Shown: one piece after another, positions 1 through 64,000 of the stretch
Position numbering within the stretch: position 1 is the stretch's first letter
Layout of the letters: each line of letters starts with the position of its first letter
IMG/VR virus record: IMGVR_UViG_3300030108_002488
Coordinates: 1-64,000 of that record
Reading direction: 5' to 3' (one strand)
Length of the DNA stretch: 64,000 nt
Origin: an uncultured virus (IMG/VR IMGVR_UViG_3300030108_002488)
Taxonomy: Duplodnaviria > Heunggongvirae > Uroviricota > Caudoviricetes
Notes under the pieces: model-generated
What the model was told of the DNA's origin: nothing
The model's database searches: none
The model's input: only the letters and a program-made list of their open reading frames with translations
Position numbers and translations under genes: made by a program

Positions 1-300
1 ACGGATAAAACGCATGTGTTCTAATGTCTGTTCAAGACTGTGACTGAAAATCATGATATGTGTTTTTGGATTAAAAGCAGCAATCCATAATGCATACGAC
101 ATAAATAACGTAGACTTACCGTGGTCACGAGATGCTTTAACACAATAGTATCTATGATTTTTCAAACCCTCATCCCATTGTTTGTGATGATTTGAATAAT
201 GAAAACCCAATACAGTTTCAAAGAAATACTTGAAAGAACGCTCGGACATTTTAGTGTCCATCTCTATGAGAAGTTCCTGCATTTGCTGTTTATCTTGCAT
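1..300 (-). CDS. terL: Terminase large subunit, N-terminal 100 aa (runs off the window)
   Basis: Not in the ORF track. Manual translation from ATG at 300: MQDKQQMQELLIEMD...HRYYCVKASRDHGKSTLFMSYALW...HIMIFSHSLEQ. This has a terminase-type Walker A (R-x-H-GKS) followed by the usual hydrophobic strand and 'EQ' motif. Confidence 0.85.
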   Translation of the reverse strand, partial: MQDKQQMQELLIEMDTKMSERSFKYFFETVLGFHYSNHHKQWDEGLKNHRYYCVKASRDHGKSTLFMSYALWIAAFNPKTHIMIFSHSLEQTLEHMRFIR

Positions 301-304
301 AAAC

Positions 305-1432
305 TCAACCCATTTGATTATTAGTAGCATTAGCGAATTTTTCTAATTCTTCCATTTGTATTTCTTCAGGTGTTTTTTCACGTTGTTCAAGTGACGTAGA
401 AGGTATTTCACTTATTTCGTTAGCAGGAATTGATGAGCCGATATTACTTAAAATTTCAGCATCAATCTTCTTTCGTTGTTCACTATCATATGTTGGTGGT
501 AAAGTAGGAGGAGCAACTGGTGGTGGAGTAGGAGGACCCACTGGTGGTATACCCATAGCGGCATCGGTCATAGCCCTTTGGTTTAATTCTCTTCGTGCTT
601 CATGAAGTCGCTCCATTAATTCTCTGTTTTTTTCGAATAAAGGATTTCCTTGTGAATCCGTAGGGATTTCTTCTGCTTTTTCTTCTAACTCATTTTTATC
701 TGCTAATAATCGATTATAATCCTCGAATTCTTTTAGTTCTCTATTATATCTTTCCACATTGGCCGCAACAGCCTTAGGGTTTAGAACAGAAGTTGGCGGT
801 GAAGGCGCAGGTGGTACCATAATAGGTTCCGCTATTGTGGGTTGTGGCTTAGGCTCGGGCTCCGCTCCCGCTAAAGCAACATCTCTACCAAATCGACTAC
901 CTATACCAGTACCTGCTCTTACCGCAACAGGAGCAAGAGTTTGTGCAGCGGTATAACCTTGTAAACCAGCAGTACCTAAAGCAGAAAGAGCATCAGTACC
1001 ACTAGCGGTTGCTCTTTGTAAAGCAGTTAAACCTCTTACTGTTCCATATAATTTAGATGCTATATCTGCTGCTCTACCTAAACCCCCGCCGTATTTACCA
1101 GCAAGATTATAAATTTGTTCACGGGTAACACCACGAGGTAATTCTGCACCTACAGCGGGTGTTACACCATAAGCCGCTGCATGTTGCATGCTATGAGGTT
1201 TAAATTTAGCCTCTTTGAATCCACGAACAGGTTCACCCGATATAGTACTTTGAAGAGTGCTTTCTCTTGCTAATTTTTCGTCTGTCTCACTCAAGGTTGG
1301 CATACCATAATATTTATCACCCGAACCACCTATAGTTGTGTAAATTTGGGGTCGGGCATCATCACCACCTAACGGTAATTGCATTTGGAATGGTTGTGCT
1401 TCTTGTTTTTTAATGACTCCTACATAACTCAA
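305..1432 (-). CDS. Hypothetical Pro-rich protein, probable virion/internal protein
   Basis: 375 aa ORF, tightly coupled to neighbours, Gly/Ala-rich middle and Pro-rich linkers; no recognisable family. Confidence 0.55.
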   Translation of the reverse strand: MSYVGVIKKQEAQPFQMQLPLGGDDARPQIYTTIGGSGDKYYGMPTLSETDEKLARESTLQSTISGEPVRGFKEAKFKPHSMQHAAAYGVTPAVGAELPRGVTREQIYNLAGKYGGGLGRAADIASKLYGTVRGLTALQRATASGTDALSALGTAGLQGYTAAQTLAPVAVRAGTGIGSRFGRDVALAGAEPEPKPQPTIAEPIMVPPAPSPPTSVLNPKAVAANVERYNRELKEFEDYNRLLADKNELEEKAEEIPTDSQGNPLFEKNRELMERLHEARRELNQRAMTDAAMGIPPVGPPTPPPVAPPTLPPTYDSEQRKKIDAEILSNIGSSIPANEISEIPSTSLEQREKTPEEIQMEELEKFANATNNQMG

Positions 1433-3790
1433 TTAAACACCCCCAATACTAACTTTGATTACCTTTACGACTGTGGGAGAAACATTTAATCTCTTTGCTA
1501 TACGTTCCCAATCACCCATTGAGTGAGCGATTGTTTTCACATCAACTGGTGTTAGGTCTACACTTTTAGCAAGATGTCTAATACCAAATTCATCAGCAAT
1601 ATTTACTGGTCTTGGTAAAGCATGTTTCATTACAGTGTTGTCAGCAAGAGCATCGTCCATTTGCATATCTTCCATGGCTTTAGTGATTCTATCTGTAATT
1701 GATAGATTTTTGTCTTGTGACTTCATGTATTGAGATAAAAATGTTTGGCCGGGGTCTCCCATGGCTTGTTGATATCTTTGTTCATCAAAACTCAAAGGAC
1801 CTTCGGGTTGTAATCTTACAGGTAAATTTGCTTGTTGTGCTATACTTCTGAAAGATTGAGGTGATGCTTGACCTAAATGTCTTCTAGCAGCCACTAACTC
1901 AGGACTTTGTTGTAATGGAAATTGAACTTGTGCTGGTACACTGGGTGCAGGTGCTGGTGCAGCCATTGGTGTAATAGGTGGTGCAACCTTGACTCCCGGT
2001 TGTGCTGTAAGCATAGGGTCTATTTTTGGAGGTGGACCCGGTGGCACTTTTTGTGCTTGAGCCTCAGTCGGTGGAGGTGGGGTTTCAAAACCAGTAGAGT
2101 ATGATACATGGTCCGGAAGATTTGGTTTATTTTCAAACAAACCCATGTCTGTAACCTTTCTACTCGCTAAGTGTTGGGTAGGCATTTCATCAGGATGTAT
2201 CAAATCTCTTTTAACTTCCATATCGTGAGAGCCAGCGATTATATCCGCTATACCCTCTAAAGCCTTTCTTCTACTATCCACAGTATCCAAAGAATCGACA
2301 TTGTAACCCAATTGAGCATACAAAGATGGGTCTTCGGGTTCATAGTGTCTTAGATTACTCGTACCCTTTTCAGAGTGTCCCGATGCATGGGCTAAAGCAT
2401 AAATTTTTTTCGCTCTAGGATGAACACCCTCTGAAGTTAATGTTTTTTGATAATTTGGATTACCTTCGCCCGCTACAAAATGACTTAAGAAACCCTCATG
2501 ACCAAGAGCGGCTTTTGAATCAAAATGGTCAACTAAATGTTGAAGTGTTTTTCCACCCCTTTGAGTATTTTTTAAACGACTAAATAGCATCTTAAACCCA
2601 TCAGTTTGTTTTAAATCATCCATTAAATCATCTAAATAACCAGTAGGCTCGTGCATTAATTCATCAAGTGACCTTTCTTGATAATCACCTGTTGGGGTAC
2701 GAACAGGTAAAGTTATTTTTCCAAAATTTTCAGATATACCTTTTTGTTTTAAAGAATTAATAGCATTTCTGAGTAAATTTTTTGCTTTTTCTGTGCTTGC
2801 ATTTGTTGTTTTATTACCATGTAAATGAAGTATATCAGGAAAGTGATGTGCTATTTCATAAGAAAATATATCACTAGGGATACCACCAGCACTATATCCT
2901 TCGGGAACTGTTTGCATAAAACTATCAGGTAAATTTCCCTGTTGTAATTGGTCTCCACCTGTTCCTGAGAGTCTCATCACATTAGGTGAAAGTTGTACTT
3001 TACTAGGATGTGAATCGATTGTAGCCCATTTGTCATGTATATACCCTTTACTTCCAAACACAGCATCTATATTTTCTTGACCGAATTCTCCTCCTAATTT
3101 ATTTAACAACATATTTCTTAGAGCCAAGTGAATAGGATTTGAATAAGATTCTATAAATGTACCTAATGTCTGAGGATTACTATTTGTGAATTGAGTTATG
3201 AGTTTACCCTCATTATCTCTTACATTTTGATTTATTGAGTTTTTTCCTTTAAAGGAACTAACATGATTTGTTCTCCATTCATCACTTTCAATATGAGGTA
3301 ACATATCAGATTTACCAGCATTTTTTCTAGCCTTATTTGTTTCATCAATAGCCATATTAAGTATGTCAATTGGATTTAACCTTATACCTAAACTACTACT
3401 ATGTTTACCAAGAATACCTGCTCTATCTAATGCATCTCCTAAATCTTTAATCACGCCATCCATTCCATGATAATGATTTCTTTCTGTTCCATCGTTATTC
3501 ATTCCTGTGTTGTAAGCCAATTCACCGTGCCTTCCTATTTTGAATTTACCGGGGATTAAATTACCAACACCTGCGTGTCCTGATGGATGTGGGTCTGCTG
3601 TCCCACCATGAGCATATGCAGGTGCGTCAATTTTACCACCAGTTTTAGGATTAACACCTGCGCCTACCGCTTCAGGTGGATATGCTGAATACATTGTGCT
3701 TTGTAGTGGTTTACCGGGAGCAGCGTGCCAACCGACCACACCGTGACCCTTTAAGATAATTGGATTGCTTTTTACAAAAATGTAACTCAA
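1433..3790 (-). CDS. Large hypothetical late protein, probable virion/internal protein
   Basis: 785 aa ORF with a Pro/Gln-rich linker and a possible HTH-like C-terminus (GDWERIAKRLNVSPTVVKVIK). Confidence 0.55.
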   Translation of the reverse strand: MSYIFVKSNPIILKGHGVVGWHAAPGKPLQSTMYSAYPPEAVGAGVNPKTGGKIDAPAYAHGGTADPHPSGHAGVGNLIPGKFKIGRHGELAYNTGMNNDGTERNHYHGMDGVIKDLGDALDRAGILGKHSSSLGIRLNPIDILNMAIDETNKARKNAGKSDMLPHIESDEWRTNHVSSFKGKNSINQNVRDNEGKLITQFTNSNPQTLGTFIESYSNPIHLALRNMLLNKLGGEFGQENIDAVFGSKGYIHDKWATIDSHPSKVQLSPNVMRLSGTGGDQLQQGNLPDSFMQTVPEGYSAGGIPSDIFSYEIAHHFPDILHLHGNKTTNASTEKAKNLLRNAINSLKQKGISENFGKITLPVRTPTGDYQERSLDELMHEPTGYLDDLMDDLKQTDGFKMLFSRLKNTQRGGKTLQHLVDHFDSKAALGHEGFLSHFVAGEGNPNYQKTLTSEGVHPRAKKIYALAHASGHSEKGTSNLRHYEPEDPSLYAQLGYNVDSLDTVDSRRKALEGIADIIAGSHDMEVKRDLIHPDEMPTQHLASRKVTDMGLFENKPNLPDHVSYSTGFETPPPPTEAQAQKVPPGPPPKIDPMLTAQPGVKVAPPITPMAAPAPAPSVPAQVQFPLQQSPELVAARRHLGQASPQSFRSIAQQANLPVRLQPEGPLSFDEQRYQQAMGDPGQTFLSQYMKSQDKNLSITDRITKAMEDMQMDDALADNTVMKHALPRPVNIADEFGIRHLAKSVDLTPVDVKTIAHSMGDWERIAKRLNVSPTVVKVIKVSIGGV

Positions 3791-4944
3791 GCCGTTCCAC
3801 CTCGCACATGACTGGGTTTGAATGCAAAGTTACGTGCATCTTCACTTTCAGTTGGACCCGTTGGTTTGGTAGTTTTATCTGAAGGACCAGTGTTGTGCTT
3901 AGGTAAAGAAGACGCTCCGCCTGAAACATCTTTTTCAGCCATCTTCTTCTTTTCATTCCTTTTATCTCTTAACAGATTACGCATTTCACGCATTATGTTT
4001 CTTAATTCAGCCAATTGATATTTATTAACTGCTTTCAATAATGAATCCTCGGGTAATGAATCCTCACTCATAGTTACCATACTAGGCATTTTAGGACGAG
4101 TCAAAGATGGTCTTCTCATCTTAGGAGGCACAATCGGTGGAGCACGAACTGGATGTAAACGTGGTCTTCTAGGTGTTAAATTAGGAGCGCCCATTGGGGC
4201 AGAATATTGGTCAGAACGGGTTCTAAGTCTAGGGCCAACAATTCTTACGTTTCCAAAATGTTTTTTACGCTGTTTCAATTGAGCAAGTTGTCTATTATAT
4301 TTACGTTTATCTGCTTGACTAATAGGTTGATATGTAGAAAGAGTTCGGTGGTCAAAGTCAACAGATGTATCACCACCGAAAGCCATCGGTCCAGTTGGAT
4401 TTTCTCTTCTTACATATTTTGCTCTTCTATTACTCTGCTGTGCTTCATTACCGAAACCACCTTTAGGTTGTTTGAAAGGTTTAGTGGATGTTTCCCACGC
4501 TCTTTTTTGTCTTTTTAATAAATCAGACCAAGCATTTTCCATTGGCTCGGACATCTGCATCATTTCTCCACCAGCAGCACCGGGGCCTTTTGCTTGGTTA
4601 GCAAGACTTGTGAGAAAACCACCGACATCAGGTGAACCAGTTTGTGCTGTTATTTCTCTTTCAGCGTCTCTTTTGTCTGAATCATCTTCGTTCATTTCTT
4701 CTTTCTCAGGAGTAGAAGGTAAACCCATGTGATGAGGTTTGATTTTGATATGTTTGATTTTTTTATGAGCCTTTTCTTCTTTTTCTTTTTTGGCTTGTTT
4801 TTTATCCATCCTTTTATCTTTATTATAACCATCTTCGTGTCCGTATGTATCTTCTTCGTGATTATTACGAAACATGTAAGAGGACTCAGACCTCGGATTA
4901 TAGATTCTAGTATCAGAACCTCTTCCCATCATTCCCTCAGTCAT
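3787..4944 (-). CDS. Hypothetical basic, low-complexity late protein with the AWxxLLK tag
   Basis: 385 aa ORF containing EPMENAWSDLLKR; stop overlaps the next start. Confidence 0.55.
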   Translation of the reverse strand: MTEGMMGRGSDTRIYNPRSESSYMFRNNHEEDTYGHEDGYNKDKRMDKKQAKKEKEEKAHKKIKHIKIKPHHMGLPSTPEKEEMNEDDSDKRDAEREITAQTGSPDVGGFLTSLANQAKGPGAAGGEMMQMSEPMENAWSDLLKRQKRAWETSTKPFKQPKGGFGNEAQQSNRRAKYVRRENPTGPMAFGGDTSVDFDHRTLSTYQPISQADKRKYNRQLAQLKQRKKHFGNVRIVGPRLRTRSDQYSAPMGAPNLTPRRPRLHPVRAPPIVPPKMRRPSLTRPKMPSMVTMSEDSLPEDSLLKAVNKYQLAELRNIMREMRNLLRDKRNEKKKMAEKDVSGGASSLPKHNTGPSDKTTKPTGPTESEDARNFAFKPSHVRGGTA

Positions 4945-5341
4945 CTATATCACTCACCATAATATTTTCAAATATACATCTTAGCGTTGATGCTACGTCT
5001 CTATAGAAATTGCTAACTCTAGGATTATTTAAAAATGCACGCTGCATATTATCAACCACTAAATCATATTCTTCTAGTAAACCGTGTAATAATTTAACAG
5101 CGGGTAAGAAATATTGAGGGTCATCATTATTGTATAAAGTATCGAAAGATTTTATCATAGCGGGAAACAAATCTATAGGTGTAACATTTATATCACCGTA
5201 GTGTTCGAACCTTTCTGTTAATTTAATACAATAATCAAGGAAAGTAGGAACATCTCTCTCAGTCATTATCCTACCTAAATTTACATAACGATAACCGGGA
5301 TGAGTTACTTGTAATAGGTCAGGAACTGGCACTGCTAACAT
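4937..5341 (-). CDS. Hypothetical protein
   Basis: 134 aa ORF translationally coupled on both sides. Confidence 0.55.
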   Translation of the reverse strand: MLAVPVPDLLQVTHPGYRYVNLGRIMTERDVPTFLDYCIKLTERFEHYGDINVTPIDLFPAMIKSFDTLYNNDDPQYFLPAVKLLHGLLEEYDLVVDNMQRAFLNNPRVSNFYRDVASTLRCIFENIMVSDIDD

Positions 5342-6021
5342 TACATATCACCCGCTTGGTCTATCAATTGGCTACGAATTCTTGCCCATGTATCAGGACT
5401 TTCTTTACCCAACTCAACTTTAAGAATGTTGATTGTGTTATGAATTTCACCATTTTCACTTGTTGCCCCCCAATTTTCTTGCATTTTAATTAAATCTTTT
5501 ATCGACTCTCTGACTTCTTTGTGCAAAGACACTGCATCTTTGACGAAGCCGTCTTCGTGTATACTCCCATCGTGGAGCAATTCAGACAACTTATCGTTGA
5601 GTTTTTCGACATTGTTTCGAAGTACATTTAATTCTCCTCCAACGGCGAGACTGGTCTCCGCTATAGCACTGCGTTGCACTAGGGGTTGAAAATGGTTTTT
5701 CATGTGATGGTAGACTGTAGTTTCAGCAAGGTCTAACTCTTTTGCTATATTTTCAGACTCACTACCGTCTTGAAAATACCTAGTTTCGAACTCTGCTCTT
5801 TGTGGGTGAGTACAAATTTTACATTGCGGATTAGCAGCCATGTGGTACTGACCCATATGATTTCTGAAGTGCCTGTCAGAAGTATTTAACCTCCAACCCA
5901 TTTCTTTATCTAATTCTTTAGGAGATATACTACCACTCAATAAAGCCTCTTCTAATTCATCTCTACTGGGATGTTGACAGAAAGGACAAGACCTTTTGGT
6001 AACTCTATTATCTTCTCCCAT
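5341..6021 (-). CDS. Tandem Zn-finger/HTH protein with coiled coil; candidate terminase small subunit
   Basis: Two repeats of CxxCxHPxR...HTH...HxxNH (CPFCQHPSR...RHFRNH; CKICTHPQR...HHMKNH), then a heptad region; lies upstream of terL on the same strand. Confidence 0.5.
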   Translation of the reverse strand: MGEDNRVTKRSCPFCQHPSRDELEEALLSGSISPKELDKEMGWRLNTSDRHFRNHMGQYHMAANPQCKICTHPQRAEFETRYFQDGSESENIAKELDLAETTVYHHMKNHFQPLVQRSAIAETSLAVGGELNVLRNNVEKLNDKLSELLHDGSIHEDGFVKDAVSLHKEVRESIKDLIKMQENWGATSENGEIHNTINILKVELGKESPDTWARIRSQLIDQAGDM

Positions 6022-6081
6022 TGTACACGCTTAAAGCAACATCACAGATAACTCTAACTGTATAAACATGTTGCATATCAT

Positions 6082-6369
6082 ATGTTCCGTAGAATAAAGC
6101 GAGTTCCACGGCAAAATATATCTACCAAAATAAAAGAGGTTAAAAGAGCGACTAAAGATATAATCAACAAAAACAGAGTCACAGAAAATGAATACAAAGA
6201 TAGACTGAAAACATGTAATGATTGTGTCTATCTAGTGAGGTCCACAAATATGTGTAGAGTTTGTGGATGTTTTATGAAAATAAAAGCAGCCTTACCATCT
6301 TCTGTTTGTCCTCTTGGTAAATGGTCACTTAGCGATTCTAGTATAGATTCCACCCAACATGACAACTGA
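6082..6369 (+). CDS. Small Cys-rich metal-binding viral protein
   Basis: RLKTCNDC...CRVCGCFMKIKA...CPLGKW pattern, common in phage hypothetical proteins. Confidence 0.65.
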   Translation: MFRRIKRVPRQNISTKIKEVKRATKDIINKNRVTENEYKDRLKTCNDCVYLVRSTNMCRVCGCFMKIKAALPSSVCPLGKWSLSDSSIDSTQHDN

Positions 6370-6576
6370 TGCAAAAATTCCAATTAAGAATATACTTACT
6401 TCATTAGTGCTTAATTCAGCACCTTTGAAAACTAATATGAAAAATAAAGTAACTATTATACTCAAAAATTGTACCATAATCATGTCAGTAATTACTGACC
6501 TTTTTGGTGAAAACATATTCACACTTGCTACACTTAATCCACGAACTGCATTATTCATTGGGTCTTGGTTTATCAT
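6325..6576 (-). CDS. Small two-TM membrane protein
   Basis: Two hydrophobic segments (MIMVQFLSIIVTLFFILVF; VSIFLIGIFASVVMLGGIY). Confidence 0.65.
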   Translation of the reverse strand: MINQDPMNNAVRGLSVASVNMFSPKRSVITDMIMVQFLSIIVTLFFILVFKGAELSTNEVSIFLIGIFASVVMLGGIYTRIAK

Positions 6577-6586
6577 ATTATCACTT

Positions 6587-7261
6587 TTATTTATTTGTCG
6601 GTAGTCCTATTAATCCACGAGCAACGCTACCAATTCCACCACCCACTTTATTCATCATACCTTCATCGGCTAGAGCAGCGGATAAAGCACCACCCATCAT
6701 TGACTGTTGAGCCATACTCATGATTTGCTGTCTTTGCATTTCGGCTTGTTGAACTGTTTGTGTGCTTTGGGCCACAATATTGTTCAATAACATACTAACG
6801 TTTTCAGCACTTAATGTTTGTAGTTCTGATGGTAACGCTGTAGCGTCTAATTTCATAGCACCCTCATCTTCATTCATAACAAAAGTAGCGTTCTTTAATA
6901 TATTTATCAAACTTAAACTTGTGGCTGTTGCTACTAGGTCTATGACAGTGGCTAACCCTCCTTCTGCTATAAATCTATGAATTGGATTTTGTGATTGTAA
7001 TAAGGCAGCCATGATTTCCATTTCAGATGGAGGAGTTATCTGACCGTTCTGCATCATCATTTGTTGTTGTTGATTCATACCCATACCACCCATCATTCCA
7101 CCCATGAAACCATTAGGTTGTTGTTGAGGTGCAAACTGTGCCGATGGTAAACCAACCCCTAAATTAGAGCCGTATTGATTATTCATGGGAGCACCACTCA
7201 TTGAGAGGTTCAACGCTCCATTATTTTGTTGAGATTTATTAAAACCGAACATACCTATCAC
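6587..7261 (-). CDS. Gln/Met/Gly-rich helical hypothetical protein
   Basis: 224 aa with low-complexity QQQ/MGGM tracts and a Gly-zipper-like C-terminus. Confidence 0.6.
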   Translation of the reverse strand: MIGMFGFNKSQQNNGALNLSMSGAPMNNQYGSNLGVGLPSAQFAPQQQPNGFMGGMMGGMGMNQQQQMMMQNGQITPPSEMEIMAALLQSQNPIHRFIAEGGLATVIDLVATATSLSLINILKNATFVMNEDEGAMKLDATALPSELQTLSAENVSMLLNNIVAQSTQTVQQAEMQRQQIMSMAQQSMMGGALSAALADEGMMNKVGGGIGSVARGLIGLPTNK

Positions 7262-8208
7262 ACTCCCGGACGAAGGCCCTCCACATCAATGTTCTGCTGA
7301 TTGTGTTGTATTTTTAATGATTCTTGTGCGAGTAAATCTTCAAAAGCCTGAGTGGGCTGATTCATTTGCATAAGTTCTTGTTGAAATATACGTAAATCAA
7401 ACACTACCATGGTGACATCATTTTGACCAGTTACGGGATTAGAATAATGTAAAACATTAATTCCTTTTGTTTTACCAGCATCTCTTTCTAATTCAGCAAA
7501 AAATGGCTCATATTTTTTTAACATTTCAGGAGTAGGGTCTTTCTTTTTAAAAGATGCTACAGGTACTGTAACTATAGAAACTCCACGTTTCACTTTATCA
7601 CGAAGTCGGCTTGGATTCATTTCATTTTGTTTATCTTCTTCTGCCTCCCACTTACACAATAAATGATACAAATGAAGATGTTCAGGACAATATGTTCCTC
7701 TCATTTTTTTACCACTTGTGACTTTGTCACGAGCAATAAAAGCCTCAGGTTGACCAGTAACAGGGTTTTCCCAATACATTTCCCATAGAGAGCGACCAGT
7801 CTCCTCATCACTAATTCTCATGTAGAGATTATCGTGTTTTATAAGTTCAGCAACATTAGCACCATCGACAACACAAGTACCAGTATCTTTGTTGTAACGA
7901 TATTTTCTTCCAAATAACCATCGCATAGGGTTGAATATTGAACGTTTTGCTGGTTGTAAAAGTTTGTATGCTTGTTTAATATCTCTTCTACGTGCTTTTC
8001 TCGGGTCAGGATGTGTGCTTGGGTAAAAATTTACTTTGGGCACTTCTATATTTTGAGTTGCGGCTATTTCTTGCATTCCTTGTTGAGCAGCCATCATTTC
8101 TTGTAACGCAGCGTGAGTAAGTTGTTGATTACCTTGACCTGCTAAACTGGCTAAATGGGCCTCATTAACCGTATATAACGGCTGCGAGGCTGTAGGTTGA
8201 AACATCAT
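7258..8208 (-). CDS. Hypothetical protein
   Basis: 316 aa ORF, start/stop overlaps with both neighbours. Confidence 0.6.
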   Translation of the reverse strand: MMFQPTASQPLYTVNEAHLASLAGQGNQQLTHAALQEMMAAQQGMQEIAATQNIEVPKVNFYPSTHPDPRKARRRDIKQAYKLLQPAKRSIFNPMRWLFGRKYRYNKDTGTCVVDGANVAELIKHDNLYMRISDEETGRSLWEMYWENPVTGQPEAFIARDKVTSGKKMRGTYCPEHLHLYHLLCKWEAEEDKQNEMNPSRLRDKVKRGVSIVTVPVASFKKKDPTPEMLKKYEPFFAELERDAGKTKGINVLHYSNPVTGQNDVTMVVFDLRIFQQELMQMNQPTQAFEDLLAQESLKIQHNQQNIDVEGLRPGV

Positions 8209-8399
8209 TTATTTTCATCTCCTTGTACGGGTCTAAGCATTACTACCATATCACCGTTTTCCACTTTAAATTTCCAAGATACTTTATCCCCTGCATCTAA
8301 GTTATAGTGGTCTACAATCCACATTGGAATTGTAGTTCTAAGGCTACGACTACCTCCACCTGTAGATACTAAAACAGTGGATGTATTCTTTGTGCCCAT
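8205..8399 (-). CDS. AbrB/MazE/SpoVT-family DNA-binding protein
   Basis: SLRTTIPMWIVDHYNLDAGDKVSW matches the swapped-hairpin AbrB signature. Confidence 0.75.
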   Translation of the reverse strand: MGTKNTSTVLVSTGGGSRSLRTTIPMWIVDHYNLDAGDKVSWKFKVENGDMVVMLRPVQGDENK

Positions 8400-8445
8400 G
8401 TCTATCCCACGTATATTTTATTCAAAAGGTTATTGTTAAGGTCAA

Positions 8446-9168
8446 TCATGTGGTCAAGAGGTCTAACATGCATTGTTCTACATTCCATCCTATACGTGTA
8501 GCCATAAAAGAGCGTTTAGTAGGAATGCCCGCTTTTTGTAATTTAATAAGGTCATCCCTGAAAGGGTCGAAAATTTTATGCTCTCCTATTCTACCATCAT
8601 GCCATAATTTAGATGCAGTTTCATCAAAGAATCTATCTGCTTTATTAGCAATTAACATTACAACTCTAGGTCTGTATTTTCTTCCCTTTAACCTTGACCA
8701 CATAGAACGATAACGATAATTTCTATTTATGAGGCAATCAACTAGATAACGAAATCCAGCGAGTTGTTGAACACCAGCATCTCCTCCCTTGAAGGCCCTA
8801 TCATCAAATACGTAAACAACGGCTTCTACTCCTCTAGTCACCATATCTTCTATCCAAAGATTCCAAAATCTTTCCTGACCTCCTAAATCAGCAGAATATA
8901 CAACTCTTTTTTCTCCCCTCCAACTAACACGTTTTCTAGTGGGTTTAGGCATTTTATATTTACCTATTTTAAGAATACGAGAATGTGTGGTTCTATCTTC
9001 TTCGGGTATATCCTCCATTTCACCCGGTGTAGTCATATATCTATCAAGCGTTGTTTTACCAACCATGGGTGCTCCATAAACACCTACTCTACGGGGTTTG
9101 TAAGAATTAAATAAATGCTGTCCCCACATCGCTGCTCCAACAAGAGCAGTACTTGCTGGTTCTACCAT
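8446..9168 (-). CDS. Ras-superfamily (Arf-like) small GTPase
   Basis: G1 GAPMVGKTT, candidate G2 Thr (DRTT), G3 DLGGQ(ERF), strand AVVYVFD, G4 ANKAD, G5-like MAT. Confidence 0.85.
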   Translation of the reverse strand: MVEPASTALVGAAMWGQHLFNSYKPRRVGVYGAPMVGKTTLDRYMTTPGEMEDIPEEDRTTHSRILKIGKYKMPKPTRKRVSWRGEKRVVYSADLGGQERFWNLWIEDMVTRGVEAVVYVFDDRAFKGGDAGVQQLAGFRYLVDCLINRNYRYRSMWSRLKGRKYRPRVVMLIANKADRFFDETASKLWHDGRIGEHKIFDPFRDDLIKLQKAGIPTKRSFMATRIGWNVEQCMLDLLTT

Positions 9169-9171
9169 GTT

Positions 9172-9438
9172 CTAATTCCACCAAATTAACCAATTAATTA
9201 AACCCTCTAACTTTTCAATTACCCAGTTTACAGTATTTTCATAAAAACTAAATTCTTGATTATGAAATTCATAACCACTAATTACAAGTGCGGATATAAT
9301 TGAAAACACAATTGCTTTAAACCATCCCCAAGTTCTTTCATATGTAGTGTCTACGGTGTTGGCTAAATGTATGGCTCTAAGTGTCCCCTCTGTAGCATTA
9401 TCAGAAGGTGTTTTAAAAATACGTCCCACTAGTTTCAC
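9172..9438 (-). CDS. Small membrane protein
   Basis: Hydrophobic segment WFKAIVFSIISALVISGY; start uncertain. Confidence 0.6.
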   Translation of the reverse strand: MKLVGRIFKTPSDNATEGTLRAIHLANTVDTTYERTWGWFKAIVFSIISALVISGYEFHNQEFSFYENTVNWVIEKLEGLINWLIWWN

Positions 9439-9442
9439 TCCC

Positions 9443-10021
9443 TTATTTATCAGAGGGGGCGGTTTTTTTATTATATCTTTTATCTATAGTTCCATCTTTT
9501 TTTAACCTAACATTTTCTTCTACTTCTATGCCTAAAGACAAAGGCTGTCTAACACTAGCAGAATGAGATGGTAAATTAGGAGGCTCATCATAATATTGAG
9601 AAACTAACGATGGTGGCCCACCTTGTACTCCCCAAGAAGGAGGTATTTGACCGGGGTTTTGTTCCATCCATCTTAACTCTTGTTCTAATTGCGCTTCTCT
9701 CATTCTTAGTTCCATATCCGCTCTTCTTTTATCAAAATTTTCTTGCATGACTCTGTATTGATATTGACGATTTCTGTCTAAATTAGTTGTTCTGACTCTT
9801 TCTTGCATACCTTGCTCGAAAAACATTTTGAATACATAATATGCTATTCCTTGTACAAAAAATGCTGCCATGGCGTAAGTAAAACCATTTAACCAAGGTG
9901 TGTCGTTTATTAACCAAATATCAGCATCGAATACTCCAACGGCTACTCCGACTAGAGCACTTTGTGCTAATATCAATCCCATTAATCTTATTTCCGCATC
10001 ATGTTGTTCTTGACCATCCAT
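9443..10021 (-). CDS. Two-TM membrane protein with cytoplasmic coiled coil
   Basis: Two TM segments followed by RRADMELRMREAQLEQEL. Start moved from 10057 to the ATG at 10021 (MDGQEQ), downstream of an ATAACCTTT element. Confidence 0.6.
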   Translation of the reverse strand: MDGQEQHDAEIRLMGLILAQSALVGVAVGVFDADIWLINDTPWLNGFTYAMAAFFVQGIAYYVFKMFFEQGMQERVRTTNLDRNRQYQYRVMQENFDKRRADMELRMREAQLEQELRWMEQNPGQIPPSWGVQGGPPSLVSQYYDEPPNLPSHSASVRQPLSLGIEVEENVRLKKDGTIDKRYNKKTAPSDK

Positions 10022-10068
10022 TAGGACCACTGATGTGTCCACTAGAGAGGTCAACATAAAGGTTATGC

Positions 10069-10863
10069 TCAGTGAGGTATGTGTATATTTTTTAATTTAT
10101 TTATGTCAATATTAGTCTCTATACCACGTTTATGTGCCCAATCTACTAGATTTTCAGTGGATAAGTTACCTTTAGTATTAGGCATAAAAGGGCAACCTCC
10201 TAATCCGTGAATACTAGAGTCAAATTCTCTGACTCCTTTTTCATAGGCTATCTCGACTTTATCCAATAAATTTTCACCATGTAAATGCAAACTAATATTA
10301 TAATCTTTAACCAAATCTAAAATTTTGGCTAAGGTATTGATGTCAGCAGAACCTATTGTGTCACAAAGAACAATAGTGTCTCCTAATCGACTAGCCTGTT
10401 CTACAGCATTAATCACCATATCATCGCTCGGTACACCTAAATAAGGACAACCGAATATAGTAGAGATGTAAACTCTGACATTTTCTTTTGGAGTATCTTT
10501 TAGCATTTCTTTGAACTCTTCTATTATCTCTTCCATGTTTTTACCAAGGTTTCTTTGGTTAAACTCATTAGAGCAAGAGAAAAATATATTAACCTTCTTT
10601 ATACCAAGTTCTTTTGCTTTTTCAAAACCGTGTTTATTGGGTATTAAAACAGAGAATTCACAAGATAGTTCATTTAATTGTTGATACACTTTATCTGAAT
10701 CAGCCATGTTGGGTACTCTTTTAGGATGAACAAAAGCACCAAACTCTATGTGATTTATTCCAGCATCGTTTAATTGCCTAATTAAATCAACTCTTTCTTT
10801 TACTGATAGTTTGATAGAGTGACCCTGTAATCCATCTCTAGGCCCGACTTCGTGTATCAGCAT
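10069..10863 (-). CDS. hmgL: Hydroxymethylglutaryl-CoA lyase (DRE-TIM metallolyase)
   Basis: EVGPRDGLQ, FVHPKRVPNMAD, FGCPY, DTIG, LHLH, DSSIHGLGGCPF, GNLSTE motifs. Confidence 0.9.
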   Translation of the reverse strand: MLIHEVGPRDGLQGHSIKLSVKERVDLIRQLNDAGINHIEFGAFVHPKRVPNMADSDKVYQQLNELSCEFSVLIPNKHGFEKAKELGIKKVNIFFSCSNEFNQRNLGKNMEEIIEEFKEMLKDTPKENVRVYISTIFGCPYLGVPSDDMVINAVEQASRLGDTIVLCDTIGSADINTLAKILDLVKDYNISLHLHGENLLDKVEIAYEKGVREFDSSIHGLGGCPFMPNTKGNLSTENLVDWAHKRGIETNIDINKLKNIHIPH

Positions 10864-10992
10864 AGACAAGGAGGAAGGGAGTGAGAATATAAAATTTATA
10901 TTGTTAAGTTAATTAATTGTATAGTTTTAATTATTTATATTATTATACAAAATAGTATATTGTACATACTATTATACTTACAATCTTTACAA

Positions 10993-12750
10993 CTATATGA
11001 AAAATTCATGAGCGATATATGGCTCTTCTTCTTCTTCATCTTCTTCTTTTATCTTTCTCTCTAGCGCATTGGCTATTTTTTCATCTTGTTCATCCATAGG
11101 ACCACTTAGTAAATTTTGAAGTAATTCAATGTCTTCTTTCATCCCTTTTGCTATCCGTCTAAGTGTTCCTCTATCTTTGAAATGCCTCGCTCTGTTTTCA
11201 TGTTCAGATTCAACTGTTAATTTACCACCTTCAGTGTGGCTAATATCTTTACCTGAGTGGTCTCCATACATTCCCCTTCTTCTTCTTTCTCGATTCAACT
11301 CTTCTCTATACTTTACTCTTTCAGGGGTTGACTCGTATTTTTTATCATATTCTAGTTTATGTCTTTTAGCCTCAGGGGAAACTCTTTCTTTCAACAAACT
11401 AAACCAAGCCTTACTCATAGCATCTCCCTTTTCTAGTGTTTCATCCTCTTCTGCATTATAAACCCAAGCCCCACTCTCATCTTTCGACCACCCTGTTTTT
11501 TCACCCAATTTAGACCTTCTTCTAGCGTCTTTTATCGCTCTGTATTCTGCAAGACTTTTACTCTGTCTTTCTAATCTTATCTTATGTCTTCTTTCTCTTT
11601 CAGCAAGCATTTCATCACGTTTTCTTCGCCTTTCTTCGTGAGGAACATCGACTTCGTGTTTTTCTCTTAACTCTGCATGTCTTTTACGAGCCTTTTCAGA
11701 ATGACCAATACCTTGTTCTGCTAGGTAATCATCAATCTCAATACCATAATTATTCAACCAATCAATAAATCTTTGTGATGGTCTATTAGATAAAGGGGTA
11801 TCAGGGTGTCTTCTATTGTATTCGACTGACCTCGGCACATCAAAATTTTTGTTATATCTACCTGTTTCAGGGTTTTTCCCTGCATGCATTAAATCATCTC
11901 TTTTTCCAGCCTCATTAAGACGACTCATATGTCGAGGGTGTAAACCTAAAGCCCATTGTCTATTCATTTCTTGTTTGTAAGGGTGATTATTATACCACTC
12001 ATTGTGGGCTTTCCACTCAGGGCTACTAGGACCAGCGAGACTATAATTACTAGCAGTATTATATTGATTTGTGAAAAAATTTCTCATATAGTATCTTTCG
12101 GCATTTACAGCAGAATTAGCGTCTGTTATGGGATTTCTAGCACCTCCACGAAATAAACTTTCACGACTATCGTATTTTTCTGTTACACCTTCAGGTGTAA
12201 CATAAGTAATATCTTTAGGAGGCGGGTTTAAAAGTGCTTGAGCCAATTCAGGAGTGTCTTCACCATACATATCGTATTTCATTATAGAATTTTTAAGCAA
12301 CTGCGTAGCGATGTCCATTGGTTCACTTTTATTCGTCAATATACCTATTGCCTTTTGATAACGCCTTGCTAAACTTTCATTCGGGTTGTTCTTTAAATTA
12401 GAATGTAAATCGGCCAATTTAACTTGTGTTGCTTCAGGATGCTCCTTTACTCTGTTAATGTAATCAAAGTATTGTTCACCTTGTCTTCTTGTGAGAGCAT
12501 CAACTGCATGACCCACATCTTCTCCGAAACGCTCATGAATTTCTCCAATACCCGTTTCTGAATCTTCTACTGTATCATGAAGATACGCAATACGTTGAAG
12601 ATGAGGGTCATCAAATCCACTTGCTACATCTTCCACATGAGTCATGTAAGGTTGTTCACCATACATCTGTCCTTCATGAATTTGAGTTGCGTAGTCCTTT
12701 GCTTCTTGGGGCATCTTCAGCAACCGCATAGCGATGTCCATTGGTTTCAT
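10993..12750 (-). CDS. Modular protein: SpoT/Mesh1-like HD hydrolase domain, unknown (possibly ART-like) domain, HNH-like domain
   Basis: HD domain HEGQMYGEQPYMTH...YLHDTVED...VKLADLHSN; middle LFRG...FFT...ASNYS; C-terminal GKDISH...ENRAR. ATG at 12750 overlaps the upstream stop. Confidence 0.7.
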   Translation of the reverse strand: MKPMDIAMRLLKMPQEAKDYATQIHEGQMYGEQPYMTHVEDVASGFDDPHLQRIAYLHDTVEDSETGIGEIHERFGEDVGHAVDALTRRQGEQYFDYINRVKEHPEATQVKLADLHSNLKNNPNESLARRYQKAIGILTNKSEPMDIATQLLKNSIMKYDMYGEDTPELAQALLNPPPKDITYVTPEGVTEKYDSRESLFRGGARNPITDANSAVNAERYYMRNFFTNQYNTASNYSLAGPSSPEWKAHNEWYNNHPYKQEMNRQWALGLHPRHMSRLNEAGKRDDLMHAGKNPETGRYNKNFDVPRSVEYNRRHPDTPLSNRPSQRFIDWLNNYGIEIDDYLAEQGIGHSEKARKRHAELREKHEVDVPHEERRRKRDEMLAERERRHKIRLERQSKSLAEYRAIKDARRRSKLGEKTGWSKDESGAWVYNAEEDETLEKGDAMSKAWFSLLKERVSPEAKRHKLEYDKKYESTPERVKYREELNRERRRRGMYGDHSGKDISHTEGGKLTVESEHENRARHFKDRGTLRRIAKGMKEDIELLQNLLSGPMDEQDEKIANALERKIKEEDEEEEEPYIAHEFFI

Positions 12751-12968
12751 TCTTTCCCCGCCCATGCATCACATACGTGGTCAGCACGACAAATAAAATC
12801 GTACCACTCACAATATCCTGTCATAGGGTCGTCAGTTTTTGACGAATCCCATGCTTTACAATTACCACATTTTTTCCGTCCAGTGGCTTTTCTATAGTTA
12901 GGAGCATCTTCTTTACCCTTTAGTAAAGCCCAAGCCTTAACTATAGATGCGTGACTCAACAATTCCAC
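12747..12968 (-). CDS. Small 4-Cys HiPIP-like protein with N-terminal tag
   Basis: APNYR...KCGNCKAW...GYC...VCDAW; preceded by KAWALLK. Confidence 0.5.
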   Translation of the reverse strand: MELLSHASIVKAWALLKGKEDAPNYRKATGRKKCGNCKAWDSSKTDDPMTGYCEWYDFICRADHVCDAWAGKE

Positions 12969-13534
12969 CTCTTAAGTGCCGCACCTTTAGGTGTTAATTT
13001 TCCTTTTTTACTAGTAGGTCCCTTAACACCCGTCATTCTAGCGCAAAATGATTTTCTACGTTTTGCTTTTTTTGAGCCCGGTTTTAATTTACTAGGTTTG
13101 GTAGTAACTGGTGGTTTTAGATTAGCACCAGTTTCTCTTTTTGCTTTCGCTCTACCTTTAGCACTTAATCCACCTTTACGATGATGTTTACTTGGGTTAT
13201 ACCCGTGAAAAGGTTTTGACTTCTTTTTTGCTTTCAATAATTCCCAAGCCGCCTCGAATGCATCTGATTTTTCTACTCTTTGATACATTGGTTTCACACC
13301 CTTTCCTCTTGGTACATGTTGCTTTCCTTTTTTGTGCCCTTCTCTTTTCTTTTTATTTTCACTCGCTTTTTGCGAGGCAGTCATACTATCTGCGACTGAT
13401 TTAGGAGCGTATCGACCTCTTTGTGAACGAGGTTTTTTCATTTCTTTTTTGTCGTCTCCAACAAATTCCCATTTTTGTTTAGTCCACTCTGTTAAAGATT
13501 GTTGGTCTTTACTCTTAGTCACGATACCCTCCAC
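12956..13534 (-). CDS. Basic two-module protein (modules typical of marine phages)
   Basis: SLTEWTKQKW...GRYAPK module and GGLSAKGR...RRKSFCARM...RWNC module, separated by DAFEAAWELLK. Confidence 0.65.
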   Translation of the reverse strand: MEGIVTKSKDQQSLTEWTKQKWEFVGDDKKEMKKPRSQRGRYAPKSVADSMTASQKASENKKKREGHKKGKQHVPRGKGVKPMYQRVEKSDAFEAAWELLKAKKKSKPFHGYNPSKHHRKGGLSAKGRAKAKRETGANLKPPVTTKPSKLKPGSKKAKRRKSFCARMTGVKGPTSKKGKLTPKGAALKRWNC

Positions 13535-14033
13535 CTTTCTTTTTGTATCTCATAGCAAGTAATTGTGCTTTTCGAGCAGACCATTGACCCGGCTTACCAC
13601 CTTTACTACCTGCTTTTATCCTGTTGAATAATCTTTTACGCATTCCCGGTTTTGTGTAATTACCAGCGGCGTTTACTTTTTTACTCAAAAGTTCCCTATT
13701 TTTTTCTTTTAATTCATTCCACGCTTTGTTCATAGCATCGTTATCGTACATATTTATCACATCTTCACTTTTTTGAGTGCCCCCACGAATACCAGCATTT
13801 AACATGCCTCTTGCTCTATCTTCTCTACTTTGAGTTCTTTGTTGAGCCATGGCTTGTTGTTGTTGAGCCATTTGTGCTGCTGCTTTCGCATTTTGAAGTT
13901 TAGTATTTTTTTCTTTATCATCAGAGCCTACAACTTTATCCGCTACTGCTTTAGCGCCTATTGCTGTGAGTACTTTTTTCGCAAACGGTGCTAGTGCTGG
14001 CATTTTTATTACTAAAACATCAGACTCAGGCAC
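13515..14033 (-). CDS. Basic protein with C-terminal 'KGGKPGQWSARKAQ' module (recalled as DUF5872-like)
   Basis: NYTKPGMRKRLFNRIKAGSKGGKPGQWSARKAQLL...GGGY, preceded by AMNKAWNELK. Confidence 0.65.
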   Translation of the reverse strand: MPESDVLVIKMPALAPFAKKVLTAIGAKAVADKVVGSDDKEKNTKLQNAKAAAQMAQQQQAMAQQRTQSREDRARGMLNAGIRGGTQKSEDVINMYDNDAMNKAWNELKEKNRELLSKKVNAAGNYTKPGMRKRLFNRIKAGSKGGKPGQWSARKAQLLAMRYKKKGGGYRD

Positions 14034-14046
14034 ATCAACTCACCTA

Positions 14047-14607
14047 TCATTCGGCATCTTTTTCCTCTTCTTCAATCATATCCCTTCTTTGGGCTTGAGG
14101 CATTGGTTTATTGACTTTAACAGGTTTTGCGAATCCCATGGTTTCTCCCATTGACATTTCTCTCTCAGGGTTGTATCCTCTGTCTGTTGAAGAATAGAAA
14201 GGCATTGGTGGTGCTCTAACTTCTTCTTCTTTTGGGAAATGATGGTCTATTATTTTTTGTGCTAATTCCGCTGGTAAATCAGCAAGGTCGCTTAATCTAA
14301 GATTAGCACCCATGTTTGGTAAATCTCCTAATGTTCCTCTATTATCGCTCATAGATTCTTCGGATGGTGCTGAATCATGCACAAAATTTCCTTGTTCATC
14401 TATTGGTGCTTTTAGTACAAGCCATGCGGAATCAAACGCACTCATCATGTGTGCCCCATCGCTTTTATTCATATAGTATTTTCTTATTGGTTTACCTTTT
14501 CTTTCGGGTAATTTTTTATTTTTAGGAGTCTTTTTTTCAAACCTACGAGCCATTTTTGGGTCTTTTGCGTACATAAATCTACGTTGGGCCTGACTTTCAA
14601 ATGGCAT
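14047..14607 (-). CDS. Modular hypothetical protein
   Basis: N-terminal MPFESQAQRRFMYAK module common in phages; internal SAFDSAWLVLK tag. Confidence 0.6.
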   Translation of the reverse strand: MPFESQAQRRFMYAKDPKMARRFEKKTPKNKKLPERKGKPIRKYYMNKSDGAHMMSAFDSAWLVLKAPIDEQGNFVHDSAPSEESMSDNRGTLGDLPNMGANLRLSDLADLPAELAQKIIDHHFPKEEEVRAPPMPFYSSTDRGYNPEREMSMGETMGFAKPVKVNKPMPQAQRRDMIEEEEKDAE

Positions 14608-14611
14608 TACA

Positions 14612-14974
14612 TCACCTAAACATTTTTTTCATGGCTTTAGTCTTCTTTTTCTGCTGCTCAATAAAGTTACGATAAATACTGGCTTCAGAAGTTTTACCCA
14701 TCTCTCTTGCTCTTTGTTCCATGGCGATTGCTGCTTGGGTTTTATGAGCATGAGAACGACTACTGTTTTTAATTTTAGATACCGATTGCCTCGCCTTTGC
14801 TGGATTTTTGAAACCTAATCCGTGTATAGTCCCCTTAGGATTCTCATCTGTATATAAATCAGAATGTTTTTTTGAGCCCGCTGGCTGTCCCTTTTTTCTA
14901 GGTATTCTAGGGGCTTTATTAACATCAGAAGTAGTTCTTTTTAGTACCTCCATGGCTTTTTGCATAGGAGTCAT
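14612..14974 (-). CDS. Basic hypothetical protein
   Basis: KHSDLYTDENPKGTIHGLGFK module after the N-terminal PMQKAMEVLK tag. Confidence 0.6.
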   Translation of the reverse strand: MTPMQKAMEVLKRTTSDVNKAPRIPRKKGQPAGSKKHSDLYTDENPKGTIHGLGFKNPAKARQSVSKIKNSSRSHAHKTQAAIAMEQRAREMGKTSEASIYRNFIEQQKKKTKAMKKMFR

Positions 14975-15005
14975 GTGTGCGCTAAAAAGTGTTAGTTTAA
15001 AATAT

Positions 15006-15215
15006 TTAAGTAGATTTCTTTTTTACTCTCTTAACAAACAAAGTAATTAAACTCACCCAAAACAAAACCTCTATAGCAATTAAAACACCCGCCACTATGG
15101 GCCCAAATTTGAAAATATCCCCGTTTAAACAACCCTTGACTTGCTCACACGCATCTGCCATTCTAGGACCATCAATCTGAGGAAAATTATTTACGTCCAT
15201 CTTTAACCAATCCAT
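15006..15215 (-). CDS. Small single-TM protein
   Basis: Hydrophobic stretch followed by a basic tail (KRVKKK). Confidence 0.55.
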   Translation of the reverse strand: MDWLKMDVNNFPQIDGPRMADACEQVKGCLNGDIFKFGPIVAGVLIAIEVLFWVSLITLFVKRVKKKST

Positions 15216-15468
15216 TAAGACGTGCTATTTGACACCCATATCGTATCTTAGTAGTTGAGTCTAAATCCCAAAAAGTGATGTTAGATTTATTTTTATCATT
15301 CATAGAATCTATGTAAGCACATAGTTCTCTACGTGACATTTTTTGAAAATCTTCATCAATGTCCATACCTAATATATTACCGTCATTCGGATAAGATACA
15401 AATTGTTCTATAAATACATAGACCCATCCCATGAGTCTAAGAAATGTTCTAATTATTCCTCCTAACAT
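15187..15468 (-). CDS. Hypothetical protein
   Basis: 93 aa ORF with hydrophobic N-terminus. Confidence 0.5.
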   Translation of the reverse strand: MLGGIIRTFLRLMGWVYVFIEQFVSYPNDGNILGMDIDEDFQKMSRRELCAYIDSMNDKNKSNITFWDLDSTTKIRYGCQIARLNGLVKDGRK

Positions 15469-15625
15469 TCCTCAGTCCCCCTTTAAAATCTTGATTCAGT
15501 TGTTCTATCTCTGTTTCAGTGAATGATAAATCATCAAGGTCAAATGTAATTGCCTGATAGAGTACATACCATGCTACTAAAAGTAGAGTTATTGCTATTG
15601 CTCCCGCTATAAATAGTGTTGACAT
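15449..15625 (-). CDS. Small single-TM protein (below ORF-track cutoff)
   Basis: Manual translation MSTLFIAGAIAITLLLVAWYVLYQAITFDLDD..., 58 aa. Confidence 0.5.
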   Translation of the reverse strand: MSTLFIAGAIAITLLLVAWYVLYQAITFDLDDLSFTETEIEQLNQDFKGGLRNVRRNN

Positions 15626-15671
15626 GTAGGTCGCATGTCAGTGTAGAAAATAAATTAGTAGGTAACTTTGC

Positions 15672-16439
15672 TCACACTTGACGCATTGTTACATCAGAAA
15701 AATCTCTTCCTCTTATCTGTTCTAACAACCCTCTTGTAATAACGGGGTCTCTAGTATTTCTCAGTATATTTTCTATATAAACATCTCTTGTGGCGTATCT
15801 CGGATGTAAATCCATTCTAGCATTTAAAGCGAATAAATGGTCGTCAGTTGAATTATTTAATGAATCTTCAAGACTGAATCTTCGAGGTTGTTGGTCTCCT
15901 CCGTATTGGTCTCCTGCATAATTTACAATAGGAGCCTGTGCGCTTCTTTCATCTGTAGGGTAAACCGGTTTGACCATAGGTGCCACCGGGTCTTTTACGT
16001 AAGTTGGGAAGCCCATTGGCTCGGGTTTAGGAGGAGGACTTGTGATGTCAACACCATATTGTCTCATGAAGTCTACAAAATCAGGGTCATCTTCAGGACG
16101 AGTTGTCGCTTCTCTGTATCCTGCTGGATTAGTAAAAGTTTGCATTCTTCTAGGGTTGTATGTTTGACTGAATCTATCTAGTAACATTTGATGTTCAGGA
16201 TTAATATCTCCTGTGCCTGTTTGACCACTTGGAACATTGAGCGCTTTTAGAAAATCAAAAGCCTTGTTCATAGGACCCATGTTGTGCATACTACCTAAAA
16301 TTTTAGCATGCGCCTCTTCTTTTGACATTCCTGAACGAACCAAAAAATTAGTAGCGGCCTCAGGACCTTGTGTTTCTAAAATGCCTTTGAATCCCTCTTG
16401 TTTGAATAAACCCCAAGCCTGACCGAAAGCATCGCTCAT
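15672..16439 (-). CDS. Hypothetical protein with two tag motifs
   Basis: MSDAFGQAWGLFK and GPMNKAFDFLK. Confidence 0.6.
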   Translation of the reverse strand: MSDAFGQAWGLFKQEGFKGILETQGPEAATNFLVRSGMSKEEAHAKILGSMHNMGPMNKAFDFLKALNVPSGQTGTGDINPEHQMLLDRFSQTYNPRRMQTFTNPAGYREATTRPEDDPDFVDFMRQYGVDITSPPPKPEPMGFPTYVKDPVAPMVKPVYPTDERSAQAPIVNYAGDQYGGDQQPRRFSLEDSLNNSTDDHLFALNARMDLHPRYATRDVYIENILRNTRDPVITRGLLEQIRGRDFSDVTMRQV

Positions 16440-16614
16440 ACGTTTGCGATAGTTTACTTATTCATAATCTTTTTCAAAAACCTCAGAAGGAGGTGCTTTC
16501 GAGGGTCTAATACTGACAATTGTTCTACTTGAGGACGATTTAAATGTTAATCCATAGACAAATGACCAAAAAAACAACGACAAACTGAGCATTTGTTCAT
16601 ATGTCATGAATGTA

Positions 16615-17091
16615 TCATTGATTTGCGTAGTTACTTCTCATACCACGTTGATAAGGACTTCCTTGCTCTTGCATAGTTTCTTTGAATGTTTGCCTTCTAC
16701 CTTCAGGACTTTGTCTGAATGCCATTTCCCTCTGTCTTTGCATATCTCTTATGGCCTCTTCTATCGGTGTCATGTCAACATTATCTTGCATTGTCATAGG
16801 CTTTGCCTCGCCTTGTGACATAAATTTTCTATTGACATCAGGTTGGACGTATACTTCAGGATGAGTTGTAAATGATTCTGCTAATGATTCATCAGGACTA
16901 ACTGGTCCAGTGGTAGCCATTGGTGGTGCTTCCCTTGGTCTGTCTTCTCTTTCTGATGCTCGTGGGCTTCCAAAAAATCCTCTTGGTCCCGGTCCATGGC
17001 TAAACGAAGTTCTAGTTTGACTTTCACCAACAGGAGACATTCTAGCGGCTGCTTTAACAACATCCCATGCGCTATCGAATGCACTGACCAT
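16615..17091 (-). CDS. Hypothetical protein with N-terminal tag
   Basis: MVSAFDSAWDVVKA; first gene of the leftward block. Confidence 0.6.
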   Translation of the reverse strand: MVSAFDSAWDVVKAAARMSPVGESQTRTSFSHGPGPRGFFGSPRASEREDRPREAPPMATTGPVSPDESLAESFTTHPEVYVQPDVNRKFMSQGEAKPMTMQDNVDMTPIEEAIRDMQRQREMAFRQSPEGRRQTFKETMQEQGSPYQRGMRSNYANQ

Positions 17092-17206
17092 AACTAGCGG
17101 AAGTAGATGGACATGATAAAATTTTTCTAAAAATTTTTTATAAAAATCAAGGTCACATTTGGAGGCTCAGTCAAAATTTGCCGGAAATCTGTGCGTGACT
17201 AAAGGA

Positions 17207-17274
17207 GCGGAACTTGATGCGGAACTACCTATGCCTCCGCCTAAGGGTGCGGAACTAGGGTGCGGAACTAGGGT
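17207..17274. repeat. Four GCGGAACT copies, including a 13-bp tandem repeat (AGGGTGCGGAACT x2 plus AGGGT)
   Basis: Copies start at 17207, 17219, 17249 and 17262 in the non-coding divergence zone. Confidence 0.85.
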
Positions 17275-17616
17275 ACTACGTGTATGTGTAGCGCAACGCT
17301 GCCTTGCAGCGTGCCGCTACGGTGTAAACTTTAACAACGTGTTAGCATTACGCTCATACGTGATGTGGTGCATTCCCGTTAATGTGTTTTCCATAACTTT
17401 TGTATATCCGTGGGCATAAATTATACCAAACCACAGGCATCACATCACACTCATTATCTTTAACGAGCATTACGCTACATATATTGTGTGAGCATGATGC
17501 TTTTTGCCAAGCCTTCAACCCTTGTTCCCACCCATACGGAGGGGGTCTTATGCCCCCTCTGCTTTAGTACGGAACATACACTGCGGAACATAGTATGAGA
17601 ATATCGATTTTGAGCA

Positions 17617-17639
17617 TTCAGTATATAAAGAAACACTAT
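17617..17639 (+). promoter_or_regulatory. Conserved early promoter motif, copy 1
   Basis: TTCAGTATATAAAGAAACACTAT; ATG at 17663. Confidence 0.75.
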
Positions 17640-17662
17640 AGTTAGTATTGAGGTTGAAGAAA

Positions 17663-18091
17663 ATGGCTAATAAAAGTAATGATAACGGCAATAAGAACGA
17701 ACAACAATGGTTTGCATACTGTGCAAGAAGAAATGAGGTAATAGGTAGTACTGGGTCAGGCACTAAAGTGAAAGTACTTCATACAGAATGGGATGCTGCT
17801 AAAGTAGTATTAAGAGCACAAGTAGGAAGTGATTGGCACGTAGGTGCCCCTAAAGGTAGAGCAGCAAGAATGGCTTTATTCACAGCAGAGCAAGCAAAAT
17901 TTGATAAGCCTTTAATCGGACAATTCAGTTCCCTTAAAGTTGCTTCACAAAAGAAAAACTTGGGTGCTCATGTAACTGTAGAAAAAACAGTTACTACAAG
18001 TAAGAAAACAAAAGCAACAAAAGTTGATGCTACACCTACAATTGAGGAATTAATGGCTATGATTGTAGCACTACAAGCAAAACAAGATTAA
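17663..18091 (+). CDS. First rightward (early) hypothetical protein
   Basis: ATG at 17663 after a GAGGTTGA RBS, flanked by the promoter motif and a terminator. Confidence 0.65.
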   Translation: MANKSNDNGNKNEQQWFAYCARRNEVIGSTGSGTKVKVLHTEWDAAKVVLRAQVGSDWHVGAPKGRAARMALFTAEQAKFDKPLIGQFSSLKVASQKKNLGAHVTVEKTVTTSKKTKATKVDATPTIEELMAMIVALQAKQD

Positions 18092-18130
18092 GTCTGTTCT
18101 TTGTGATATAATACGGTAAACCGTCCACTT

Positions 18131-18168
18131 GCCCTCGGGGTGCTACGGCATCTCGGGGGCTTTTTTTT
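18131..18168 (+). terminator. Hairpin plus T8 terminator
   Basis: GCCCTCGGGGTGC-TACG-GCATCTCGGGGGC (13-bp stem with G:U pairs, UACG loop) followed by TTTTTTTT. Confidence 0.75.
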
Positions 18169-18425
18169 ATTGATTTTTTTTAAGTTCCGTACACATTTCC
18201 TGCTCGCATTCGCTCGGTTACGCCCTATTCGGGCGTTTATTGTAGCGTGCAACGACCCTTCGTTTCGGCCCGATGCCAACCGTATGAGTGGTAACTCATG
18301 GGGTCACGTTCTCTAAAAAATAATGTTATGTTGTGAGAGAGAGCGCCACTTCCTATAGCCCCTAATATAAACACAGCACATATTCACAACACCTTTTTGA
18401 TTATACGTATTTCACCACTGCCCTA

Positions 18426-18435
18426 NNNNNNNNNN
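18426..18435. other. Assembly gap (10 N)
   Basis: Run of n characters. Confidence 1.
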
Positions 18436-18839
18436 ATATACATTTTAGATGTAACAAGTATTGTAAGTATTAATTAAGTTTGTATAATGTATAGTTTTAA
18501 TTATTTATATTATTATATACAAACTAAGGGAGTACACTACAGAATGTACAACCATAAATATAAACATTGTACAAACTATTATCTTAACACAATTAACAAT
18601 AGGACGCAGTAACCTATGTAAGTAACATCTTACATTTATAATACATGATAAATACTTATATCACAGCACTCGTTGGGATACTTGTTATCTAGCGGGGCCT
18701 CTTTAATTCAAACTTTCTTCAACGTATCGGTACATGCAACTCTCAACCACCCGTTATTGATACGGTCATCCCCGCTGGATAACACTAACACATTATTATG
18801 TATCACAGAAGAACCTTTGATTTTTATTCAAAAAAGGCA

Positions 18840-18863
18840 TTCAGTATTTAAAGAAACACTATT
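18840..18863 (+). promoter_or_regulatory. Early promoter motif, copy 2
   Basis: TTCAGTATTTAAAGAAACACTATT; ATG at 18874. Confidence 0.75.
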
Positions 18864-18873
18864 TACTGAATCA

Positions 18874-19098
18874 ATGAAAACGAAAACCGAATTGATAAAT
18901 GAACTGAAGACCAACATTATTGGAATGATTCTTACACAGAAAGTACAAGAACTTCAAGCAGATTGTGGACCACTATGTGATTGTGTTACTTGCCTAAGAG
19001 CAAGAGAGAAACACGTTGCTTGGTGTGCATGCAACAAGTGTAATGCTGAGAGAAGAGAAAAGGGGATAGCAGAAATAGAAAATACAACGGAGGCATAA
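18874..19098 (+). CDS. Small Cys-rich protein (start revised from 18673)
   Basis: MKTKTELINELK...CDCVTC...CACNKC; ATG just downstream of the promoter motif. Confidence 0.6.
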   Translation: MKTKTELINELKTNIIGMILTQKVQELQADCGPLCDCVTCLRAREKHVAWCACNKCNAERREKGIAEIENTTEA

Positions 19099-19240
19099 AA
19101 ATGAAAAGAAGATACAAACGGAAAGATATGAACTATAGAAGACCATTGAACAAAAAGAATGTACACAGGGGATTAGCAAAGTCATCACCCAAGAAGATGA
19201 TGGGCTTGAGATTGTCTAGGATGTATGGGAGAGTGAACAA

Positions 19241-19549
19241 ATGAATTGTGGATATTGTGGTAAACATAAACCATCGTTCTCACAATGTGATTGCTTGGAG
19301 GAGGATGAGTGGGAAAACTTCCATGTAGTAAACACAAATGATACATCGACTTTTAGATTAGTGAGTTGGGATACTCCCGAACCAACAATAATAAAACTCA
19401 TGGAAAAATTAAGAGTAGACTTTCCTCATAAAGAATTTAGACTTCAACCACATAGTCCATATGGTTCTATAAAATGGATTCAATACAGAACACCTAACTT
19501 TTGGGGGATAAAAAGGGAGATGAATTTTTGGGGAGTGTGTGAAGAATGA
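19241..19549 (+). CDS. Hypothetical protein with N-terminal CxxC
   Basis: 102 aa ORF. Confidence 0.5.
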   Translation: MNCGYCGKHKPSFSQCDCLEEDEWENFHVVNTNDTSTFRLVSWDTPEPTIIKLMEKLRVDFPHKEFRLQPHSPYGSIKWIQYRTPNFWGIKREMNFWGVCEE

Positions 19550-19840
19550 TTGAAATGAAGAAGATATGGATATTTACAGACGAACACTATGAGGAACATG
19601 AGTTTGACGACCCTTATGAGATGATGGAGTATTTGTGGCAGTATTACATCTTAGACTACCATGATAATACTACTATTGGATGGAGGAAAGCAAAATGATA
19701 ACACACGAACTAATACTTTCAGCATGTGAAGAAATGTTTTACAGAATACCAACAATGTGTGTAGGGATATGTCACCCCGATTCTATAGAATGCTGTGATG
19801 AATGCTTACTACTAAATGGATTTGAAGTGGGGGTGAGTGA

Positions 19841-20146
19841 ATGAGAGATTCTTTCATACTAGAAAAACAATACACGAGAAATGAAAACAGTTTCGGTCAG
19901 GTAGGAGAAGCAAAGGTTGTCACTATGAAATACAATATATCGTTTAACGAAGAAAGGCAACGTGGTTCTTTCGAAGTGTATGATTTAGAAAGTGGTGGGA
20001 ATGAGTTCTATTCTGAAGGCGGGCTGTGGTTTAAAGAGAATGAACTTGTAGACTACGATGGTATATTCTGTTTACCTACACCTGTGTTAGATAAGTTAGA
20101 GGAATGGGGGCTGAATGTTTCAGATATGAGGGAGTCGTTGAAATGA
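19841..20146 (+). CDS. Hypothetical protein
   Basis: 101 aa ORF with GGGGTGA RBS; stop overlaps the helicase start. Confidence 0.6.
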   Translation: MRDSFILEKQYTRNENSFGQVGEAKVVTMKYNISFNEERQRGSFEVYDLESGGNEFYSEGGLWFKENELVDYDGIFCLPTPVLDKLEEWGLNVSDMRESLK

Positions 20147-22695
20147 TAACACAAGAACAAATGAAACAACTGATTGATATCTTTACGGCACATCATGTGG
20201 ATGATGTAGAGGATGAGATAGGCCCAAACAAACCTGATGCACCTTTCTTCAACAGGCTTGCTAAGTTAGATTCTATAGATGAAGTTCACTATCTTGAAGC
20301 GGCTGAAAGATTCTACAAGTATAAGAATACACAGATGCCTTACATGATGGATGTAATAGGTTTAGGACACATAGACATTGTTACCTTCCTTGATGGTATG
20401 AAAGCAATAGGTGAACTTGCTAAACAGAAACAAACAGTTAGGAATAAACTTACTTACCTATACTATAATATGTTTGATGGAGATACCTCATCTAGTAACA
20501 ACGAAAAGATTGCTGAGTTACTTAGGCAAGCAAAAGAATTAGGTTTCACTGATTACGAATTAGGTGAACTATTACTTGTTAGCAAGAGGGAATATGATGA
20601 ACGTAAGATTGAATTAGAAAGACGCATGACTATACGAGTAGAACAGTTTGAAGAAACATGGTATAGTAAAGATGACATCCATAACCGTTGGCCTAAGAAG
20701 TCTAAGAAGTTAGCATTGACTTTCCCTAAGAACATGGAATGTGTTACTGCTCTTAAGTCAGCACTTACTTACAAGTCAGGCTACCCTGCTATCAGATGGA
20801 ATGGTAGTGCTTGGGTTATCCCTAATCAAAGTGAGTACGTGAGTAAAGCAGTACCTATCTTCAAAGAGTTTGGATTCACTACGACAGAACTTGAGGCTAT
20901 TACTTTCGATGCTGTAACACAAGTACAAGGAGTATCAGCATCTATAGAAGGTGACACTGTAGTCCTACAATGGCCTTGGATTAGAGATGAAGAACTAAGA
21001 ACTAGAGTCATGAATATAGTAAGAGGAGTTATGGGAAGGAAGTGGAGTACTAAGCGTAAGGTATGGACTATCCCTGTATCACAAGCGGCTCATCTTCAAA
21101 CAAGATTAGTTGATGTGTATCCACCACTAGCAAAAGCAATCAGTGGTTTACCTAACTTAGAGTCTGTGCTTGAGAACACTGCTGAAACAATTGCTATATC
21201 ATCAGCGGCAGAGTTACATGATGAGAATAAAGTAAATGATATGCGTGAGAGATTATCAGAACAGTTTCCTGAGGGTCGTCAGTTATATCCCTTCCAATAT
21301 GTAGGTGTGAGGTTTGCTGAACTAACAGGTGGTCGATGTCTTATAGGTGATGACATGGGTATTGGTAAAACAATTCAAGCCATAGCATACACAGCACTAC
21401 ATCCTGAGAATCATCCTGTTCTAGTAGTGTGCCCATCTAATGTGAAGTACAATTGGTTAAAGGAATACAACACATGGCTTCCTGAATTAGATGCCGTTGT
21501 TGTTAAGAAAGGTAAGGAAGACATACCTGAGTGTGATGTAGTGATTATCAATTATGATTTGATGAATAAACAAAAGGAACAACTCATGAGTATGAACTTT
21601 AACATTGTAGTCTTTGATGAATCACATTACTTGAAGAACGCTAAGGCTCAAAGAACTCAAGCCTCTCTAGCATTAGGTGAGAAAAGTAAAGATGTCTTGT
21701 GTCTTAGTGGTACAGCAATTACTAACAGACCTATAGAATTCTACACCACGCTTAACTTAGTAAGACCTGCTGAGTTTAGTAACTTCTTTGCGTATGCTAA
21801 GAGATACTGTGATGCTCAACACAATGGTTGGGGTTGGGACTTCAATGGTTCATCTAATGAAAAGGAGTTACATGAGAGAACTCGTTCATGTGTAATCAGA
21901 AGATTGAAGAAAGAAGTTATGGATGAGTTACCTGATAAAGTTAGACAGATAGTTGATGTCTATCCTACATCTCCTGAGCGTAAGGAATACAATGATGTTA
22001 AGAGGCAATGGATAAATCAGTATCAGTTTCACAAAGCAAACGGTACATTACCTAAGGGCTTCGTATTGAATATGCTAACTGAACTTAGACATCATTGTGG
22101 TATACTAAAGATAACTGCGGCTAGTGAGTGGGTGAAAGAATATCACGATGTCACAGGTAAACCATTAGTAGTCTTTGCTCATCATCAAGATGTGATAGAA
22201 GCACTATGTGAGGAGTTACTTACTAATGGTAAGGATGAGAAGTCATTGAGGATAGCAAGGATTACAGGTAGTGTGTCAGCAGAAAGAAGACAAGAAAGAG
22301 TTGAGGCATTCCAAGCAGGTGAGATAGATGTTTTAGTTTGCTCTACAGTTGCCGCTAAGGAAGGACTGACTTTGACTAGAGCAGACACAGTAGTGTTCAT
22401 TGAACGTGAATGGACTCCTGCTTGGGAAGAGCAAGCAGAAGATAGAGTCAATCGTATTGGTCAAGAATCACAATCAGTACATGCTGTATATCTTTCAGTG
22501 GCAGGAACTATAGATGAAAGATTCAATGCAGTAGTAGAGGAAAAACGTAAGGTAGTACAAGCAGTGTTAGATGGTGGTGACATGGATGAGAGGAAAGGAA
22601 TAGCCAATGCATTACTACAAAGCATGGTTGATGCAGGTGACTTACCTGCTGACTTATTAAAGAAGGTGAAGAAAAACAAAAAAGGAGATGAATGA
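20143..22695 (+). CDS. SNF2-family (SMARCAL1/HARP-like) helicase
   Basis: LYPFQ, GDDMGIGKT, DESH, LSGT, GLTLT and QAEDRVNRIGQ motifs; ATG at 20143 overlaps the upstream stop. Confidence 0.9.
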   Translation: MITQEQMKQLIDIFTAHHVDDVEDEIGPNKPDAPFFNRLAKLDSIDEVHYLEAAERFYKYKNTQMPYMMDVIGLGHIDIVTFLDGMKAIGELAKQKQTVRNKLTYLYYNMFDGDTSSSNNEKIAELLRQAKELGFTDYELGELLLVSKREYDERKIELERRMTIRVEQFEETWYSKDDIHNRWPKKSKKLALTFPKNMECVTALKSALTYKSGYPAIRWNGSAWVIPNQSEYVSKAVPIFKEFGFTTTELEAITFDAVTQVQGVSASIEGDTVVLQWPWIRDEELRTRVMNIVRGVMGRKWSTKRKVWTIPVSQAAHLQTRLVDVYPPLAKAISGLPNLESVLENTAETIAISSAAELHDENKVNDMRERLSEQFPEGRQLYPFQYVGVRFAELTGGRCLIGDDMGIGKTIQAIAYTALHPENHPVLVVCPSNVKYNWLKEYNTWLPELDAVVVKKGKEDIPECDVVIINYDLMNKQKEQLMSMNFNIVVFDESHYLKNAKAQRTQASLALGEKSKDVLCLSGTAITNRPIEFYTTLNLVRPAEFSNFFAYAKRYCDAQHNGWGWDFNGSSNEKELHERTRSCVIRRLKKEVMDELPDKVRQIVDVYPTSPERKEYNDVKRQWINQYQFHKANGTLPKGFVLNMLTELRHHCGILKITAASEWVKEYHDVTGKPLVVFAHHQDVIEALCEELLTNGKDEKSLRIARITGSVSAERRQERVEAFQAGEIDVLVCSTVAAKEGLTLTRADTVVFIEREWTPAWEEQAEDRVNRIGQESQSVHAVYLSVAGTIDERFNAVVEEKRKVVQAVLDGGDMDERKGIANALLQSMVDAGDLPADLLKKVKKNKKGDE

Positions 22696-22931
22696 ATATG
22701 GCTGAAGAATATACATACAATAGAACATGGGATGAGATAGAAGAAATGCTAGACAATGCAGAACGTAAGCAACACTTCCACTCTATCAAGACAGGTGATA
22801 CCTCTCTTGGTAAGAAGGAAAGAATGTATCACGCAAGAGCATTCAAAGGATTGGAAGGAGTAATCAATGCATTACGTTGGACACTAGGAGATAGAAAGAT
22901 GTCAAGAAAGAAAGTACTAGGAGATGAGTAA
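22692..22931 (+). CDS. Hypothetical protein
   Basis: 79 aa coupled ORF. Confidence 0.55.
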   Translation: MNMAEEYTYNRTWDEIEEMLDNAERKQHFHSIKTGDTSLGKKERMYHARAFKGLEGVINALRWTLGDRKMSRKKVLGDE

Positions 22932-23152
22932 GATGATATGCATAGTAAAAGATTGCATGAACTTTACACATAGAGGTTTTAGGAAATGCTTGGAGTGTTT
23001 AAGAGGTAACACTCCTGATAAGAGAGGTGAAGAAGAATGAAACAATACAAATACGGATATTATAGATTGAAGAAAGAGAATGAAAAACTGAAAGAACAAG
23101 TGCAGGAACTACAAACGCAAGTGGATAGTTTCTATAGAAAGGAGGACTAAGA

Positions 23153-23557
23153 ATGAATTACGAAGAAGCAAAAAGATTAATGGATACGGCAAGGAATAAA
23201 GACAAGGGTAAACCTTTAGATAAAGCGAACACAAGATTGTATGAAGTAAATGATTCAACATACATACATCCTGTATATGAAATAAGATTACATGGTAACA
23301 CTATAATCAGATTGATTAATATTAACTCAGTAACACTATACGAGTTATCATCATGTGGTTGGAGAACTGTTACAACTAAAGAAAGATTGAATCAGTACAC
23401 TCCCTTTCGTGTGTATCAGAAAAATTGGGATTGGTTTGTAGAAATAGATATGTCAACATATGAGTTCATGGATAATATGATTGTGCATGAAATGACTGAC
23501 GGCCCTTATCATGTGTTCGTAAATGGTAAACGTATAGGTGGTACACGTAATGACTAG
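23153..23557 (+). CDS. Conserved viral hypothetical protein
   Basis: LHGNTI...GWRTVTTKERLN pattern; GGAGG RBS. Confidence 0.6.
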   Translation: MNYEEAKRLMDTARNKDKGKPLDKANTRLYEVNDSTYIHPVYEIRLHGNTIIRLININSVTLYELSSCGWRTVTTKERLNQYTPFRVYQKNWDWFVEIDMSTYEFMDNMIVHEMTDGPYHVFVNGKRIGGTRND

Positions 23558-23626
23558 GCATACACGTAACACATTATCACGAGATGATAGTCGCCTAATA
23601 ATACATGAGATGGTTGAAAATAGATA

Positions 23627-23650
23627 TTCAGTATTTAAAGAAACAGTATT
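23627..23650 (+). promoter_or_regulatory. Early promoter motif, copy 3
   Basis: TTCAGTATTTAAAGAAACAGTATT upstream of the dikinase-like gene. Confidence 0.75.
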
Positions 23651-23677
23651 AACTAAACCAAAAATGGAGGAAATGAA

Positions 23678-26014
23678 ATGATGACAATGGATGAAATAAA
23701 TAGTTCAGAAAGAATTGATAGAATAAAATCACAGAAAGCGAAAGCATTGTTCAAGCACATGCGGTTTCACGACTCGTTCTCTATACCTAGAGAGTGGGAT
23801 GTGCCTAGAATGTTTGTGTTACACACTGATGATTCAGATGACATCATCACAAGTGTGAGTGAATATATACAATTCCCTGTGTTTCTTAGGTCTTGCCCTG
23901 AAACACCTAGACATGGTGTGATAGAGTCAATCAAGTGTGATGATGAGCAATCTCTGTATGAGAATTTTGAGCAACTTAGTAACAAGATGAAGGAAGTTGA
24001 CCCTAATGGTTGTATGATTGCTATGCCTTTCATAAATGCAACATCTAGTGCGGTGATTGCACCTTCTGCTATTATCAAGAATGGTTATGAAGACGATGTA
24101 GGTTTCTATCATCCCGACAAGTGGTTCAATGGGTATGCTATCTTTGGTCCTGAACATGATGGTGTTACAGCAGGTCATGGTTTTCAATTAGGTTTTCCTT
24201 TAAGGACAAATGTAAATGACAATAAAATACTTACAGCCCTTTCGTTTGACCCTAAGGTACACGAATTAGAGTTTATATTCAAATCACAAGATAGGACTAA
24301 GTATGCTACAGATGGAGTACTAGGTTCATCAACACATTTTGAATGGAATAGAAAGTATCTCACACAGTACAGACATGCACCTGAGCACATAGAAATTACC
24401 TCGCCACCTCAAGGAGTTGATACTCAAGGTATGATTCCACAAGGTACAGTTGAGGTCAAAGAAGTGTGGGTTGCGGAAGGTTTAGAAGAAGTAGCGTGGT
24501 TAGAAGAAAACATCACTAAGGAGAAATGCCCCGAAGGTTTTGTAGTTCAGGAGACAGGTGGTAGTTTACTGTCACACATTTGTGCTCATTGTAGACAACA
24601 AGAGATTCCTTATGTAGTGGGTGAAGTGAGTGTCGGTGATACATGGAAAGAAGTCGCTATGGGTTGGGTAGTACTCGACCCCGATGGTGATTTTGAAGTA
24701 CAAGTATACAATCCATTGGCTTACAAAGACTACTTCTTAGAGGGTGTTAGACTAGGTAACAAGTATTGGACTAAACAACAAGGTTGGTTTGCTACATTCT
24801 TTCATCAATGGATGGCTTTACCATATGGTAAACCACAAGATGTAGCATTACTAGCAGGTGTGTTTACAGCATGGTTAACCAAAGCAGTATTAGCATTAGG
24901 CTTAGGTGAGATGAGGCACGCTCAATCAAGACAAAAGAATGCAAGTACAGCATTGTTTTCAACCATCACTGCTTGTATAGGTCAAGACCTATGGAGAGAA
25001 ATACATGGTACGTCACAACTGTCTAGTTCAAGAAGAGATTACTACGTTGCTATGGGTAAATTAGAGATTGATTGGGATGATGCGGCACTTATGTTTGATT
25101 ACCTTGCTAAAAATTATGCTACAGGTTGGAGTAAGTCTTACGGTGGTAAAGCATGGCAAGAGTCAATGTTAAGGGGTGCTAAACTAGCAAGAGCGTTGAG
25201 TATATTCGAGGTAGACTCCACTGATGACAACCTCAAAGTATTAATCGGTGCGGTTAACTCATGTGAAAATGCAGAGCATAACAATGGTTTCTTATTCAAC
25301 AAGTGGTTAAGTAAAGCGGCATTTGACTCAGCGACAAGTGGTTTCAATCCAAGAGATAACTTACAAAATATGTCACATACTTACGATATGGCTAGACAAT
25401 TCATTGATGACTCCTTTGATATCGGTATTCCTATGGTGAGTGGTGAACCACCAGTGAATGATTGGAAGCCTTTACTTGACTATGTAATGAAAAAGACTCC
25501 TAGTTATTGGAGAAAATCACCATTATCAATCAACAAGAATGCACCTGAAGTGCTACGTGATGTGGCGAAGAAATTATCACATGGTTGGAGACATCCTGAG
25601 AGAGGTTCACATAATGACCCACACAGTGATGACTTCATTACTTGTGGTGTAGATGGTTGTCCTACTTGTAATACACATCATCAATATCTGTCAGATAAAG
25701 AGATTATTGCTGAAGCACCGATTACATCTGAGTATGAAGGTTTAGAAAATTTGGTGATTGCCAAGCCTAAATTAGAAGTGTGGTTGGCAGGTACACAGTC
25801 ACATAATGTAACAGTGAAGGATAAGATTGATGCTATGGTGGCAGGTGAATGGGTTCCCGATGTGACGGAGTTCCATGCTCTATTCTCAAAGTTAGAGCAA
25901 ACAGATATAGAATACAATATGTATATGAGCAAACTATCCAAATGGCTCATTAAAAGTAAGGATGTACTTACAGAAGAATTTTGGATTAAATTAAAAGATA
26001 TGGAGAGTGAATGA
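23678..26014 (+). CDS. PEP-utilising/dikinase-like enzyme: ATP-grasp-like N-terminus, phosphohistidine swivel domain, unknown C-terminal domain
   Basis: FPVFLRSCP...GVIESI (PPDK/PEPS N-domain-like); ETGGSLLSHICAHCRQQEIPYVVG matches the swivel-domain GG..SH.....R...IP.VVG signature. Confidence 0.7.
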   Translation: MMTMDEINSSERIDRIKSQKAKALFKHMRFHDSFSIPREWDVPRMFVLHTDDSDDIITSVSEYIQFPVFLRSCPETPRHGVIESIKCDDEQSLYENFEQLSNKMKEVDPNGCMIAMPFINATSSAVIAPSAIIKNGYEDDVGFYHPDKWFNGYAIFGPEHDGVTAGHGFQLGFPLRTNVNDNKILTALSFDPKVHELEFIFKSQDRTKYATDGVLGSSTHFEWNRKYLTQYRHAPEHIEITSPPQGVDTQGMIPQGTVEVKEVWVAEGLEEVAWLEENITKEKCPEGFVVQETGGSLLSHICAHCRQQEIPYVVGEVSVGDTWKEVAMGWVVLDPDGDFEVQVYNPLAYKDYFLEGVRLGNKYWTKQQGWFATFFHQWMALPYGKPQDVALLAGVFTAWLTKAVLALGLGEMRHAQSRQKNASTALFSTITACIGQDLWREIHGTSQLSSSRRDYYVAMGKLEIDWDDAALMFDYLAKNYATGWSKSYGGKAWQESMLRGAKLARALSIFEVDSTDDNLKVLIGAVNSCENAEHNNGFLFNKWLSKAAFDSATSGFNPRDNLQNMSHTYDMARQFIDDSFDIGIPMVSGEPPVNDWKPLLDYVMKKTPSYWRKSPLSINKNAPEVLRDVAKKLSHGWRHPERGSHNDPHSDDFITCGVDGCPTCNTHHQYLSDKEIIAEAPITSEYEGLENLVIAKPKLEVWLAGTQSHNVTVKDKIDAMVAGEWVPDVTEFHALFSKLEQTDIEYNMYMSKLSKWLIKSKDVLTEEFWIKLKDMESE

Positions 26015-27161
26015 TATGGGTAAGAAGAAAAACAAGATAATAAACAACAAGTGGTCTAAGGTTGGTTGTCACACAGGCAACATCTTAGTCTTCAAAACAG
26101 ACGAAGGAATAGAAGTCTACGGCGGTGGTACGTCTAGGCAAGGTGGTTATGATTTGATGTCACCTCCACCTGAACTAGCGATTGGTCCTAGACAAGTGAT
26201 AGGTGGTTCATCTAGTACTAGCGTACCTGATGGGTTTACATGTGGTGATTACATCGCTAGTAGTGTACAGAAAATTGCTATCGACTTCCCTGACTTTGAC
26301 ATACCACAGGATATAGATAGAGAGTTTTGGGTCGCATTAGTATATGACATCAAGACCAAAGGTATCAAGAGAATATCCACACAGTGTGTCGGTGGTCATG
26401 GTAGGACGGGAGTTCAGTTAGCCATTCTATATCACATGTTAGTCGGTGGTGAGTATGCTGATGCCAATGCTTTGATTAAACATGTTAGAGGTTTGTATTG
26501 TCACCATGCAGTTGAGACAAAATCACAGCAACAATACGTAGCAGATGTATGTCAGATACCAATGGGAGAATCATTATTTGAAACAGCATCTAAATCAGTA
26601 TGGAGTCAACCTAGTAAGTCCTATTGGGAGGATTTTACTTACGGTAGTCTTGACCTACCAATAGATGATGAGGATGATATAGTAACAGAGGAAATATTTG
26701 TTACCGATACGGATATACCCAAAGACTTCGATTTATTAGCATGCACTGAATGTGGTCACTTTGAATGGTATGGGCCCGATGATATCTATCCAGCATCATG
26801 TCCTAAATGTGGTAGTGATGAATACCTTGATGTGACTGATACAATAGAAGACCCTACAGATACATGTGCTGGTAGTGGTATGGACTTCTCTTTCTTCGCT
26901 ATGAGTGAAGATAAGATAGGGTTGAGTAAGTATGCACTTGCTTTGGATGCTGGTAGGAATACGAGAAACTTAAGTGAGATTCAGTGTAATAAATGTAAGA
27001 AGTATTACGATGGGGCTTTTATGGATGAGAACATATGGACATGCATTGAGTGCATCAAGAACACAAAGAAGAAAAAGAAAGGAAAGAAAAAGAGTAAGAA
27101 GCAAATGACTCTAAAACAATTTGCTAAAAACAAAAACAAAAAATGGAGTGATAAAAGATGA
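26007..27161 (+). CDS. Protein-tyrosine/dual-specificity (CX5R) phosphatase with Zn ribbons
   Basis: WPD-like loop IDFPDFDIP, active site QCVGGHGRTG, AVETKSQQQY Q-loop, several CxxC pairs. Confidence 0.85.
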   Translation: MNDMGKKKNKIINNKWSKVGCHTGNILVFKTDEGIEVYGGGTSRQGGYDLMSPPPELAIGPRQVIGGSSSTSVPDGFTCGDYIASSVQKIAIDFPDFDIPQDIDREFWVALVYDIKTKGIKRISTQCVGGHGRTGVQLAILYHMLVGGEYADANALIKHVRGLYCHHAVETKSQQQYVADVCQIPMGESLFETASKSVWSQPSKSYWEDFTYGSLDLPIDDEDDIVTEEIFVTDTDIPKDFDLLACTECGHFEWYGPDDIYPASCPKCGSDEYLDVTDTIEDPTDTCAGSGMDFSFFAMSEDKIGLSKYALALDAGRNTRNLSEIQCNKCKKYYDGAFMDENIWTCIECIKNTKKKKKGKKKSKKQMTLKQFAKNKNKKWSDKR

Positions 27162-27607
27162 ATAAAAAATATGGAGAAAGAAGATTACAAGTAAGATGTG
27201 ATTATGACAAAAACAAAATACACATACAGGGCGTGGGTACGCCTACATTGACTGGTGACAACCCAATGTATCGTGAGTATGGCATGGCATTAGAATTACG
27301 TGCCCCACCTGAATTGACAGATTGGTTGCGTGAGCAGGAACCTACGAATCGTAGCCCTGCTAGCGGTTCTATATATTATGTACAAATGGCACTACACCAT
27401 TATGCTGTGAAAGACACTTATCAATTTATGATATTTGGTAGTAACTTGAATCACCCTGAGGGTGCGGTAATGGACATGGAGTTTGAGTCTCCCAATGTCC
27501 AAGCATTGATTAAGTTTGTAGAGTCACAAGAACCCTCAAAAAATATGCTTGTTGTGTTTAAGTCTGACATTGAACCTTATTCAAATCCTTGGGAGAGTGA
27601 TGAATAA
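27158..27607 (+). CDS. Hypothetical protein
   Basis: 149 aa coupled ORF. Confidence 0.55.
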   Translation: MNKKYGERRLQVRCDYDKNKIHIQGVGTPTLTGDNPMYREYGMALELRAPPELTDWLREQEPTNRSPASGSIYYVQMALHHYAVKDTYQFMIFGSNLNHPEGAVMDMEFESPNVQALIKFVESQEPSKNMLVVFKSDIEPYSNPWESDE

Positions 27608-27897
27608 TGGGTGAACACAAACATATGCTATGTCTTCCTAAAACACATATAGAATCATTAAGACAACAAGTGGAATTTATTATGTGGGTTAGGAAAACAC
27701 ACCCAAGCACTTACAACAAACTAAAGAAAGCACACGAAGGGGCGATGAAGAATGACGAACACTGATTTACCCCCATGGGTACGAACCGTTAGTATGAAAC
27801 GAAGCCAATTACTTAAGTATATTAGTAGTCAACTAAATGATTTAAGTTTTAATGAATTGAGATTTGTGGCTAAATTTATAGAAAGGAGGGAAGAAGA

Positions 27898-28482
27898 ATG
27901 ATTGATGATGCACCACAAATATACAAAGACATGTGTGATTACCTCGTGCCTTATGTGAATAAGTTAGACGGAGTGCCTATTCCATTTAAGACACTGGAAT
28001 ATCTAAACACTAGGAGAGATGCTTTATCAAATGCTTTTTGTCGTGCAGAAGATACAGCGGGTCAACACCTCACATGGTTACAATATCATTACTTGATGTC
28101 AAGAGAATCATCATTAGTTGATATGGTTGCTTGGGAAACATTGTACAAAGAACTTGGCGATGACTTAGACATCCCCATAGAAGTTTTTGAATGCCTAGAA
28201 ATATCATTGAGTGCCGACCCTATGAAGCCTATAATCAAACCATTGGGTCTAAAAGCACCACTACATGATAACAAAACTACACCCACGTATGTAGCGTTAG
28301 CACTTAAATTTGCAGAGGAAAAGGATTGGGATATTACGGAGTTGTATCCACCTGTATTAGGTTTAGAGATGGAGGATGTTAACATAATCAACGATTACTT
28401 GTACAACATGACGGGTATGGAAATGAATGTATTGAATGAACTAATGGGTAGCACTAAGGGATTAGAGGTGTGGTTAGCGTGA
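27898..28482 (+). CDS. Hypothetical protein
   Basis: 194 aa ORF with RBS. Confidence 0.55.
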   Translation: MIDDAPQIYKDMCDYLVPYVNKLDGVPIPFKTLEYLNTRRDALSNAFCRAEDTAGQHLTWLQYHYLMSRESSLVDMVAWETLYKELGDDLDIPIEVFECLEISLSADPMKPIIKPLGLKAPLHDNKTTPTYVALALKFAEEKDWDITELYPPVLGLEMEDVNIINDYLYNMTGMEMNVLNELMGSTKGLEVWLA

Positions 28483-28622
28483 TACAAGATGATAGTCCCC
28501 TGTTGGAGTGTGTAAAGATAATAGATGAAGGTGTGGGCGAGCCCATGCTTGAATCACCTGAGTTTGGTATACACATGGTTACGAAAGAATATGAGTGGAT
28601 ACGAGATGATGATATTTGATTA

Positions 28623-28646
28623 TTCAGTATTTAAAGAAACAGTATT
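28623..28646 (+). promoter_or_regulatory. Early promoter motif, copy 4
   Basis: TTCAGTATTTAAAGAAACAGTATT. Confidence 0.75.
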
Positions 28647-28673
28647 AATTAGAATAAAAAGGAGGAATAAAAA

Positions 28674-29219
28674 ATGAAGAAGATGAAAAATAAAATAGAT
28701 TGGACAAAAGAAGAAGAAACATGGTATGATGAAACAGATAATTATCTATATGATTATGATAAGTTGAGTCAGTATACACTTTCATTTGACTGGCGTGATA
28801 AACACACAATTGGTTATAGGAACAAAGATGGTGATATATACATATATAATACAAATAGTAATATTAATGCAGGTAAATGTGAAGAAACACTACGTATTGA
28901 TGGTACTAAGGACTTTTATTATATACAAACAGATGGTGGTAAGTACGATAAAACCTATCCACAGTTTAGAAAACATATAGGGGAAGACATAGACATTGTG
29001 ATTGTTAAGTATAGAACGGATAAAATTCGTCCTTCGGAATATAAACTTGCTAATTGCAATGGTCGTGCTAGAAGAGTTCCACACAATGAATTACTAGAAG
29101 TTGTTGTGGAATTAGGTGATATATCTCAATGCGAAGAGAATGGTGTGGTGACAGTTGACCATAAAATAAAGAATGAAAAAATAACAAAAGTGAATAGAAT
29201 AGAGGAGATGATAATATGA
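28674..29219 (+). CDS. Hypothetical protein
   Basis: 181 aa ORF with GGAGG RBS. Confidence 0.55.
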   Translation: MKKMKNKIDWTKEEETWYDETDNYLYDYDKLSQYTLSFDWRDKHTIGYRNKDGDIYIYNTNSNINAGKCEETLRIDGTKDFYYIQTDGGKYDKTYPQFRKHIGEDIDIVIVKYRTDKIRPSEYKLANCNGRARRVPHNELLEVVVELGDISQCEENGVVTVDHKIKNEKITKVNRIEEMII

Positions 29220-30754
29220 GCGGAGAATGGAAAGGTTGGAATGATTGGAATGGATATGAAGAAGCGGGTATAGTTGAACATGATGTTGACTTCAGCGATG
29301 AAGATATAATCATAGACCATGCTATAGGAAGAACAAAAAAAGCGATTGGTAAATGTTGGCCTATGGATGCGGCACTAGCATACACGTTAGTGAAAGCAGG
29401 GCCTCATGCAGAACTTACATGGGATGACATGGTAAATGATTACACTAAGTCGGCCACCATCATGATGACTGGTAAAGTGGCTAGAGATTGGTTACCCAAA
29501 CTGGATGTGGAATCATGTGGACATGATGAAATCAATGGTTACATACACAAACTTGCGGCCCCAAGAGTGATAACAGATACTCATGGTAATAAAAAATTAG
29601 CACCTCAATACGGATGGAGTTCTAAAACAATGAGACAATGGTTAGATGAAGTAGAGGCATCTGATGAATTAAAGGATAAATACTCTGAGATTAGACTATC
29701 AGATAAAGTTTCAATCAATGGTAGAAATTTACTAGAGGATGATTACTTCGCTGAATTACTTGACCTCATTAAAAATAACTTTGAATCATTCGACTATGTA
29801 AGTGTTGATAATTGGGTGAAAAATACACATGCAACTAAAGGTGTATGTAAATGGGCAGACGATGATGATAAACAATGTGCCCACCACGATGCACCCAAAG
29901 AAAGATATTGGGCTTTATACAAGAATGACGATGGTGATTTTGAAACCATTTGGGATAAAGATAGATGTGTGGTTGGATGGAATAACAATCAATGGTTTGA
30001 CTTTGTAGACACTGACAAAGTAAATCGTGATAACATAGTGAGTTGGGATGAAGTCAGAAGAAGTATGTCACATAAAGTACCAAGAGATGAAGTGCTTAAG
30101 TTTGTGAGAGCAAGTCTTTCTCGTATGATGAAACGTAAAGATAACATTGTTCTCAAAGAGGGTATTGGTAAATCAGCCGTTCATAAATGGAATGATTGGG
30201 CATGGGTAACAGAAATGACAGCCTATGTAAAACTGACCAACAGTAAGAATCGTAAAGAAGGTGACACAGAAAATGGTTGGACATACACTAAAGTGCGTAG
30301 CAGAACAAGTCATGGACATGAGATTGCAGACTTTGTATGGAAGCCCACTGAGGATATTCATGATTACTATGTGAAGTTTAAAGTCACAGATGCGTACTAC
30401 TATAACTATGACAAAACCGATTTACAATTGTTTTGCTTTTCATCTAAAACAGATGCAGAAAACTTCGCATCAACTATAGGGAAAGCACACTTAGATAACA
30501 ACGGACATTACAGTAAAAGAATCCACAAGGGTCATGAGAAAATACCTAAAGGTAGATTCTTAATAAAAACTGTACTTCGTGATATGACTATGAAAGGAGA
30601 AGTAGACCCCGATGAATACATGTCTCCACAAGAAGTTATTCAGATGTTTAGAAATGCATCACCTAGTGTGTTAGAGGAACATTACGATAAGTTCGAAGAC
30701 CTTCCTAATTATGGGTATGAATCTGTAGAGGTTGAAGAAGAGGTGGTAGCATGA
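29216..30754 (+). CDS. Hypothetical protein
   Basis: 512 aa coupled ORF; no family recognised. Confidence 0.6.
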   Translation: MSGEWKGWNDWNGYEEAGIVEHDVDFSDEDIIIDHAIGRTKKAIGKCWPMDAALAYTLVKAGPHAELTWDDMVNDYTKSATIMMTGKVARDWLPKLDVESCGHDEINGYIHKLAAPRVITDTHGNKKLAPQYGWSSKTMRQWLDEVEASDELKDKYSEIRLSDKVSINGRNLLEDDYFAELLDLIKNNFESFDYVSVDNWVKNTHATKGVCKWADDDDKQCAHHDAPKERYWALYKNDDGDFETIWDKDRCVVGWNNNQWFDFVDTDKVNRDNIVSWDEVRRSMSHKVPRDEVLKFVRASLSRMMKRKDNIVLKEGIGKSAVHKWNDWAWVTEMTAYVKLTNSKNRKEGDTENGWTYTKVRSRTSHGHEIADFVWKPTEDIHDYYVKFKVTDAYYYNYDKTDLQLFCFSSKTDAENFASTIGKAHLDNNGHYSKRIHKGHEKIPKGRFLIKTVLRDMTMKGEVDPDEYMSPQEVIQMFRNASPSVLEEHYDKFEDLPNYGYESVEVEEEVVA

Positions 30755-30939
30755 GTTGGTGTTGTGAAGGACAAGTAGGGAATCAACCATGTGAACTTGA
30801 TGTCGAAGATGTAGGTCATTGTGATTTAGACCAAGCAGTATTACATGTTTATTGTTATCACTGTGAGCGCACAGGGACTTGGACTTTGTATGCTAATAAA
30901 GATGAAGCAACTCTTGAAATGGGTGAGGTGAGAACATGA
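30751..30939 (+). CDS. Small Cys-rich protein
   Basis: 62 aa, coupled on both sides. Confidence 0.5.
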   Translation: MSWCCEGQVGNQPCELDVEDVGHCDLDQAVLHVYCYHCERTGTWTLYANKDEATLEMGEVRT

Positions 30940-31259
30940 TTGACACAGACAAATACGAAGGACATACACCTGCACCGTGGACTATTGATGTTCACTGGGC
31001 AGGTAAGGATATGGAAACCACCGCAATAGTGATTGAGTCAAACATGACTACACATTCCAACTGTGTATTAGCAGAAGTCGAAGTTGAAAATAAATACGCT
31101 GAGGTCGATGCACAACTCATCGCAGACGCACCACTTCTATTAGCAGAAGTCAAGCGGTTGCGTGAAGGTATTGAAAAGGCATTGGTGCGGCAGAATAACC
31201 CCACCCATTGGTCAAACTACAGTGATATGATGGATGGACTAAGGGAGTTGATTGAATGA
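30936..31259 (+). CDS. MIDTDKYE-family cassette protein 1
   Basis: HTPAPW...LIADAPLLLAEVKRLR motif common in phages. Confidence 0.65.
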   Translation: MIDTDKYEGHTPAPWTIDVHWAGKDMETTAIVIESNMTTHSNCVLAEVEVENKYAEVDAQLIADAPLLLAEVKRLREGIEKALVRQNNPTHWSNYSDMMDGLRELIE

Positions 31260-31495
31260 TTGACACAGACAAATACGAAGGACATACAGAAGGGCTCCTA
31301 TGGCCACCTAGTGGTGAATTGGTTGAATGGGCTAGGGCTGATAGACAACTAATAGCAGATGCACCACTTCTCTTAGCAGAAGTCAAGCGGTTGCGTAAAG
31401 AGAACGATGAACTCCACGCTCAAAGGGTTCAGTTTTCTTGGATTCAAGAATCACGAACAGGGCGCTCAAGTAGATATGTAGGTGAAGAAGAATGA
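31256..31495 (+). CDS. MIDTDKYE-family cassette protein 2
   Basis: Shares both conserved blocks with the upstream gene. Confidence 0.65.
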   Translation: MIDTDKYEGHTEGLLWPPSGELVEWARADRQLIADAPLLLAEVKRLRKENDELHAQRVQFSWIQESRTGRSSRYVGEEE

Positions 31496-31764
31496 TTGAC
31501 ACAGACAAATACGAAGATTATACGATGTGGATTAAAACTGAACATGCAGGTTGGTTTTTCAACGGTGAATGGGAGGATGGGGAATCTGAAGAACAGGTAA
31601 TCAAAGAGTGGAACGAGAGGCTTGAAGAAGCCCGAGCAGATGATGTGGTCAAGTGTTTGTCCGCTGAACTACGCAAGCACACTGATTACTATGAGGATGA
31701 AGATGGTATCACATCAATGCAAACTGATGTCATCTTTAGTTGGAAGGCAGGTGAAGAAGAATGA
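31492..31764 (+). CDS. MIDTDKYE-family cassette protein 3
   Basis: Shares only the 5' block. Confidence 0.6.
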   Translation: MIDTDKYEDYTMWIKTEHAGWFFNGEWEDGESEEQVIKEWNERLEEARADDVVKCLSAELRKHTDYYEDEDGITSMQTDVIFSWKAGEEE

Positions 31765-31786
31765 TACCTAGATATTGGTGGAATGA

Positions 31787-32098
31787 ATGATTGATATAGA
31801 AGAGTACATAGATGTTGATGATGTCACCCCTGATGGGATATGGATTTTAGATAGTGGTCAAACCATTGACCTCCGACATGTTCAATTAGAACTTCCCGAT
31901 GGGATAGGTAAGGAGTGGGTACAAGCCATCATGACAAACGCTGAAAGTGTTTATGATACTTGTCCTTCATGTGGTAAAACGGTAGGTGAAGAATCAACAA
32001 TAGTTAACTTAGAAACACATCACTACTTGATAGCAAGATGTTGTAAAGAATGGATACTAATTAAAAACGAGGAAATAAAACAAGAGGAATGGATATGA
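31787..32098 (+). CDS. Zn-ribbon hypothetical protein
   Basis: CPSCG...RCC. Confidence 0.55.
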   Translation: MIDIEEYIDVDDVTPDGIWILDSGQTIDLRHVQLELPDGIGKEWVQAIMTNAESVYDTCPSCGKTVGEESTIVNLETHHYLIARCCKEWILIKNEEIKQEEWI

Positions 32099-32808
32099 AT
32101 GAAGATGAAATAAAAACAGCAGGACTGAAAGTGTGGGCGATTGAGCATTTTAACCAAATGGCTATGCATGCCATATGGAGACCCGATGGAACTGGGTTAC
32201 GTTATCGTAAGACAGCGGACAATGCACTAACACTAGAACATAGAGTCGACCACCCTGATTCATTAATACATCACGAAAAGATTGTGAAGTTATATGAATC
32301 AGTGAACATAGAAATAGAGGACGATAACCCCATGGTTACACCTGCGGCACTCTCAGCAGAAGAAGCATACCGCATGGAGATACAAGAAAGACAAGCGATT
32401 GCATCAGCATGGAGTTGTCAGTGTGGGGTTAAGTTATCTGATTTAGAACTAGATGAAGCAGTCCCTACATACTTGGGTAATAGAGAGATTCTATTGGATG
32501 ATGGAAACACACAAGAGATAGAAGACTGGGCATTCAGATTAGCATGTCATAGTTGTGATGAAATCATTAACATGAATCCCGATGATTATAATTTATTAGC
32601 GGGTGATGAATTGTTTATGAGATATAAAACATCAGACAACCAATGGGTGTATGCTATGACAAGACAAGAGATGCTTAAGTATGCAGACAGTGGACGGAAA
32701 GGGATACTGGTTGGAAGTAAGTGTCCACTAACACAGGGTAAAGTACCACCTTGGGTATGGGGAACTTATTGTAAAGTGGATATGATATCTGAAGGAGAGG
32801 AAGAGTAA
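32089..32808 (+). CDS. Hypothetical protein with Cys pairs
   Basis: 239 aa ORF. Confidence 0.6.
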   Translation: MDMNEDEIKTAGLKVWAIEHFNQMAMHAIWRPDGTGLRYRKTADNALTLEHRVDHPDSLIHHEKIVKLYESVNIEIEDDNPMVTPAALSAEEAYRMEIQERQAIASAWSCQCGVKLSDLELDEAVPTYLGNREILLDDGNTQEIEDWAFRLACHSCDEIINMNPDDYNLLAGDELFMRYKTSDNQWVYAMTRQEMLKYADSGRKGILVGSKCPLTQGKVPPWVWGTYCKVDMISEGEEE

Positions 32809-33071
32809 TGGGCGAAACAGGAGTATGGCGTACATCCAGTATGGAAGGTAAATGGAAAGATGGAAAAGGTGATGTGGCATTACGCATTGTTGAGTTCGCA
32901 AATAACATATGGTTAGACCTACGTATAATGAATGTCACAGATGGTAAAAACCAACACACAAGACATGGTGTGCGTCTCACTATAGAACAAGCGAGAGAGA
33001 TGCTACCTAGATTACAGGAAGGTATAGTCAAGGCCGAAGATATGCGTGAACGTGAGGAACGGTCAAACTGA
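32808..33071 (+). CDS. PC4/YdbC-like ssDNA-binding or coactivator protein
   Basis: LRIVEFANNIWLDLR...TRHGVRLTIEQ matches the PC4 fold pattern (V..F.G...+D+R...T.KG+.L). Confidence 0.7.
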   Translation: MGETGVWRTSSMEGKWKDGKGDVALRIVEFANNIWLDLRIMNVTDGKNQHTRHGVRLTIEQAREMLPRLQEGIVKAEDMREREERSN

Positions 33072-33073
33072 CT

Positions 33074-33097
33074 TTCAGTATTTAAAGAAACAGTATT
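33074..33097 (+). promoter_or_regulatory. Early promoter motif, copy 5
   Basis: TTCAGTATTTAAAGAAACAGTATT; a variant TAGTATATAAAGCAG lies at 33152. Confidence 0.7.
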
Positions 33098-33173
33098 TAC
33101 TGATTTTGATGAACAGAAGATTAAGATTGGATACTGCCACGCAAAAATACATAGTATATAAAGCAGAATTAAA

Positions 33174-33425
33174 ATGGAGGAATATAAGATGATGAAGAAA
33201 ATAATGATAGGAATAGATAGATGGATGATAATAGAACACATAGGCGCTGATACATGGCAGATTGTAGAATCACATAGATGTCGTATACAGGGTGAACAAG
33301 GAGACATGGTAAAAGATACTAAAGTCGGTTGGGTTGTATTTAGAGATGCTACTTGTAGTATACCTAAGTATAGAGTACCGTCACATGTATTAGTAGAAGA
33401 CTATGACTTAGGAGAGGAAGAATAA
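33174..33425 (+). CDS. Hypothetical protein, paralog A
   Basis: GIDRW..IE....WQIVESH...LVEDYDLGEEE. Confidence 0.6.
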   Translation: MEEYKMMKKIMIGIDRWMIIEHIGADTWQIVESHRCRIQGEQGDMVKDTKVGWVVFRDATCSIPKYRVPSHVLVEDYDLGEEE

Positions 33426-33733
33426 TGAAGAAGAAAATAACATTAGGAATAGATAGATGGGTAATAATAGAACAGATAAACGATGATGCATGGCAGATTG
33501 TAGAATCACATGGAAATCTTATACTACGGGATATTGATATATTGCGTCAAGAAAATTATAAATCCTGTGCATATTGTGATGGCACAAGTTTAGACAAAGG
33601 AGATATTGTAAAAGATTACCCACATGGTTTGGTTGTATATGCAGATGCTATTTGTGGAATACCTAAATATGTAATACCATCAACTTATCTTTTAAATTTA
33701 GTAGAAGACTATGACTTAGGAGAGGAAGAATAA
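33425..33733 (+). CDS. Hypothetical protein, paralog B with CxxC insert
   Basis: Tandem paralog of 33174..33425. Confidence 0.6.
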   Translation: MKKKITLGIDRWVIIEQINDDAWQIVESHGNLILRDIDILRQENYKSCAYCDGTSLDKGDIVKDYPHGLVVYADAICGIPKYVIPSTYLLNLVEDYDLGEEE

Positions 33734-33978
33734 TGCCTAGAATGAATAAACATGCTAGATTAAAAAAATGGGTAACGGAAGTTTTGTGTGATAAAGTAAT
33801 GACTACTATACAAATTAGAGATGCTATATCGAATAAGAGTTACAAGAGTAGTTACACTAACTCGAAGATAAAACAGATACCTACTACACAAAGACTGACA
33901 CAAGTATTGAGAGTGAACGATGAGTTTGTTAGAGTGAATAAATATGATTACCCTGCTGAATGGAGATTGAGAGAATGA
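33733..33978 (+). CDS. Probable winged-helix DNA-binding protein
   Basis: MTTIQIRD...PTTQRLTQVLR...EF...AEWRL; paralog of 48847..49131. Confidence 0.5.
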   Translation: MPRMNKHARLKKWVTEVLCDKVMTTIQIRDAISNKSYKSSYTNSKIKQIPTTQRLTQVLRVNDEFVRVNKYDYPAEWRLRE

Positions 33979-34559
33979 AACAAGTAAGTGAAATGGAATG
34001 GACAGACGGCACAGCCAAGGCATTGAAGAAGTTGGCTAGTGCTATAGAGAGACAAGAGAAAAGTAGACACACACCTGATGAAGATTACTACAGTAATCCT
34101 GAACTAATGGTGATGGACATGCTCACTGGTAGTACTGTTATGTTACAGACTGAGCCACACACAGGAGGTAAGACTCATGGTAATGGTTACAGAAGATGTG
34201 CTTCAGTGACACAAAGAATACCTGCTAAGATGCAGACCAAGAAGATGATAGGTAGATTACTTAGAATGAGTATACGTAACTTCGTATCATTAGATGCATC
34301 AGATGATGAGTACAGTGTTGTTGTTGCTAAAGCAATCAAAGACATAGCCGCTATGTTAGTAGATGAGAGTGAGTGGAGTGTTGAGGAAGATAAGTATGCT
34401 AGTGCATTACAATCAGCGATATCTGATTTGATGGAACTAACTACATCAGTAAGAGCAGGTGACTCATTACTAAAAGTTGAGGCTATACCTATGAGTACAG
34501 CACACATGGATGTGAGTAAGATAGTGAACAAAATAAAATTAGAGGAGGAAATAAAATGA
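33960..34559 (+). CDS. Hypothetical protein
   Basis: 199 aa ORF. Confidence 0.55.
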   Translation: MEIERMKQVSEMEWTDGTAKALKKLASAIERQEKSRHTPDEDYYSNPELMVMDMLTGSTVMLQTEPHTGGKTHGNGYRRCASVTQRIPAKMQTKKMIGRLLRMSIRNFVSLDASDDEYSVVVAKAIKDIAAMLVDESEWSVEEDKYASALQSAISDLMELTTSVRAGDSLLKVEAIPMSTAHMDVSKIVNKIKLEEEIK

Positions 34560-35168
34560 AAAGAGTAACGATAGAAGAAGCAGATATAGATGAAGAAGGA
34601 AATGAAATAGTAATAGACAGTAGAGAATTAAATGTTTGTGATAAATGTGCTAATAATTATGTCATGGATGTTGATATAGTTTTCATAGAAAATACATCTT
34701 ATGATGGTGACTGTGATGACTGTGGAGAATTTGAGCAAGGGGTGTGGGAAGAATGAAGAAATATAAATATGAATATACGAAAGAAGAAACAGAAGACCCT
34801 GATTGGGAAAAGAATCTAGGTAAACTATTCAGATACCAATACGGATGTAATGGATGTGGAGGTAGTTTCGACCCTAACTATGGTGGGGAGATAGAAGAAG
34901 AAACAGGTAGACTAAACATGTGTGGTAGTTGTTTAGACAAAGGGGTGACAGTGTGAGTAAGTTAGAAGCATTTACTGACTCAACTTATCATAAAAGGGGT
35001 GACACTGTGAGTAAGTTAGAAGCATTAAAGGGAATGAAAAGTGGCTATGAACTTTCATTGAAGGAAATGAAGAAAGCACTTGACGAATTACAACTTAGAT
35101 ACGATGTAATTCAAGAGCATTTAGAAAATGTTGAAGAAGCGATAGCACATGAAGAGGTGACAGCATGA
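34556..35168 (+). CDS. Three coupled micro-ORFs (34556-34756, ~34753-34956, ~34953/35007-35168): two CxxC proteins and one coiled coil
   Basis: ORF track plus RBS and stop-start overlaps. Confidence 0.5.
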
Positions 35169-35707
35169 ACATATTCGTATTAGATGAAAACCCAATAACA
35201 GCGGCGAGAATGTACTGTGATAAACATTCACCTAAAATGGTTGTAGAACTTTTACAACAACTTGGTAGTGCAGTCATCCGTCATGGTGCTACACCTGAAC
35301 AAATGCCTCTTACGAGCAAAGGCACACCTTTGAAGGGTGGCTATCATAATCACCCATGTACAATTTGGTGTGGTGAATCACAGGCTAATTTTATATGGGC
35401 ATCAATACATGCCATTGAGTTATGTCTTGAATTTACTCGCCGCTTTGGTAAGACTCATTTTTGTGAGAAAGGTATTCGCCATCTCGCTAACATGTACACA
35501 CTTATCCCTAGTGGTGGTTTAACAGATTTTGCTAGAGCGTTTGACTTACAAAACCCTGACCTTGCTCACCTTTATGATGAAGATAAGTATACAGCAGTTG
35601 AAGCATACAGAGAATTCTATCACACCAAACGATTCTCTAACGGTTTACCTAAATGGGAACACTCTGTTACTCCTAGTTGGTGGCAAGGCGTGGAGGTGAC
35701 GGCGTGA
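35165..35707 (+). CDS. Pyrimidine-dimer DNA glycosylase (T4 endonuclease V-like family)
   Basis: MNIFVLD..P..AA...CDKH..KM..E..Q.L...H.HPC..W...S..N..W signature. Confidence 0.8.
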   Translation: MNIFVLDENPITAARMYCDKHSPKMVVELLQQLGSAVIRHGATPEQMPLTSKGTPLKGGYHNHPCTIWCGESQANFIWASIHAIELCLEFTRRFGKTHFCEKGIRHLANMYTLIPSGGLTDFARAFDLQNPDLAHLYDEDKYTAVEAYREFYHTKRFSNGLPKWEHSVTPSWWQGVEVTA

Positions 35708-36536
35708 GTTGTGATTGTGATTGGGAAAGACTCAACATAAATCCCGTAGGCTACACCCCTACGGGTAGAGAGCAACACGAATGGTATTGTTCATTCTGTA
35801 AGAGTAGAAGAGTATCTTCTAAATATCCTTACAAGCGAAGCGTGGAGGTGACAGCATGAGAGGTATTGAAGGATGGAGAACTATGTGTAAAGAAGAAGTA
35901 GAGGCTTTTCAAAAAGAACATGAGATACCCGTATTAAGAAAGAGTCGTGAAATGTATATCTGTGATGAAGAAGAAATGGTAGCATTTCCTTGTTGGACTA
36001 TTAATGGTATAAGATACCGAGTCTTTCACAAAGGCGTGGAGGTGACAGCATGATACCTTCCAAAGAACAAATAGATATCTTGAAATTAATACATGAATTA
36101 CCAAATAAAGAATTATGTCAAATGATAGGTTATCTTGGAAATATGATATCAGAGCGTATGAGAGTAGAAACTCATCTTAAAGAAAAGTATTTTGAAGAAC
36201 AAACCACTTATGAGAAAGATGAGGAGATACCATGAGTAATCCATGTTCAGATTGTGGAGAACATATGTTATACCTATGGACTATGATGCCTGTATGTGTC
36301 AATAAAGATTGTAAAAGGTATAAGGTTGAGGTGACAGCGTAATGTCATACCACCATACAGAAGATGGTGAGATTAACCATTGTACCTTGTGTGATGAGTT
36401 GATTCCTGAAAGAGTGAAGATATGGGGGAGTGGAACGCACCAATGTATGAGTGGAATACCTGTTTGTTACTGGTGCGCTTCTAAGATTACAGATTACATG
36501 ATAGAGTTAAGGGAGGACACACAGCGTGAAAATTAG
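35704..36536 (+). CDS. Array of micro-ORFs (35704-35859, 35856-36053, 36050-36235, 36232-36342, 36342-36536)
   Basis: Coupled via GAGGTGACAGC junctions; three end in VEVTA; several have CxxC. Confidence 0.55.
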
Positions 36537-36879
36537 ATACAATTGCTACGATTGCGGAGAACTATTCTTTACCTACTCATCTAATAAGGTGTTGGATAAA
36601 CCTATCTGTCCTAAATGTAGAAGCGTTAAACTACGCTCTACTAATTCTGAAACTAAGTTAGAGAGTTTAGAAGATAGAGTTCACTCGCTTGAAAAACTAT
36701 CGACTATAAATTACGAGGCCGTAATGTATGAATTTAAAGATAAAATACAAGAGATATGTAAAGATGTGATAAATGAATACACGAAAGCATTCGATGAAAA
36801 GTTAATGAAAATACATGGGAGTGTGGCTACACTTAACACTAGGATTTTAAAATTACAAGAGGAGAATGACCATGAGTGA
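36526..36879 (+). CDS. Zn-ribbon plus coiled-coil protein
   Basis: CYDCG...CPKC followed by heptads. Confidence 0.6.
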   Translation: MKIRYNCYDCGELFFTYSSNKVLDKPICPKCRSVKLRSTNSETKLESLEDRVHSLEKLSTINYEAVMYEFKDKIQEICKDVINEYTKAFDEKLMKIHGSVATLNTRILKLQEENDHE

Positions 36880-37210
36880 TAAAGCAGACGCATTAGCACG
36901 TTCAGTATACGCACACAAAAACAATGATAGAAGTATGGAGTTAGCGAAAGCGCTAGGTTTGAATGTATCAGACTATGCCTCCATTAGGATATTACATGAA
37001 AGAGTATCATCTAACCCCTCATGGGAGAATCAAAGAAGTCCACATGGATTGATGGTAGACTGTACATATCTAGTGGCTAAGAAGAAAGGTATGAAAGTAA
37101 GCGCACAAAAGATTCGTAAACTCACTATGGAATTATTCAATGTTAGCACACAACCTAGACCTAGTGTGTGGCAGAGATATTTCAAGAAAGAGATAGAGGA
37201 ATGTCTATGA
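36866..37210 (+). CDS. Possible single-cyclin-repeat TFB/TFIIB-like protein
   Basis: RSPHGLMVDCTYLVAKKKGMKVSAQKI resembles the TFB repeat G(R/K)SP.G.AAA.LY.A.......Q..I. Confidence 0.45.
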   Translation: MTMSDKADALARSVYAHKNNDRSMELAKALGLNVSDYASIRILHERVSSNPSWENQRSPHGLMVDCTYLVAKKKGMKVSAQKIRKLTMELFNVSTQPRPSVWQRYFKKEIEECL

Positions 37211-38463
37211 TGTTCAGTAAGATTGCAGATATACATGAGCGTTTGAGATTAGGTGCAGACAGAACAGAACAACTCTCACGTCTAAAGAATAAAGATGATG
37301 CGTTGTTATGCTATGAGTTGTTCTATCCAAGTGAAGCACAGATTACACACAGTTCAGTTATATCAAGACTGGCAGAACAATCAGGAATTTATTATGATGT
37401 AGTAAAAGATTTACTTCCTGAATCAGTTCCACTATGGATGACACTTGCGTCTGAGAGTAGCGCATCAGGTTCAAGAGGTTACAGTGCAAAAGACGTTTTG
37501 GACTTTCCTTATAAAGCAGCATCATTATTAGAAACAGCGCATCGTTTCAATGAGATTGAGGCTAGATTGGTTTGGAGATTTGTTACTAAATCTAAACCTG
37601 TCATTAGTAAGAGAACGTTCTTTGGAACTATAGCACGACTCAAGAAGTTACCACCATATGTAGTAAAGAGTAACATGACTAGAGATACTCTAATCAAAAT
37701 GTATGATGACCCCGAGGGAGTCAAAGCATTAGAGCACTGGTATCAATTCCCTAATATGTTTCCAGCCCCTATGAGATGGAAGCCTTGGAACAAATTACAT
37801 CCACCTGAAGAGCACACAGTTGCTATACCGATACCATCTAATGCATTGGTTTACTCCTGTCAAGGTAGTTTAAGGAATCGTAATGGAGATAGAATCAAGA
37901 GAGTGACTAATGATAATGCTTACATAGAAATGGCAGGTGACGTAGTGGTGGACTACGTGAACTATGATAGTCCCCATTTATCGTTTATAGAGAGGACTAA
38001 AGAGCAGAATATAATCAAGTTTGATTTGACACAACATGGGGCATGGGATGGTACTCTAAAGTGTCTAAAAGAAGACGATGTAGAATGTATAAGATTTGTT
38101 AATCCTAATCAAACATTCAAGCCTGATGGGATAGGAGGTTACGTTATGTATCCACACCGTAATCGAATATTCCTACGTCTAAATAATAAACTGAAAGATA
38201 ACGGGTGGGAACTTGCCGCACTAGATGGTGTAGATGATTTCTTACCTGTGTGTACTATAATTAAAGAGGATTTGAATATGGAGATAGATGATGAGTCTTG
38301 TATTGTAGTAGAGGTAATCGCTATCAGAGTTAACAGTGATGGCGAAATAATAGAGAAAGAATTTGTGGATATAAGAAACGATTTGGGTATCAGTGATGTT
38401 ATCCAAATCACAGAATTAATAGAAAGAGGAATGGAAAATGACGAGAATAATAAGACAGAGTGA
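37207..38463 (+). CDS. Degenerate ATP-dependent DNA ligase-like protein
   Basis: Ligase-like N-terminus (MFSKIADIHERL), PM, RNG, and C-terminal IRNDLGISDV; no KxDG adenylation motif. Confidence 0.55.
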   Translation: MMFSKIADIHERLRLGADRTEQLSRLKNKDDALLCYELFYPSEAQITHSSVISRLAEQSGIYYDVVKDLLPESVPLWMTLASESSASGSRGYSAKDVLDFPYKAASLLETAHRFNEIEARLVWRFVTKSKPVISKRTFFGTIARLKKLPPYVVKSNMTRDTLIKMYDDPEGVKALEHWYQFPNMFPAPMRWKPWNKLHPPEEHTVAIPIPSNALVYSCQGSLRNRNGDRIKRVTNDNAYIEMAGDVVVDYVNYDSPHLSFIERTKEQNIIKFDLTQHGAWDGTLKCLKEDDVECIRFVNPNQTFKPDGIGGYVMYPHRNRIFLRLNNKLKDNGWELAALDGVDDFLPVCTIIKEDLNMEIDDESCIVVEVIAIRVNSDGEIIEKEFVDIRNDLGISDVIQITELIERGMENDENNKTE

Positions 38464-38881
38464 AGACGACAATGGATTCTTTATCGGATTGGGCTACATT
38501 TTAGCATCAATGCGATTCAAAGTTTACATAGTGAAGAAAGCAGACAACACAGCAGGGTTTCAAGTAAGACGGAAAATCTACTGGTCACAGAAGAAACCAA
38601 GGTTACCTATGGTCCCGAAGATAGACTATGTACTATCTATTGCGGCTATGGGGTATCAAGATGAATATACCACTGGTGACCATTTGAATAGAATAGTACA
38701 GTTAGTAAAGAAACTGGATAATGAATATAACATAAGAGATTCATTTGTTGACCAAATAGGATTTCATATGCTTTGCTGGACAATTGATAATCCCCATCCA
38801 CAAAACTATGAAGAGTTTGTAGAGTGGGCTTTAGCATTTGATGATGAAGAAAAAATGATGGTGGAATTCGATGAAAACTGA
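38438..38881 (+). CDS. Possible inactive LAGLIDADG-fold protein
   Basis: LGYILASMRFKVYIVKK....GFQVRRKIYWSQ resembles the LAGLIDADG hairpin without the acidic residues. Confidence 0.4.
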   Translation: MTRIIRQSEDDNGFFIGLGYILASMRFKVYIVKKADNTAGFQVRRKIYWSQKKPRLPMVPKIDYVLSIAAMGYQDEYTTGDHLNRIVQLVKKLDNEYNIRDSFVDQIGFHMLCWTIDNPHPQNYEEFVEWALAFDDEEKMMVEFDEN

Positions 38882-38905
38882 TTCAGTATATAAAGAAACA
38901 GTATT
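38882..38905 (+). promoter_or_regulatory. Early promoter motif, copy 6
   Basis: TTCAGTATATAAAGAAACAGTATT at the head of the replication operon. Confidence 0.75.
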
Positions 38906-38932
38906 ACAGATTTTAGAAAAGAGGGAGATAAA

Positions 38933-39448
38933 ATGAAAGTTAGATTTGGTAAAAGACAATTAAAAACTATAAGGGCTGGTATTAAGCATCTAAATAATCA
39001 TGCACTTGACATCTTTGAGGCTCAATTTAATGAGAACGAAGATGAAAGTGGTGAATGGTTACCGATTGAAGGATGGCCCGCTTCCCTTACACCTAAAGTT
39101 CATGAAAATCTTCATGAAGCACTTGGTTTACTTCAAGGTGCATTTGCTGTGCAAAGTGAGGAAGACGATTATTTAAAGAAACAGAATGGTAAACCGAATG
39201 TTACTCTTGATACTTCAATTTTCAAAACAGATGTTATGCGTTGTGCTGCTCGTTGGCTCTTAGTTGATAGTGTTGATTTAAATTTAGGAGAGCATAATGA
39301 AGTGGGTTACGATATAGAATATAGAGACCATATGAGATTCAGAGAAAAACTTGAAAATAAAGTTGATGATATTGATTGGGGATTTGACGTAGACTACAGA
39401 TGTGGCTTTTTCTGCTGCTCAGAGGAGAGTGATGTTATTTGCTACTAA
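38933..39448 (+). CDS. Hypothetical acidic protein
   Basis: 171 aa ORF with RBS. Confidence 0.55.
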   Translation: MKVRFGKRQLKTIRAGIKHLNNHALDIFEAQFNENEDESGEWLPIEGWPASLTPKVHENLHEALGLLQGAFAVQSEEDDYLKKQNGKPNVTLDTSIFKTDVMRCAARWLLVDSVDLNLGEHNEVGYDIEYRDHMRFREKLENKVDDIDWGFDVDYRCGFFCCSEESDVICY

Positions 39449-40383
39449 ATGCAGAAGTACATTGTATAGAGGATATTGCTGGACAATCAGCATTTAAGAA
39501 AGATGCTATTGGTTGGAGAGAAGATGGTAAATATCCCGATGCTATTTTATTATATGGCCCCCCGGGAACTGGTAAGACTACAAGTGCTCATGTGATAGCA
39601 AGAGAACTACTTGGTGAATTTTACGACCCTATCAATTACATAGTCACGAATGCTAGTGACGATAGAGGTATTGATTTCATACGTAAAGACTTGAAACAGT
39701 GGAGTAAAGTTAGAGCCATTGGTGCTGACCGTAGAGTAATCATAATGGATGAGGCCGATGGTCTTACTCCTGCGGCTCAAGATGCGGCTAGACAAATTAT
39801 AGAAACTAATGCTGACACTACATTGTTTATCCTCACTGCTAATGATGTGAGTAAGATACGCCCTGCTATCAAGAGTAGGTGTGTATGTTATGAGTTCACT
39901 AAGATTTCAAATGAAGATGGTGCTAATCGACTCATGGATATTTTCCATCCACTATATGAATCTCGTGGACATAACACCGCTCGGAGAGATTCTTACATGA
40001 AACTAATGCAACATGTAGGTGGAGACCTACGTAGTGCAATAGCCATCGCTGAATTACATGATGAACCCGAAGAATTACTTTCTAAACTAAGTGACGAAGG
40101 TAATGGTAGTAAGACCGCTCTTGCGGCCATCAGTGGTGAGTATGGAGACATGCGTAAACAATTTTATTCGATGCTTGATAGAGGTATGAGTCTTACCTTT
40201 GTCATGAAAACATTTCACGAGAACCTAACCGAGTTCTTTGAGATGGATACAGATACAACATGGACAATCATGAGTGTACTAGGTGAAATGATACCTAACA
40301 TGTATGAATGGCCTATCGGTTCATATTCCTTTATAGATTGCTTTGTAGCGAGACTAAAAAAGGAGGTAGAAAAAAATGATTGA
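39439..40383 (+). CDS. rfcS: Replication factor C small subunit (clamp loader)
   Basis: GPPGTGKTT, NASDDRGID, DEAD, SRC, GDLR motifs. Confidence 0.92.
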   Translation: MLLNAEVHCIEDIAGQSAFKKDAIGWREDGKYPDAILLYGPPGTGKTTSAHVIARELLGEFYDPINYIVTNASDDRGIDFIRKDLKQWSKVRAIGADRRVIIMDEADGLTPAAQDAARQIIETNADTTLFILTANDVSKIRPAIKSRCVCYEFTKISNEDGANRLMDIFHPLYESRGHNTARRDSYMKLMQHVGGDLRSAIAIAELHDEPEELLSKLSDEGNGSKTALAAISGEYGDMRKQFYSMLDRGMSLTFVMKTFHENLTEFFEMDTDTTWTIMSVLGEMIPNMYEWPIGSYSFIDCFVARLKKEVEKND

Positions 40384-41683
40384 AGAAAAAGATAATGATA
40401 AAGAAGAATGGAAAGAACTACCAAGCGGTGTTCTTGAACGACTAGAAAAGTATGCTGAACGTATGAAAAGAGATATGAATACTGTTTACGCAGAGTTTCT
40501 AAAGTACATAGAACATCATGGTTGTTATAATTGGAAAGATGAAGAAGAAGACCTACTAGAGGATTGGACAGAACAAATGGTTGTTGAGTTTAGAACATCC
40601 AGTGGTTCAAGTATGTCAGGTATGATACCTTATGTTGGATGTTTTGTAGGAGTCGCTGAAAGAACCCAAGATAGACGTGTAAACTTAGTGAGAAGAGCGA
40701 AAAGAGATTTTACTCTTGATGCTAGTAATGCAGTAGATAGTGGGTTTGTAGGACACTATGAAAAATCAGGAGGAAAATGGATTCTTGTCACTAAAAACGG
40801 AAAAGAAGATGTGGGCTTGTCTACAGATGAAGTACCTGAACACACATTCATAGCAGATGGTGAAAGAATATGTTTACTAGCACAAAATGGTAAACCTAAA
40901 GCCATGTCTATGTTGGGTCGTTACTACTATTTCTTGGGTGCTCCTGAAGAACAATTTACTAATGACAACGCTATTCAAATGTGGAGATTAGACATGCAAG
41001 GTGAAGACAGAGATGCAGAAGTGATTATTGGTGAACCATGTACAATCATGGCTAGACCACCTAATGAAAATGCAGCAGAAGGTTGGAAAGATGTTCTAAA
41101 TGTATCTATGGGAACTCGTGATAACATAGTCTACAATGATGGATTTGTAAAAGCAGAAATGACTCATTTATTAAATCCATACAAACTATGGTTAGATAAA
41201 GAACTACATGGTATATACACACCATTGGAAGATTTAGTAGAGGCTTACGAAACAGGTAGTAGAAGTTTCACTATCAACGGTGAACAAGGTAAATCAGGAC
41301 CAATAGTATTCACTAAAGGTACAGTAAACCGTATGAGCACAGAAGGTAGAGATAGTGAATATGATGAAAGAGGTAAAAGTTACTCTTTGAGTTTGACATC
41401 CACAGGACTACACAGTTCTTACGGTCAAGGAAATAGTAGTGAAGTTATGTGTTGGATTAGCGGTGCTTGTAATGATTTAACAAGTCCTTTTGTTGCTAGA
41501 CAGGGCGAAGAAATCATACCTTATGCAGAACGCTCCACTGTTTTAGTTTGTGGACGTGTGGCTGTTAAGAGACAAGATGGTAGAGATATTCCTAGTTTGA
41601 AAGTGTTAGGTGTTTATGCTCACCCAAGAAGAATCAGGAAAAGAGAAGATGGTGGAGACACAAGTAAGTCTCAATTTGAATAA
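40376..41683 (+). CDS. Probable ssDNA-binding (RPA/OB-fold) replication protein
   Basis: Position in the replisome cluster, beta-rich C-terminus and acidic tail; inferred from context only. Confidence 0.4.
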   Translation: MIEEKDNDKEEWKELPSGVLERLEKYAERMKRDMNTVYAEFLKYIEHHGCYNWKDEEEDLLEDWTEQMVVEFRTSSGSSMSGMIPYVGCFVGVAERTQDRRVNLVRRAKRDFTLDASNAVDSGFVGHYEKSGGKWILVTKNGKEDVGLSTDEVPEHTFIADGERICLLAQNGKPKAMSMLGRYYYFLGAPEEQFTNDNAIQMWRLDMQGEDRDAEVIIGEPCTIMARPPNENAAEGWKDVLNVSMGTRDNIVYNDGFVKAEMTHLLNPYKLWLDKELHGIYTPLEDLVEAYETGSRSFTINGEQGKSGPIVFTKGTVNRMSTEGRDSEYDERGKSYSLSLTSTGLHSSYGQGNSSEVMCWISGACNDLTSPFVARQGEEIIPYAERSTVLVCGRVAVKRQDGRDIPSLKVLGVYAHPRRIRKREDGGDTSKSQFE

Positions 41684-41693
41684 GGTGATATAA

Positions 41694-42680
41694 ATGGCTG
41701 GATTTGGTAAGACAAAACAAATCATTGATGATTTAGAAAAAGATGATGGTATACCTATAGAGGTAGGTACTGTTGAAAAATCAGGAGACCCTTTCTCTGA
41801 CTTAAGAAATGAATATCATGTACTCGATAACACACCATTAACACACTTGTTCGTGGGTATAGCGGGACATGAAAACACAGGTAAAACCGCCATTGTTACG
41901 GACGCTTTTGTGAATGATAAGAAAGCGGAAGAACTTAATGAAGAACTTTGGATTATAGATTTTGAAGGTGGCGGTGCGGCTAATAAGTCCGCATTCCATA
42001 AAAACAATCCAAGAATCAAAATTTGGGAACCATCAGTGACATTGAAAGGTGAACCGTCAGCGATTGATTATCCCGCTACACATAAGCGTGTAATGAGGTT
42101 ATTACAATTTGCAGTTGATGTGGCACAAAAACAACGTACACCCGGCTATGAAGGCCCTAGATTATGGGGTTTACATGTAACAGGTGTTGATTTATGGGAT
42201 AATGTATGTGTTAATTGTATGCGCATAGTAGACCTCAATATTGCTAAGGATGGTATTGAAGCGGCTGATTGGAATAAAAAAGTAGGTCATCAATGGGATT
42301 GGGCTATTAGAAAAACTAGGTTCCATAATCTTACAGGATTGTGTAGGGCACTTATCAAAGCAGGTGTTAGAGTATTTTGGGAAACCCACTTAAGACTCAC
42401 GAACTATTCGTGGGGTAGTAGTGAGGAAGCAAATGCTAAATGGAGACCTGATTGGGAAAAAGCCTCTAACAATTTTATGTATCAAATATTGATGTGTAAT
42501 CGTAAAGATATATATGATGATGAAACAGGAGATGTGATACGTTCAGAGTACAACGTGACGTTTGAGAAAAGTAAAACTAATGCTAAATTACAAGGGCAGA
42601 AGAGAACAATTCTCGTAACTGAAACAGGTAAAGACCCTCAGTGGTTTGGATTACCTGAGTTGTATGATGGGACATTGTAA
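41694..42680 (+). CDS. RecA-fold ATPase (RadA/RadB/Sak4-like)
   Basis: GHENTGKT Walker A followed by IIDFEGG. Confidence 0.7.
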   Translation: MAGFGKTKQIIDDLEKDDGIPIEVGTVEKSGDPFSDLRNEYHVLDNTPLTHLFVGIAGHENTGKTAIVTDAFVNDKKAEELNEELWIIDFEGGGAANKSAFHKNNPRIKIWEPSVTLKGEPSAIDYPATHKRVMRLLQFAVDVAQKQRTPGYEGPRLWGLHVTGVDLWDNVCVNCMRIVDLNIAKDGIEAADWNKKVGHQWDWAIRKTRFHNLTGLCRALIKAGVRVFWETHLRLTNYSWGSSEEANAKWRPDWEKASNNFMYQILMCNRKDIYDDETGDVIRSEYNVTFEKSKTNAKLQGQKRTILVTETGKDPQWFGLPELYDGTL

Positions 42681-42813
42681 TACTCCACCCCTCACGGAGA
42701 AAAGGTTGACCAAGTAATAGCGGGAAAATGTTTTGGTTTAACTCTACAGAGTATAGGTATAGTGGTTTTTTTTACACGAACCCGCTTCCTTTTCTCTCAG
42801 GATAGGTGATAAC

Positions 42814-43569
42814 ATGGCTGAAATTAATATAAATAAAATACAATTAGTTGATTTCCTTACATCTTTTGGTAAGGATATAGAGGATGTGAAACTAGAAGCA
42901 AATTTAAACAACACTATTACAGTTGAGATTGCATTCATATCACATTATGTACGTAAGGTATTGTCTATCAACGGTAAAGTGACTAAAGCGGGTGTCATAG
43001 AAATAAGTGACTTACCCAAAGTCATACGATTTATTAAGGCAACTAATAGTGATACTATTAAATTAAAACAAACAGCATCAGGTAAAACACTCTACGTGAG
43101 CGCTGATGCATCAAAGTTGCAGATACCTTCTAGTAATACGATAGTGAGTTACTCCAAAGTGCCTATGATATCTAGGTTGATAGAAAAAGCAGAAGAGTCT
43201 AAGTGGACTATGTTTCACAAATCTGAACTATCTGTAACAGGCACTATTAATCTCACAGATTTAGATATAGTGAGTAAAATGCGTACAGTATTAGATTCAA
43301 ACCCTGTGTTTAAAATTGTAGCACATGCGGGTGAGAATGAGTTTAGCATCACGACTGGTAAGAAACATGGAGTGAAGTTATTCACTAGCACAGAATTGAA
43401 AGATGCAGATGGGCCTAATGTTTTGATAGAATCCACATTCGGACCTTGGTTGATGGAAACTATGGGTATACTGGATGATGGAGATGCAACAATACATTTC
43501 GGGGATTCTACAGTACTGGTTATAAAGCAACATCAAAATATGTTAATCGTTATAGACCAAAGAGCGTGA
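42814..43569 (+). CDS. Probable PCNA-like sliding clamp
   Basis: 251 aa with two-fold alpha/beta periodicity, directly upstream of PolB in a virus with RFC and PIP-box peptides. Confidence 0.55.
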   Translation: MAEININKIQLVDFLTSFGKDIEDVKLEANLNNTITVEIAFISHYVRKVLSINGKVTKAGVIEISDLPKVIRFIKATNSDTIKLKQTASGKTLYVSADASKLQIPSSNTIVSYSKVPMISRLIEKAEESKWTMFHKSELSVTGTINLTDLDIVSKMRTVLDSNPVFKIVAHAGENEFSITTGKKHGVKLFTSTELKDADGPNVLIESTFGPWLMETMGILDDGDATIHFGDSTVLVIKQHQNMLIVIDQRA

Positions 43570-43573
43570 TTGA

Positions 43574-45964
43574 ATGATTATAGATTGGTTTTATGATGAT
43601 GATGATTTTACCATTCCTAAGTTGTACGAGAGAACTCGTGACAAAGATGGAGTATTACATGAGCGTATCATATCAGAATCTGACGATGGGTACATGAGAC
43701 CTTTCTGTTGGATTCCTGAAAACACATCATCATGGAAAATACAAAGACTAAGTAATCGTTTTCCTAGTGCTAAAATACGTTGGGACGAGACATCTATAGG
43801 ATTGGATAAAGAGAAGTTAGTAAAACTAGAAGTTAGTAATCCTACAGACTTATGGGATATCAAAGACGAAATAAAAACTTATGAGGCAGATTTAGTTTAT
43901 GTAGACCAATATTTACTTTCTCAATATCCTGACAAAGTTCCTGACTTCCATCCTCGTATATGGTATTTCGATTTAGAATGGGATGTAGAAGATGGTTTTA
44001 CTACTGTGATGGCTGTCTCTGATACACATAACGAGCACAACGTGGTATTTGCTTGGAAAGAGGGTAAAGACCTAATGAGTTCAAAATGGGTGGACAGAGA
44101 GGGTGGTTATATGCTACATGAATTTTGTAGTGAGGAGGCTATGCACGAGGCTTTTATTCAACACTTGGATGTGTGTAATCCTGACATATTGGTGGCTCAT
44201 GCTATCATGTGGGCTGATTTACCACATCTCATAGAGCGTTTATCCGACCCTAATAGGTTGTCACCCATTAATCAAGTTACTAAACCGTTCAAAAATAAAA
44301 GAGGCTACAAAGACACTGCTCAACCGATTAAAGGTAGGTTGTGTTGGGATTCATCAGCACAACATAAACATGGTAGTGGTTTCGAAACTATTTGGCAGAT
44401 GTCAGGACGTGGTCAACTACCTAATCGTAAACTAAACACTATTGCTGAACAATTAGGACTAGGTAGTAAATTAACAGAGGAGATAGAGGGAATGACTGTA
44501 TACAATGGTTGGAGAGATTATTATGATTCATTCGTAGATTATTGTTTACGTGACACTACTCTGTTAAGAGATATAGATGAGAAATTAAATGCAACATCTT
44601 TCTTCATTGCTATGCAGCAACTCTGTGGTGTATCGTTTGGTAGCACACATAAGGTTACTAGATACTTTCGTGGACTGGTAGGTAGAAGAACAGAGATGAA
44701 AGCATTGAGCGCTAAGAACGTAAAAAGAGAAGCGCTTACTGCCGCTCATATCCCCGACCCCATTGGTGGTAGACACGAGGGTGTAGCGGTAGTGGATTAT
44801 GCATCTCTATATCCCAACATCATACTCAGTGATAATCTATGTCATACCACTAAAAGAGATAGTGGAGGAGAAGGGATTAAAACACTCGGTAATGGCACAC
44901 ATTGGTGTCAAAAAGAAAAAGGACTTCTACCTAAAATTGTAGAAGAAATGCTATCATTACGTAAAGAGTATAAACTAAAAATGAAAGAGGCCAAGAGTGC
45001 AGATGAAAAACTAAGTTATGATATGTTACAATCAGCAACTAAAGTGGCTGTAAACGCAATTTATGGTATGACGGGAATGAAATCTTTAGTGGGAATGTGG
45101 ATAGATTTAGACATAGCATCCGCTATCACTTATCGTGGTAGAGAGGCGATTAGACATTTACTGACTGAGAGTGAATTGCAAGGATATCAGTCACTCTACG
45201 GTCACACAGATTCAGCGTTCATTAAAGTGCCATTTGATGAGGCCCATGCATTAGCAGAGCATCTTACTAAGACTGCTCGTGATAAACTAAAATTATCGGC
45301 TATGGACGTAGAACTAGAGGCTTACTTTGATTATTGGACTACTGCTCCTATTAAGAATAGATACTTCGGGATTAAGGTGTGGCCTGAATCAGATGCTGGT
45401 ACTTTGAAAGTAGCGGGGTACGAAATGAAAGCATCCACCTCTGCTAAAATCACTAAAAGATTACAGAGTACCGCTATGCAGTTAGTGGGCACTGGTAAAA
45501 ATGAAGAAGAAGTCACCACTGAGTTACGTAAAATGTCTACTCCTGTTAGAGATGGATTGGCAGACATTAACGATGTAGTATGCTCTACACGCATATCCAT
45601 GCCTTTCAAGGATTACACATCACCTACCGCAGGTGTAAAAGCGGCTTTATATTATAATCAACAAATTGCTAAACATGAGAGTGATATGTGGAAGCAAGGA
45701 GATAGTGTCTCTTGGGTCTATGTGAAAGGAGTTAAGACGGACAAAGTAGACTATGTGAAGATAGGAGATAAACAAGAGAAAATTAGATTCGTGGCGTTTA
45801 GAGAAAAGGAAGAACTAGACGACTTCGTTATAGACTGGGGTAAGATAACAGACACCTTAGTCAAGAAAAAATTAATGCGTATTTATGAGAGCGTAGGTTG
45901 GGACGTGAATCCTGCCGCAGGTGCAATAGTACCTAAATCATATTTCGAGGAGGAAATAAAATGA
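43574..45964 (+). CDS. polB: Family B DNA polymerase
   Basis: Exonuclease FDLE and YCLRD; polymerase DYASLYP, KVAVNAIYG, YGHTDS. Confidence 0.95.
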   Translation: MIIDWFYDDDDFTIPKLYERTRDKDGVLHERIISESDDGYMRPFCWIPENTSSWKIQRLSNRFPSAKIRWDETSIGLDKEKLVKLEVSNPTDLWDIKDEIKTYEADLVYVDQYLLSQYPDKVPDFHPRIWYFDLEWDVEDGFTTVMAVSDTHNEHNVVFAWKEGKDLMSSKWVDREGGYMLHEFCSEEAMHEAFIQHLDVCNPDILVAHAIMWADLPHLIERLSDPNRLSPINQVTKPFKNKRGYKDTAQPIKGRLCWDSSAQHKHGSGFETIWQMSGRGQLPNRKLNTIAEQLGLGSKLTEEIEGMTVYNGWRDYYDSFVDYCLRDTTLLRDIDEKLNATSFFIAMQQLCGVSFGSTHKVTRYFRGLVGRRTEMKALSAKNVKREALTAAHIPDPIGGRHEGVAVVDYASLYPNIILSDNLCHTTKRDSGGEGIKTLGNGTHWCQKEKGLLPKIVEEMLSLRKEYKLKMKEAKSADEKLSYDMLQSATKVAVNAIYGMTGMKSLVGMWIDLDIASAITYRGREAIRHLLTESELQGYQSLYGHTDSAFIKVPFDEAHALAEHLTKTARDKLKLSAMDVELEAYFDYWTTAPIKNRYFGIKVWPESDAGTLKVAGYEMKASTSAKITKRLQSTAMQLVGTGKNEEEVTTELRKMSTPVRDGLADINDVVCSTRISMPFKDYTSPTAGVKAALYYNQQIAKHESDMWKQGDSVSWVYVKGVKTDKVDYVKIGDKQEKIRFVAFREKEELDDFVIDWGKITDTLVKKKLMRIYESVGWDVNPAAGAIVPKSYFEEEIK

Positions 45965-46095
45965 CAAAGAAAAAGAAGAAAACAAGACAAACAACATTAG
46001 ACGAATTTGGTTTTGAATTTACAGAACCAAAGGGGAAGAGCAAACAAAAAACATTGAAAGACTACGGGTTAGTTATAGAAGGAGAGGAAGAGTAA
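45961..46095 (+). CDS. 44-aa micropeptide with two PIP-box-like motifs
   Basis: Manual translation MTKKKKKTRQTTLDEFGFEFTEPKGKSKQKTLKDYGLVIEGEEE; GAGGAGG RBS; ATGA overlap with the polB stop. Confidence 0.7.
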   Translation: MTKKKKKTRQTTLDEFGFEFTEPKGKSKQKTLKDYGLVIEGEEE

Positions 46096-46226
46096 TGGGT
46101 AAAAATTTAAACACCGTTATCTGTAAAGAGTGTGAAGAAAACTTATGCTACTATGGTGCTGAGATTTGTACACCCTGTTTAGACGAATTACTTTTCATGT
46201 ACACAGGGATTAAGGTGAAACCATGA
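46095..46226 (+). CDS. 43-aa Zn-finger micro-protein
   Basis: MGKNLNTVICKECEENLCYYGAEICTPCLDEL..., coupled on both sides. Confidence 0.5.
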   Translation: MGKNLNTVICKECEENLCYYGAEICTPCLDELLFMYTGIKVKP

Positions 46227-46411
46227 GTAGAATAGAAGATGAAGTATGTAAAAAGATTAAAGCACGCTCTGACGTAGGTAAACAGAAGTATGGAGTTACT
46301 ATGGAAGAAGAAGAACTTTCACGTCTAGCGTGGCTCATACATGCACAAGAAGAGGCGATGGACTTAGCAGTGTACCTACAGAAGTTGATTGAGATGGAGG
46401 GAGGAAAGTGA
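46223..46411 (+). CDS. Small conserved phage protein (all-alpha, possibly NTP-pyrophosphatase-like)
   Basis: RSDVGKQKYGVT...WLIHAQEEAMDLAVYL. Confidence 0.6.
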   Translation: MSRIEDEVCKKIKARSDVGKQKYGVTMEEEELSRLAWLIHAQEEAMDLAVYLQKLIEMEGGK

Positions 46412-46451
46412 TTATCCGACTCATCATTGATTTGATTAGGGGGTATCTTGA

Positions 46452-47468
46452 GTGAGATTCAATCCTAACGATGAGAGAGAAAGCGTATATCCAAACGAAG
46501 AAATGAAGGAGTCTTACGAGAAGAGTTGTTACAATTGGCAGCCCACTATGGAAGATAAAATATTACGTGTAACTAAATCATCTTTAGGTACTTTTGAATT
46601 CTGCCCATTACAATATTATTATCAAAACGTTTTAGGTATACGTGGTGAACAAAAGGACTATCATATACGGGGTAGTAATATCCATGATGCTATAGAATGG
46701 TACTGGAAGGAAAGTAGAGATTATATGGATGGTGCTTTAAAATTATTAGAAAAAGGTGACAAAGAGTCTGCTAGAATGCAGTTGAGAAAAGCCATACCTG
46801 AACCACCCGAACCTTATGTTTACGGGGAGAAAGCACAGATATTGAAGTATACAGACTGGATGTTTGAAAGATTATTAAACATAGATGAGAGTGTTATAGA
46901 AGATTGGTATCCGATTGGTAATGAAGCAGAAATTCATGCCACTAGAACTGTCACAGCAAGCGATGGCACAGTTGTTCCAATACACATGAAAGGTTTCATA
47001 GATAGAATGTTTAGAGATGACGATGGTAAAGGAGTTGTACTAATGGAATTAAAGTCGGGTAAGTATACTAAATATAAACCAAAAGCCATGAGAGATGAAA
47101 TGCAATTCTATAGAATGATGTTAGAACATAGTTCGTACTTAGAATACACACCTGTTGTGGCTTGGGGATGGGCTTACCCCGGAGGAGGTATTAACGGTGG
47201 AGACGGGCCTAAATTTTTCTACGAAAGCGTTCATGGTAGAGGACCAACACTAGCGCCCAAAAGAGTTGAAAAGAACTTAGTCAAATTAGTAGACGCTCAT
47301 TTAAAAAATGAGTGGGATACCAAACACAATAAATCTTGTAGTGATTTTTGTAATCATGAAAAAATTTGTTTACCTTATTGTGACTTTGTAGATATGTGTC
47401 CCGCTTGGACAGGAGAGTGTTACGCTCCTGATTACACAATTTTTAAGGGGGGAGAAAATGACACCTAG
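46452..47468 (+). CDS. Cas4/RecB-like PD-(D/E)XK exonuclease
   Basis: CPLQYY, RGSNIH, GFIDR, ELKSG, QFY and a C-terminal Cys cluster (Fe-S). Confidence 0.85.
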   Translation: MRFNPNDERESVYPNEEMKESYEKSCYNWQPTMEDKILRVTKSSLGTFEFCPLQYYYQNVLGIRGEQKDYHIRGSNIHDAIEWYWKESRDYMDGALKLLEKGDKESARMQLRKAIPEPPEPYVYGEKAQILKYTDWMFERLLNIDESVIEDWYPIGNEAEIHATRTVTASDGTVVPIHMKGFIDRMFRDDDGKGVVLMELKSGKYTKYKPKAMRDEMQFYRMMLEHSSYLEYTPVVAWGWAYPGGGINGGDGPKFFYESVHGRGPTLAPKRVEKNLVKLVDAHLKNEWDTKHNKSCSDFCNHEKICLPYCDFVDMCPAWTGECYAPDYTIFKGGENDT

Positions 47469-47748
47469 TGGTTTACACACAGTTAGAGTGTTATTCAACG
47501 CTGCTATTAAATTAATCCACCCTGATTTAAGAGTGGAGATAGACACAGCATTAATTGAAAAAGACATAATGTATACTCCTTTTAGAGAGAGAACACATGG
47601 TGAATTTGATAATCTAGTGGGGGAGCGTTCTTCGGGATTACCGTTTGTACAAATTGTAATGCACCCTAGAATGTTAAAACTACAAAGGGTAGAGCAGACT
47701 CTTAAAGAAGTAGTTAAAAAATTAAATGACTATGTGGAGTGGAAATAA
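47458..47748 (+). CDS. Hypothetical protein
   Basis: 96 aa ORF. Confidence 0.5.
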   Translation: MTPSGLHTVRVLFNAAIKLIHPDLRVEIDTALIEKDIMYTPFRERTHGEFDNLVGERSSGLPFVQIVMHPRMLKLQRVEQTLKEVVKKLNDYVEWK

Positions 47749-48854
47749 TGGGGTTTATACAATTAGATTTTCCTAGAGAGGTTTTAGAAATAGGCTCCAA
47801 TGGTCAACAAGGTGGGAGGTATTGTGTTAAAAATTGGGGTGAACTAGAAAGATATTGGAAAGGTAAAAATGGTTGTGGTAATGTATACTTTACAGCATAT
47901 GGATATCGTGCCACAAAACCACCAAGAAATCATAGAGTAGACTATGATACACCTATCATTCGTCATTTTGTCATGGATTTTGATTGTAAAGATTTTAAAA
48001 GAAAGGGTATTGATGTTGATTTTGATTTTATGCACGAACAAGTTAAAAGATTACATAAGTATTTTTTAGACAAAGAAGTGAGACACTTCATATGGTTTAG
48101 TGGTGGAGGTTTTCATTTTTGGATGCCACTGAGTAAAACACATACTCCTAGTGATGGTTTTAGCATAGCACGTATTAAAGAGGGTGGGAGAAAATTATTA
48201 TCTAAATTACATAAAGAATTAGATTTATCATGTAACGACCCGACTGTTGCTTTCGATACATCAGGTATGATACGTATACCCAACTCATACAATAGTAAAC
48301 GTGGTTGTTGGAGTATACCCTTAACATCAAATGAAATATTAAATTTAACACACGATGGTTTTATGGAATTAGCACAAAAACCGAGGACAGGATATATTGA
48401 ACACAAAGGTAAAGATATTAAAATCACAGTCCCCGATAGAAAAAATCCATTTGACCGCAAGATAGCGAAAGTAGAATCTTTACCCGACATAACATTAGAC
48501 GACATCATCGTTTTACCATGTTTAGCACAAGCGGCTCTAGGTGAAGGTAACCCAACTCATAAAGCAAGATTTCATCTAGCATCTTACTTAGCGGCTAGAT
48601 TTAGATGGTTCTTCCCTCCTGAAGCGGTGTCTAATGAAGATAAAGAAAAACATGTAGAACGTATAATAGATATTATTGAACAACAAGGTTGGGTAGATTA
48701 CAAAGAACATGTCACTAGAACACAAGTAGAGAACATAGTCTTCGGTGGTTCTAAAAATAATGGATACACAGCGGCTACCTGCGCCACGTTAGAATACGAT
48801 GGTCTTTGTATAGGAAGATGTCAGTATTTCGATAATAGTATAAAGGTTGATTAA
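47748..48854 (+). CDS. Archaeo-eukaryotic primase, PriS domain fused to a PriL C-terminal-like domain
   Basis: DFD, SGGGFH, RIPNS, then LPC...H.ARF.L...C...GLC...C. Confidence 0.85.
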   Translation: MGFIQLDFPREVLEIGSNGQQGGRYCVKNWGELERYWKGKNGCGNVYFTAYGYRATKPPRNHRVDYDTPIIRHFVMDFDCKDFKRKGIDVDFDFMHEQVKRLHKYFLDKEVRHFIWFSGGGFHFWMPLSKTHTPSDGFSIARIKEGGRKLLSKLHKELDLSCNDPTVAFDTSGMIRIPNSYNSKRGCWSIPLTSNEILNLTHDGFMELAQKPRTGYIEHKGKDIKITVPDRKNPFDRKIAKVESLPDITLDDIIVLPCLAQAALGEGNPTHKARFHLASYLAARFRWFFPPEAVSNEDKEKHVERIIDIIEQQGWVDYKEHVTRTQVENIVFGGSKNNGYTAATCATLEYDGLCIGRCQYFDNSIKVD

Positions 48855-49131
48855 AATGAACATAAAAAAGAATTTAACATTAAGAAAAAGGATAGCAAGA
48901 GTTTTCATTGAAAATAATTTAGAAATATTATCAACTAGAGAAATTAGAGATAAACTTATTGAACAACTCACAGTGACAGGTAAGAGATATTCATTACAAC
49001 CACCTATCACACAACTTAGTAATGTTTTGAGATTTTATAATGAATTCGAAATGTTAACTGGGGGTAGAGATGGTAATAGACACGAAATTGCTACATGGAA
49101 ATTAACAGATGAAGGTAGGAGTTTAGTATGA
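48847..49131 (+). CDS. Probable winged-helix DNA-binding protein
   Basis: LSTREIRD...PPITQLSNVLR...EF...ATWKL. Confidence 0.5.
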   Translation: MIKMNIKKNLTLRKRIARVFIENNLEILSTREIRDKLIEQLTVTGKRYSLQPPITQLSNVLRFYNEFEMLTGGRDGNRHEIATWKLTDEGRSLV

Positions 49132-49829
49132 GAAAACCCGACCTTATCATAGATAGCAACGAAAGAGGCTCTTTGTATGAATCTGTAAAAAAGAAAGCAT
49201 CTAAAGTGGGGTTGAACGTTAATCATCAACCTTTAGTTGTTGGTGATTATCTACTAGGTGCTGCTTGTGTCGAAGCGAAATCAGTAACAGACCTCATACA
49301 ATCAGCGTACAGTGGACATCTATGGAGACAACTAGAAAACTTAGATGCGAACTATCAAAGATTTTTTGTTGTTGTGCATGGTTCAGTAGCACAACATATT
49401 AAATTAATAAAACAAAGAACAGGTAAGACATTACCTGTATCTAAAATACATAGTAACTTCTTAGGTATATTAGCAAGAATCATGTCCGACTTTGAATGTC
49501 AAGTGTTCTATACCTCACAACTTAGCGAGGCGGCAACATTCATAGTCAAACTACATGATAAATTACACAAACCAGCGTCAAGACATGGCGCTTTGGCTAT
49601 TAGAAGAGTATCCACCAACGATGTAAGATTAGATGTATTATTATCAATACCGGGGATAGGGCGTGAATTAGCAGAGAGATTATTAGAAACATGTGGTAGT
49701 TTAGAAGAGATGATGTATCCTGAGTCATTAAAGAAAGTCAAAGGGTTGGGAGACAAAAGAAGACAATTAATCATAGAGGTTCTAACTAAAGAGGAATCAG
49801 TTCATATTCAAAGACAAGTAAAAAGGTAG
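49128..49829 (+). CDS. ERCC4/XPF (Hef-like) structure-specific endonuclease with HhH motifs
   Basis: IIDSNE, GDY, VEAKS, IPGIG, VKGLG. Confidence 0.88.
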   Translation: MRKPDLIIDSNERGSLYESVKKKASKVGLNVNHQPLVVGDYLLGAACVEAKSVTDLIQSAYSGHLWRQLENLDANYQRFFVVVHGSVAQHIKLIKQRTGKTLPVSKIHSNFLGILARIMSDFECQVFYTSQLSEAATFIVKLHDKLHKPASRHGALAIRRVSTNDVRLDVLLSIPGIGRELAERLLETCGSLEEMMYPESLKKVKGLGDKRRQLIIEVLTKEESVHIQRQVKR

Positions 49830-49928
49830 TATATAAAGCAGCATCAATTCATATAATGGTTTGTTAAGTTTGTTAATTGTAGTGTTTTAACTATATGTTT
49901 ATATATTGACCACTACTGGGGTCAAATT

Positions 49929-51332
49929 ATGAGAGTAGCAGAAGATTATTCAGCGGTAATGAAGTATCCTTTTCTGAAAGGATATGTAGAGAGATTTGGG
50001 AAAGTGAGCATAGATAATGATATACCAGCGTTGTTATCTTTCTTTTTCATACAAGGACAAATAGCGGCACCTTATGTTAGGATACCTTGGGATGCAAGTC
50101 ATCTTGACCCTAGAGTACATGTGTTTTGGATTCAACCATCTAGGACAGGTAAGTCGATAGCATGGGAATTTGTTGGAGATGTATTGAAAGATTGTGGTAT
50201 GAAGTATGATATGTATACTACAGGTTCTGATGCAGGACTTGTAGGTGGTGTCACTACTGAAGTACAAGTTAATGACCAAGGAAAGAAAGAGCAGGTATCT
50301 GTTGAAACAAAAGGTATGTTGGGTGGGCATAAAGCATTGAACTTTGATGAAGGCTCAATTATTCTAAACCCCGGTAAACACAGTCAAGAAACTGTATTGT
50401 ATTTACAATCAGCGTGTAACCCCATTGGTAGTAACAGTAACATCTTAGTAAAGCATCTAAGTGGTAGAAGGATAGAAACCGAGTCACTTGTGTCTTTGTG
50501 GATTACAACATATCCACCAGCAGGTGTTAAAGAATACGTATTAACAAAGGGTATTTTCCAACGTGTTTTACTATATTGGTCTGATTGGGATATGGATAGA
50601 CGTATGAACGTGAGTATGAGACGTATGGAAAAAGCATTTACTAAAGATGATGGTAACAAAATTTCATACGAACAAATCACAGGATATTTCATAGATTTAG
50701 AAAAGCGTTTACGCAATCGTATTCTTGATTTAAGTGAGACATCATTTATTGAATGGGACCAAATGCCTCGTGAAAAGCAGGAAGATGTTGTTCAATCTGT
50801 CATGCATGAAATGTTCACAGTAGATGATTCATTTAGGGCAGCAGTGTATGATGTGGTAGAGGATTTCTATTCATTACTAGATGAATTAAACTTCGCTATC
50901 GCTAATGTCGTATCATCATTCTTACCAGCCATGGAGAATTATTCAGTTATATTAGCAACACACTTGGCTATGATGGATGAGACTTGGACTGTAACAGGTG
51001 AACACTTAGATATGGCTAAAGATATAATATACGATTTATTTAAGAATCTAATTTTATGGTTAGAAGGAGAAGTAGAAGTTGGTGCTAAAACTGCTGAAAA
51101 AGCAAATAACAAGAAGTTATGGATGGAATCATATAACTCAGTATCACCAGTTGAACTTGATAAAAGAGGAGAAGGTTGGTGTAAAAAATCATCTATGATT
51201 AAACATTATATGAAGGTCCAACATGTAACTCGTCCTACTGCCTTCAACAGATTTAATAAATGGGCCGCTCACCTATTTGATACAGCGAAAGATGGAACAG
51301 TAGTTTATCTGAGATTAAAGGAGGACGTATAA
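49929..51332 (+). CDS. Divergent MCM-like AAA+ ATPase, probable replicative helicase
   Basis: QPSRTGKS, SDAGLVG (MCM-like S.AGL), FDEG, IFQR arginine-finger-like motif. Confidence 0.6.
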   Translation: MRVAEDYSAVMKYPFLKGYVERFGKVSIDNDIPALLSFFFIQGQIAAPYVRIPWDASHLDPRVHVFWIQPSRTGKSIAWEFVGDVLKDCGMKYDMYTTGSDAGLVGGVTTEVQVNDQGKKEQVSVETKGMLGGHKALNFDEGSIILNPGKHSQETVLYLQSACNPIGSNSNILVKHLSGRRIETESLVSLWITTYPPAGVKEYVLTKGIFQRVLLYWSDWDMDRRMNVSMRRMEKAFTKDDGNKISYEQITGYFIDLEKRLRNRILDLSETSFIEWDQMPREKQEDVVQSVMHEMFTVDDSFRAAVYDVVEDFYSLLDELNFAIANVVSSFLPAMENYSVILATHLAMMDETWTVTGEHLDMAKDIIYDLFKNLILWLEGEVEVGAKTAEKANNKKLWMESYNSVSPVELDKRGEGWCKKSSMIKHYMKVQHVTRPTAFNRFNKWAAHLFDTAKDGTVVYLRLKEDV

Positions 51333-51472
51333 TGAGTGATGTAACGATTTTAGACAACAATAAAATATGGACGGATACATACCCACCTCAAAGTATCAAA
51401 GAGCATATAACACAAAAGGGATTTTTTTGTAAGTTTATACCTTACATATGGAATATAACGGAGGAAGAATAA

Positions 51473-52081
51473 ATGACAGATATAATGGCATTAGATATAG
51501 AAACAGGTAACTACTCTTGGGAGATAGGAGGTTGGGATAAACACAGCCTCTTTGAACCCACAGTAGTTGCTACATGGGATGGTACAGATGCACATGTGTT
51601 CTCTAAGGAAGACATAGATATGGATGGCGCAACAGTCCATCCTTTACATCCAAGAGATTTAGGTGAACACTTAGAGAAACACTTAGAGTCAGGTGGTGTC
51701 ATACTAGGGCATAACATTCGTAGTTTTGATTTACCCGTCTTAAACGCAGCATTAGATTGTAAAGCGGCAGGAGACCTGATGAGTAAGTCTGAAAATATAA
51801 TCGATACTAAGTTGCTAGTTAATAAAGCAGCATTATCTTTTGGAGACGTGGCGACAAGTTTAGAGTATTTATGTCGTACAACTTTAGATGTAGGTAAGTC
51901 GATGACTAGTAGTGATGCACCTAAAGCGTGGAGAGAAGGTAGATATAATGAAGTAGCAGATTACTGCTTGAAAGATTCAAAATTAACATATGATTTGTAT
52001 ATGTATGGAAAAGAAAATGGGATAGTTAAATCACGTAAAATGGATACGGGAGAAATAATAGAAATAACGGTGGAATGGTAA
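51473..52081 (+). CDS. DEDD 3'-5' exonuclease (RNase H-like)
   Basis: [20 protein letters not shown]. Confidence 0.85.
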
Positions 52082-52082
52082 A

Positions 52083-53567
52083 ATGGAAGAAAAGATACAC
52101 AACGCACAAAGAATGAATATAGAAGCGATTAGGCGCATAGTCGATACTGTAAAGACAACACTAGGGCCTATGGGAATGGACAAAATGATGGTAGACGGTG
52201 GTGGTAATGTAATAGTTACCAACGATGGTGCTACTATTCTTAGAGAACTAGATAGCGCACATCCTGCGGCTAAAATGATAGTAGAAGTTTCTAAGATGCA
52301 AGAGATGAATTGTCACGATGGTACTACTAGCACAGTAGTATTAGCGGGTCAATTACTATCTAATGCTGAGAATCTATTCAGTAAAGGGTTACATCCTAAT
52401 GTAATAAACAAGGGTTACACTCACGCTGCTGAATTGGCTGTTAAAATTTTAGAAGAAAAGTATGGTATAAAATGTGATGAAGAAAAGTTATCAGCAATAG
52501 CAAGAACCGCTATTACAGGTAAAACACTAGAAAGTTCAGAAGAACAAGTAGCACAACTATGTGTAGATACTATACAACAGGTGGGTAACGTAAGAGATGT
52601 TAGAGTCATAGCGGCACCCGGAGGCGCACTAAGCGACTCTTATCTGTTCAACGGTGTAGTAGTCAACAGAGATTTTGTAGAAGCAGATGATATAGAATCA
52701 CTAGGTGGTAGCACTATATTGTTACTTAATGGTGGTTTAGAAGAGCAAAAAGAAAACACCAACATGCAAGTGCAAGTTGATGCTGCTTCATATAAAACTC
52801 TTAAAAATGCAGATAGAGAACATCTGTTAGACAGAGCAAAAATGATTGTAAAATCAGGTGCTAACTTGGTTATTGTGCGTGATGGAGCACACGATACCGT
52901 AGTTTCTTATTTACGTAAGAATGGTATATTGGTAATTCGTAGAGTTCAAGAGAGTATTATGAGGGCTTTGAGTAAAGAGTTGTCATCAGAAATCTATAGT
53001 GTACCCGAAGATAATATGGACTGTGTGTCCGCTTTTGTACAAAGAAAAAGATTCAACGATGTTCCTTACATATTTGTAACTTGTACTAAAGAAGAAGCAA
53101 CACTAATTTTATTCGGTGCTACACAATCAACACTCGATGAAGTACAACGTGGATTTGATGACGCATTAGGTGTGGTTTCTCTTGTTCAAAATGGAGATAA
53201 TATATGCTATGGAGGTGGAGTTACATATCTACTATTAGCAGGTGAGTTGAGAAATCAAGCATCATCTATAGGTGGTAGAGCACAAATGGCTATAGAAGCA
53301 TTCGCTGAATCACTAGAGGCTATACCCGCCACTATAGCAGAAAACGCAGGGCATGATGCTTTGGATACAGTATTGGCTATGAGACATGCGAACAAAGAAG
53401 ATAATTGTTATGGACCAAATGTCAGCGCAGGTGGTATTGTATCAATGGAAGAGTTGAATGTCTATGAACCTATGAGTTTAATCAAACATGCCATTCAAGG
53501 CGCAACAGAAGTCACATCTGCTATCCTACGTATTGATGATGTCATTGGTCGTAGGCCGGTGGAGTAA
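52083..53567 (+). CDS. ths: Group II chaperonin (thermosome subunit)
   Basis: [23 protein letters not shown], (H)DGTTS, YGGG, ENAG.D, ILRIDD. Confidence 0.93.
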
Positions 53568-53752
53568 TGGGTAGATTACTAGATAGATTGAAAGTAACTT
53601 GTAGACAGTGTTTACATGAACACATACCTAGAAGAATACGTGGTAGGTTTTTGGACGGTAAAAAAGAAAGAGTAAATCTATGGGTTTGTAAAGAATGTGG
53701 ATATATTTGGATTGACTCTGCTTTTAAGAAAAAACCGCCAACGCAAAGGTAG
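53567..53752 (+). CDS. Zn-ribbon protein
   Basis: CRQC...CKECG. Confidence 0.65.
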   Translation: MGRLLDRLKVTCRQCLHEHIPRRIRGRFLDGKKERVNLWVCKECGYIWIDSAFKKKPPTQR

Positions 53753-53914
53753 GGGTAGAAGGGGTATGTTTGGGTAAAATTGCACTTTTACTTTTTCAGT
53801 TTTTCAATTACAACATACATGAATAGAAAAAAACTAGAAATCATAGATATTCCTATCAAAAATAAACCACATGTTTCTAAAACGGTAAGAGATAATCTTT
53901 CTGACATGTTTACC

Positions 53915-54397
53915 TCATGTACCTTTAACGATAATAGTAAAATTAGCCGTGTCTGAACCACCGCTATTAGAACCCTCATATGCTAAATTTGCACGATATA
54001 AATTTCTATTCATACTAGATGATATTGTTATAGTCCCATTAGTATAATTTTGAGAACTAGATGTTGTATTACCTACAGCACCAATGCCCGCACTATCTGA
54101 ATCTTCAGATAAAGTCCAACTATGTGTAGTAATTGCACCACCACCACTTTGAGTTCCACCATACGCTTTTAGTGTAAGCACCGTTGCAGAACCACTTGAT
54201 ACAAATAAATCAGTATTATGTTGATAATCAAAATCAGTTCCCGAACTAATAAATCCACCACCATATCCAACAGTCGCATCTGCACTTATAGTTATAAAAT
54301 TTTCAGTCCCATCATCATCAGCAACCCTAACATTTTGTGGTGCGGCTACAGAAGCAACAGCGTTTTGCACAACTCCAAACTGCCAGTGTAAACCCAA
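53915..54397 (-). CDS. Probable virion structural protein (beta-rich)
   Basis: Ser/Thr/Gly-rich 160 aa protein downstream of the tail fibre. Confidence 0.55.
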   Translation of the reverse strand: MGLHWQFGVVQNAVASVAAPQNVRVADDDGTENFITISADATVGYGGGFISSGTDFDYQHNTDLFVSSGSATVLTLKAYGGTQSGGGAITTHSWTLSEDSDSAGIGAVGNTTSSSQNYTNGTITISSSMNRNLYRANLAYEGSNSGGSDTANFTIIVKGT

Positions 54398-54401
54398 GTA
54401 A

Positions 54402-57400
54402 TCACCCTATTCTTATCCAAGTATTATTACCACTACAAACAAATGTGGCCGCCTTAAAGGATTCTATATCATCAGCATCCGTAGCCGCCGCACCATTAAT
54501 TGTAGCAGAATTAGAAACTGCTATTTGTGCGCTAATTGTTGAACCTGTTTGATTAAACACTGTGAATTGAACACCCACACTAGTAGTGTTATTTATAGAA
54601 GGTAAAGTTAAATTAGAAGCAGAATTATTAAAAATTACTAAAGTTCCTGAGTCCTCTACAGTTGGGGCATAAGTAGCCGCACCAATAACGGCAGTTGTTG
54701 CTCTTGAATTTAATCCACTTCCTGTAGAAGTAGTATTAGCGGTGGTAATTGGTGGGCCTATATTAGCCATAACTGTCGAAGTTTGGTCATCAGCAGTTCC
54801 CGCTTCCGTTATCCCTAACTTTAATCTTCCACCTTTAGCGGCTGCTGAATGATTCTCTGTAGCATAACTAGCGATAAAAGCGGAAGCCTCTGTAATTGAA
54901 CTAGGAACATTACCGTCATTAGAATCAAATCCTATCCCTCCTAATATTTCATCAGTCTCAGTATCAGAAGAATCATCTCTAACAATTTGAATGCCATCAA
55001 AACCATCAGCACCAGTAACATTAACTTGTAACATATTTTTTGGCCCACTTGTGCTTATTCCTACTTTATCAGCAGAAGCATCACAAAAGAAAAGATTAGC
55101 ATCAGTATCTCCTTCTACTCTAAAATCTATATCGTCATGTTGGTCATTAATTACTACATCTCTTGTAGCGGCTCTTAATCTCATAAACTCAGTAAGAGTT
55201 CCAGCCTCCATTAAATTAAAAGTCATATTACCGTCTTCTGAACCATCCGCAACATCATCCATCCCAACTTGTATTGTTCCGTATTCAACATCCTGATTGT
55301 TATCGTTTTCTCCTCTAAATTTAATCTCACCTACTAACTCATTAGTTAGTGGGGTATCGCTACCATTTCTGTATAAAACTAAATTAGGAGCATGAGTAGC
55401 CGCATTAGCCGCAGTTGATTCTAAAATTAAAGTATCACCAGTTCCACTGTCAAGAACATGTAATGGTGCAGAAGGAGTTGTAATTCCAATACCAACGCTA
55501 CCTTCATCAGTAATTCTCATTCTTTCTGTTATTCCCGCATTTGCGTTGTTAGTTGAAAAGGTTAGAGTACCATCATCAACTCCTGTTGCTTCATTTAAAG
55601 CAGAAATTCTCGCACCAACATAAGAAGTCGGTCCATGGGAATCATAATTTTTTAAATCTATTCTTGCATAGTCTGTGCCTGTGGCGTTTCTTGCACCTTC
55701 AATTATAACCGTTCTTGTTTCACCACTATTAGAAGTTCTTGAAATTGTAGTATCTCCGCTTACTTCTAATTTAGCCGAAGGAGCAGTTGCGCCAATACCA
55801 ACTCTCGATTCTGAACCATCAATCCTCATTACTTCTGTTCCCGAAGAACCACCATCATTTACTTGTAAAATAATATCTTTATCTGAAGTTACATTTTGAA
55901 TTATAACATCATCAGAAGATGTTGAAAGTTGTAAGTCTGTTCCTATTACTACTTCTCCTGAATCTTTTATTCTCATTCTTTCTGCTAAACTTCCAGCGTT
56001 AGAAGTTGAGATTACTAGGTTCCCATCATCAACTCCTGTTGCTTCATTAAATGAGGCAATCCTAGCGCCAACATAAGAAGTTGGCCCATTAGAGTCATAA
56101 TTCTTTAAATCTATTTGTGCGAAAGCGGACCCTGTTGCGAATCTCGCACCCTCCAAAACTAATGTTCTAGTTTCACTATTATCAGCACTTCTCGCTAAGG
56201 TTGTATCTCCCTTAACCTCTAACAATGTAGTTGGGGCATTAGTCCCAATACCAACATTACCATCTGTGTGAATCCTCATTCTTTCTGCGGCTGTATCTGT
56301 CCCGCTTACTTTAGTATGGAATGTCATTGCAGATGTTCCAGTGCCATCTCCACCACCTGATTTTAAAACTAAATCTCCACCATTTATGTTATTACCGTTA
56401 GTGGATGTAGAACCCGCAGAAATAGTCAAATCTCTACCCGCTGTAGTAGAAGTTGTAGCCGCTACACTTACTGTAGCATCTTGTCCATTCCCAAAACCTA
56501 TATCTCCACCGGTGACTGTTAAATCAGTTCCAACAGTCGCAGTAGTTGTAGTTGTTAATGCACCTGTGACTGCTAATGTGCTTCCATTGAAATTTAAATT
56601 ACTATCACCTGTAAATCCACCGCTACCATCAGAACGCTGAACATCACCACTAGCACCCGATGATACAGGTGTAGGTGTGGAACTACTAACCATTACTCTC
56701 TGCCAACCTGAGCCAGTGAAATCTGTTTTAGTAATATCATCTATGGTTTCTGTTATTGTTCTATTACCAGCAGTACCACCTGTTGCCTGTGTTAGCGTAA
56801 TAGATTGATTTCCATTCGCCTCTGTAGGCACGGCGCTAACAGTAATTTTACCATTATGACCATTAGCATGTTCAATCGCTGCTTTTAATTGCACCAATAA
56901 AGCGTTTTGAGTAGATTTACTACCACCAGTGGTAGCAATACCTACCGCTATTTTACCTGCGTTACCACCAGCGGTAGTAGAACCTATGTCTGAACCCGAA
57001 ACCAACACAGTGCCTGTTGCTACACCACCCGCATTAGTATCTGTAATGAAGTAAGTTTTACTAGTTCCGTCCGTAGATATGAGAGTAATTTCATCCGCTT
57101 CATCGGTTGTAACATCTGCGTCACCATCTGTAACAGTTAGAACTGCTTGTGCGCCTGACTCTCCGTAAACAAACATACAAGATTCTAGTGGGGAAACAGT
57201 ATCTTTTACACCAGCCCCTGTAAAGTTAGTCACAGTAACATTAGTCAAACCTGACGTTATTATTGTATTACCAGCAGTGCCACCAGTGGCTTGTGTCAAA
57301 GTGAGAGTACCTGAACCATTGTCGGTGACAGTAATTGTACCATTGTGACCATTAGCGTGCTCTATACAAGTTTTTAGAGCAGTAGCAGCAGCGGCAGCGT

Positions 57401-58577
57401 CTGTATTGATAAATTGAAGACTTGCTGCTGTTGTACTACTTTTAGCAGTATATGTTCGAGAAGTTCCAGCGGTGTCAATTATAACAATAGTTTCGTCTAC
57501 CGTACATGCGCCTGTAAAAGATATAGTAGCGGTTGCTCCTACATCATCGAATTCTATACTGTTACTAGCACTCACGTTGCTTACAAATACAGAATGACCG
57601 GGTGGGAAATTACCACTAGGGTCTAAGTCTATGGTTGTAGATGGAGTAAGCACAAACACCTGTGCCTCATCAAAAGTAAATGTCATATCAGCATCTGCTG
57701 TAGTTGTTTTAATACCCGTGGGTCCGATTAAATGTGTGTGTCTAGTTGATTGACTATCTTTAGCACTAAAGTACAAATGTGCGTCTCCATCAGCGTTGTA
57801 AGATTGCCAAAGAACACCACTTTCAGTAGTAGTCGAGCCGTGTTCACCTGAGCCATGTATTTGTAATAAAGTCGTGTGGTCTGTTATACCGACTTCTGAG
57901 CCAGCGCCACCGCTTTGCACAGGTGTAAAATAAACAGGAGATGGTCTGACAAATACACGTTTATCATTTACTTCAGTTATGGACGAGATGTTCAAAGTAC
58001 CAGTGGTGCTTGCATCTGTCCTAACTGCTCTTACTGTTGCTAAAACCAATGTTTGTTTATTAGAAGCGCTAGACACTGTGTCCATTTTTAAATATTCAGC
58101 ACTGTCCCCTGTAACAGATGGGTAAGCACCAGTAGCGGTGTCTATGACAGCAGTTTGTGTATATTTTAGCCCTTCGGAGGTCGCTAATATAATAAAAAGA
58201 GTTTCCTTACCACTAGCGGATAAAGCGGTAACATTAGTATTATCTAATATGTTACTATCACCTGTGGCAAATGTGAGTGTTGTTTCACTACCGCCACCAA
58301 AATCGTATAACACACCATCCAATATGGCTTCAAAAGGTTTCACAATAACTTGATTATCAACGCTTGATGATTTCCTCACAGCCCCTCCTAGATTATTAGG
58401 ATTATTTCTATCAGCGTTACCATAAGATGTATCATTAGATAATAAAATACCGTTACCATGAACACCCTCATAGAGATTAGTTAATGATGGAGACAATATG
58501 TGGTCTCCGTCTCTTAGTCCGTCTTGTGCATCTGTTATACCAGCAGATGTATGTCCCGATAGTGGATTTTGTGCCAT
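54402..58577 (-). CDS. Tail fibre / receptor-binding protein
   Basis: 1391 aa, Thr/Gly/Ser/Ala-rich, with repeated ERMRI...G.VGIG...P...L.V units typical of marine virus fibres. Confidence 0.8.
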   Translation of the reverse strand: MAQNPLSGHTSAGITDAQDGLRDGDHILSPSLTNLYEGVHGNGILLSNDTSYGNADRNNPNNLGGAVRKSSSVDNQVIVKPFEAILDGVLYDFGGGSETTLTFATGDSNILDNTNVTALSASGKETLFIILATSEGLKYTQTAVIDTATGAYPSVTGDSAEYLKMDTVSSASNKQTLVLATVRAVRTDASTTGTLNISSITEVNDKRVFVRPSPVYFTPVQSGGAGSEVGITDHTTLLQIHGSGEHGSTTTESGVLWQSYNADGDAHLYFSAKDSQSTRHTHLIGPTGIKTTTADADMTFTFDEAQVFVLTPSTTIDLDPSGNFPPGHSVFVSNVSASNSIEFDDVGATATISFTGACTVDETIVIIDTAGTSRTYTAKSSTTAASLQFINTDAAAAATALKTCIEHANGHNGTITVTDNGSGTLTLTQATGGTAGNTIITSGLTNVTVTNFTGAGVKDTVSPLESCMFVYGESGAQAVLTVTDGDADVTTDEADEITLISTDGTSKTYFITDTNAGGVATGTVLVSGSDIGSTTAGGNAGKIAVGIATTGGSKSTQNALLVQLKAAIEHANGHNGKITVSAVPTEANGNQSITLTQATGGTAGNRTITETIDDITKTDFTGSGWQRVMVSSSTPTPVSSGASGDVQRSDGSGGFTGDSNLNFNGSTLAVTGALTTTTTATVGTDLTVTGGDIGFGNGQDATVSVAATTSTTAGRDLTISAGSTSTNGNNINGGDLVLKSGGGDGTGTSAMTFHTKVSGTDTAAERMRIHTDGNVGIGTNAPTTLLEVKGDTTLARSADNSETRTLVLEGARFATGSAFAQIDLKNYDSNGPTSYVGARIASFNEATGVDDGNLVISTSNAGSLAERMRIKDSGEVVIGTDLQLSTSSDDVIIQNVTSDKDIILQVNDGGSSGTEVMRIDGSESRVGIGATAPSAKLEVSGDTTISRTSNSGETRTVIIEGARNATGTDYARIDLKNYDSHGPTSYVGARISALNEATGVDDGTLTFSTNNANAGITERMRITDEGSVGIGITTPSAPLHVLDSGTGDTLILESTAANAATHAPNLVLYRNGSDTPLTNELVGEIKFRGENDNNQDVEYGTIQVGMDDVADGSEDGNMTFNLMEAGTLTEFMRLRAATRDVVINDQHDDIDFRVEGDTDANLFFCDASADKVGISTSGPKNMLQVNVTGADGFDGIQIVRDDSSDTETDEILGGIGFDSNDGNVPSSITEASAFIASYATENHSAAAKGGRLKLGITEAGTADDQTSTVMANIGPPITTANTTSTGSGLNSRATTAVIGAATYAPTVEDSGTLVIFNNSASNLTLPSINNTTSVGVQFTVFNQTGSTISAQIAVSNSATINGAAATDADDIESFKAATFVCSGNNTWIRIG

Positions 58578-58581
58578 TCTT

Positions 58582-58926
58582 TCACCTTACCTCAATTAAT
58601 ACCTGTATTCTCAATTCGTTTCTTGATGTTTTTATTATAGGCTTCACTGTGTGCCTTGCGACTGGGGTGAACGAAGAAGTACCCCTATATTGAATAAACA
58701 CTTCTTTTATACTTTCAGTAAATTCAAAATCTTTTGGAATAAACGCTTCCACTAGTAAAGTGGTGTCATCTATCACCTTTACGGTGGGAGCCACTGTCAA
58801 AGCGGGTTTACCAGCAGCCCCATCTGAATTAGTAGAAGGTGTGCCATCAAAACCTATAGTAAGTTCGTTAATATTAGACGCTATAGTATCTAGTAGTAAT
58901 CTTCTCATTCTGTCTGCTACAGGCAT
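58582..58926 (-). CDS. Probable tail/baseplate protein
   Basis: 114 aa; IKEV...ARH.VKPIIKT...E pattern; context. Confidence 0.5.
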   Translation of the reverse strand: MPVADRMRRLLLDTIASNINELTIGFDGTPSTNSDGAAGKPALTVAPTVKVIDDTTLLVEAFIPKDFEFTESIKEVFIQYRGTSSFTPVARHTVKPIIKTSRNELRIQVLIEVR

Positions 58927-60362
58927 TATTCGTCACCTCCGTATATGGCGGCTAGTGATTTACTACCCTTGATGGTTTCGGACGATGATGAGCCACCAAT
59001 TAATCCTCTACCACCTGATTTACCAATAATAAACCCATCACCAGCCACACCATGATTATATTTAATTACGAACAATTTACTTACTAATTTAATATCACCG
59101 AATAAAGATGTGCTGTCTTCTACCACTTGTTGTATTACATCAGGCTTACCTTCTGTAACCGATATGCCTTGTACTAATCCTTGTAGTATACCCTCCACAC
59201 CTGTGTCTACTTGTAAGAATACTAAATTTGTAGAATTATTAGATAGATTATGTGATACTTCTGTTAGTATTCTAGGTAAACCTTCGTAAGTAATAATTTG
59301 ACCGGGTCTTAAATCCCAAGCATTAGGATGACCATCGCTATACATACTACCCTCTAATATATTATTAGCCTTTAATATAGTTCTAGCAATTCTTCTAGCG
59401 GCATCGTTAGATTTAACACTCGCATCAGTGATAACAGATGGTTCTTCTTGTATGTCACCACCCCTACCGCTTTGTCTTTCACCATCACTCATTATAACAT
59501 AAGATACATTGTTCAAAGCAATTGGTACACCTTGAACTGCGATTTTATTAGGGGTGTTAGCGATAGGATTTATACCCTTACCACCAGTTCTGACAGCGGA
59601 ATCTATCATTCTACCCGCCTCTGTGAAATTAAAAGGAACATAAAGTAAATTACCAAATCTATCGAAGTAAGCAATACAATTATCATACCTACCTAAGAAT
59701 TTAAAAGCAGTTAAAAGATTGATATCGTGGAAATCATGTGATACAAATTTTGTAGAAAACTTTCTTCTTTCAGTATTTGCGTTTGTAGGATTACGAGATA
59801 AACCTAAGTTAACAGAAGTAAACTCATCGGCAACATCTTTTGCTAATCTCATAGCCAAATCAGATGTTCTAAGGCCGACATTAACAGGTTGTGCAAAATG
59901 ACCACTAGTACCGATAAAACCAATCTCTTCTATGGTTTTACCTTTTAAATTTTTAAGAGTCATGATTGTACCATCCGTAGATGTTTGTATATCACTTAAA
60001 AATAATCTTTGTGAAGGCGCTACACTATTGTAAATTAAAGGTGGTTTATCTTTTGCGCTACTACTAGACAATTGTGAACTCATATAGAACACGGGGCTAG
60101 TAGAATCATGACCATCAACATCGGGCTCTAATATTTTAACACTATCTTGTCTACCTTGTATTTGATATGCTTTTCCTGTCGCTATTGCGTATGTAGATGT
60201 TTTTCTTTGTCGTATGGTCAATTTATGTTTGTCACTATTTTGTGGATTTATTTCTGCTAAATGAACAGCGTTATCAACAAACTTAGGTTTTCTCACATGT
60301 GTCATAATTTGTGCATCTCTACTAGTGTTACCTAGTATGTATGAAGTGCTTATCAATGGCAT
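58926..60362 (-). CDS. Probable tail hub/baseplate protein
   Basis: YFDRFGNLLY, DLRPGQII, EVSH patterns resembling hub proteins; context. Confidence 0.5.
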   Translation of the reverse strand: MPLISTSYILGNTSRDAQIMTHVRKPKFVDNAVHLAEINPQNSDKHKLTIRQRKTSTYAIATGKAYQIQGRQDSVKILEPDVDGHDSTSPVFYMSSQLSSSSAKDKPPLIYNSVAPSQRLFLSDIQTSTDGTIMTLKNLKGKTIEEIGFIGTSGHFAQPVNVGLRTSDLAMRLAKDVADEFTSVNLGLSRNPTNANTERRKFSTKFVSHDFHDINLLTAFKFLGRYDNCIAYFDRFGNLLYVPFNFTEAGRMIDSAVRTGGKGINPIANTPNKIAVQGVPIALNNVSYVIMSDGERQSGRGGDIQEEPSVITDASVKSNDAARRIARTILKANNILEGSMYSDGHPNAWDLRPGQIITYEGLPRILTEVSHNLSNNSTNLVFLQVDTGVEGILQGLVQGISVTEGKPDVIQQVVEDSTSLFGDIKLVSKLFVIKYNHGVAGDGFIIGKSGGRGLIGGSSSSETIKGSKSLAAIYGGDE

Positions 60363-63300
60363 TATGCATCACCCGAGTGGTCTGAAGTATTGAAAGTTAC
60401 ATCTTCTTTATGTCCTTTAGAATGTAATGATTGTGTAAAGCGTGCTTTGACATTATAATCCTTCTCACTACCATCGCTTCTTGACGAGTCTCCTCTGAAT
60501 TTTTGTAGTGTATTTTCACTAATTACTAATCTAGTCACTGTACCTTTAAGACTTGTTTTATCAAAACCAGTAGCCTCTGTACCCGGTAGTTTTGGTCCCT
60601 TAGAAGCGGGAGATTGTACACTAGATGATGTTTTAACATAGTACACTGGTTGATAAGGAGCATTTGATGCAGGTAAATCACTTCCCGAAAAATTAGTAGA
60701 AGTAGCACTAGGTGTTGAATAATTAAACAATCCGTATTTACCACCTGATGTCGCTGAAAAATAATTACTATCGGATTGAGGACTGCTTGAATGTAACGCT
60801 AAATTAGACCTAAAGACTTCAACGTGTTTATTATCTAACAATCTAGTTGGTCTTAGTAAAAATTGTATACTTTTATCTGTGTAATTATATCTACTAATAA
60901 CAGTTCCTGAATTATATACCTGATATGGATTACTAGTCTTTTCACTAGCAGATGCCCAACTTGAAAGACCCCACCCTGTATCGTCAAATGGGTTAGCAAA
61001 ACTGCTCGATTCTAATATGTAATTACCACCTAAAGCGTGTATATTACTTGTATGGCTAAATCTCATCACACCACCTTGAGGTTGACCTGCGAATGTCAAC
61101 GCTGTTAAATCGTAGTCACCCAGTGTTTGTGAGGCTGCTTGCATACCACCGTGTAATATTACTCTCTGTCCTATGTTACGGTCTGTGTGTAAACTATGCG
61201 CCTCTGTATTTACTACAATCATATCAGAGGAACTACCTCCGCTAAAAGATTCTAAGTTTTCAGCATCAATACCTATACGTGGGCTGCTTCTTGATATTGC
61301 TTCTTTATGTACAGATGTACCAGTGAAAGACTCTACCTTCTCACTAGCAACAGCATCAGGTTTTAGTAAACCATCTTCTTCTATATCTAATCTAGCACTT
61401 ATACCTCTTTTAATTTCATCACTTGCTAAAACATCATTACGTGGTCTGATGTAACCTGTACCGAATGTTGGCTCTGAAGTATGATGAGATAACACTATTC
61501 CCGAACCTTGATACACGGTGCTAATATCCGCTAAGACATCTTCGTTAAATTCTGTTGGATATCTAACACCACGGCCCCCACCCATATCTCCAACACGTAG
61601 AGCATTAGTAGGGGCAAAAACATCTACAAGTTCGTTAGAATTATTAGAATTAATATCATTTAATCTACCACCGAATCTAGGAATAGTGTTAGTTCTTGAA
61701 CTCAGGATATTACCACTAGTATCTGCTATACCTTTTAGATTAAAGATAGGTTTACCATTATTCCAAATTCTAGCATGCGGCGTTCTATTGTTAGTCCTGT
61801 CATACTCGTAAGCATCACCAGCATCCCAAGCAGGTCTAATTCCAAATCCACGTACAGGCATTCTTCTTACATCCTCGCCACGAGTATTACCCCACCAATC
61901 GATTAGATAGTAACCTAGTGCGTTTTCAAATGATGATATACCAAGCGCCTCGCCATCTCCCCACCAATCACGAGGTACACCTATACCACCTGTGAAATTG
62001 GCTTCTGATACAGTCGCCAAGTTTTCTGTTATATCGGTGTTACCAGCAGGTCCTGCTACTGCTTGAGTCAAAGTGACTACTCCGTTTGTTACTGTACCGA
62101 CTGTGATTTTACCGTTATGACCATTAGCGTGTTCTATCGCTGCTTTGAGTAACACAACGAATTGATGTTGTGTAGTTCCACCACTTAAGTCAAACCCAAC
62201 TGCTATTCCTGTAGCGTTAGTACTTAGAGTTGCTGTAATTGAACCTGTAGATTTCAATGTGGCACCCGCCGCTACAGCACCTAAATGGGCCACACCTCCG
62301 TCATTAGTATCTGATACGAAATAATCTACTACTGTTCCGTCCGTACTTGTAAGAGTAATTTTCTGACCAGCGGTCAAACCATGTGCAGAACCATGAGCAG
62401 CAGCAGTGAGTGTAGCAGTAGCCTGTGTAGAATTAGCATTTCTGATAGTTCTAACTGGGCAACCATATGAACGAGTCATTCTTCTACCATCACTGTATCT
62501 TGTTTGGAATTCAGGTTTATCCATGCCTAACATACCAGTAAAGTTAGTTTGTCTTTCCATAACTCCAACATAAGTAACAGGTAATGTAGCAGACCCTATA
62601 GATGAGTCATTTCCAACATAAGTTAAACCGCCAAATGGATACTCCACTAACGGACCTTGTCTATTTTCAACTGTAAGAGGAACTGCGCTTCCTGATGCCA
62701 ATGTATCTTCCATCCACGCTCTTAATCCATAGAATCCCCATTGTGGTCTATTCCATGGTTGTCTTAAACCGAATCTATAACCGAAAGTTTGTGGTCTATA
62801 TCCACCGACAGTTTCACCTGATGCTGCGGGAGGACTTGCGTTTGGATTGAATGTAGATGCTAATCCCAAACTTACACTATAACTACCATCATCATCCTTA
62901 TCTAACCAATAAACAGATGTTCCTGCTGGATAATAACCAGCCATATTCCAACCTGCGGCAGCCATAGCATATCCGTCTAGGTTACTATTTAGCGGCCCAC
63001 CTCTACTACCACAAGGCCAATAATTAGATAGCATTATAGTTGTGCTTCCTTGAGATTGAATACCATTTAGGGCATGGATTTCTGCTCCTGTACCTACACT
63101 ACCATCTGCTCCAACATATATTGTACTACCAGTAGCGGGTTCGAATCCTTTACCCGTGTCTGCTATTGTTACATTTGCTGTAGCGACAGCCAAAACTTTA
63201 CCTATTATTTTACCATCTGCGAATAAGAAATCATTAACGCTTACTTCGCTACTTACATCACCAGCAAAAGTAAAAATTCTTTTTAATCCGTTAACTTTGA

Positions 63301-64000
63301 CTGTACCACTTGAACCACCTGCTATGGTTAATGTATCTCCGTAAGAATAGTTTTGTCCTGCGTTATTAATCGCAACAGCGGTAATAACATTAGAACCACT
63401 TACTGTCAAATCAAAAGTAGCACTAGAACCTGTGCCACCAGCACCAGCCTGTGTGGTAGCACTATATCCACTTCCACCTGCGGTGAGAATTACATTATTT
63501 ATTGTCCCACTAGTTCCGTAACTTGACAATGTTTCAGAAATGGGCACAGGTGGTTTTGGTGTCTTGATATCCATGTTGAAAGGACCGTGACTGATAGAAG
63601 AATTAACACCGTGATAATGTATTGTTTCAAAATGCTCAGGAATAGAATTGTACGCTGCTTCATCAACCGCTCTATCTGCATGTAAGTTACTACCGTTGAT
63701 AGGGAATGTTCTACTTGAGTCTGAATAGAAAGTGTAAGGTCTTCCTAAGTTAGGACTCCAAGCGCAGATAAAAGCATCAGGTGTATGCAAACTGTTTGTG
63801 TCACGAGTACCAGCCAATAATTGAGGTAGATTTCTTGTCAAAACACTTCGCTTAGGTTCTGTAAATAACTCTGTGGTACTAGCATTACTATACGGTCTAG
63901 TTAGTCTAACAACTGTACCAGCCTCAGGTAATGAGCCCGATGCAGCACTAACTATGAATTTATGACTTGTTGTTGAATTAGCATTAGTAACCGCTCCTCT
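60362..64000 (-). CDS. Very large virion structural protein (C-terminal part; 5' end outside the window)
   Basis: The frame of the 60362..63841 ORF has no stop up to base 64000, so the listed TTG start is not the real start. Confidence 0.75.
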   Translation of the reverse strand, partial: RGAVTNANSTTSHKFIVSAASGSLPEAGTVVRLTRPYSNASTTELFTEPKRSVLTRNLPQLLAGTRDTNSLHTPDAFICAWSPNLGRPYTFYSDSSRTFPINGSNLHADRAVDEAAYNSIPEHFETIHYHGVNSSISHGPFNMDIKTPKPPVPISETLSSYGTSGTINNVILTAGGSGYSATTQAGAGGTGSSATFDLTVSGSNVITAVAINNAGQNYSYGDTLTIAGGSSGTVKVNGLKRIFTFAGDVSSEVSVNDFLFADGKIIGKVLAVATANVTIADTGKGFEPATGSTIYVGADGSVGTGAEIHALNGIQSQGSTTIMLSNYWPCGSRGGPLNSNLDGYAMAAAGWNMAGYYPAGTSVYWLDKDDDGSYSVSLGLASTFNPNASPPAASGETVGGYRPQTFGYRFGLRQPWNRPQWGFYGLRAWMEDTLASGSAVPLTVENRQGPLVEYPFGGLTYVGNDSSIGSATLPVTYVGVMERQTNFTGMLGMDKPEFQTRYSDGRRMTRSYGCPVRTIRNANSTQATATLTAAAHGSAHGLTAGQKITLTSTDGTVVDYFVSDTNDGGVAHLGAVAAGATLKSTGSITATLSTNATGIAVGFDLSGGTTQHQFVVLLKAAIEHANGHNGKITVGTVTNGVVTLTQAVAGPAGNTDITENLATVSEANFTGGIGVPRDWWGDGEALGISSFENALGYYLIDWWGNTRGEDVRRMPVRGFGIRPAWDAGDAYEYDRTNNRTPHARIWNNGKPIFNLKGIADTSGNILSSRTNTIPRFGGRLNDINSNNSNELVDVFAPTNALRVGDMGGGRGVRYPTEFNEDVLADISTVYQGSGIVLSHHTSEPTFGTGYIRPRNDVLASDEIKRGISARLDIEEDGLLKPDAVASEKVESFTGTSVHKEAISRSSPRIGIDAENLESFSGGSSSDMIVVNTEAHSLHTDRNIGQRVILHGGMQAASQTLGDYDLTALTFAGQPQGGVMRFSHTSNIHALGGNYILESSSFANPFDDTGWGLSSWASASEKTSNPYQVYNSGTVISRYNYTDKSIQFLLRPTRLLDNKHVEVFRSNLALHSSSPQSDSNYFSATSGGKYGLFNYSTPSATSTNFSGSDLPASNAPYQPVYYVKTSSSVQSPASKGPKLPGTEATGFDKTSLKGTVTRLVISENTLQKFRGDSSRSDGSEKDYNVKARFTQSLHSKGHKEDVTFNTSDHSGDA

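Follow-up and report, generated by a model that had tools for sequence, protein, structure and literature searches.

A putative, very divergent Arf-type small GTPase in a conserved membrane-protein gene cassette of uncultured archaeal tailed viruses

Gene content and synteny of the cassette

The window analysed here, 64,000 nucleotides of the uncultured virus record IMGVR_UViG_3300030108_002488, contains a cassette of seven ORFs, all on the minus strand, and each was located where the original prediction had placed it. The cassette and its two neighbours are as follows, with the basis of each assignment in brackets.

10069..10869, (-): HMGL-like metabolic gene, outside the cassette (PF00682, E=7.6e-30)
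9443..10057, (-): first cassette gene, 204-aa membrane protein (ORF and hydropathy)
9172..9438, (-): 88-aa single-TM protein (ORF and hydropathy)
8446..9168, (-): 240-aa divergent Arf-family-like small GTPase (motifs, conservation, model, fold and profile)
8205..8399, (-): 64-aa AbrB/SpoVT/MazE-type small DNA-binding protein (Pfam PF04014)
7258..8208, (-): 316-aa orphan protein with a conserved Cys/His signature (alignment)
6587..7261, (-): 224-aa Met/Gln/Gly-rich protein (alignment and composition)
6325..6576, (-): last cassette gene, 83-aa 2-TM protein (ORF and hydropathy)
5341..6021, (-): downstream neighbour outside the cassette, 226-aa protein with Cys pairs and a helix-turn-helix (HTH_20/GerE near the cut-off)

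The cassette genes form a tightly packed operon, and the claimed co-orientation of the GTPase with membrane-protein genes holds. Counted down from 9443..10057, the gaps between successive genes are 4, 3, 46, -4, -4 and 10 nt, and a 303-nt gap follows the last gene, 6325..6576. The first gene is preceded by a non-coding stretch of at least 40 nt in 71 of the 75 loci with an upstream ORF. In the window virus only, the HMGL-like gene sits as an insertion 11 nt ahead of the cassette; 23 of the 80 related loci also have it, though not next to the cassette, and in genome G001 it lies between terminase and portal.

The synteny of the cassette is deeply conserved. The core order, 2-TM, 1-TM, GTPase, Cys/His, Met/Gln-rich and 2-TM, is kept in 80 close loci and in 13 distant loci of the P0126 type, whose GTPase is 39% identical, and is partly kept in four more (P0127-type). 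A further 80 loci, of the P0146 type (GTPase 34% identical), carry positional analogues of the core genes. Throughout, the GTPase gene comes right after one or two small membrane-protein genes, and the Cys/His gene and then the Met/Gln-rich gene follow it. The stop codon of the 88-aa TM gene lies 3 nt ahead of the GTPase start in the window, and the corresponding gap ranges from -28 to +12 nt in all 80 close loci, with the two genes in the same frame in only 38 of the 80. A single 303-aa form in which TM segment and GTPase are fused (P0038) is isolated among the relatives, where a search for longer TM-GTPase fusions returned none.

The cassette is always co-directional with the head genes, a block of terminase, portal, protease and capsid. 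This late-block position, as read from gene order, fits assembly functions as well as lysis. It is possible, if somewhat unlikely, that the GTPase and its partners would organise or chaperone head or tail assembly, perhaps at a membrane-bound site, and would not act in release. This is consistent with the order in G001, where the cassette opens a one-strand block continuing with the HTH gene, three orphans, TerL, portal, protease and MCP, and with that of the P0146-type viruses, where protease, MCP and three small genes immediately precede the 2-TM, TM and GTPase genes and large unannotated proteins come after the cassette. The low-complexity Met/Gln-rich protein could also be scaffold-like. 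However, small membrane proteins make up three of the six core products, no cassette protein has a PHROG 'head', 'tail' or 'connector' match, and to our knowledge tailed-virus assembly requires neither membrane proteins nor a small GTPase.

The small GTPase

The complete small-GTPase motif set claimed for the 240-aa protein was confirmed. G1 (GAPMVGKTT) lies at 9049-9075, G3 (DLGGQ, continuing ERF) at 8875-8889, G4 (NKAD) at 8635-8646 and G5 at 8497-8511, and the probable G2 is Thr60, within 8983-9000. In an alignment reaching down to 23% identity, G32, G37, K38, D94, G97, N175 and K176, all within G1, G3 and G4, show no variation. Every GTPase of the window type (81/81) and of the P0146 type (80/80) has the P-loop (161/161 in total), and the motifs quoted are far above chance expectation. 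Further features are the N-terminal helix (9100-9159), a conserved basic insert in the interswitch (8923-8955) and a switch II with a conserved Trp (8854-8874). The GTPase appears to be under strong purifying selection, with a median dN/dS of about 0.10 (103 usable of 600 sampled pairs), a rough value because synonymous sites are near saturation.

The affinity to the Arf family, also part of the original prediction, is supported by both profiles and fold. A PDB search with the A2 profile gave the Asgard Arf-related protein GerdArfR1 as best match (E=3.9e-8; PDB 8OUN/8OUM; an Asgard ArfR, bioRxiv 10.1101/2024.02.28.582541), followed by Arl8 (2.5e-5), with Arf3p, Arl3 and Arl1 as further Arf-family matches. 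Alignment of the family with the Pfam-Arf member P0203 by hhalign reached 97.3% over 182 columns. The AlphaFold2 model (pTM 0.71) matches Arl2, Arf6, Arf1, Arl8, Sar1, Rag and G-alpha at Z 12.6-14.2 over 155-174 residues (Arl2, Arf6, Arf1, Arl8 and Sar1 at 12.6-13.6), and Foldseek matched it to Ras-like G domains at E about 1e-6. Like eukaryotic Arf, Arl and Sar1 and Asgard ArfR, the modelled protein has a G-domain fold with all five G motifs and a helix ahead of strand 1, and in alignments the Trp of its switch II falls on the corresponding Trp of Arl8 and GerdArfR1. It differs from them in being encoded by an archaeal tailed virus and in carrying three insertions, one of them the basic interswitch insert, so that it spans 240 aa against 169-193 aa in the PDB chains compared. 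Its G3 glutamine is also variable, and we found no Sec7-, ArfGAP- or coat-like partner for it. Judged from sequence and model, the 240-aa protein appears to be a real, very divergent guanine-specific small GTPase of the Arf/Sar type.

The N-terminal helix had been proposed as an Arf hallmark. An extension of about 25 aa is present in nearly all relatives, and residues 4-23 are predicted to be helical in the model. The helix is thus short and hydrophobic as described, whereas its Arf-like amphipathicity is weak: the best 14-residue hydrophobic moment is 0.32, against a protein-wide mean of 0.28 (18-residue windows), and the net charge is zero.

At the position of the G3 glutamine, 13 of 81 window-type and 38 of 80 P0146-type GTPases carry E, D or H instead, and the hydrolysis mechanism may therefore differ. 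This variability, the failure of the window protein to reach the Pfam Arf and Ras cut-offs or that of any other Pfam GTPase family, and the missing G4 Asp of one distant relative (P0162) would be expected of a pseudo-GTPase, that is, a nucleotide-binding structural subunit that does not switch. We consider this highly improbable, since G1, G3 and G4 vary little or not at all across the family and the replacements of the glutamine are all polar in both abundant lineages.

Searches from the viral GTPase reached no cellular GTPase among 83 clusters at E up to 0.001, and the gene appears to have been inherited within these viruses for long and not recently captured from a host. Missing synteny with the membrane genes and recent host capture had both been named as grounds for abandoning the original prediction, and neither was found. 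No relative is present in 50,697 deposited phage and archaeal-virus records; if the cassette is an egress system, it is thus not general to archaeal tailed viruses. Giant viruses likewise encode Ras-superfamily GTPases, and mimivirus Rab (PDB 5XC5) matches the model at Z 11.2 (5xc5_A). Those are recognisable Rab homologues of viruses with eukaryotic hosts, whereas the cassette GTPase forms a separate family and is encoded by a virus of archaea.

Products of the neighbouring genes

The 316-aa Cys/His protein is the most conserved partner of the GTPase, found in 80/80 close, 4/4 P0127-type and 13/13 P0126-type loci, with a dN/dS of about 0.10. Its conserved residues are C112, C174, H177, H179 and H182; at least 90% of relatives also retain C117, which is Ala in the window copy. 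The P0146-type positional analogue aligns at 69% probability (hhalign, E=4.5e-5). The model (pLDDT 64) gave no fold match, the best Z being 5.3.

The next product, of 224 aa, was present in 80/80 close and 13/13 P0126-type loci. It had been described as Gln/Met/Gly-rich and helical, and this holds: the family averages 8.4% Met (the 96.5th percentile of locus ORFs) and 12.4% Gln, and the C-terminal half is helical and conserved behind a low-complexity N-terminal half. The hhalign match to its P0146-type analogue is at 52% (E=1.5e-4); the analogues share the compositional bias, and Met enrichment is kept in three lineages (8.4%, 6.7% and 12.2%). Met-rich grooves bind TM helices. Combined with SR-beta, the membrane-anchored subunit of the eukaryotic SRP receptor, in which an Arf-like G domain likewise sits at the membrane beside a TM segment, this raises the idea of a targeting or insertion device, in which a membrane-attached GTPase and a helix-shielding Met-rich protein would deliver viral TM or virion proteins. 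SR-beta is among the tied structural matches (Z 12.1-12.6) and the profile matches (E=0.0024) of the GTPase, and in the distant relative P0199 the N-terminus is hydrophobic over a length that would suffice for a TM anchor. Nevertheless, we find the idea quite unlikely: many other G domains match at least as well as SR-beta does, and the Met-rich protein has no relative in Pfam or the PDB. The viral cassette also differs from SR-beta in that its TM segment belongs to a protein separate from the GTPase.

Two putative DNA-binding proteins are encoded nearby. The 64-aa protein was correctly recognised as an AbrB-type regulator, as it passes Pfam MazE_antitoxin PF04014 (AbrB/SpoVT-type; 25.5 bits, cut-off 24.7). 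Its gene is, however, a lineage-specific insert outside the conserved core, found in 70/80 close, 0/13 P0126-type and 0/84 P0127/P0146-type loci, and is under the weakest constraint of the cassette (dN/dS about 0.44). The 226-aa neighbour (80/80 close, 12/13 P0126-type loci) starts the gene run toward the terminase; HTH_20 and GerE fall just below the cut-off in the window copy, and the G001 orthologue passes HTH_20.

Three small membrane proteins complete the cassette. The 204-aa protein (77/80 close, 4/4 P0127-type and 12/13 P0126-type loci; dN/dS about 0.18) had been called a 2-TM coiled-coil protein. By hydropathy it has one clear TM (25-43) and a weaker hydrophobic segment (62-80, score 1.45), although its P0126-type homologue has two clear TMs; a highly charged, helical segment (about 85-135) and a disordered tail follow. 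The 88-aa protein (80/80 close, 11/13 P0126-type loci) has the anticipated single TM, at 37-55, and an aromatic, acidic C-terminal tail. Its position is taken in 79 of 80 P0146-type loci by a non-homologous 73-aa TM protein. The 83-aa protein (80/80 close, 12/13 P0126-type loci; dN/dS about 0.36) has two TM segments as predicted, 32-50 and 60-78, and short basic ends. Homology of the upstream TM proteins between lineages was undetectable (hhalign 0.2-0.3%), so 'conserved' refers there to position and topology only.

Small viral membrane proteins often serve exclusion, and the fast turnover of the upstream TM proteins between lineages would suit superinfection exclusion, defence or counter-defence at the membrane. 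We regard such a role as very unlikely, given that PADLOC matched 0/7 window cassette proteins and 0/5 P0146-type ones, that the cassette lies in the late structural block and not among early genes, and that few genes of the region are as constrained as those of the GTPase and its 316-aa partner, which sets them apart from typical arms-race genes.

Possible role in virion release

In agreement with the original prediction that no holin or endolysin is recognisable, none of the 56 window proteins scanned matched a lysis-type family. Nor do the cassette partners match any holin, lysin, GAP, GEF, coat or membrane-remodelling family in Pfam, PHROGs, NCBIfam or PADLOC, or by profile search of the PDB. 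Like tailed-phage holin cassettes, the viral cassette has small 1-2 TM proteins among late genes; it differs in lacking a holin or endolysin family match, and we know of no lysis cassette that contains a small GTPase. We found no description of the cassette in the literature searched. The available text of PMC10791045 calls the egress machinery of archaeal tailed viruses completely uncharacterised, and that of PMC11706807 reports no egress system for Magrovirales.

An abundant ocean virus of archaea seems to carry its own very divergent Arf-type GTP switch, and the location of this switch in a conserved late block, together with membrane proteins and two orphan partners, makes it a candidate for membrane action or exit. 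Tentatively, we favour the view that the virus encodes, in this cassette, a membrane switch that is expressed late and whose output would most likely be virion release; the 'GTPase-timed lysis' originally proposed is something we infer. The GTP form of the GTPase would attach to the host cytoplasmic membrane through the N-terminal helix, which is hydrophobic, and the basic insert conserved in the interswitch; the small membrane proteins synthesised immediately before it would assist. Setting or reading out the nucleotide state would fall to the Cys/His protein. As infection ends, the output would be a timed membrane change, most probably permeabilisation through the membrane proteins, all three of which are holin-sized, with release of the virions.

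The nearest functional precedent is the ArvABC (OapA/B/C) system of Euryarchaeota. According to the available text of PMC10927574, vesicle formation in Haloferax volcanii requires ArvA, a small GTPase whose N-terminal helix is amphipathic, and the operon of ArvA includes a Zn-ribbon protein proposed as its GAP. The likeness lies in an archaeal-world small GTPase with an N-terminal helix that would act at the cytoplasmic membrane, encoded in an operon with partner genes after it, one of them zinc-type. An ArvA-like, non-lytic function, in which the viral GTPase drives budding or vesiculation, for example for receptor shedding, export of material or non-lytic particle release, is nonetheless unlikely. 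The pairing of the viral GTPase with a Cys/His protein, which recalls the Zn-ribbon protein of the ArvA operon, speaks for it. Furthermore, the ArvA genome list (PMC10927574, supplement file 11, as far as available) has 51 Thermoplasmatota rows and 0 Poseidoniales rows, so the virus could supply a function that its presumed host lacks. On the other hand, tailed particles have no envelope, and the report in the available text of PMC5434244 that magrovirus reads occur mainly in the free-virus fraction says nothing for budding.

The two systems are also not homologous. The identification of the viral cassette as ArvABC was rejected, as OapB (PF09846) and OapC (PF09845) are absent from the record in searches with positive controls. 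The viral cassette has dedicated TM proteins, none of which is mentioned in the ArvABC description as available in PMC10927574. The viral family matches an ArvA-type GTPase encoded next to OapB (L184:840-1454) only at the P-loop (17.9%, 36 columns), and the PDB relatives of the latter are Der, TrmE, EngA and FeoB.

The cassette and its conservation

All seven open reading frames that the original prediction had grouped into one unit were found on the minus strand of the window. In order, they encode a 204-aa transmembrane (TM) protein, an 88-aa TM protein, the 240-aa GTPase, a 64-aa AbrB protein, a 316-aa Cys/His protein, a 224-aa Met/Gln-rich protein and an 83-aa TM protein. Successive genes (minus strand) are separated by 4, 3, 46, -4, -4 and 10 nt, followed by a gap of 303 nt. 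The membrane proteins were borne out by hydropathy, the 224-aa protein is indeed rich in Met, Gln and Gly, and the 64-aa protein scores above the cut-off for the Pfam AbrB/MazE-type family. The small-GTPase motifs quoted in the original prediction are present, at these positions:

9049-9075, minus strand: G1 motif
8875-8889, minus strand: G3 motif
8635-8646, minus strand: G4 motif

Every cassette gene is under purifying selection as judged by dN/dS. The GTPase and the 316-aa protein both have a median of ~0.10; the medians of the membrane proteins and the Met/Gln-rich protein range over 0.18-0.36 and that of AbrB is ~0.44, all of which are rough figures since synonymous sites are near saturation.

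The plus strand of the window encodes a family-B DNA polymerase (PolB), an RFC-like clamp loader (AAA), a thermosome subunit, a SNF2 helicase and a PD-(D/E)XK nuclease; a primase-like protein and a tail-fibre-like giant protein are also encoded in the window. The 64 kb contain no tRNA genes and have a G+C content of ~37%, with a strand-switching skew. Group A magroviruses have been described as carrying thermosome and SNF2 genes and an archaeal-type replisome on terminally redundant genomes of ~100 kb (PMC5434244). Judged by gene content, the window has the gene set of this group; no named record among the PolB matches confirms the label, the best named ones being haloviruses (haloarchaeal tailed viruses) at ~23% identity. 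The record containing the window, a fragment of 74.8 kb, has a completeness rating of 70%. It stops inside a giant ORF, and the capsid genes were therefore taken from three complete relatives (G001-G003) of 101.7-107.2 kb, which encode MCP, portal, protease and TerL.

A tblastn search for the neighbours of the GTPase was made in the best 80 of 189 IMG/VR loci found, all with a GTPase at least 67% identical to that of the window. The neighbours lie on the GTPase strand at a fixed offset, and the misses are upper bounds since contig ends cut some of the loci.

Table. Neighbours of the GTPase in the 80 close loci (tblastn; same strand as the GTPase, fixed offset)
HD-domain protein: 73/80
204-aa TM protein: 77/80
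88-aa TM protein: 80/80
AbrB: 70/80
316-aa protein: 80/80
Met/Gln-rich protein: 80/80
83-aa TM protein: 80/80
HTH protein: 80/80

Collinearity among close relatives alone proves little, and more distant lineages, named by their GTPase, were therefore compared. The P0126-type lineage (GTPase 39% identical; 13 loci) retains the entire core in order, with the 2-TM protein in 12 loci, the 1-TM protein in 11, the GTPase, the 316-like protein and the Met/Gln-rich protein in all 13, and the second 2-TM protein and the HTH protein in 12 each. AbrB was found in none of these 13 loci. In the P0127-type lineage (GTPase 40% identical) all four loci have the GTPase together with the 2-TM protein and the 316-like protein, and in the mapped locus, L084, a Met/Gln-rich protein occupies the next position.

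The P0146-type lineage, with a GTPase 34% identical, was represented by the best 80 of 140 loci. None of the 80 gave an HMM match to the window-type neighbours, yet they have an equal architecture: a 2-TM protein (77/80), a 73-aa TM protein (79/80), the GTPase, a 226-aa protein (80/80) and a 237-aa Met/Gln-rich protein (75/80). Profile-profile comparison with hhalign matched the 316-aa protein to the 226-aa protein (69%, E=4.5e-5) and the 224-aa protein to the 237-aa protein (52%, E=1.5e-4), with cross-controls at 10.7% and 0.5%, which lends modest support to homology of both pairs. The upstream TM proteins of the two lineages showed no homology in the same kind of comparison (0.2-0.3%). For the distant family members P0130, P0199 and P0159 we found no loci on viral contigs.

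From the loci in close and distant lineages, the conserved core comprises six genes, of which those for the GTPase and the Cys/His protein are the most constrained. The proposed seven-gene unit thus stands as a six-gene core kept across lineages, whereas AbrB, present in most close loci but absent from the P0126 type, is a later insert.

Readthrough of a stop codon, or a fusion of the TM protein with the GTPase, was rejected, as only 38/80 and 57/79 loci have the two genes in a common frame. Longer fused TM-GTPase forms were not found, which is weak evidence in itself. A single 303-aa record (P0038, one member on a 1.6-kb contig) looks like the GTPase fused in frame to an 88-aa-type TM protein. 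Either a sequencing error or a natural fusion of rare occurrence might account for this record, and the arrangement is not systematic.

In G001 the co-directional gene order is HD-like protein, two small genes, the cassette, HTH protein, a 133-aa protein, three large orphans and TerL (Terminase_6C), followed by HMGL, an HNH protein, portal, four genes, prohead protease and MCP. The order in the P0146 type is DNA ligase, protease, MCP, three small genes, the cassette and large unannotated proteins. Going by gene order, the cassette is in both cases part of the head-building, DNA-packaging block, and because of this position late expression is predicted for it. An assembly factor encoded among these genes has to be weighed as an explanation of the cassette, and we consider it unlikely.

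Relationship of the GTPase to Arf-type proteins

The P-loop (GxxxxGK[ST]) is present in 81/81 window-type and 80/80 P0146-type sequences. In an alignment that includes distant members, down to 23% identity (A2), G32, G37, K38, D94, G97, D122, N175 and K176 are invariant, and D178 of G4 is at least 90% conserved. T60, invariant in the alignment of close relatives (A1), is placed as G2 by inference only. The G5 motif reads MAT in the window lineage and has the canonical form SAx in distant members of A2. The glutamine of G3 is variable in the viral GTPase, unlike in Arf proteins, being Q in 68/81 window-type and 42/80 P0146-type sequences and E, D or H in the others. A pseudo-GTPase, to be weighed against these motifs, appears very improbable.

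Searched alone, the window GTPase gave Pfam Roc at E=0.02 and NCBIfam small_GTP at 0.012, both under the cut-off, and a best phmmer hit against PDB of 0.015. It had no match to Pfam PF00025 (Arf) at E-values of 0.01 or up to 0.1, and the A1 profile, built from relatives at least 71% identical, was likewise unsuccessful against PDB. The Pfam Arf cut-off was passed only by P0203, the most distant family member (36.5 bits), which hhalign aligned with A1 at 97.3% over 182 columns. With the A2 profile the top PDB match was GerdArfR1 (8OUN), an Asgard Arf-related GTPase, at E=3.9e-8, the alignment beginning in the N-terminal helix; next were Arl8A/B (2.5e-5), 8OUM, Rab33B (3.4e-4), and Arf3p, Arl3 and Arl1 (each <1e-3). 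The identity of 8OUN as GerdArfR1 is from bioRxiv 10.1101/2024.02.28.582541. The nearest relatives by profile are accordingly of Arf type, both for A2 against PDB and for A1 against P0203.

The AlphaFold model of the GTPase (pLDDT 68.7, pTM 0.71) has the strand and helix order of a G domain, with the six-stranded alpha/beta fold, and an N-terminal helix at residues 4-23. Foldseek matched it to Rab, Ras, Rho, Arl2 and G-alpha at E ~1e-6. A Foldseek-independent structure search (VIA), in which rows within 1 Z count as tied, returned an Asgard RagA-like protein (Z 14.2), Arl2 (13.6), Arf6 (13.1), Arf1 (12.9), Arl8 and G-alpha-i (12.8), and Sar1, Arl13B and SR-beta (12.6). In the ESM Atlas viral clusters lead, followed by bacterial clusters with Pfam Arf in 17-67% of their members. 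Some JGI records carry the automatic name 'GTPase SAR1 family protein'.

Based on the profile matches, P0203 and the predicted fold, the GTPase is most similar to the Arf type and is predicted to work alike. It is very probably a functional guanine-nucleotide switch of this kind, whereas membership of Arf in the strict sense, as judged by the Pfam cut-off, fails for the window protein.

The Arf-like N-terminal helix of the original prediction is retained in part. An N-terminal extension of ~25 aa is conserved in length and predicted to be helical, but its amphipathicity is only modest, with a hydrophobic moment of 0.32-0.43 and a net charge of 0 in close relatives; in distant relatives the moment reaches 0.59. 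The viral helix, uncharged and modestly amphipathic, thereby differs from that of Arf proteins, and the viral GTPase also has three insertions, among them a conserved basic segment within the interswitch (8923-8955, minus strand). When an Arf protein is in its GTP state, the N-terminal helix is pushed aside by the interswitch hairpin (bioRxiv 10.1101/2024.02.28.582541), and by analogy the basic insert would be placed facing the membrane.

The GTPase family is sizeable yet narrow: it comprises 471 proteins at 90% clustering but, among 1.84 billion representatives, no more than 83 clusters at 50% identity. A recent, isolated capture from a host had been named as a finding that would speak against the original prediction, and no ordinary cellular GTPase is present in the 83 clusters. 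Close relatives occur in only three of ~185,579 species genomes, on contigs of 8-16 kb (L165, L166 and L167) in Parvibaculum, Maricaulis and Asgard (Promethearchaeati) bins, and these are likely mis-binned virus contaminating public genomes. Recent host capture was rejected, since the only close copies in species genomes lie on such short contigs, in bins whose taxa are unrelated. No relative of the GTPase was present in the deposited records of phages and archaeal viruses.

Arf-type membrane switches are a hallmark of eukaryotic and Asgard cell biology. Our finding extends them to a virus of Thermoplasmatota-type archaea, and the family is distinct enough from cellular GTPases to inform how such switches spread and diversified.

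Partner proteins and a possible role in egress

Among archaeal systems, ArvA (OapA) offers the closest functional precedent: Haloferax volcanii requires this small GTPase, whose N-terminal helix is amphipathic, to form extracellular vesicles (PMC10927574). ArvB (DUF2073) and ArvC (DUF2072), a Zn-ribbon protein and proposed GAP, are encoded alongside it (PMC10927574), and the viral cassette resembles this system in outline, as its GTPase also precedes a Cys/His protein. OapB (PF09846) and OapC (PF09845) had no match in the virus record, with positive control genomes (two for PF09846), and Pfam returned no such match among the proteins downstream of the viral GTPase. When A1 was compared by hhalign with an ArvA-type GTPase encoded beside OapB, a single representative (L184) rather than the H. 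volcanii protein, the match was 17.9% over 36 columns and confined to the P-loop. In PDB this representative is related to Der, TrmE, EngA and FeoB, not to Arf. Derivation of the cassette from ArvABC was rejected on the absence of OapB and OapC and the limitation of the GTPase match to the P-loop. Membrane remodelling of the ArvA kind, without lysis, would fit the outline shared with ArvABC, and we regard it as quite unlikely.

The representative itself (G005:C93:20517-23813, ORFs 840-1454 and 1459-1809, the OapB gene at 76.5 bits and over the cut-off) comes from an Asgard-labelled bin that also contains a mis-binned magrovirus contig. The ArvA genome list in supplement file 11 of PMC10927574 has 51 Thermoplasmatota rows and zero Poseidoniales rows.

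None of the cassette partners has a relative of solved structure. For the 316-aa protein a profile search against PDB gave nothing, the ESM Atlas no usable match and Pfam no match, and fold comparison found generic helical bundles only (best Z 5.3). In the window copy (7258-8208, minus strand) residue 117 is Ala, where at least 90% of relatives have Cys, and a neighbouring Cys found in many relatives is also missing; its putative metal site may differ on this account. The Met/Gln-rich protein has no PDB or Pfam relative. A role for it as a SepF/ArvB-like membrane tether was not supported, its short N-terminal hydrophobic motif being poorly conserved. Targeting of membrane proteins by the GTPase together with this Met-rich protein we hold to be improbable.

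The original prediction had recognised no holin or endolysin, and this held: no Pfam or PHROG lysis family was detected in the cassette or in the other window proteins scanned. Like holin-endolysin lysis cassettes, with their small proteins of 1-3 TM segments among late genes, the viral cassette encodes small TM proteins, here within the structural block; unlike them, it matches no described holin family, and no adjacent wall- or S-layer-degrading enzyme was found. A defence system was rejected after PADLOC gave no match, and exclusion or defence as the function of the cassette seems highly improbable.

The original reading was of a module for lysis, budding or membrane compartments timed by a GTPase. 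We consider it rather likely that the GTPase acts at the host membrane jointly with its cassette partners. That it also times membrane permeabilisation and egress is a tentative suggestion. By this mechanism an Arf-type GTP switch, inherited within viruses, would set the moment at which holin-like membrane proteins assemble into a lethal lesion. The full reading, in which the cassette would be the egress machine of abundant archaeal tailed viruses, with the small GTPase as the lysis clock for a holin-like lesion, is more doubtful. We know of no phage or virus with a lysis clock built on a small GTPase.

Magroviruses have been described as ranking with the most abundant surface-ocean viruses (PMC5434244), and the egress of archaeal tailed viruses has been stated to be completely uncharacterised (PMC10791045). 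As a compact and deeply conserved gene set, the cassette lends itself to heterologous testing. We found no paper on the cassette, or on a GTPase or GTP-binding protein in magroviruses or Poseidoniales viruses. The GTPase goes unmentioned in the main texts of PMC5434244, PMC10160649 and PMC11706807 and in two supplements of PMC5434244; other supplements may list automatic annotations.

Further genes around the cassette and at the window end

The following genes flank the cassette in the window or lie at its end:

6082-6369, plus strand: Cys-rich DUF6171 protein, 95 aa (E=4.9e-11; phrog_13558)
10069-10869, minus strand: HMGL-like (HMG-CoA lyase type) gene, 11 nt upstream of the cassette
10993-12765, minus strand: 590-aa protein, HD-type phosphohydrolase domain at its N terminus and long charged tail (phrog_990, E=3.3e-35; Pfam HD_4 below the cut-off)
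60362-64000, minus strand: window part of the giant ORF

An AT-rich non-coding stretch of at least 40 nt lies ahead of the first cassette gene in 71 of the 75 loci with an upstream ORF. In the window its place is taken by the HMGL insert. The HMGL-like gene is found in just 23/80 related loci, at other positions there, and shifts place among related viruses; in G001 it lies between terminase and portal (L170:896-1861, plus strand). HMGCL is among the auxiliary genes listed for magroviruses (PMC10160649). The HD-type protein is encoded upstream of the cassette in 73/80 loci. The DUF6171 gene runs on the opposite strand and shares 45 nt with the 3' end of the gene for the 83-aa TM protein; it is present in 54/80 related loci, on the opposite strand every time.

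An ATP-dependent DNA-ligase domain was also observed in the structural block, weakly in G001, inside a 1,825-aa protein (L170:6606-12083, plus strand), and clearly in a P0146-type locus, in a 606-aa protein before the protease (L163:27-1847, plus strand). This agrees with the ligase reported to be embedded in the magrovirus structural module (PMC5434244).

The giant ORF at the window end continues through the rest of the record (L168, G000:C1:64001-74771) as a single frame of at least ~4,800 aa, with 1,212 aa in the window and 3,590 aa beyond, still open at the contig end. Its window part matched nothing in Pfam or PHROG. Downstream of it are encoded a 478-aa protein, a 114-aa protein and a tail-fibre-like protein of 1,391 aa, and its own product is probably a giant tail or adhesin protein.

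What the first reader, a model, noticed from the sequence alone, without database searches (positions are those of the whole stretch)
45961..46095. Unannotated 44-aa micropeptide made of two PIP boxes, coupled to the polB stop
Seen: KKKTR-QTTLDEF and KGKSK-QKTLKDY. PolB itself ends in PKSYFEEEIK with no canonical QxxLxxF. Established: archaeal PolB normally binds PCNA through a C-terminal PIP box. Inference: either a detached bivalent clamp adaptor, an inhibitor that occupies host PCNA, or a PolB tail added by -1 frameshifting (the ORF is in the -1 frame at ATAAAATGA).
Basis: partly seen in the sequence, partly recalled or inferred. Interest (0 to 1): 0.75.

Follow-up and report, generated by a model that had tools for sequence, protein, structure and literature searches.

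The report
Viral micropeptide made of clamp-binding motifs
A marine archaeal virus encodes, right after its DNA polymerase gene, a real 44-residue protein that is little more than two copies of the short motif by which replication proteins grip the sliding clamp, and dozens of related viruses carry similar tiny genes, which suggests a viral way of jamming or steering a clamp.

Summary
The ORF 45961..46095 (+) exists as described. It encodes two PIP-box-like motifs, QTTLDEFGF and QKTLKDYGL; the pattern occurs 2 times in the window against 0.00 expected. The window is magrovirus-like and carries its own clamp loader, sliding clamp and PolB.

The ORF is a gene of its own, not a PolB tail:
- Every relative keeps a Shine-Dalgarno site plus ATG.
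- Its frame relative to polB takes all three values.
- No PolB fusion was found.

It belongs to a widespread, undescribed family of 17-69-aa marine viral peptides with 1-3 motif copies. Some members are nothing but motifs.

The same motif sits in a disordered loop of a conserved 96-aa protein (p96) in every polB-retrieved relative that lacks the micropeptide. It has decayed there in most relatives that have one. The motif's function therefore looks independent of its carrier.

The motif resembles the C-terminal PIP of host-order FEN1 (GQTSLFDF).

Best reading: a free ligand of the clamp's PIP pocket that acts by occupancy, most likely on host PCNA (0.4). The main rival is action on the viral clamp (0.3). 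Binding is untested; the one complex prediction gave no verdict.

The parts
45961..46095 (+). micro-ORF, 44 aa, two PIP-like motifs; the stop TAA overlaps the ATG of the next gene by one base (TAATG)
   Evidence: conserved in 10 of 30 polB-retrieved loci; 35 database clusters
45947..45953 (+). Shine-Dalgarno-like GAGGAGG, 7 nt upstream of the ATG, inside the polB 3' end
   Evidence: all relatives have GAGGTGA/GAGGAGG 5-9 nt upstream of their ATG
45988..46014 (+). motif 1, QTTLDEFGF (residues 10-18), preceded by a basic run KKKKKTR
46045..46071 (+). motif 2, QKTLKDYGL (residues 29-37), preceded by KGKSK
43574..45964 (+). family B DNA polymerase; tail PKSYFEEEIK, no canonical PIP
   Evidence: Pfam PF00136 4.8e-41; phrog_262 5.5e-73; tails of relatives
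42814..43569 (+). virus-encoded sliding clamp (two-domain, PCNA-like), no Pfam match
   Evidence: AF2 pLDDT 86; Foldseek PDB: beta clamps and P. furiosus PCNA 1iz5_A E 2.1e-12, TMq 0.60
39439..40383 (+). clamp-loader-like AAA+ ATPase (RFC small-subunit type)
   Evidence: Pfam AAA 1.1e-14, DNA_pol3_delta2 4e-13
47458..47748 (+). p96, a conserved small protein between nuclease and primase. It is the alternative carrier of the motif in relatives; here the motif is degenerate (ERTHGEF at 47587..47607).
   Evidence: fold alpha-beta-beta-loop-beta-alpha with the motif column in the low-confidence loop
46095..46226 (+). next gene, 43-aa CxxC...CxxC protein, start coupled to the micro-ORF stop
46223..46411 (+). 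p62, a conserved small protein (phrog_11184). In two relatives (L054, L076) it carries the motif at its own C-terminus.

Best explanation
The ORF is a separately translated 44-aa protein of a magrovirus-like archaeal virus. It is one member of a large family of viral micropeptides that consist of one to three copies of a PIP-box-type short linear motif, [RK]-Q-T-[TK]-L-x-[DE]-[FWY]-G-hydrophobic-x-hydrophobic-[DE].

Proposed mechanism (inferred):
1. Each motif inserts into the hydrophobic PIP pocket of a PCNA-type sliding clamp.
2. The peptide brings no enzymatic or adaptor domain, so it acts purely by occupancy and competes with PIP-dependent partners such as FEN1 and polymerases.
3. The most likely target is the PCNA of the Poseidoniales host. 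That would shut down host replication and repair.
4. Meanwhile the virus replicates with its own divergent clamp, its own clamp loader, and a PolB whose tail is not a canonical PIP.

Shown: the gene is real, conserved and under protein-level constraint; the motif is reused on different carriers; it resembles the host FEN1 PIP.
Inferred: binding to a clamp, the choice of host clamp, and inhibition.
For: Gene reality:
- SD plus ATG are present in the window and in all 10 loci with the ORF.
- ATGA/TAATG overlaps couple it to both neighbouring genes.
- Close pairs differ mostly by synonymous codons: window/L001 2 synonymous to 0 non-synonymous, L002/L011 3:0, L003/L011 4:1.
- The word-indexed search found 35 clusters at E<=0.01.
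- The profile search found 54 representatives at E<=0.001 among 1.84 billion, but these include at least 6 long DUF7487 repeat proteins and the repeat artefact P0048.
- The motif pattern hits 90 viral-contig loci; my own estimate of the chance expectation is about 6.

Motif identity:
- It matches Qxx[LIM]xx[FYW] and has a basic run before the Q. The published archaeal consensus PIP peptide is KTTQSTLDSFFK (PMC4929162, text read).

Carrier independence:
- Minimal members are motifs and nothing else: P0030 30 aa, P0031 33 aa, and 17-23-aa single-motif ORFs.
- The same motif also sits in the p96 loop, at the C-terminus of p62 (L054, L076), and in 83-aa CCxCG proteins.
- Among the 29 polB-retrieved loci that cover both positions, none lacks a carrier: 20 have only the p96 motif, 7 only the micropeptide, 2 both.
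- Across all micropeptide or polB-proximal carriers, p96 has lost the motif in 16 of 20.
- On the PolB tree the 10 micropeptide rows form one clade (support 93/97), and within it the p96 motif is degenerate in two subclades and weakened in a third.

Host leaning:
- FEN1 of 25 of 27 host-order genomes with a complete C-terminus ends in Q-x-x-L-x-x-F; 15 of them read QTSL.
- The viral clamp is too divergent for Pfam.
- PolB tails are P-x-x-[YH]-[FWI], not PIP.
- No other protein of this 74.8-kb contig has a terminal PIP-like motif.

Precedent:
- The p21 PIP peptide blocks PCNA partners, and TIP is a 64-aa archaeal PCNA inhibitor (PMC6204406 passages; PMC4929162).
- Phage Twort Gp168 blocks the host beta clamp (PMC8565349 abstract).
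Against: - No binding evidence of any kind exists.
- Position 8 is an invariant Gly, not an aromatic residue, so the motif is non-canonical.
- A carrier of the motif is present in every genome examined. That fits a core replication role better than an accessory anti-host role.
- In another virus group (L064 type), a 278-aa protein just upstream of the RFC-like gene ends in a canonical C-terminal PIP, KKKDKQIGLDNWM. This suggests viral clamps may themselves read PIP motifs, so the micropeptide could act on the viral clamp.
- The host assignment rests on literature about magroviruses and on resemblance to that description, not on a test here.
- The Q-to-Q spacing of 13-19 residues seems too short to reach two pockets of one ring. 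This rests on my recalled geometry, so the reason for tandem copies is unexplained.
Confidence: 0.4

Rival explanations
1. The peptide binds the virus's own sliding clamp and is a core accessory of the viral replisome. It might regulate polymerase exchange, stabilise or open the ring, or shield the pocket from host factors.
For: - A motif carrier is present in 29 of 29 polB-retrieved loci that cover both positions.
- All carriers sit inside the replication module, next to clamp, PolB, nuclease and primase.
- The L064-type viruses have a 278-aa protein beside RFC with a canonical C-terminal PIP, as archaeal RFC-L has. PDB 1isq, 'PCNA complexed with RFCL PIP-box peptide', is listed.
Against: - A domain-less peptide cannot tether anything, and occupying one's own clamp would compete with the viral PolB.
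- The viral PolB tail is not a PIP.
- The 278-aa protein has no Pfam match and no homologue in this contig.
- The motif resembles host FEN1 (QTSL) more than that protein's QIGL.
Confidence: 0.3
2. The motif is not a clamp ligand. It binds another hub such as primase, p96, p62 or SSB, or it is a small structural or DNA-binding repeat related to the DUF7487 repeats.
For: - The micropeptide profile hits long proteins with 3-9 tandem RQTxLE[KR]YGV repeats.
- 6 of 6 of those tested are Pfam DUF7487. They share the core Q-T-x-L-x-x-Y-G-hydrophobic, including the Gly that departs from the PIP consensus.
- A 142-aa family carries two motifs N-terminal to a lipobox-like hydrophobic segment, an odd place for a clamp motif.
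Against: - 0 of 19 micropeptides match DUF7487 at E<=10.
- DUF7487 repeats have a 22-residue period with flanks (P-x-Q-x-E-E-I-K) that are absent here.
- Peptides of 17-23 aa cannot fold into a domain.
- In p96 the motif column lies in the low-confidence loop, as expected of a linear motif.
- The genomic context is clamp and polymerase.
Confidence: 0.15
3. The ORF is added to PolB by programmed -1 slippage at A_AAA_TGA, or by readthrough in relatives, giving PolB a PIP tail.
For: - In the window, a single-tRNA slip on A_AAA next to the stop would join ...EEEIK to MTKK.
- In 5 relatives the ORF is in the polB frame, separated by one stop and three or four sense codons.
Against: - The frame relation is 0, +1 or -1 in different relatives, and L008/L009 have a second stop in the polB frame before the ORF.
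- SD plus ATG are conserved everywhere.
- There is no heptamer and no structure 5-9 nt downstream.
- Micropeptides also occur far from polB, as in the L064 type.
- No PolB-motif fusion appeared among 12 longer hits from 4172 candidates (weak evidence).
Confidence: 0.03
4. The ORF is spurious: an untranslated spacer whose sequence is constrained by ribosome-binding sites for the neighbouring genes.
For: The last residues (GEEE) are encoded by the SD of the next gene, so part of the conservation is at the nucleotide level.
Against: - The motif is conserved at the protein level, with synonymous differences between copies and between relatives.
- It recurs in different genomic positions and inside larger proteins.
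Confidence: 0.02

Closest known systems
C-terminal PIP peptide of p21(Cip1)
   Same: A short basic-Q-x-x-[LM]-x-x-aromatic motif followed by residues that can form a strand. As a free peptide it blocks other partners from PCNA (PMC6204406 passages).
   Different: p21 is a eukaryotic cell-cycle protein with a CDK-binding domain. Here the whole gene product is one to three motifs, it is virus-encoded, position 8 is Gly, and no homology is implied.
TIP (Thermococcales inhibitor of PCNA), 64 aa
   Same: A small archaeal protein with a (non-canonical) PIP followed by an amphipathic helix. It inhibits PCNA stimulation of PolB and FEN1 (PMC4929162; PMC6204406). Longer relatives of the micropeptide also have motif plus a helix-like KLQKMM/KLKNLL segment.
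   Different: TIP is cellular, restricted to Thermococcales, single-motif and has a PH-like part. The profile search against PDB sequences gave only one unrelated hit at E 0.29, although a 'monomeric PCNA bound to a small protein inhibitor' entry (5da7) is in the PDB. The window's peptide lacks the helix.
Phage-encoded sliding-clamp inhibitors (Twort Gp168)
   Same: A small viral protein that targets the host clamp to stop host DNA synthesis during takeover (PMC8565349 abstract).
   Different: Gp168 targets the bacterial beta clamp and plugs the DNA channel as a folded dimer. It does not mimic a linear motif.
C-terminal PIP tails of archaeal replication proteins (FEN1, RFC-L, PolB)
   Same: The same motif class. 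Host-order FEN1 ends GQTSLF[DS]F.
   Different: Those motifs tether an enzyme. Here the motif stands alone or rides on unrelated small proteins.
Pfam DUF7487 repeats
   Same: Shared core R-Q-T-x-L-E-x-Y-G-V.
   Different: DUF7487 has 22-residue tandem repeats in 230-780-aa nuclease-associated proteins. The micropeptides do not match the Pfam model (0 of 19).

Membership tests
PIP box (PCNA-interacting peptide, QxxhxxAA) | Gln at position 1 | tested here: met
   Q10 and Q29. Q10 is invariant and Q29 nearly invariant (90% or more) across 19 aligned family members.
PIP box (PCNA-interacting peptide, QxxhxxAA) | Leu/Ile/Met at position 4 | tested here: met
   L13 and L32, both invariant.
PIP box (PCNA-interacting peptide, QxxhxxAA) | aromatic residue at position 7 | tested here: met
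   F16 and Y35. F, Y or W in relatives.
PIP box (PCNA-interacting peptide, QxxhxxAA) | second aromatic residue at position 8 | tested here: not met
   Gly at position 8 in both motifs (G17, G36), conserved in the family. A hydrophobic residue follows at position 9.
PIP box (PCNA-interacting peptide, QxxhxxAA) | located in a terminal or disordered segment | tested here: met
   The whole peptide is motif plus linkers. In p96 the motif column lies in the loop at residues 41-60, with block pLDDT 56-64.
PIP box (PCNA-interacting peptide, QxxhxxAA) | physical binding to the PIP pocket of PCNA | not testable with these tools
   Requires a binding assay or a structure.
Small-protein PCNA inhibitors (p21 peptide / TIP type) | inhibits PCNA-partner interactions | not testable with these tools
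   Biochemical assay needed.
Small-protein PCNA inhibitors (p21 peptide / TIP type) | sequence homology to TIP | tested here: not met
   The micropeptide profile against PDB sequences gave only one unrelated hit, E 0.29.
Programmed -1 ribosomal frameshift site | slippery heptamer X_XXY_YYZ in the upstream frame | tested here: not met
   Only A_AAA_TGA is present.
Programmed -1 ribosomal frameshift site | stimulatory RNA structure 5-9 nt downstream | tested here: not met
   The only hairpin lies at about 46006-46031, roughly 45 nt downstream.
Programmed -1 ribosomal frameshift site | frame relation conserved in relatives | tested here: not met
   Frames 0, +1 and -1 all occur.
Pfam DUF7487 repeat | match to the family model | tested here: not met
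   0 of 19 micropeptides matched at E<=10.
Magrovirus (order Magrovirales) replication module | PolB, sliding clamp, RFC-like loader, archaeo-eukaryotic primase, nucleases, chaperonin, and SNF2 / HMG-CoA lyase accessories | tested here: met
   Searches compared with the descriptions in PMC5434244 (passages) and PMC10768690 (whole text). No named magrovirus record was available for direct comparison; the best hits in the phage collection are haloviruses at 23% identity.

The most novel reading that the evidence does not exclude
Magroviruses universally deploy a carrier-independent, free-standing PIP peptide as a 'clamp jammer' of host PCNA. It can be as small as 17 residues and occurs in one to three tandem copies. 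This would be a viral counterpart of the p21 peptide and the smallest virus-encoded replication inhibitor described. The motif has hopped between at least four carriers (p96 loop, p62 tail, CCxCG protein, free micro-ORF), while selection kept at least one copy per genome.
Probability: 0.35. Interest if true: 0.8.

Novelty: new variant of a known kind. Interest (0 to 1): 0.62.

Why it matters
PIP boxes are known as tethers on enzymes. A gene whose entire product is one to three PIP-like motifs, conserved across many abundant ocean viruses, would show that viruses use the bare motif as a tool.

- If it blocks host PCNA, it is a simple host-shutoff mechanism for viruses of uncultivated Poseidoniales, among the most abundant marine archaea. 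It would also be a natural high-affinity PCNA ligand.
- If it acts on the viral clamp, it points to an unknown step in clamp handling.

Either way, it shows that 17-44-aa ORFs usually skipped by gene callers can be core parts of viral replication modules.

I found no description in print. The full-text searches 'magrovirus'+'PCNA' (1 paper, the ICTV profile), 'PIP-box'+'archaeal virus'+'PCNA' (1 unrelated paper) and 'PIP box'+'viral protein'+'host PCNA'+'inhibit' (0 papers) found none. Supplements of the magrovirus papers were not read.

Tried and rejected
- Complex prediction of the viral clamp (alignment A1) with the micropeptide (alignment A3): 'no answer', score 0.00 against a mark of 0.32, controls not run. 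This counts neither for nor against binding.
- The search for related loci on genome contigs with A3, then with the 44-aa peptide: both returned errors, the first for no conserved stretch and the second for a query too short. I used a degenerate DNA pattern instead.
- Genome contigs pattern scan: 58 hits, about what I estimate for chance (about 59). Only L126, L169 and L152 carry the extended motif.
- Pfam and PHROGs gave nothing for the micropeptide.
- The clamp profile gave no significant hit against PDB sequences; the fold search was needed to identify it.
- p96 fold: Foldseek PDB gave nothing at E<=0.001. VIA-align's best hits were Z 6.3-5.8 to minimal zincin-like peptidases and Wss1. That is below the level the tool calls meaningful, and p96 has no HExxH, so it was not used.
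- Host RNase HII tail (QQRLSL) was uninformative, the host PCNA fragment was cut by a contig end, and PolD DP2 was not found in the incomplete G001.
- Laid runs: a 177-nt contig of an RNA library covers 45913..46089 only. Contigs cannot show transcription, so this is at most a hint. Three DNA runs from other studies show no differences inside the ORF, but the expectation was only about 1.4.
- The phage collection holds no close relative (best PolB identity 23%).
- The notes of earlier scans held nothing for this genome.
Full report
**Observation.** The ORF is at 45961..46095 on the + strand and encodes MTKKKKKTRQTTLDEFGFEFTEPKGKSKQKTLKDYGLVIEGEEE.
- Its ATG overlaps the TGA of the upstream gene (ATGA).
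- That upstream gene is a family B DNA polymerase (43574..45964; Pfam DNA_pol_B 4.8e-41; phrog_262 5.5e-73) ending PKSYFEEEIK.
- A GAGGAGG Shine-Dalgarno-like site lies 7 nt upstream of the ATG.
- The stop TAA overlaps the ATG of the next small gene (TAATG).
- A degenerate pattern for Q-[TK]-[TK]-L-x-[DE]-[FYW]-G matches the window twice, both in this ORF, against 0.00 expected in 100 shuffles.
- The strict motif occurs nowhere else in six-frame translation of the whole 74.8-kb contig.

The one departure from the textbook PIP box (QxxhxxAA; PMC4929162) is Gly at position 8.

**Context.** The window is magrovirus-like. Around the ORF lie:
- an RFC-type AAA+ protein (39439..40383);
- a 251-aa protein that Pfam does not recognise, but whose model (pLDDT 86) matches sliding clamps, including P. 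furiosus PCNA (1iz5_A, E 2.1e-12, TMq 0.60);
- PolB;
- a PD-(D/E)XK nuclease, an archaeo-eukaryotic-type primase, an ERCC4/HhH nuclease, an exonuclease and a GroEL-like chaperonin.

Elsewhere in the window are an SNF2 helicase and an HMG-CoA-lyase-like gene. This matches the published description of magroviruses of Marine Group II (Poseidoniales) archaea (PMC5434244 passages; PMC10768690 whole text). No named magrovirus record was available for direct comparison; the best hits in the phage collection are haloviruses at 23% identity. The stretch occurs in marine metagenomes of 8 studies.

**Is it a gene or a PolB tail?** Thirty viral contigs encode a PolB 45-97% identical to this one. Ten of them have a motif-bearing micro-ORF directly after polB.
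- All ten have GAGGTGA or GAGGAGG 5-9 nt before an ATG.
- Their stop overlaps the start of the next gene.
- The frame relative to polB is 0 in five, +1 in two, and -1 in three plus the window.
- Close pairs differ mainly by synonymous codons: 2:0, 3:0, 4:1, 1:1.
- The window has no X_XXY_YYZ heptamer, and the only hairpin lies about 45 nt downstream of the stop.
- A search among longer proteins found no PolB fusion: 12 hits from 4172 candidates, all 142-153 aa (weak evidence).

I conclude that the ORF is translated on its own, probably coupled to polB termination. The terminal GEEE is at least partly dictated by the ribosome-binding site of the next gene.

**A family, not a singleton.**
- The profile of seven members finds 35 protein clusters of 30-86 aa in public metagenomes. 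None is named beyond 'hypothetical'.
- A full HMMER scan of 1.84 billion representatives finds 54 hits at E<=0.001. These include at least 6 long DUF7487 repeat proteins and one repeat artefact.
- A DNA pattern for QTTL[DE]E[FYW]G[FLMI] hits 90 viral-contig loci, against roughly 6 expected by my own estimate.
- Translating those loci shows at least 40 distinct free ORFs of 17-69 aa with one or two motifs and SD-like sites upstream.
- Some members are only motifs, such as P0030, P0031 and MENSRQTTLEEFGFTFE. Some have three copies, such as P0033 and P0054.
- The unit is about [RK]QT[TK]Lx[DE][FWY]G-hydrophobic-x-hydrophobic-[DE].
- The motif is essentially viral. The exact pattern was found in 1 of 301 genomes of the host order that were searched. 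Only 3 of 58 hits across all prokaryotic species genomes carry the extended motif: two look like misbinned viral contigs, and one is a 2.2-kb contig of a Poseidoniales MAG.

**The motif changes carrier.** The same motif sits in several places:
- in the middle of a conserved ~100-aa protein between nuclease and primase, here called p96 (window 47458..47748);
- at the C-terminus of the conserved p62 protein in L054 and L076;
- after a CCxCG knuckle in 83-aa proteins at the post-polB position (L049 type) or upstream of the clamp gene (L005, L010, L015 types);
- at the N-terminus of a 142-aa lipoprotein-like family.

The p96 model is alpha-beta-beta-loop-beta-alpha, with the motif column in the low-confidence loop. 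That is what one expects of a linear motif.

Complementarity, among the 29 polB-retrieved loci that cover both positions:

| Carrier state | Loci |
|---|---|
| p96 motif only | 20 |
| micropeptide only | 7 |
| both | 2 |
| neither | 0 |

- After adding loci retrieved through a polB-proximal motif, which is unbiased with respect to p96, and removing duplicate contigs, p96 has lost Q..[LIM]..[FYW] in 16 of 20 genomes that have a polB-proximal carrier. The window itself reads ERTHGEF there.
- On a PolB tree the ten micropeptide rows form one clade (support 93/97). Inside it the p96 motif is degenerate in two subclades, weakened in a third, and intact in L004 and L028.
- These counts are not phylogenetically independent.
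- The pattern says two things. Selection keeps at least one copy of the motif per genome. It does not care which protein carries it, while the p96 domain itself is kept for another reason.

**What the motif most likely binds.**
- It fits the PIP consensus at positions 1, 4 and 7 and has the usual basic run before Q. The published archaeal consensus peptide is KTTQSTLDSFFK.
- In the host order, FEN1 was found in 29 of 31 genomes. 27 of those loci have a complete C-terminus, and 25 of the 27 end in Q-x-x-L-x-x-F. The commonest form is GQTSLF[SD]F, and 15 read QTSL.
- The viral motif therefore shares Q, T, S/T, L, an acidic residue and F with the PIP that the host PCNA demonstrably has to read.
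- The viral PolBs all end in P-x-x-[YH]-[FWI] (30 of 30; 27 exactly at the C-terminus), which is not a PIP.
- No other protein of this contig has a terminal PIP-like motif.

**Mechanism and rivals.** A product made only of clamp-binding motifs can only work by occupying something. The best-supported mechanism is competitive occupancy of the PIP pocket of a PCNA-type clamp. Known precedents are the p21 peptide and the 64-aa archaeal TIP, and in spirit phage Twort Gp168.
- I favour host PCNA as the target (0.4). The virus has its own divergent clamp and a non-PIP polymerase tail, and the motif resembles the host FEN1 tail.
- The main rival is action on the viral clamp (0.3). It is supported by the presence of a carrier in every genome. 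It is also supported by a 278-aa protein next to the RFC gene of another virus group that ends in a canonical PIP, KQIGLDNWM. That protein has no Pfam match and no homologue here.
- A non-clamp role (0.15) is kept alive by the shared core with DUF7487 repeats and by the lipoprotein-like fusions. However, 0 of 19 micropeptides match DUF7487.
- Frameshift fusion (0.03) and a spurious ORF (0.02) are disfavoured.
- Why many members carry two or three copies is unexplained. The Q-to-Q spacing of 13-19 residues seems too short to bridge two pockets of one ring; this rests on my recollection of PCNA geometry, not on a test.

**Limits.**
- No binding was shown. The single complex prediction returned no verdict.
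- The host assignment is taken from the literature.
- The chance expectations for the two collection scans are my own estimates.
- Supplements of the magrovirus papers were not read.

Noticed in passing
window 45947-45964 and 46081-46097; loci L002-L029: Many genes of this module end in EEE or GEEE (PolB ...FEEEIK, the micropeptide ...GEEE, several unrelated small ORFs in relatives). The codons GGAGAGGAAGAG / GAGGAGGAA double as the Shine-Dalgarno site of the overlapping next gene, so these acidic tails are partly a nucleotide-level constraint.
   Followed up: partly
window 47458-47748 (p96); alignment A4: This small protein, conserved in all relatives, has an alpha-beta-beta-loop-beta-alpha model (pLDDT 82.5) and a conserved H/N/D-P motif after strand 3. 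Its only structural neighbours are minimal zincin-like peptidases and Wss1 at Z about 6, which is not significant, and it has no HExxH. Function unknown.
   Followed up: partly
P0036-P0047, P0059, P0074: A 99-153-aa family has two motif copies at the N-terminus that run straight into a hydrophobic segment ending in a lipobox-like LAGC, followed by an Asn/Thr-rich domain. It may be a membrane-anchored carrier of the motif, or a micro-ORF fused to a downstream lipoprotein gene.
   Followed up: no
L054 and L076: The conserved p62 protein (window 46223-46411) carries the motif at its own C-terminus (...KQTTLDEFGLSME) in these two viral contigs.
   Followed up: partly
L064:1415-2251 and homologues in L031, L047, L075, L087, L101: A 278-aa protein immediately upstream of the RFC-like gene has a degenerate P-loop-like N-terminus and a canonical C-terminal PIP (KKKDKQIGLDNWM). 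It may be a clamp-loader large-subunit analogue. It has no Pfam match and no homologue in the window.
   Followed up: partly
L152 (= G001:C194), 84-293 +: A 60% G+C, 2.2-kb contig of a Poseidoniales MAG has a 69-aa ORF containing TRQTTLEEFGFEFD, next to a large acidic secreted-type protein. It is the only exact-pattern hit among 301 genomes of that order. Whether it is host-encoded or a binned viral fragment is unclear.
   Followed up: partly
L126 and L169: Contigs filed under bacterial MAGs (titles Parvibaculum sp. and Maricaulis sp.) carry typical micropeptides, and L169 also carries the 278-aa protein. They are probably magrovirus-like contigs placed in the wrong bin.
   Followed up: no
P0051, P0058, P0079 and others: Pfam DUF7487 proteins have 22-residue tandem repeats with the core RQTxLE[KR]YGV, which matches Qxx[L]xxY-G just like the viral motif. 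Whether this is convergence or distant kinship was not resolved.
   Followed up: partly
G000 contig 60362-74719, minus strand: A single ORF of 4785 aa runs off the window's right-hand part to near the end of the contig. It was not examined.
   Followed up: no
window 45913-46089: In one metatranscriptome library, the only good contig on the 1.1-kb stretch is a 177-nt piece (depth 30.8) that covers just the polB end and the micro-ORF. Contigs cannot show transcript ends, so this is no more than a hint.
   Followed up: no
PolB C-termini, L001-L030: All 30 related PolBs have P-x-x-[YH]-[FWI] at or near the C-terminus. Only the window/L001 (+EEEIK) and L004 (+EVD) extend beyond it, and in these the micro-ORF start sits on the polB end. 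The tail may be the polymerase's own, non-PIP, clamp contact.
   Followed up: no
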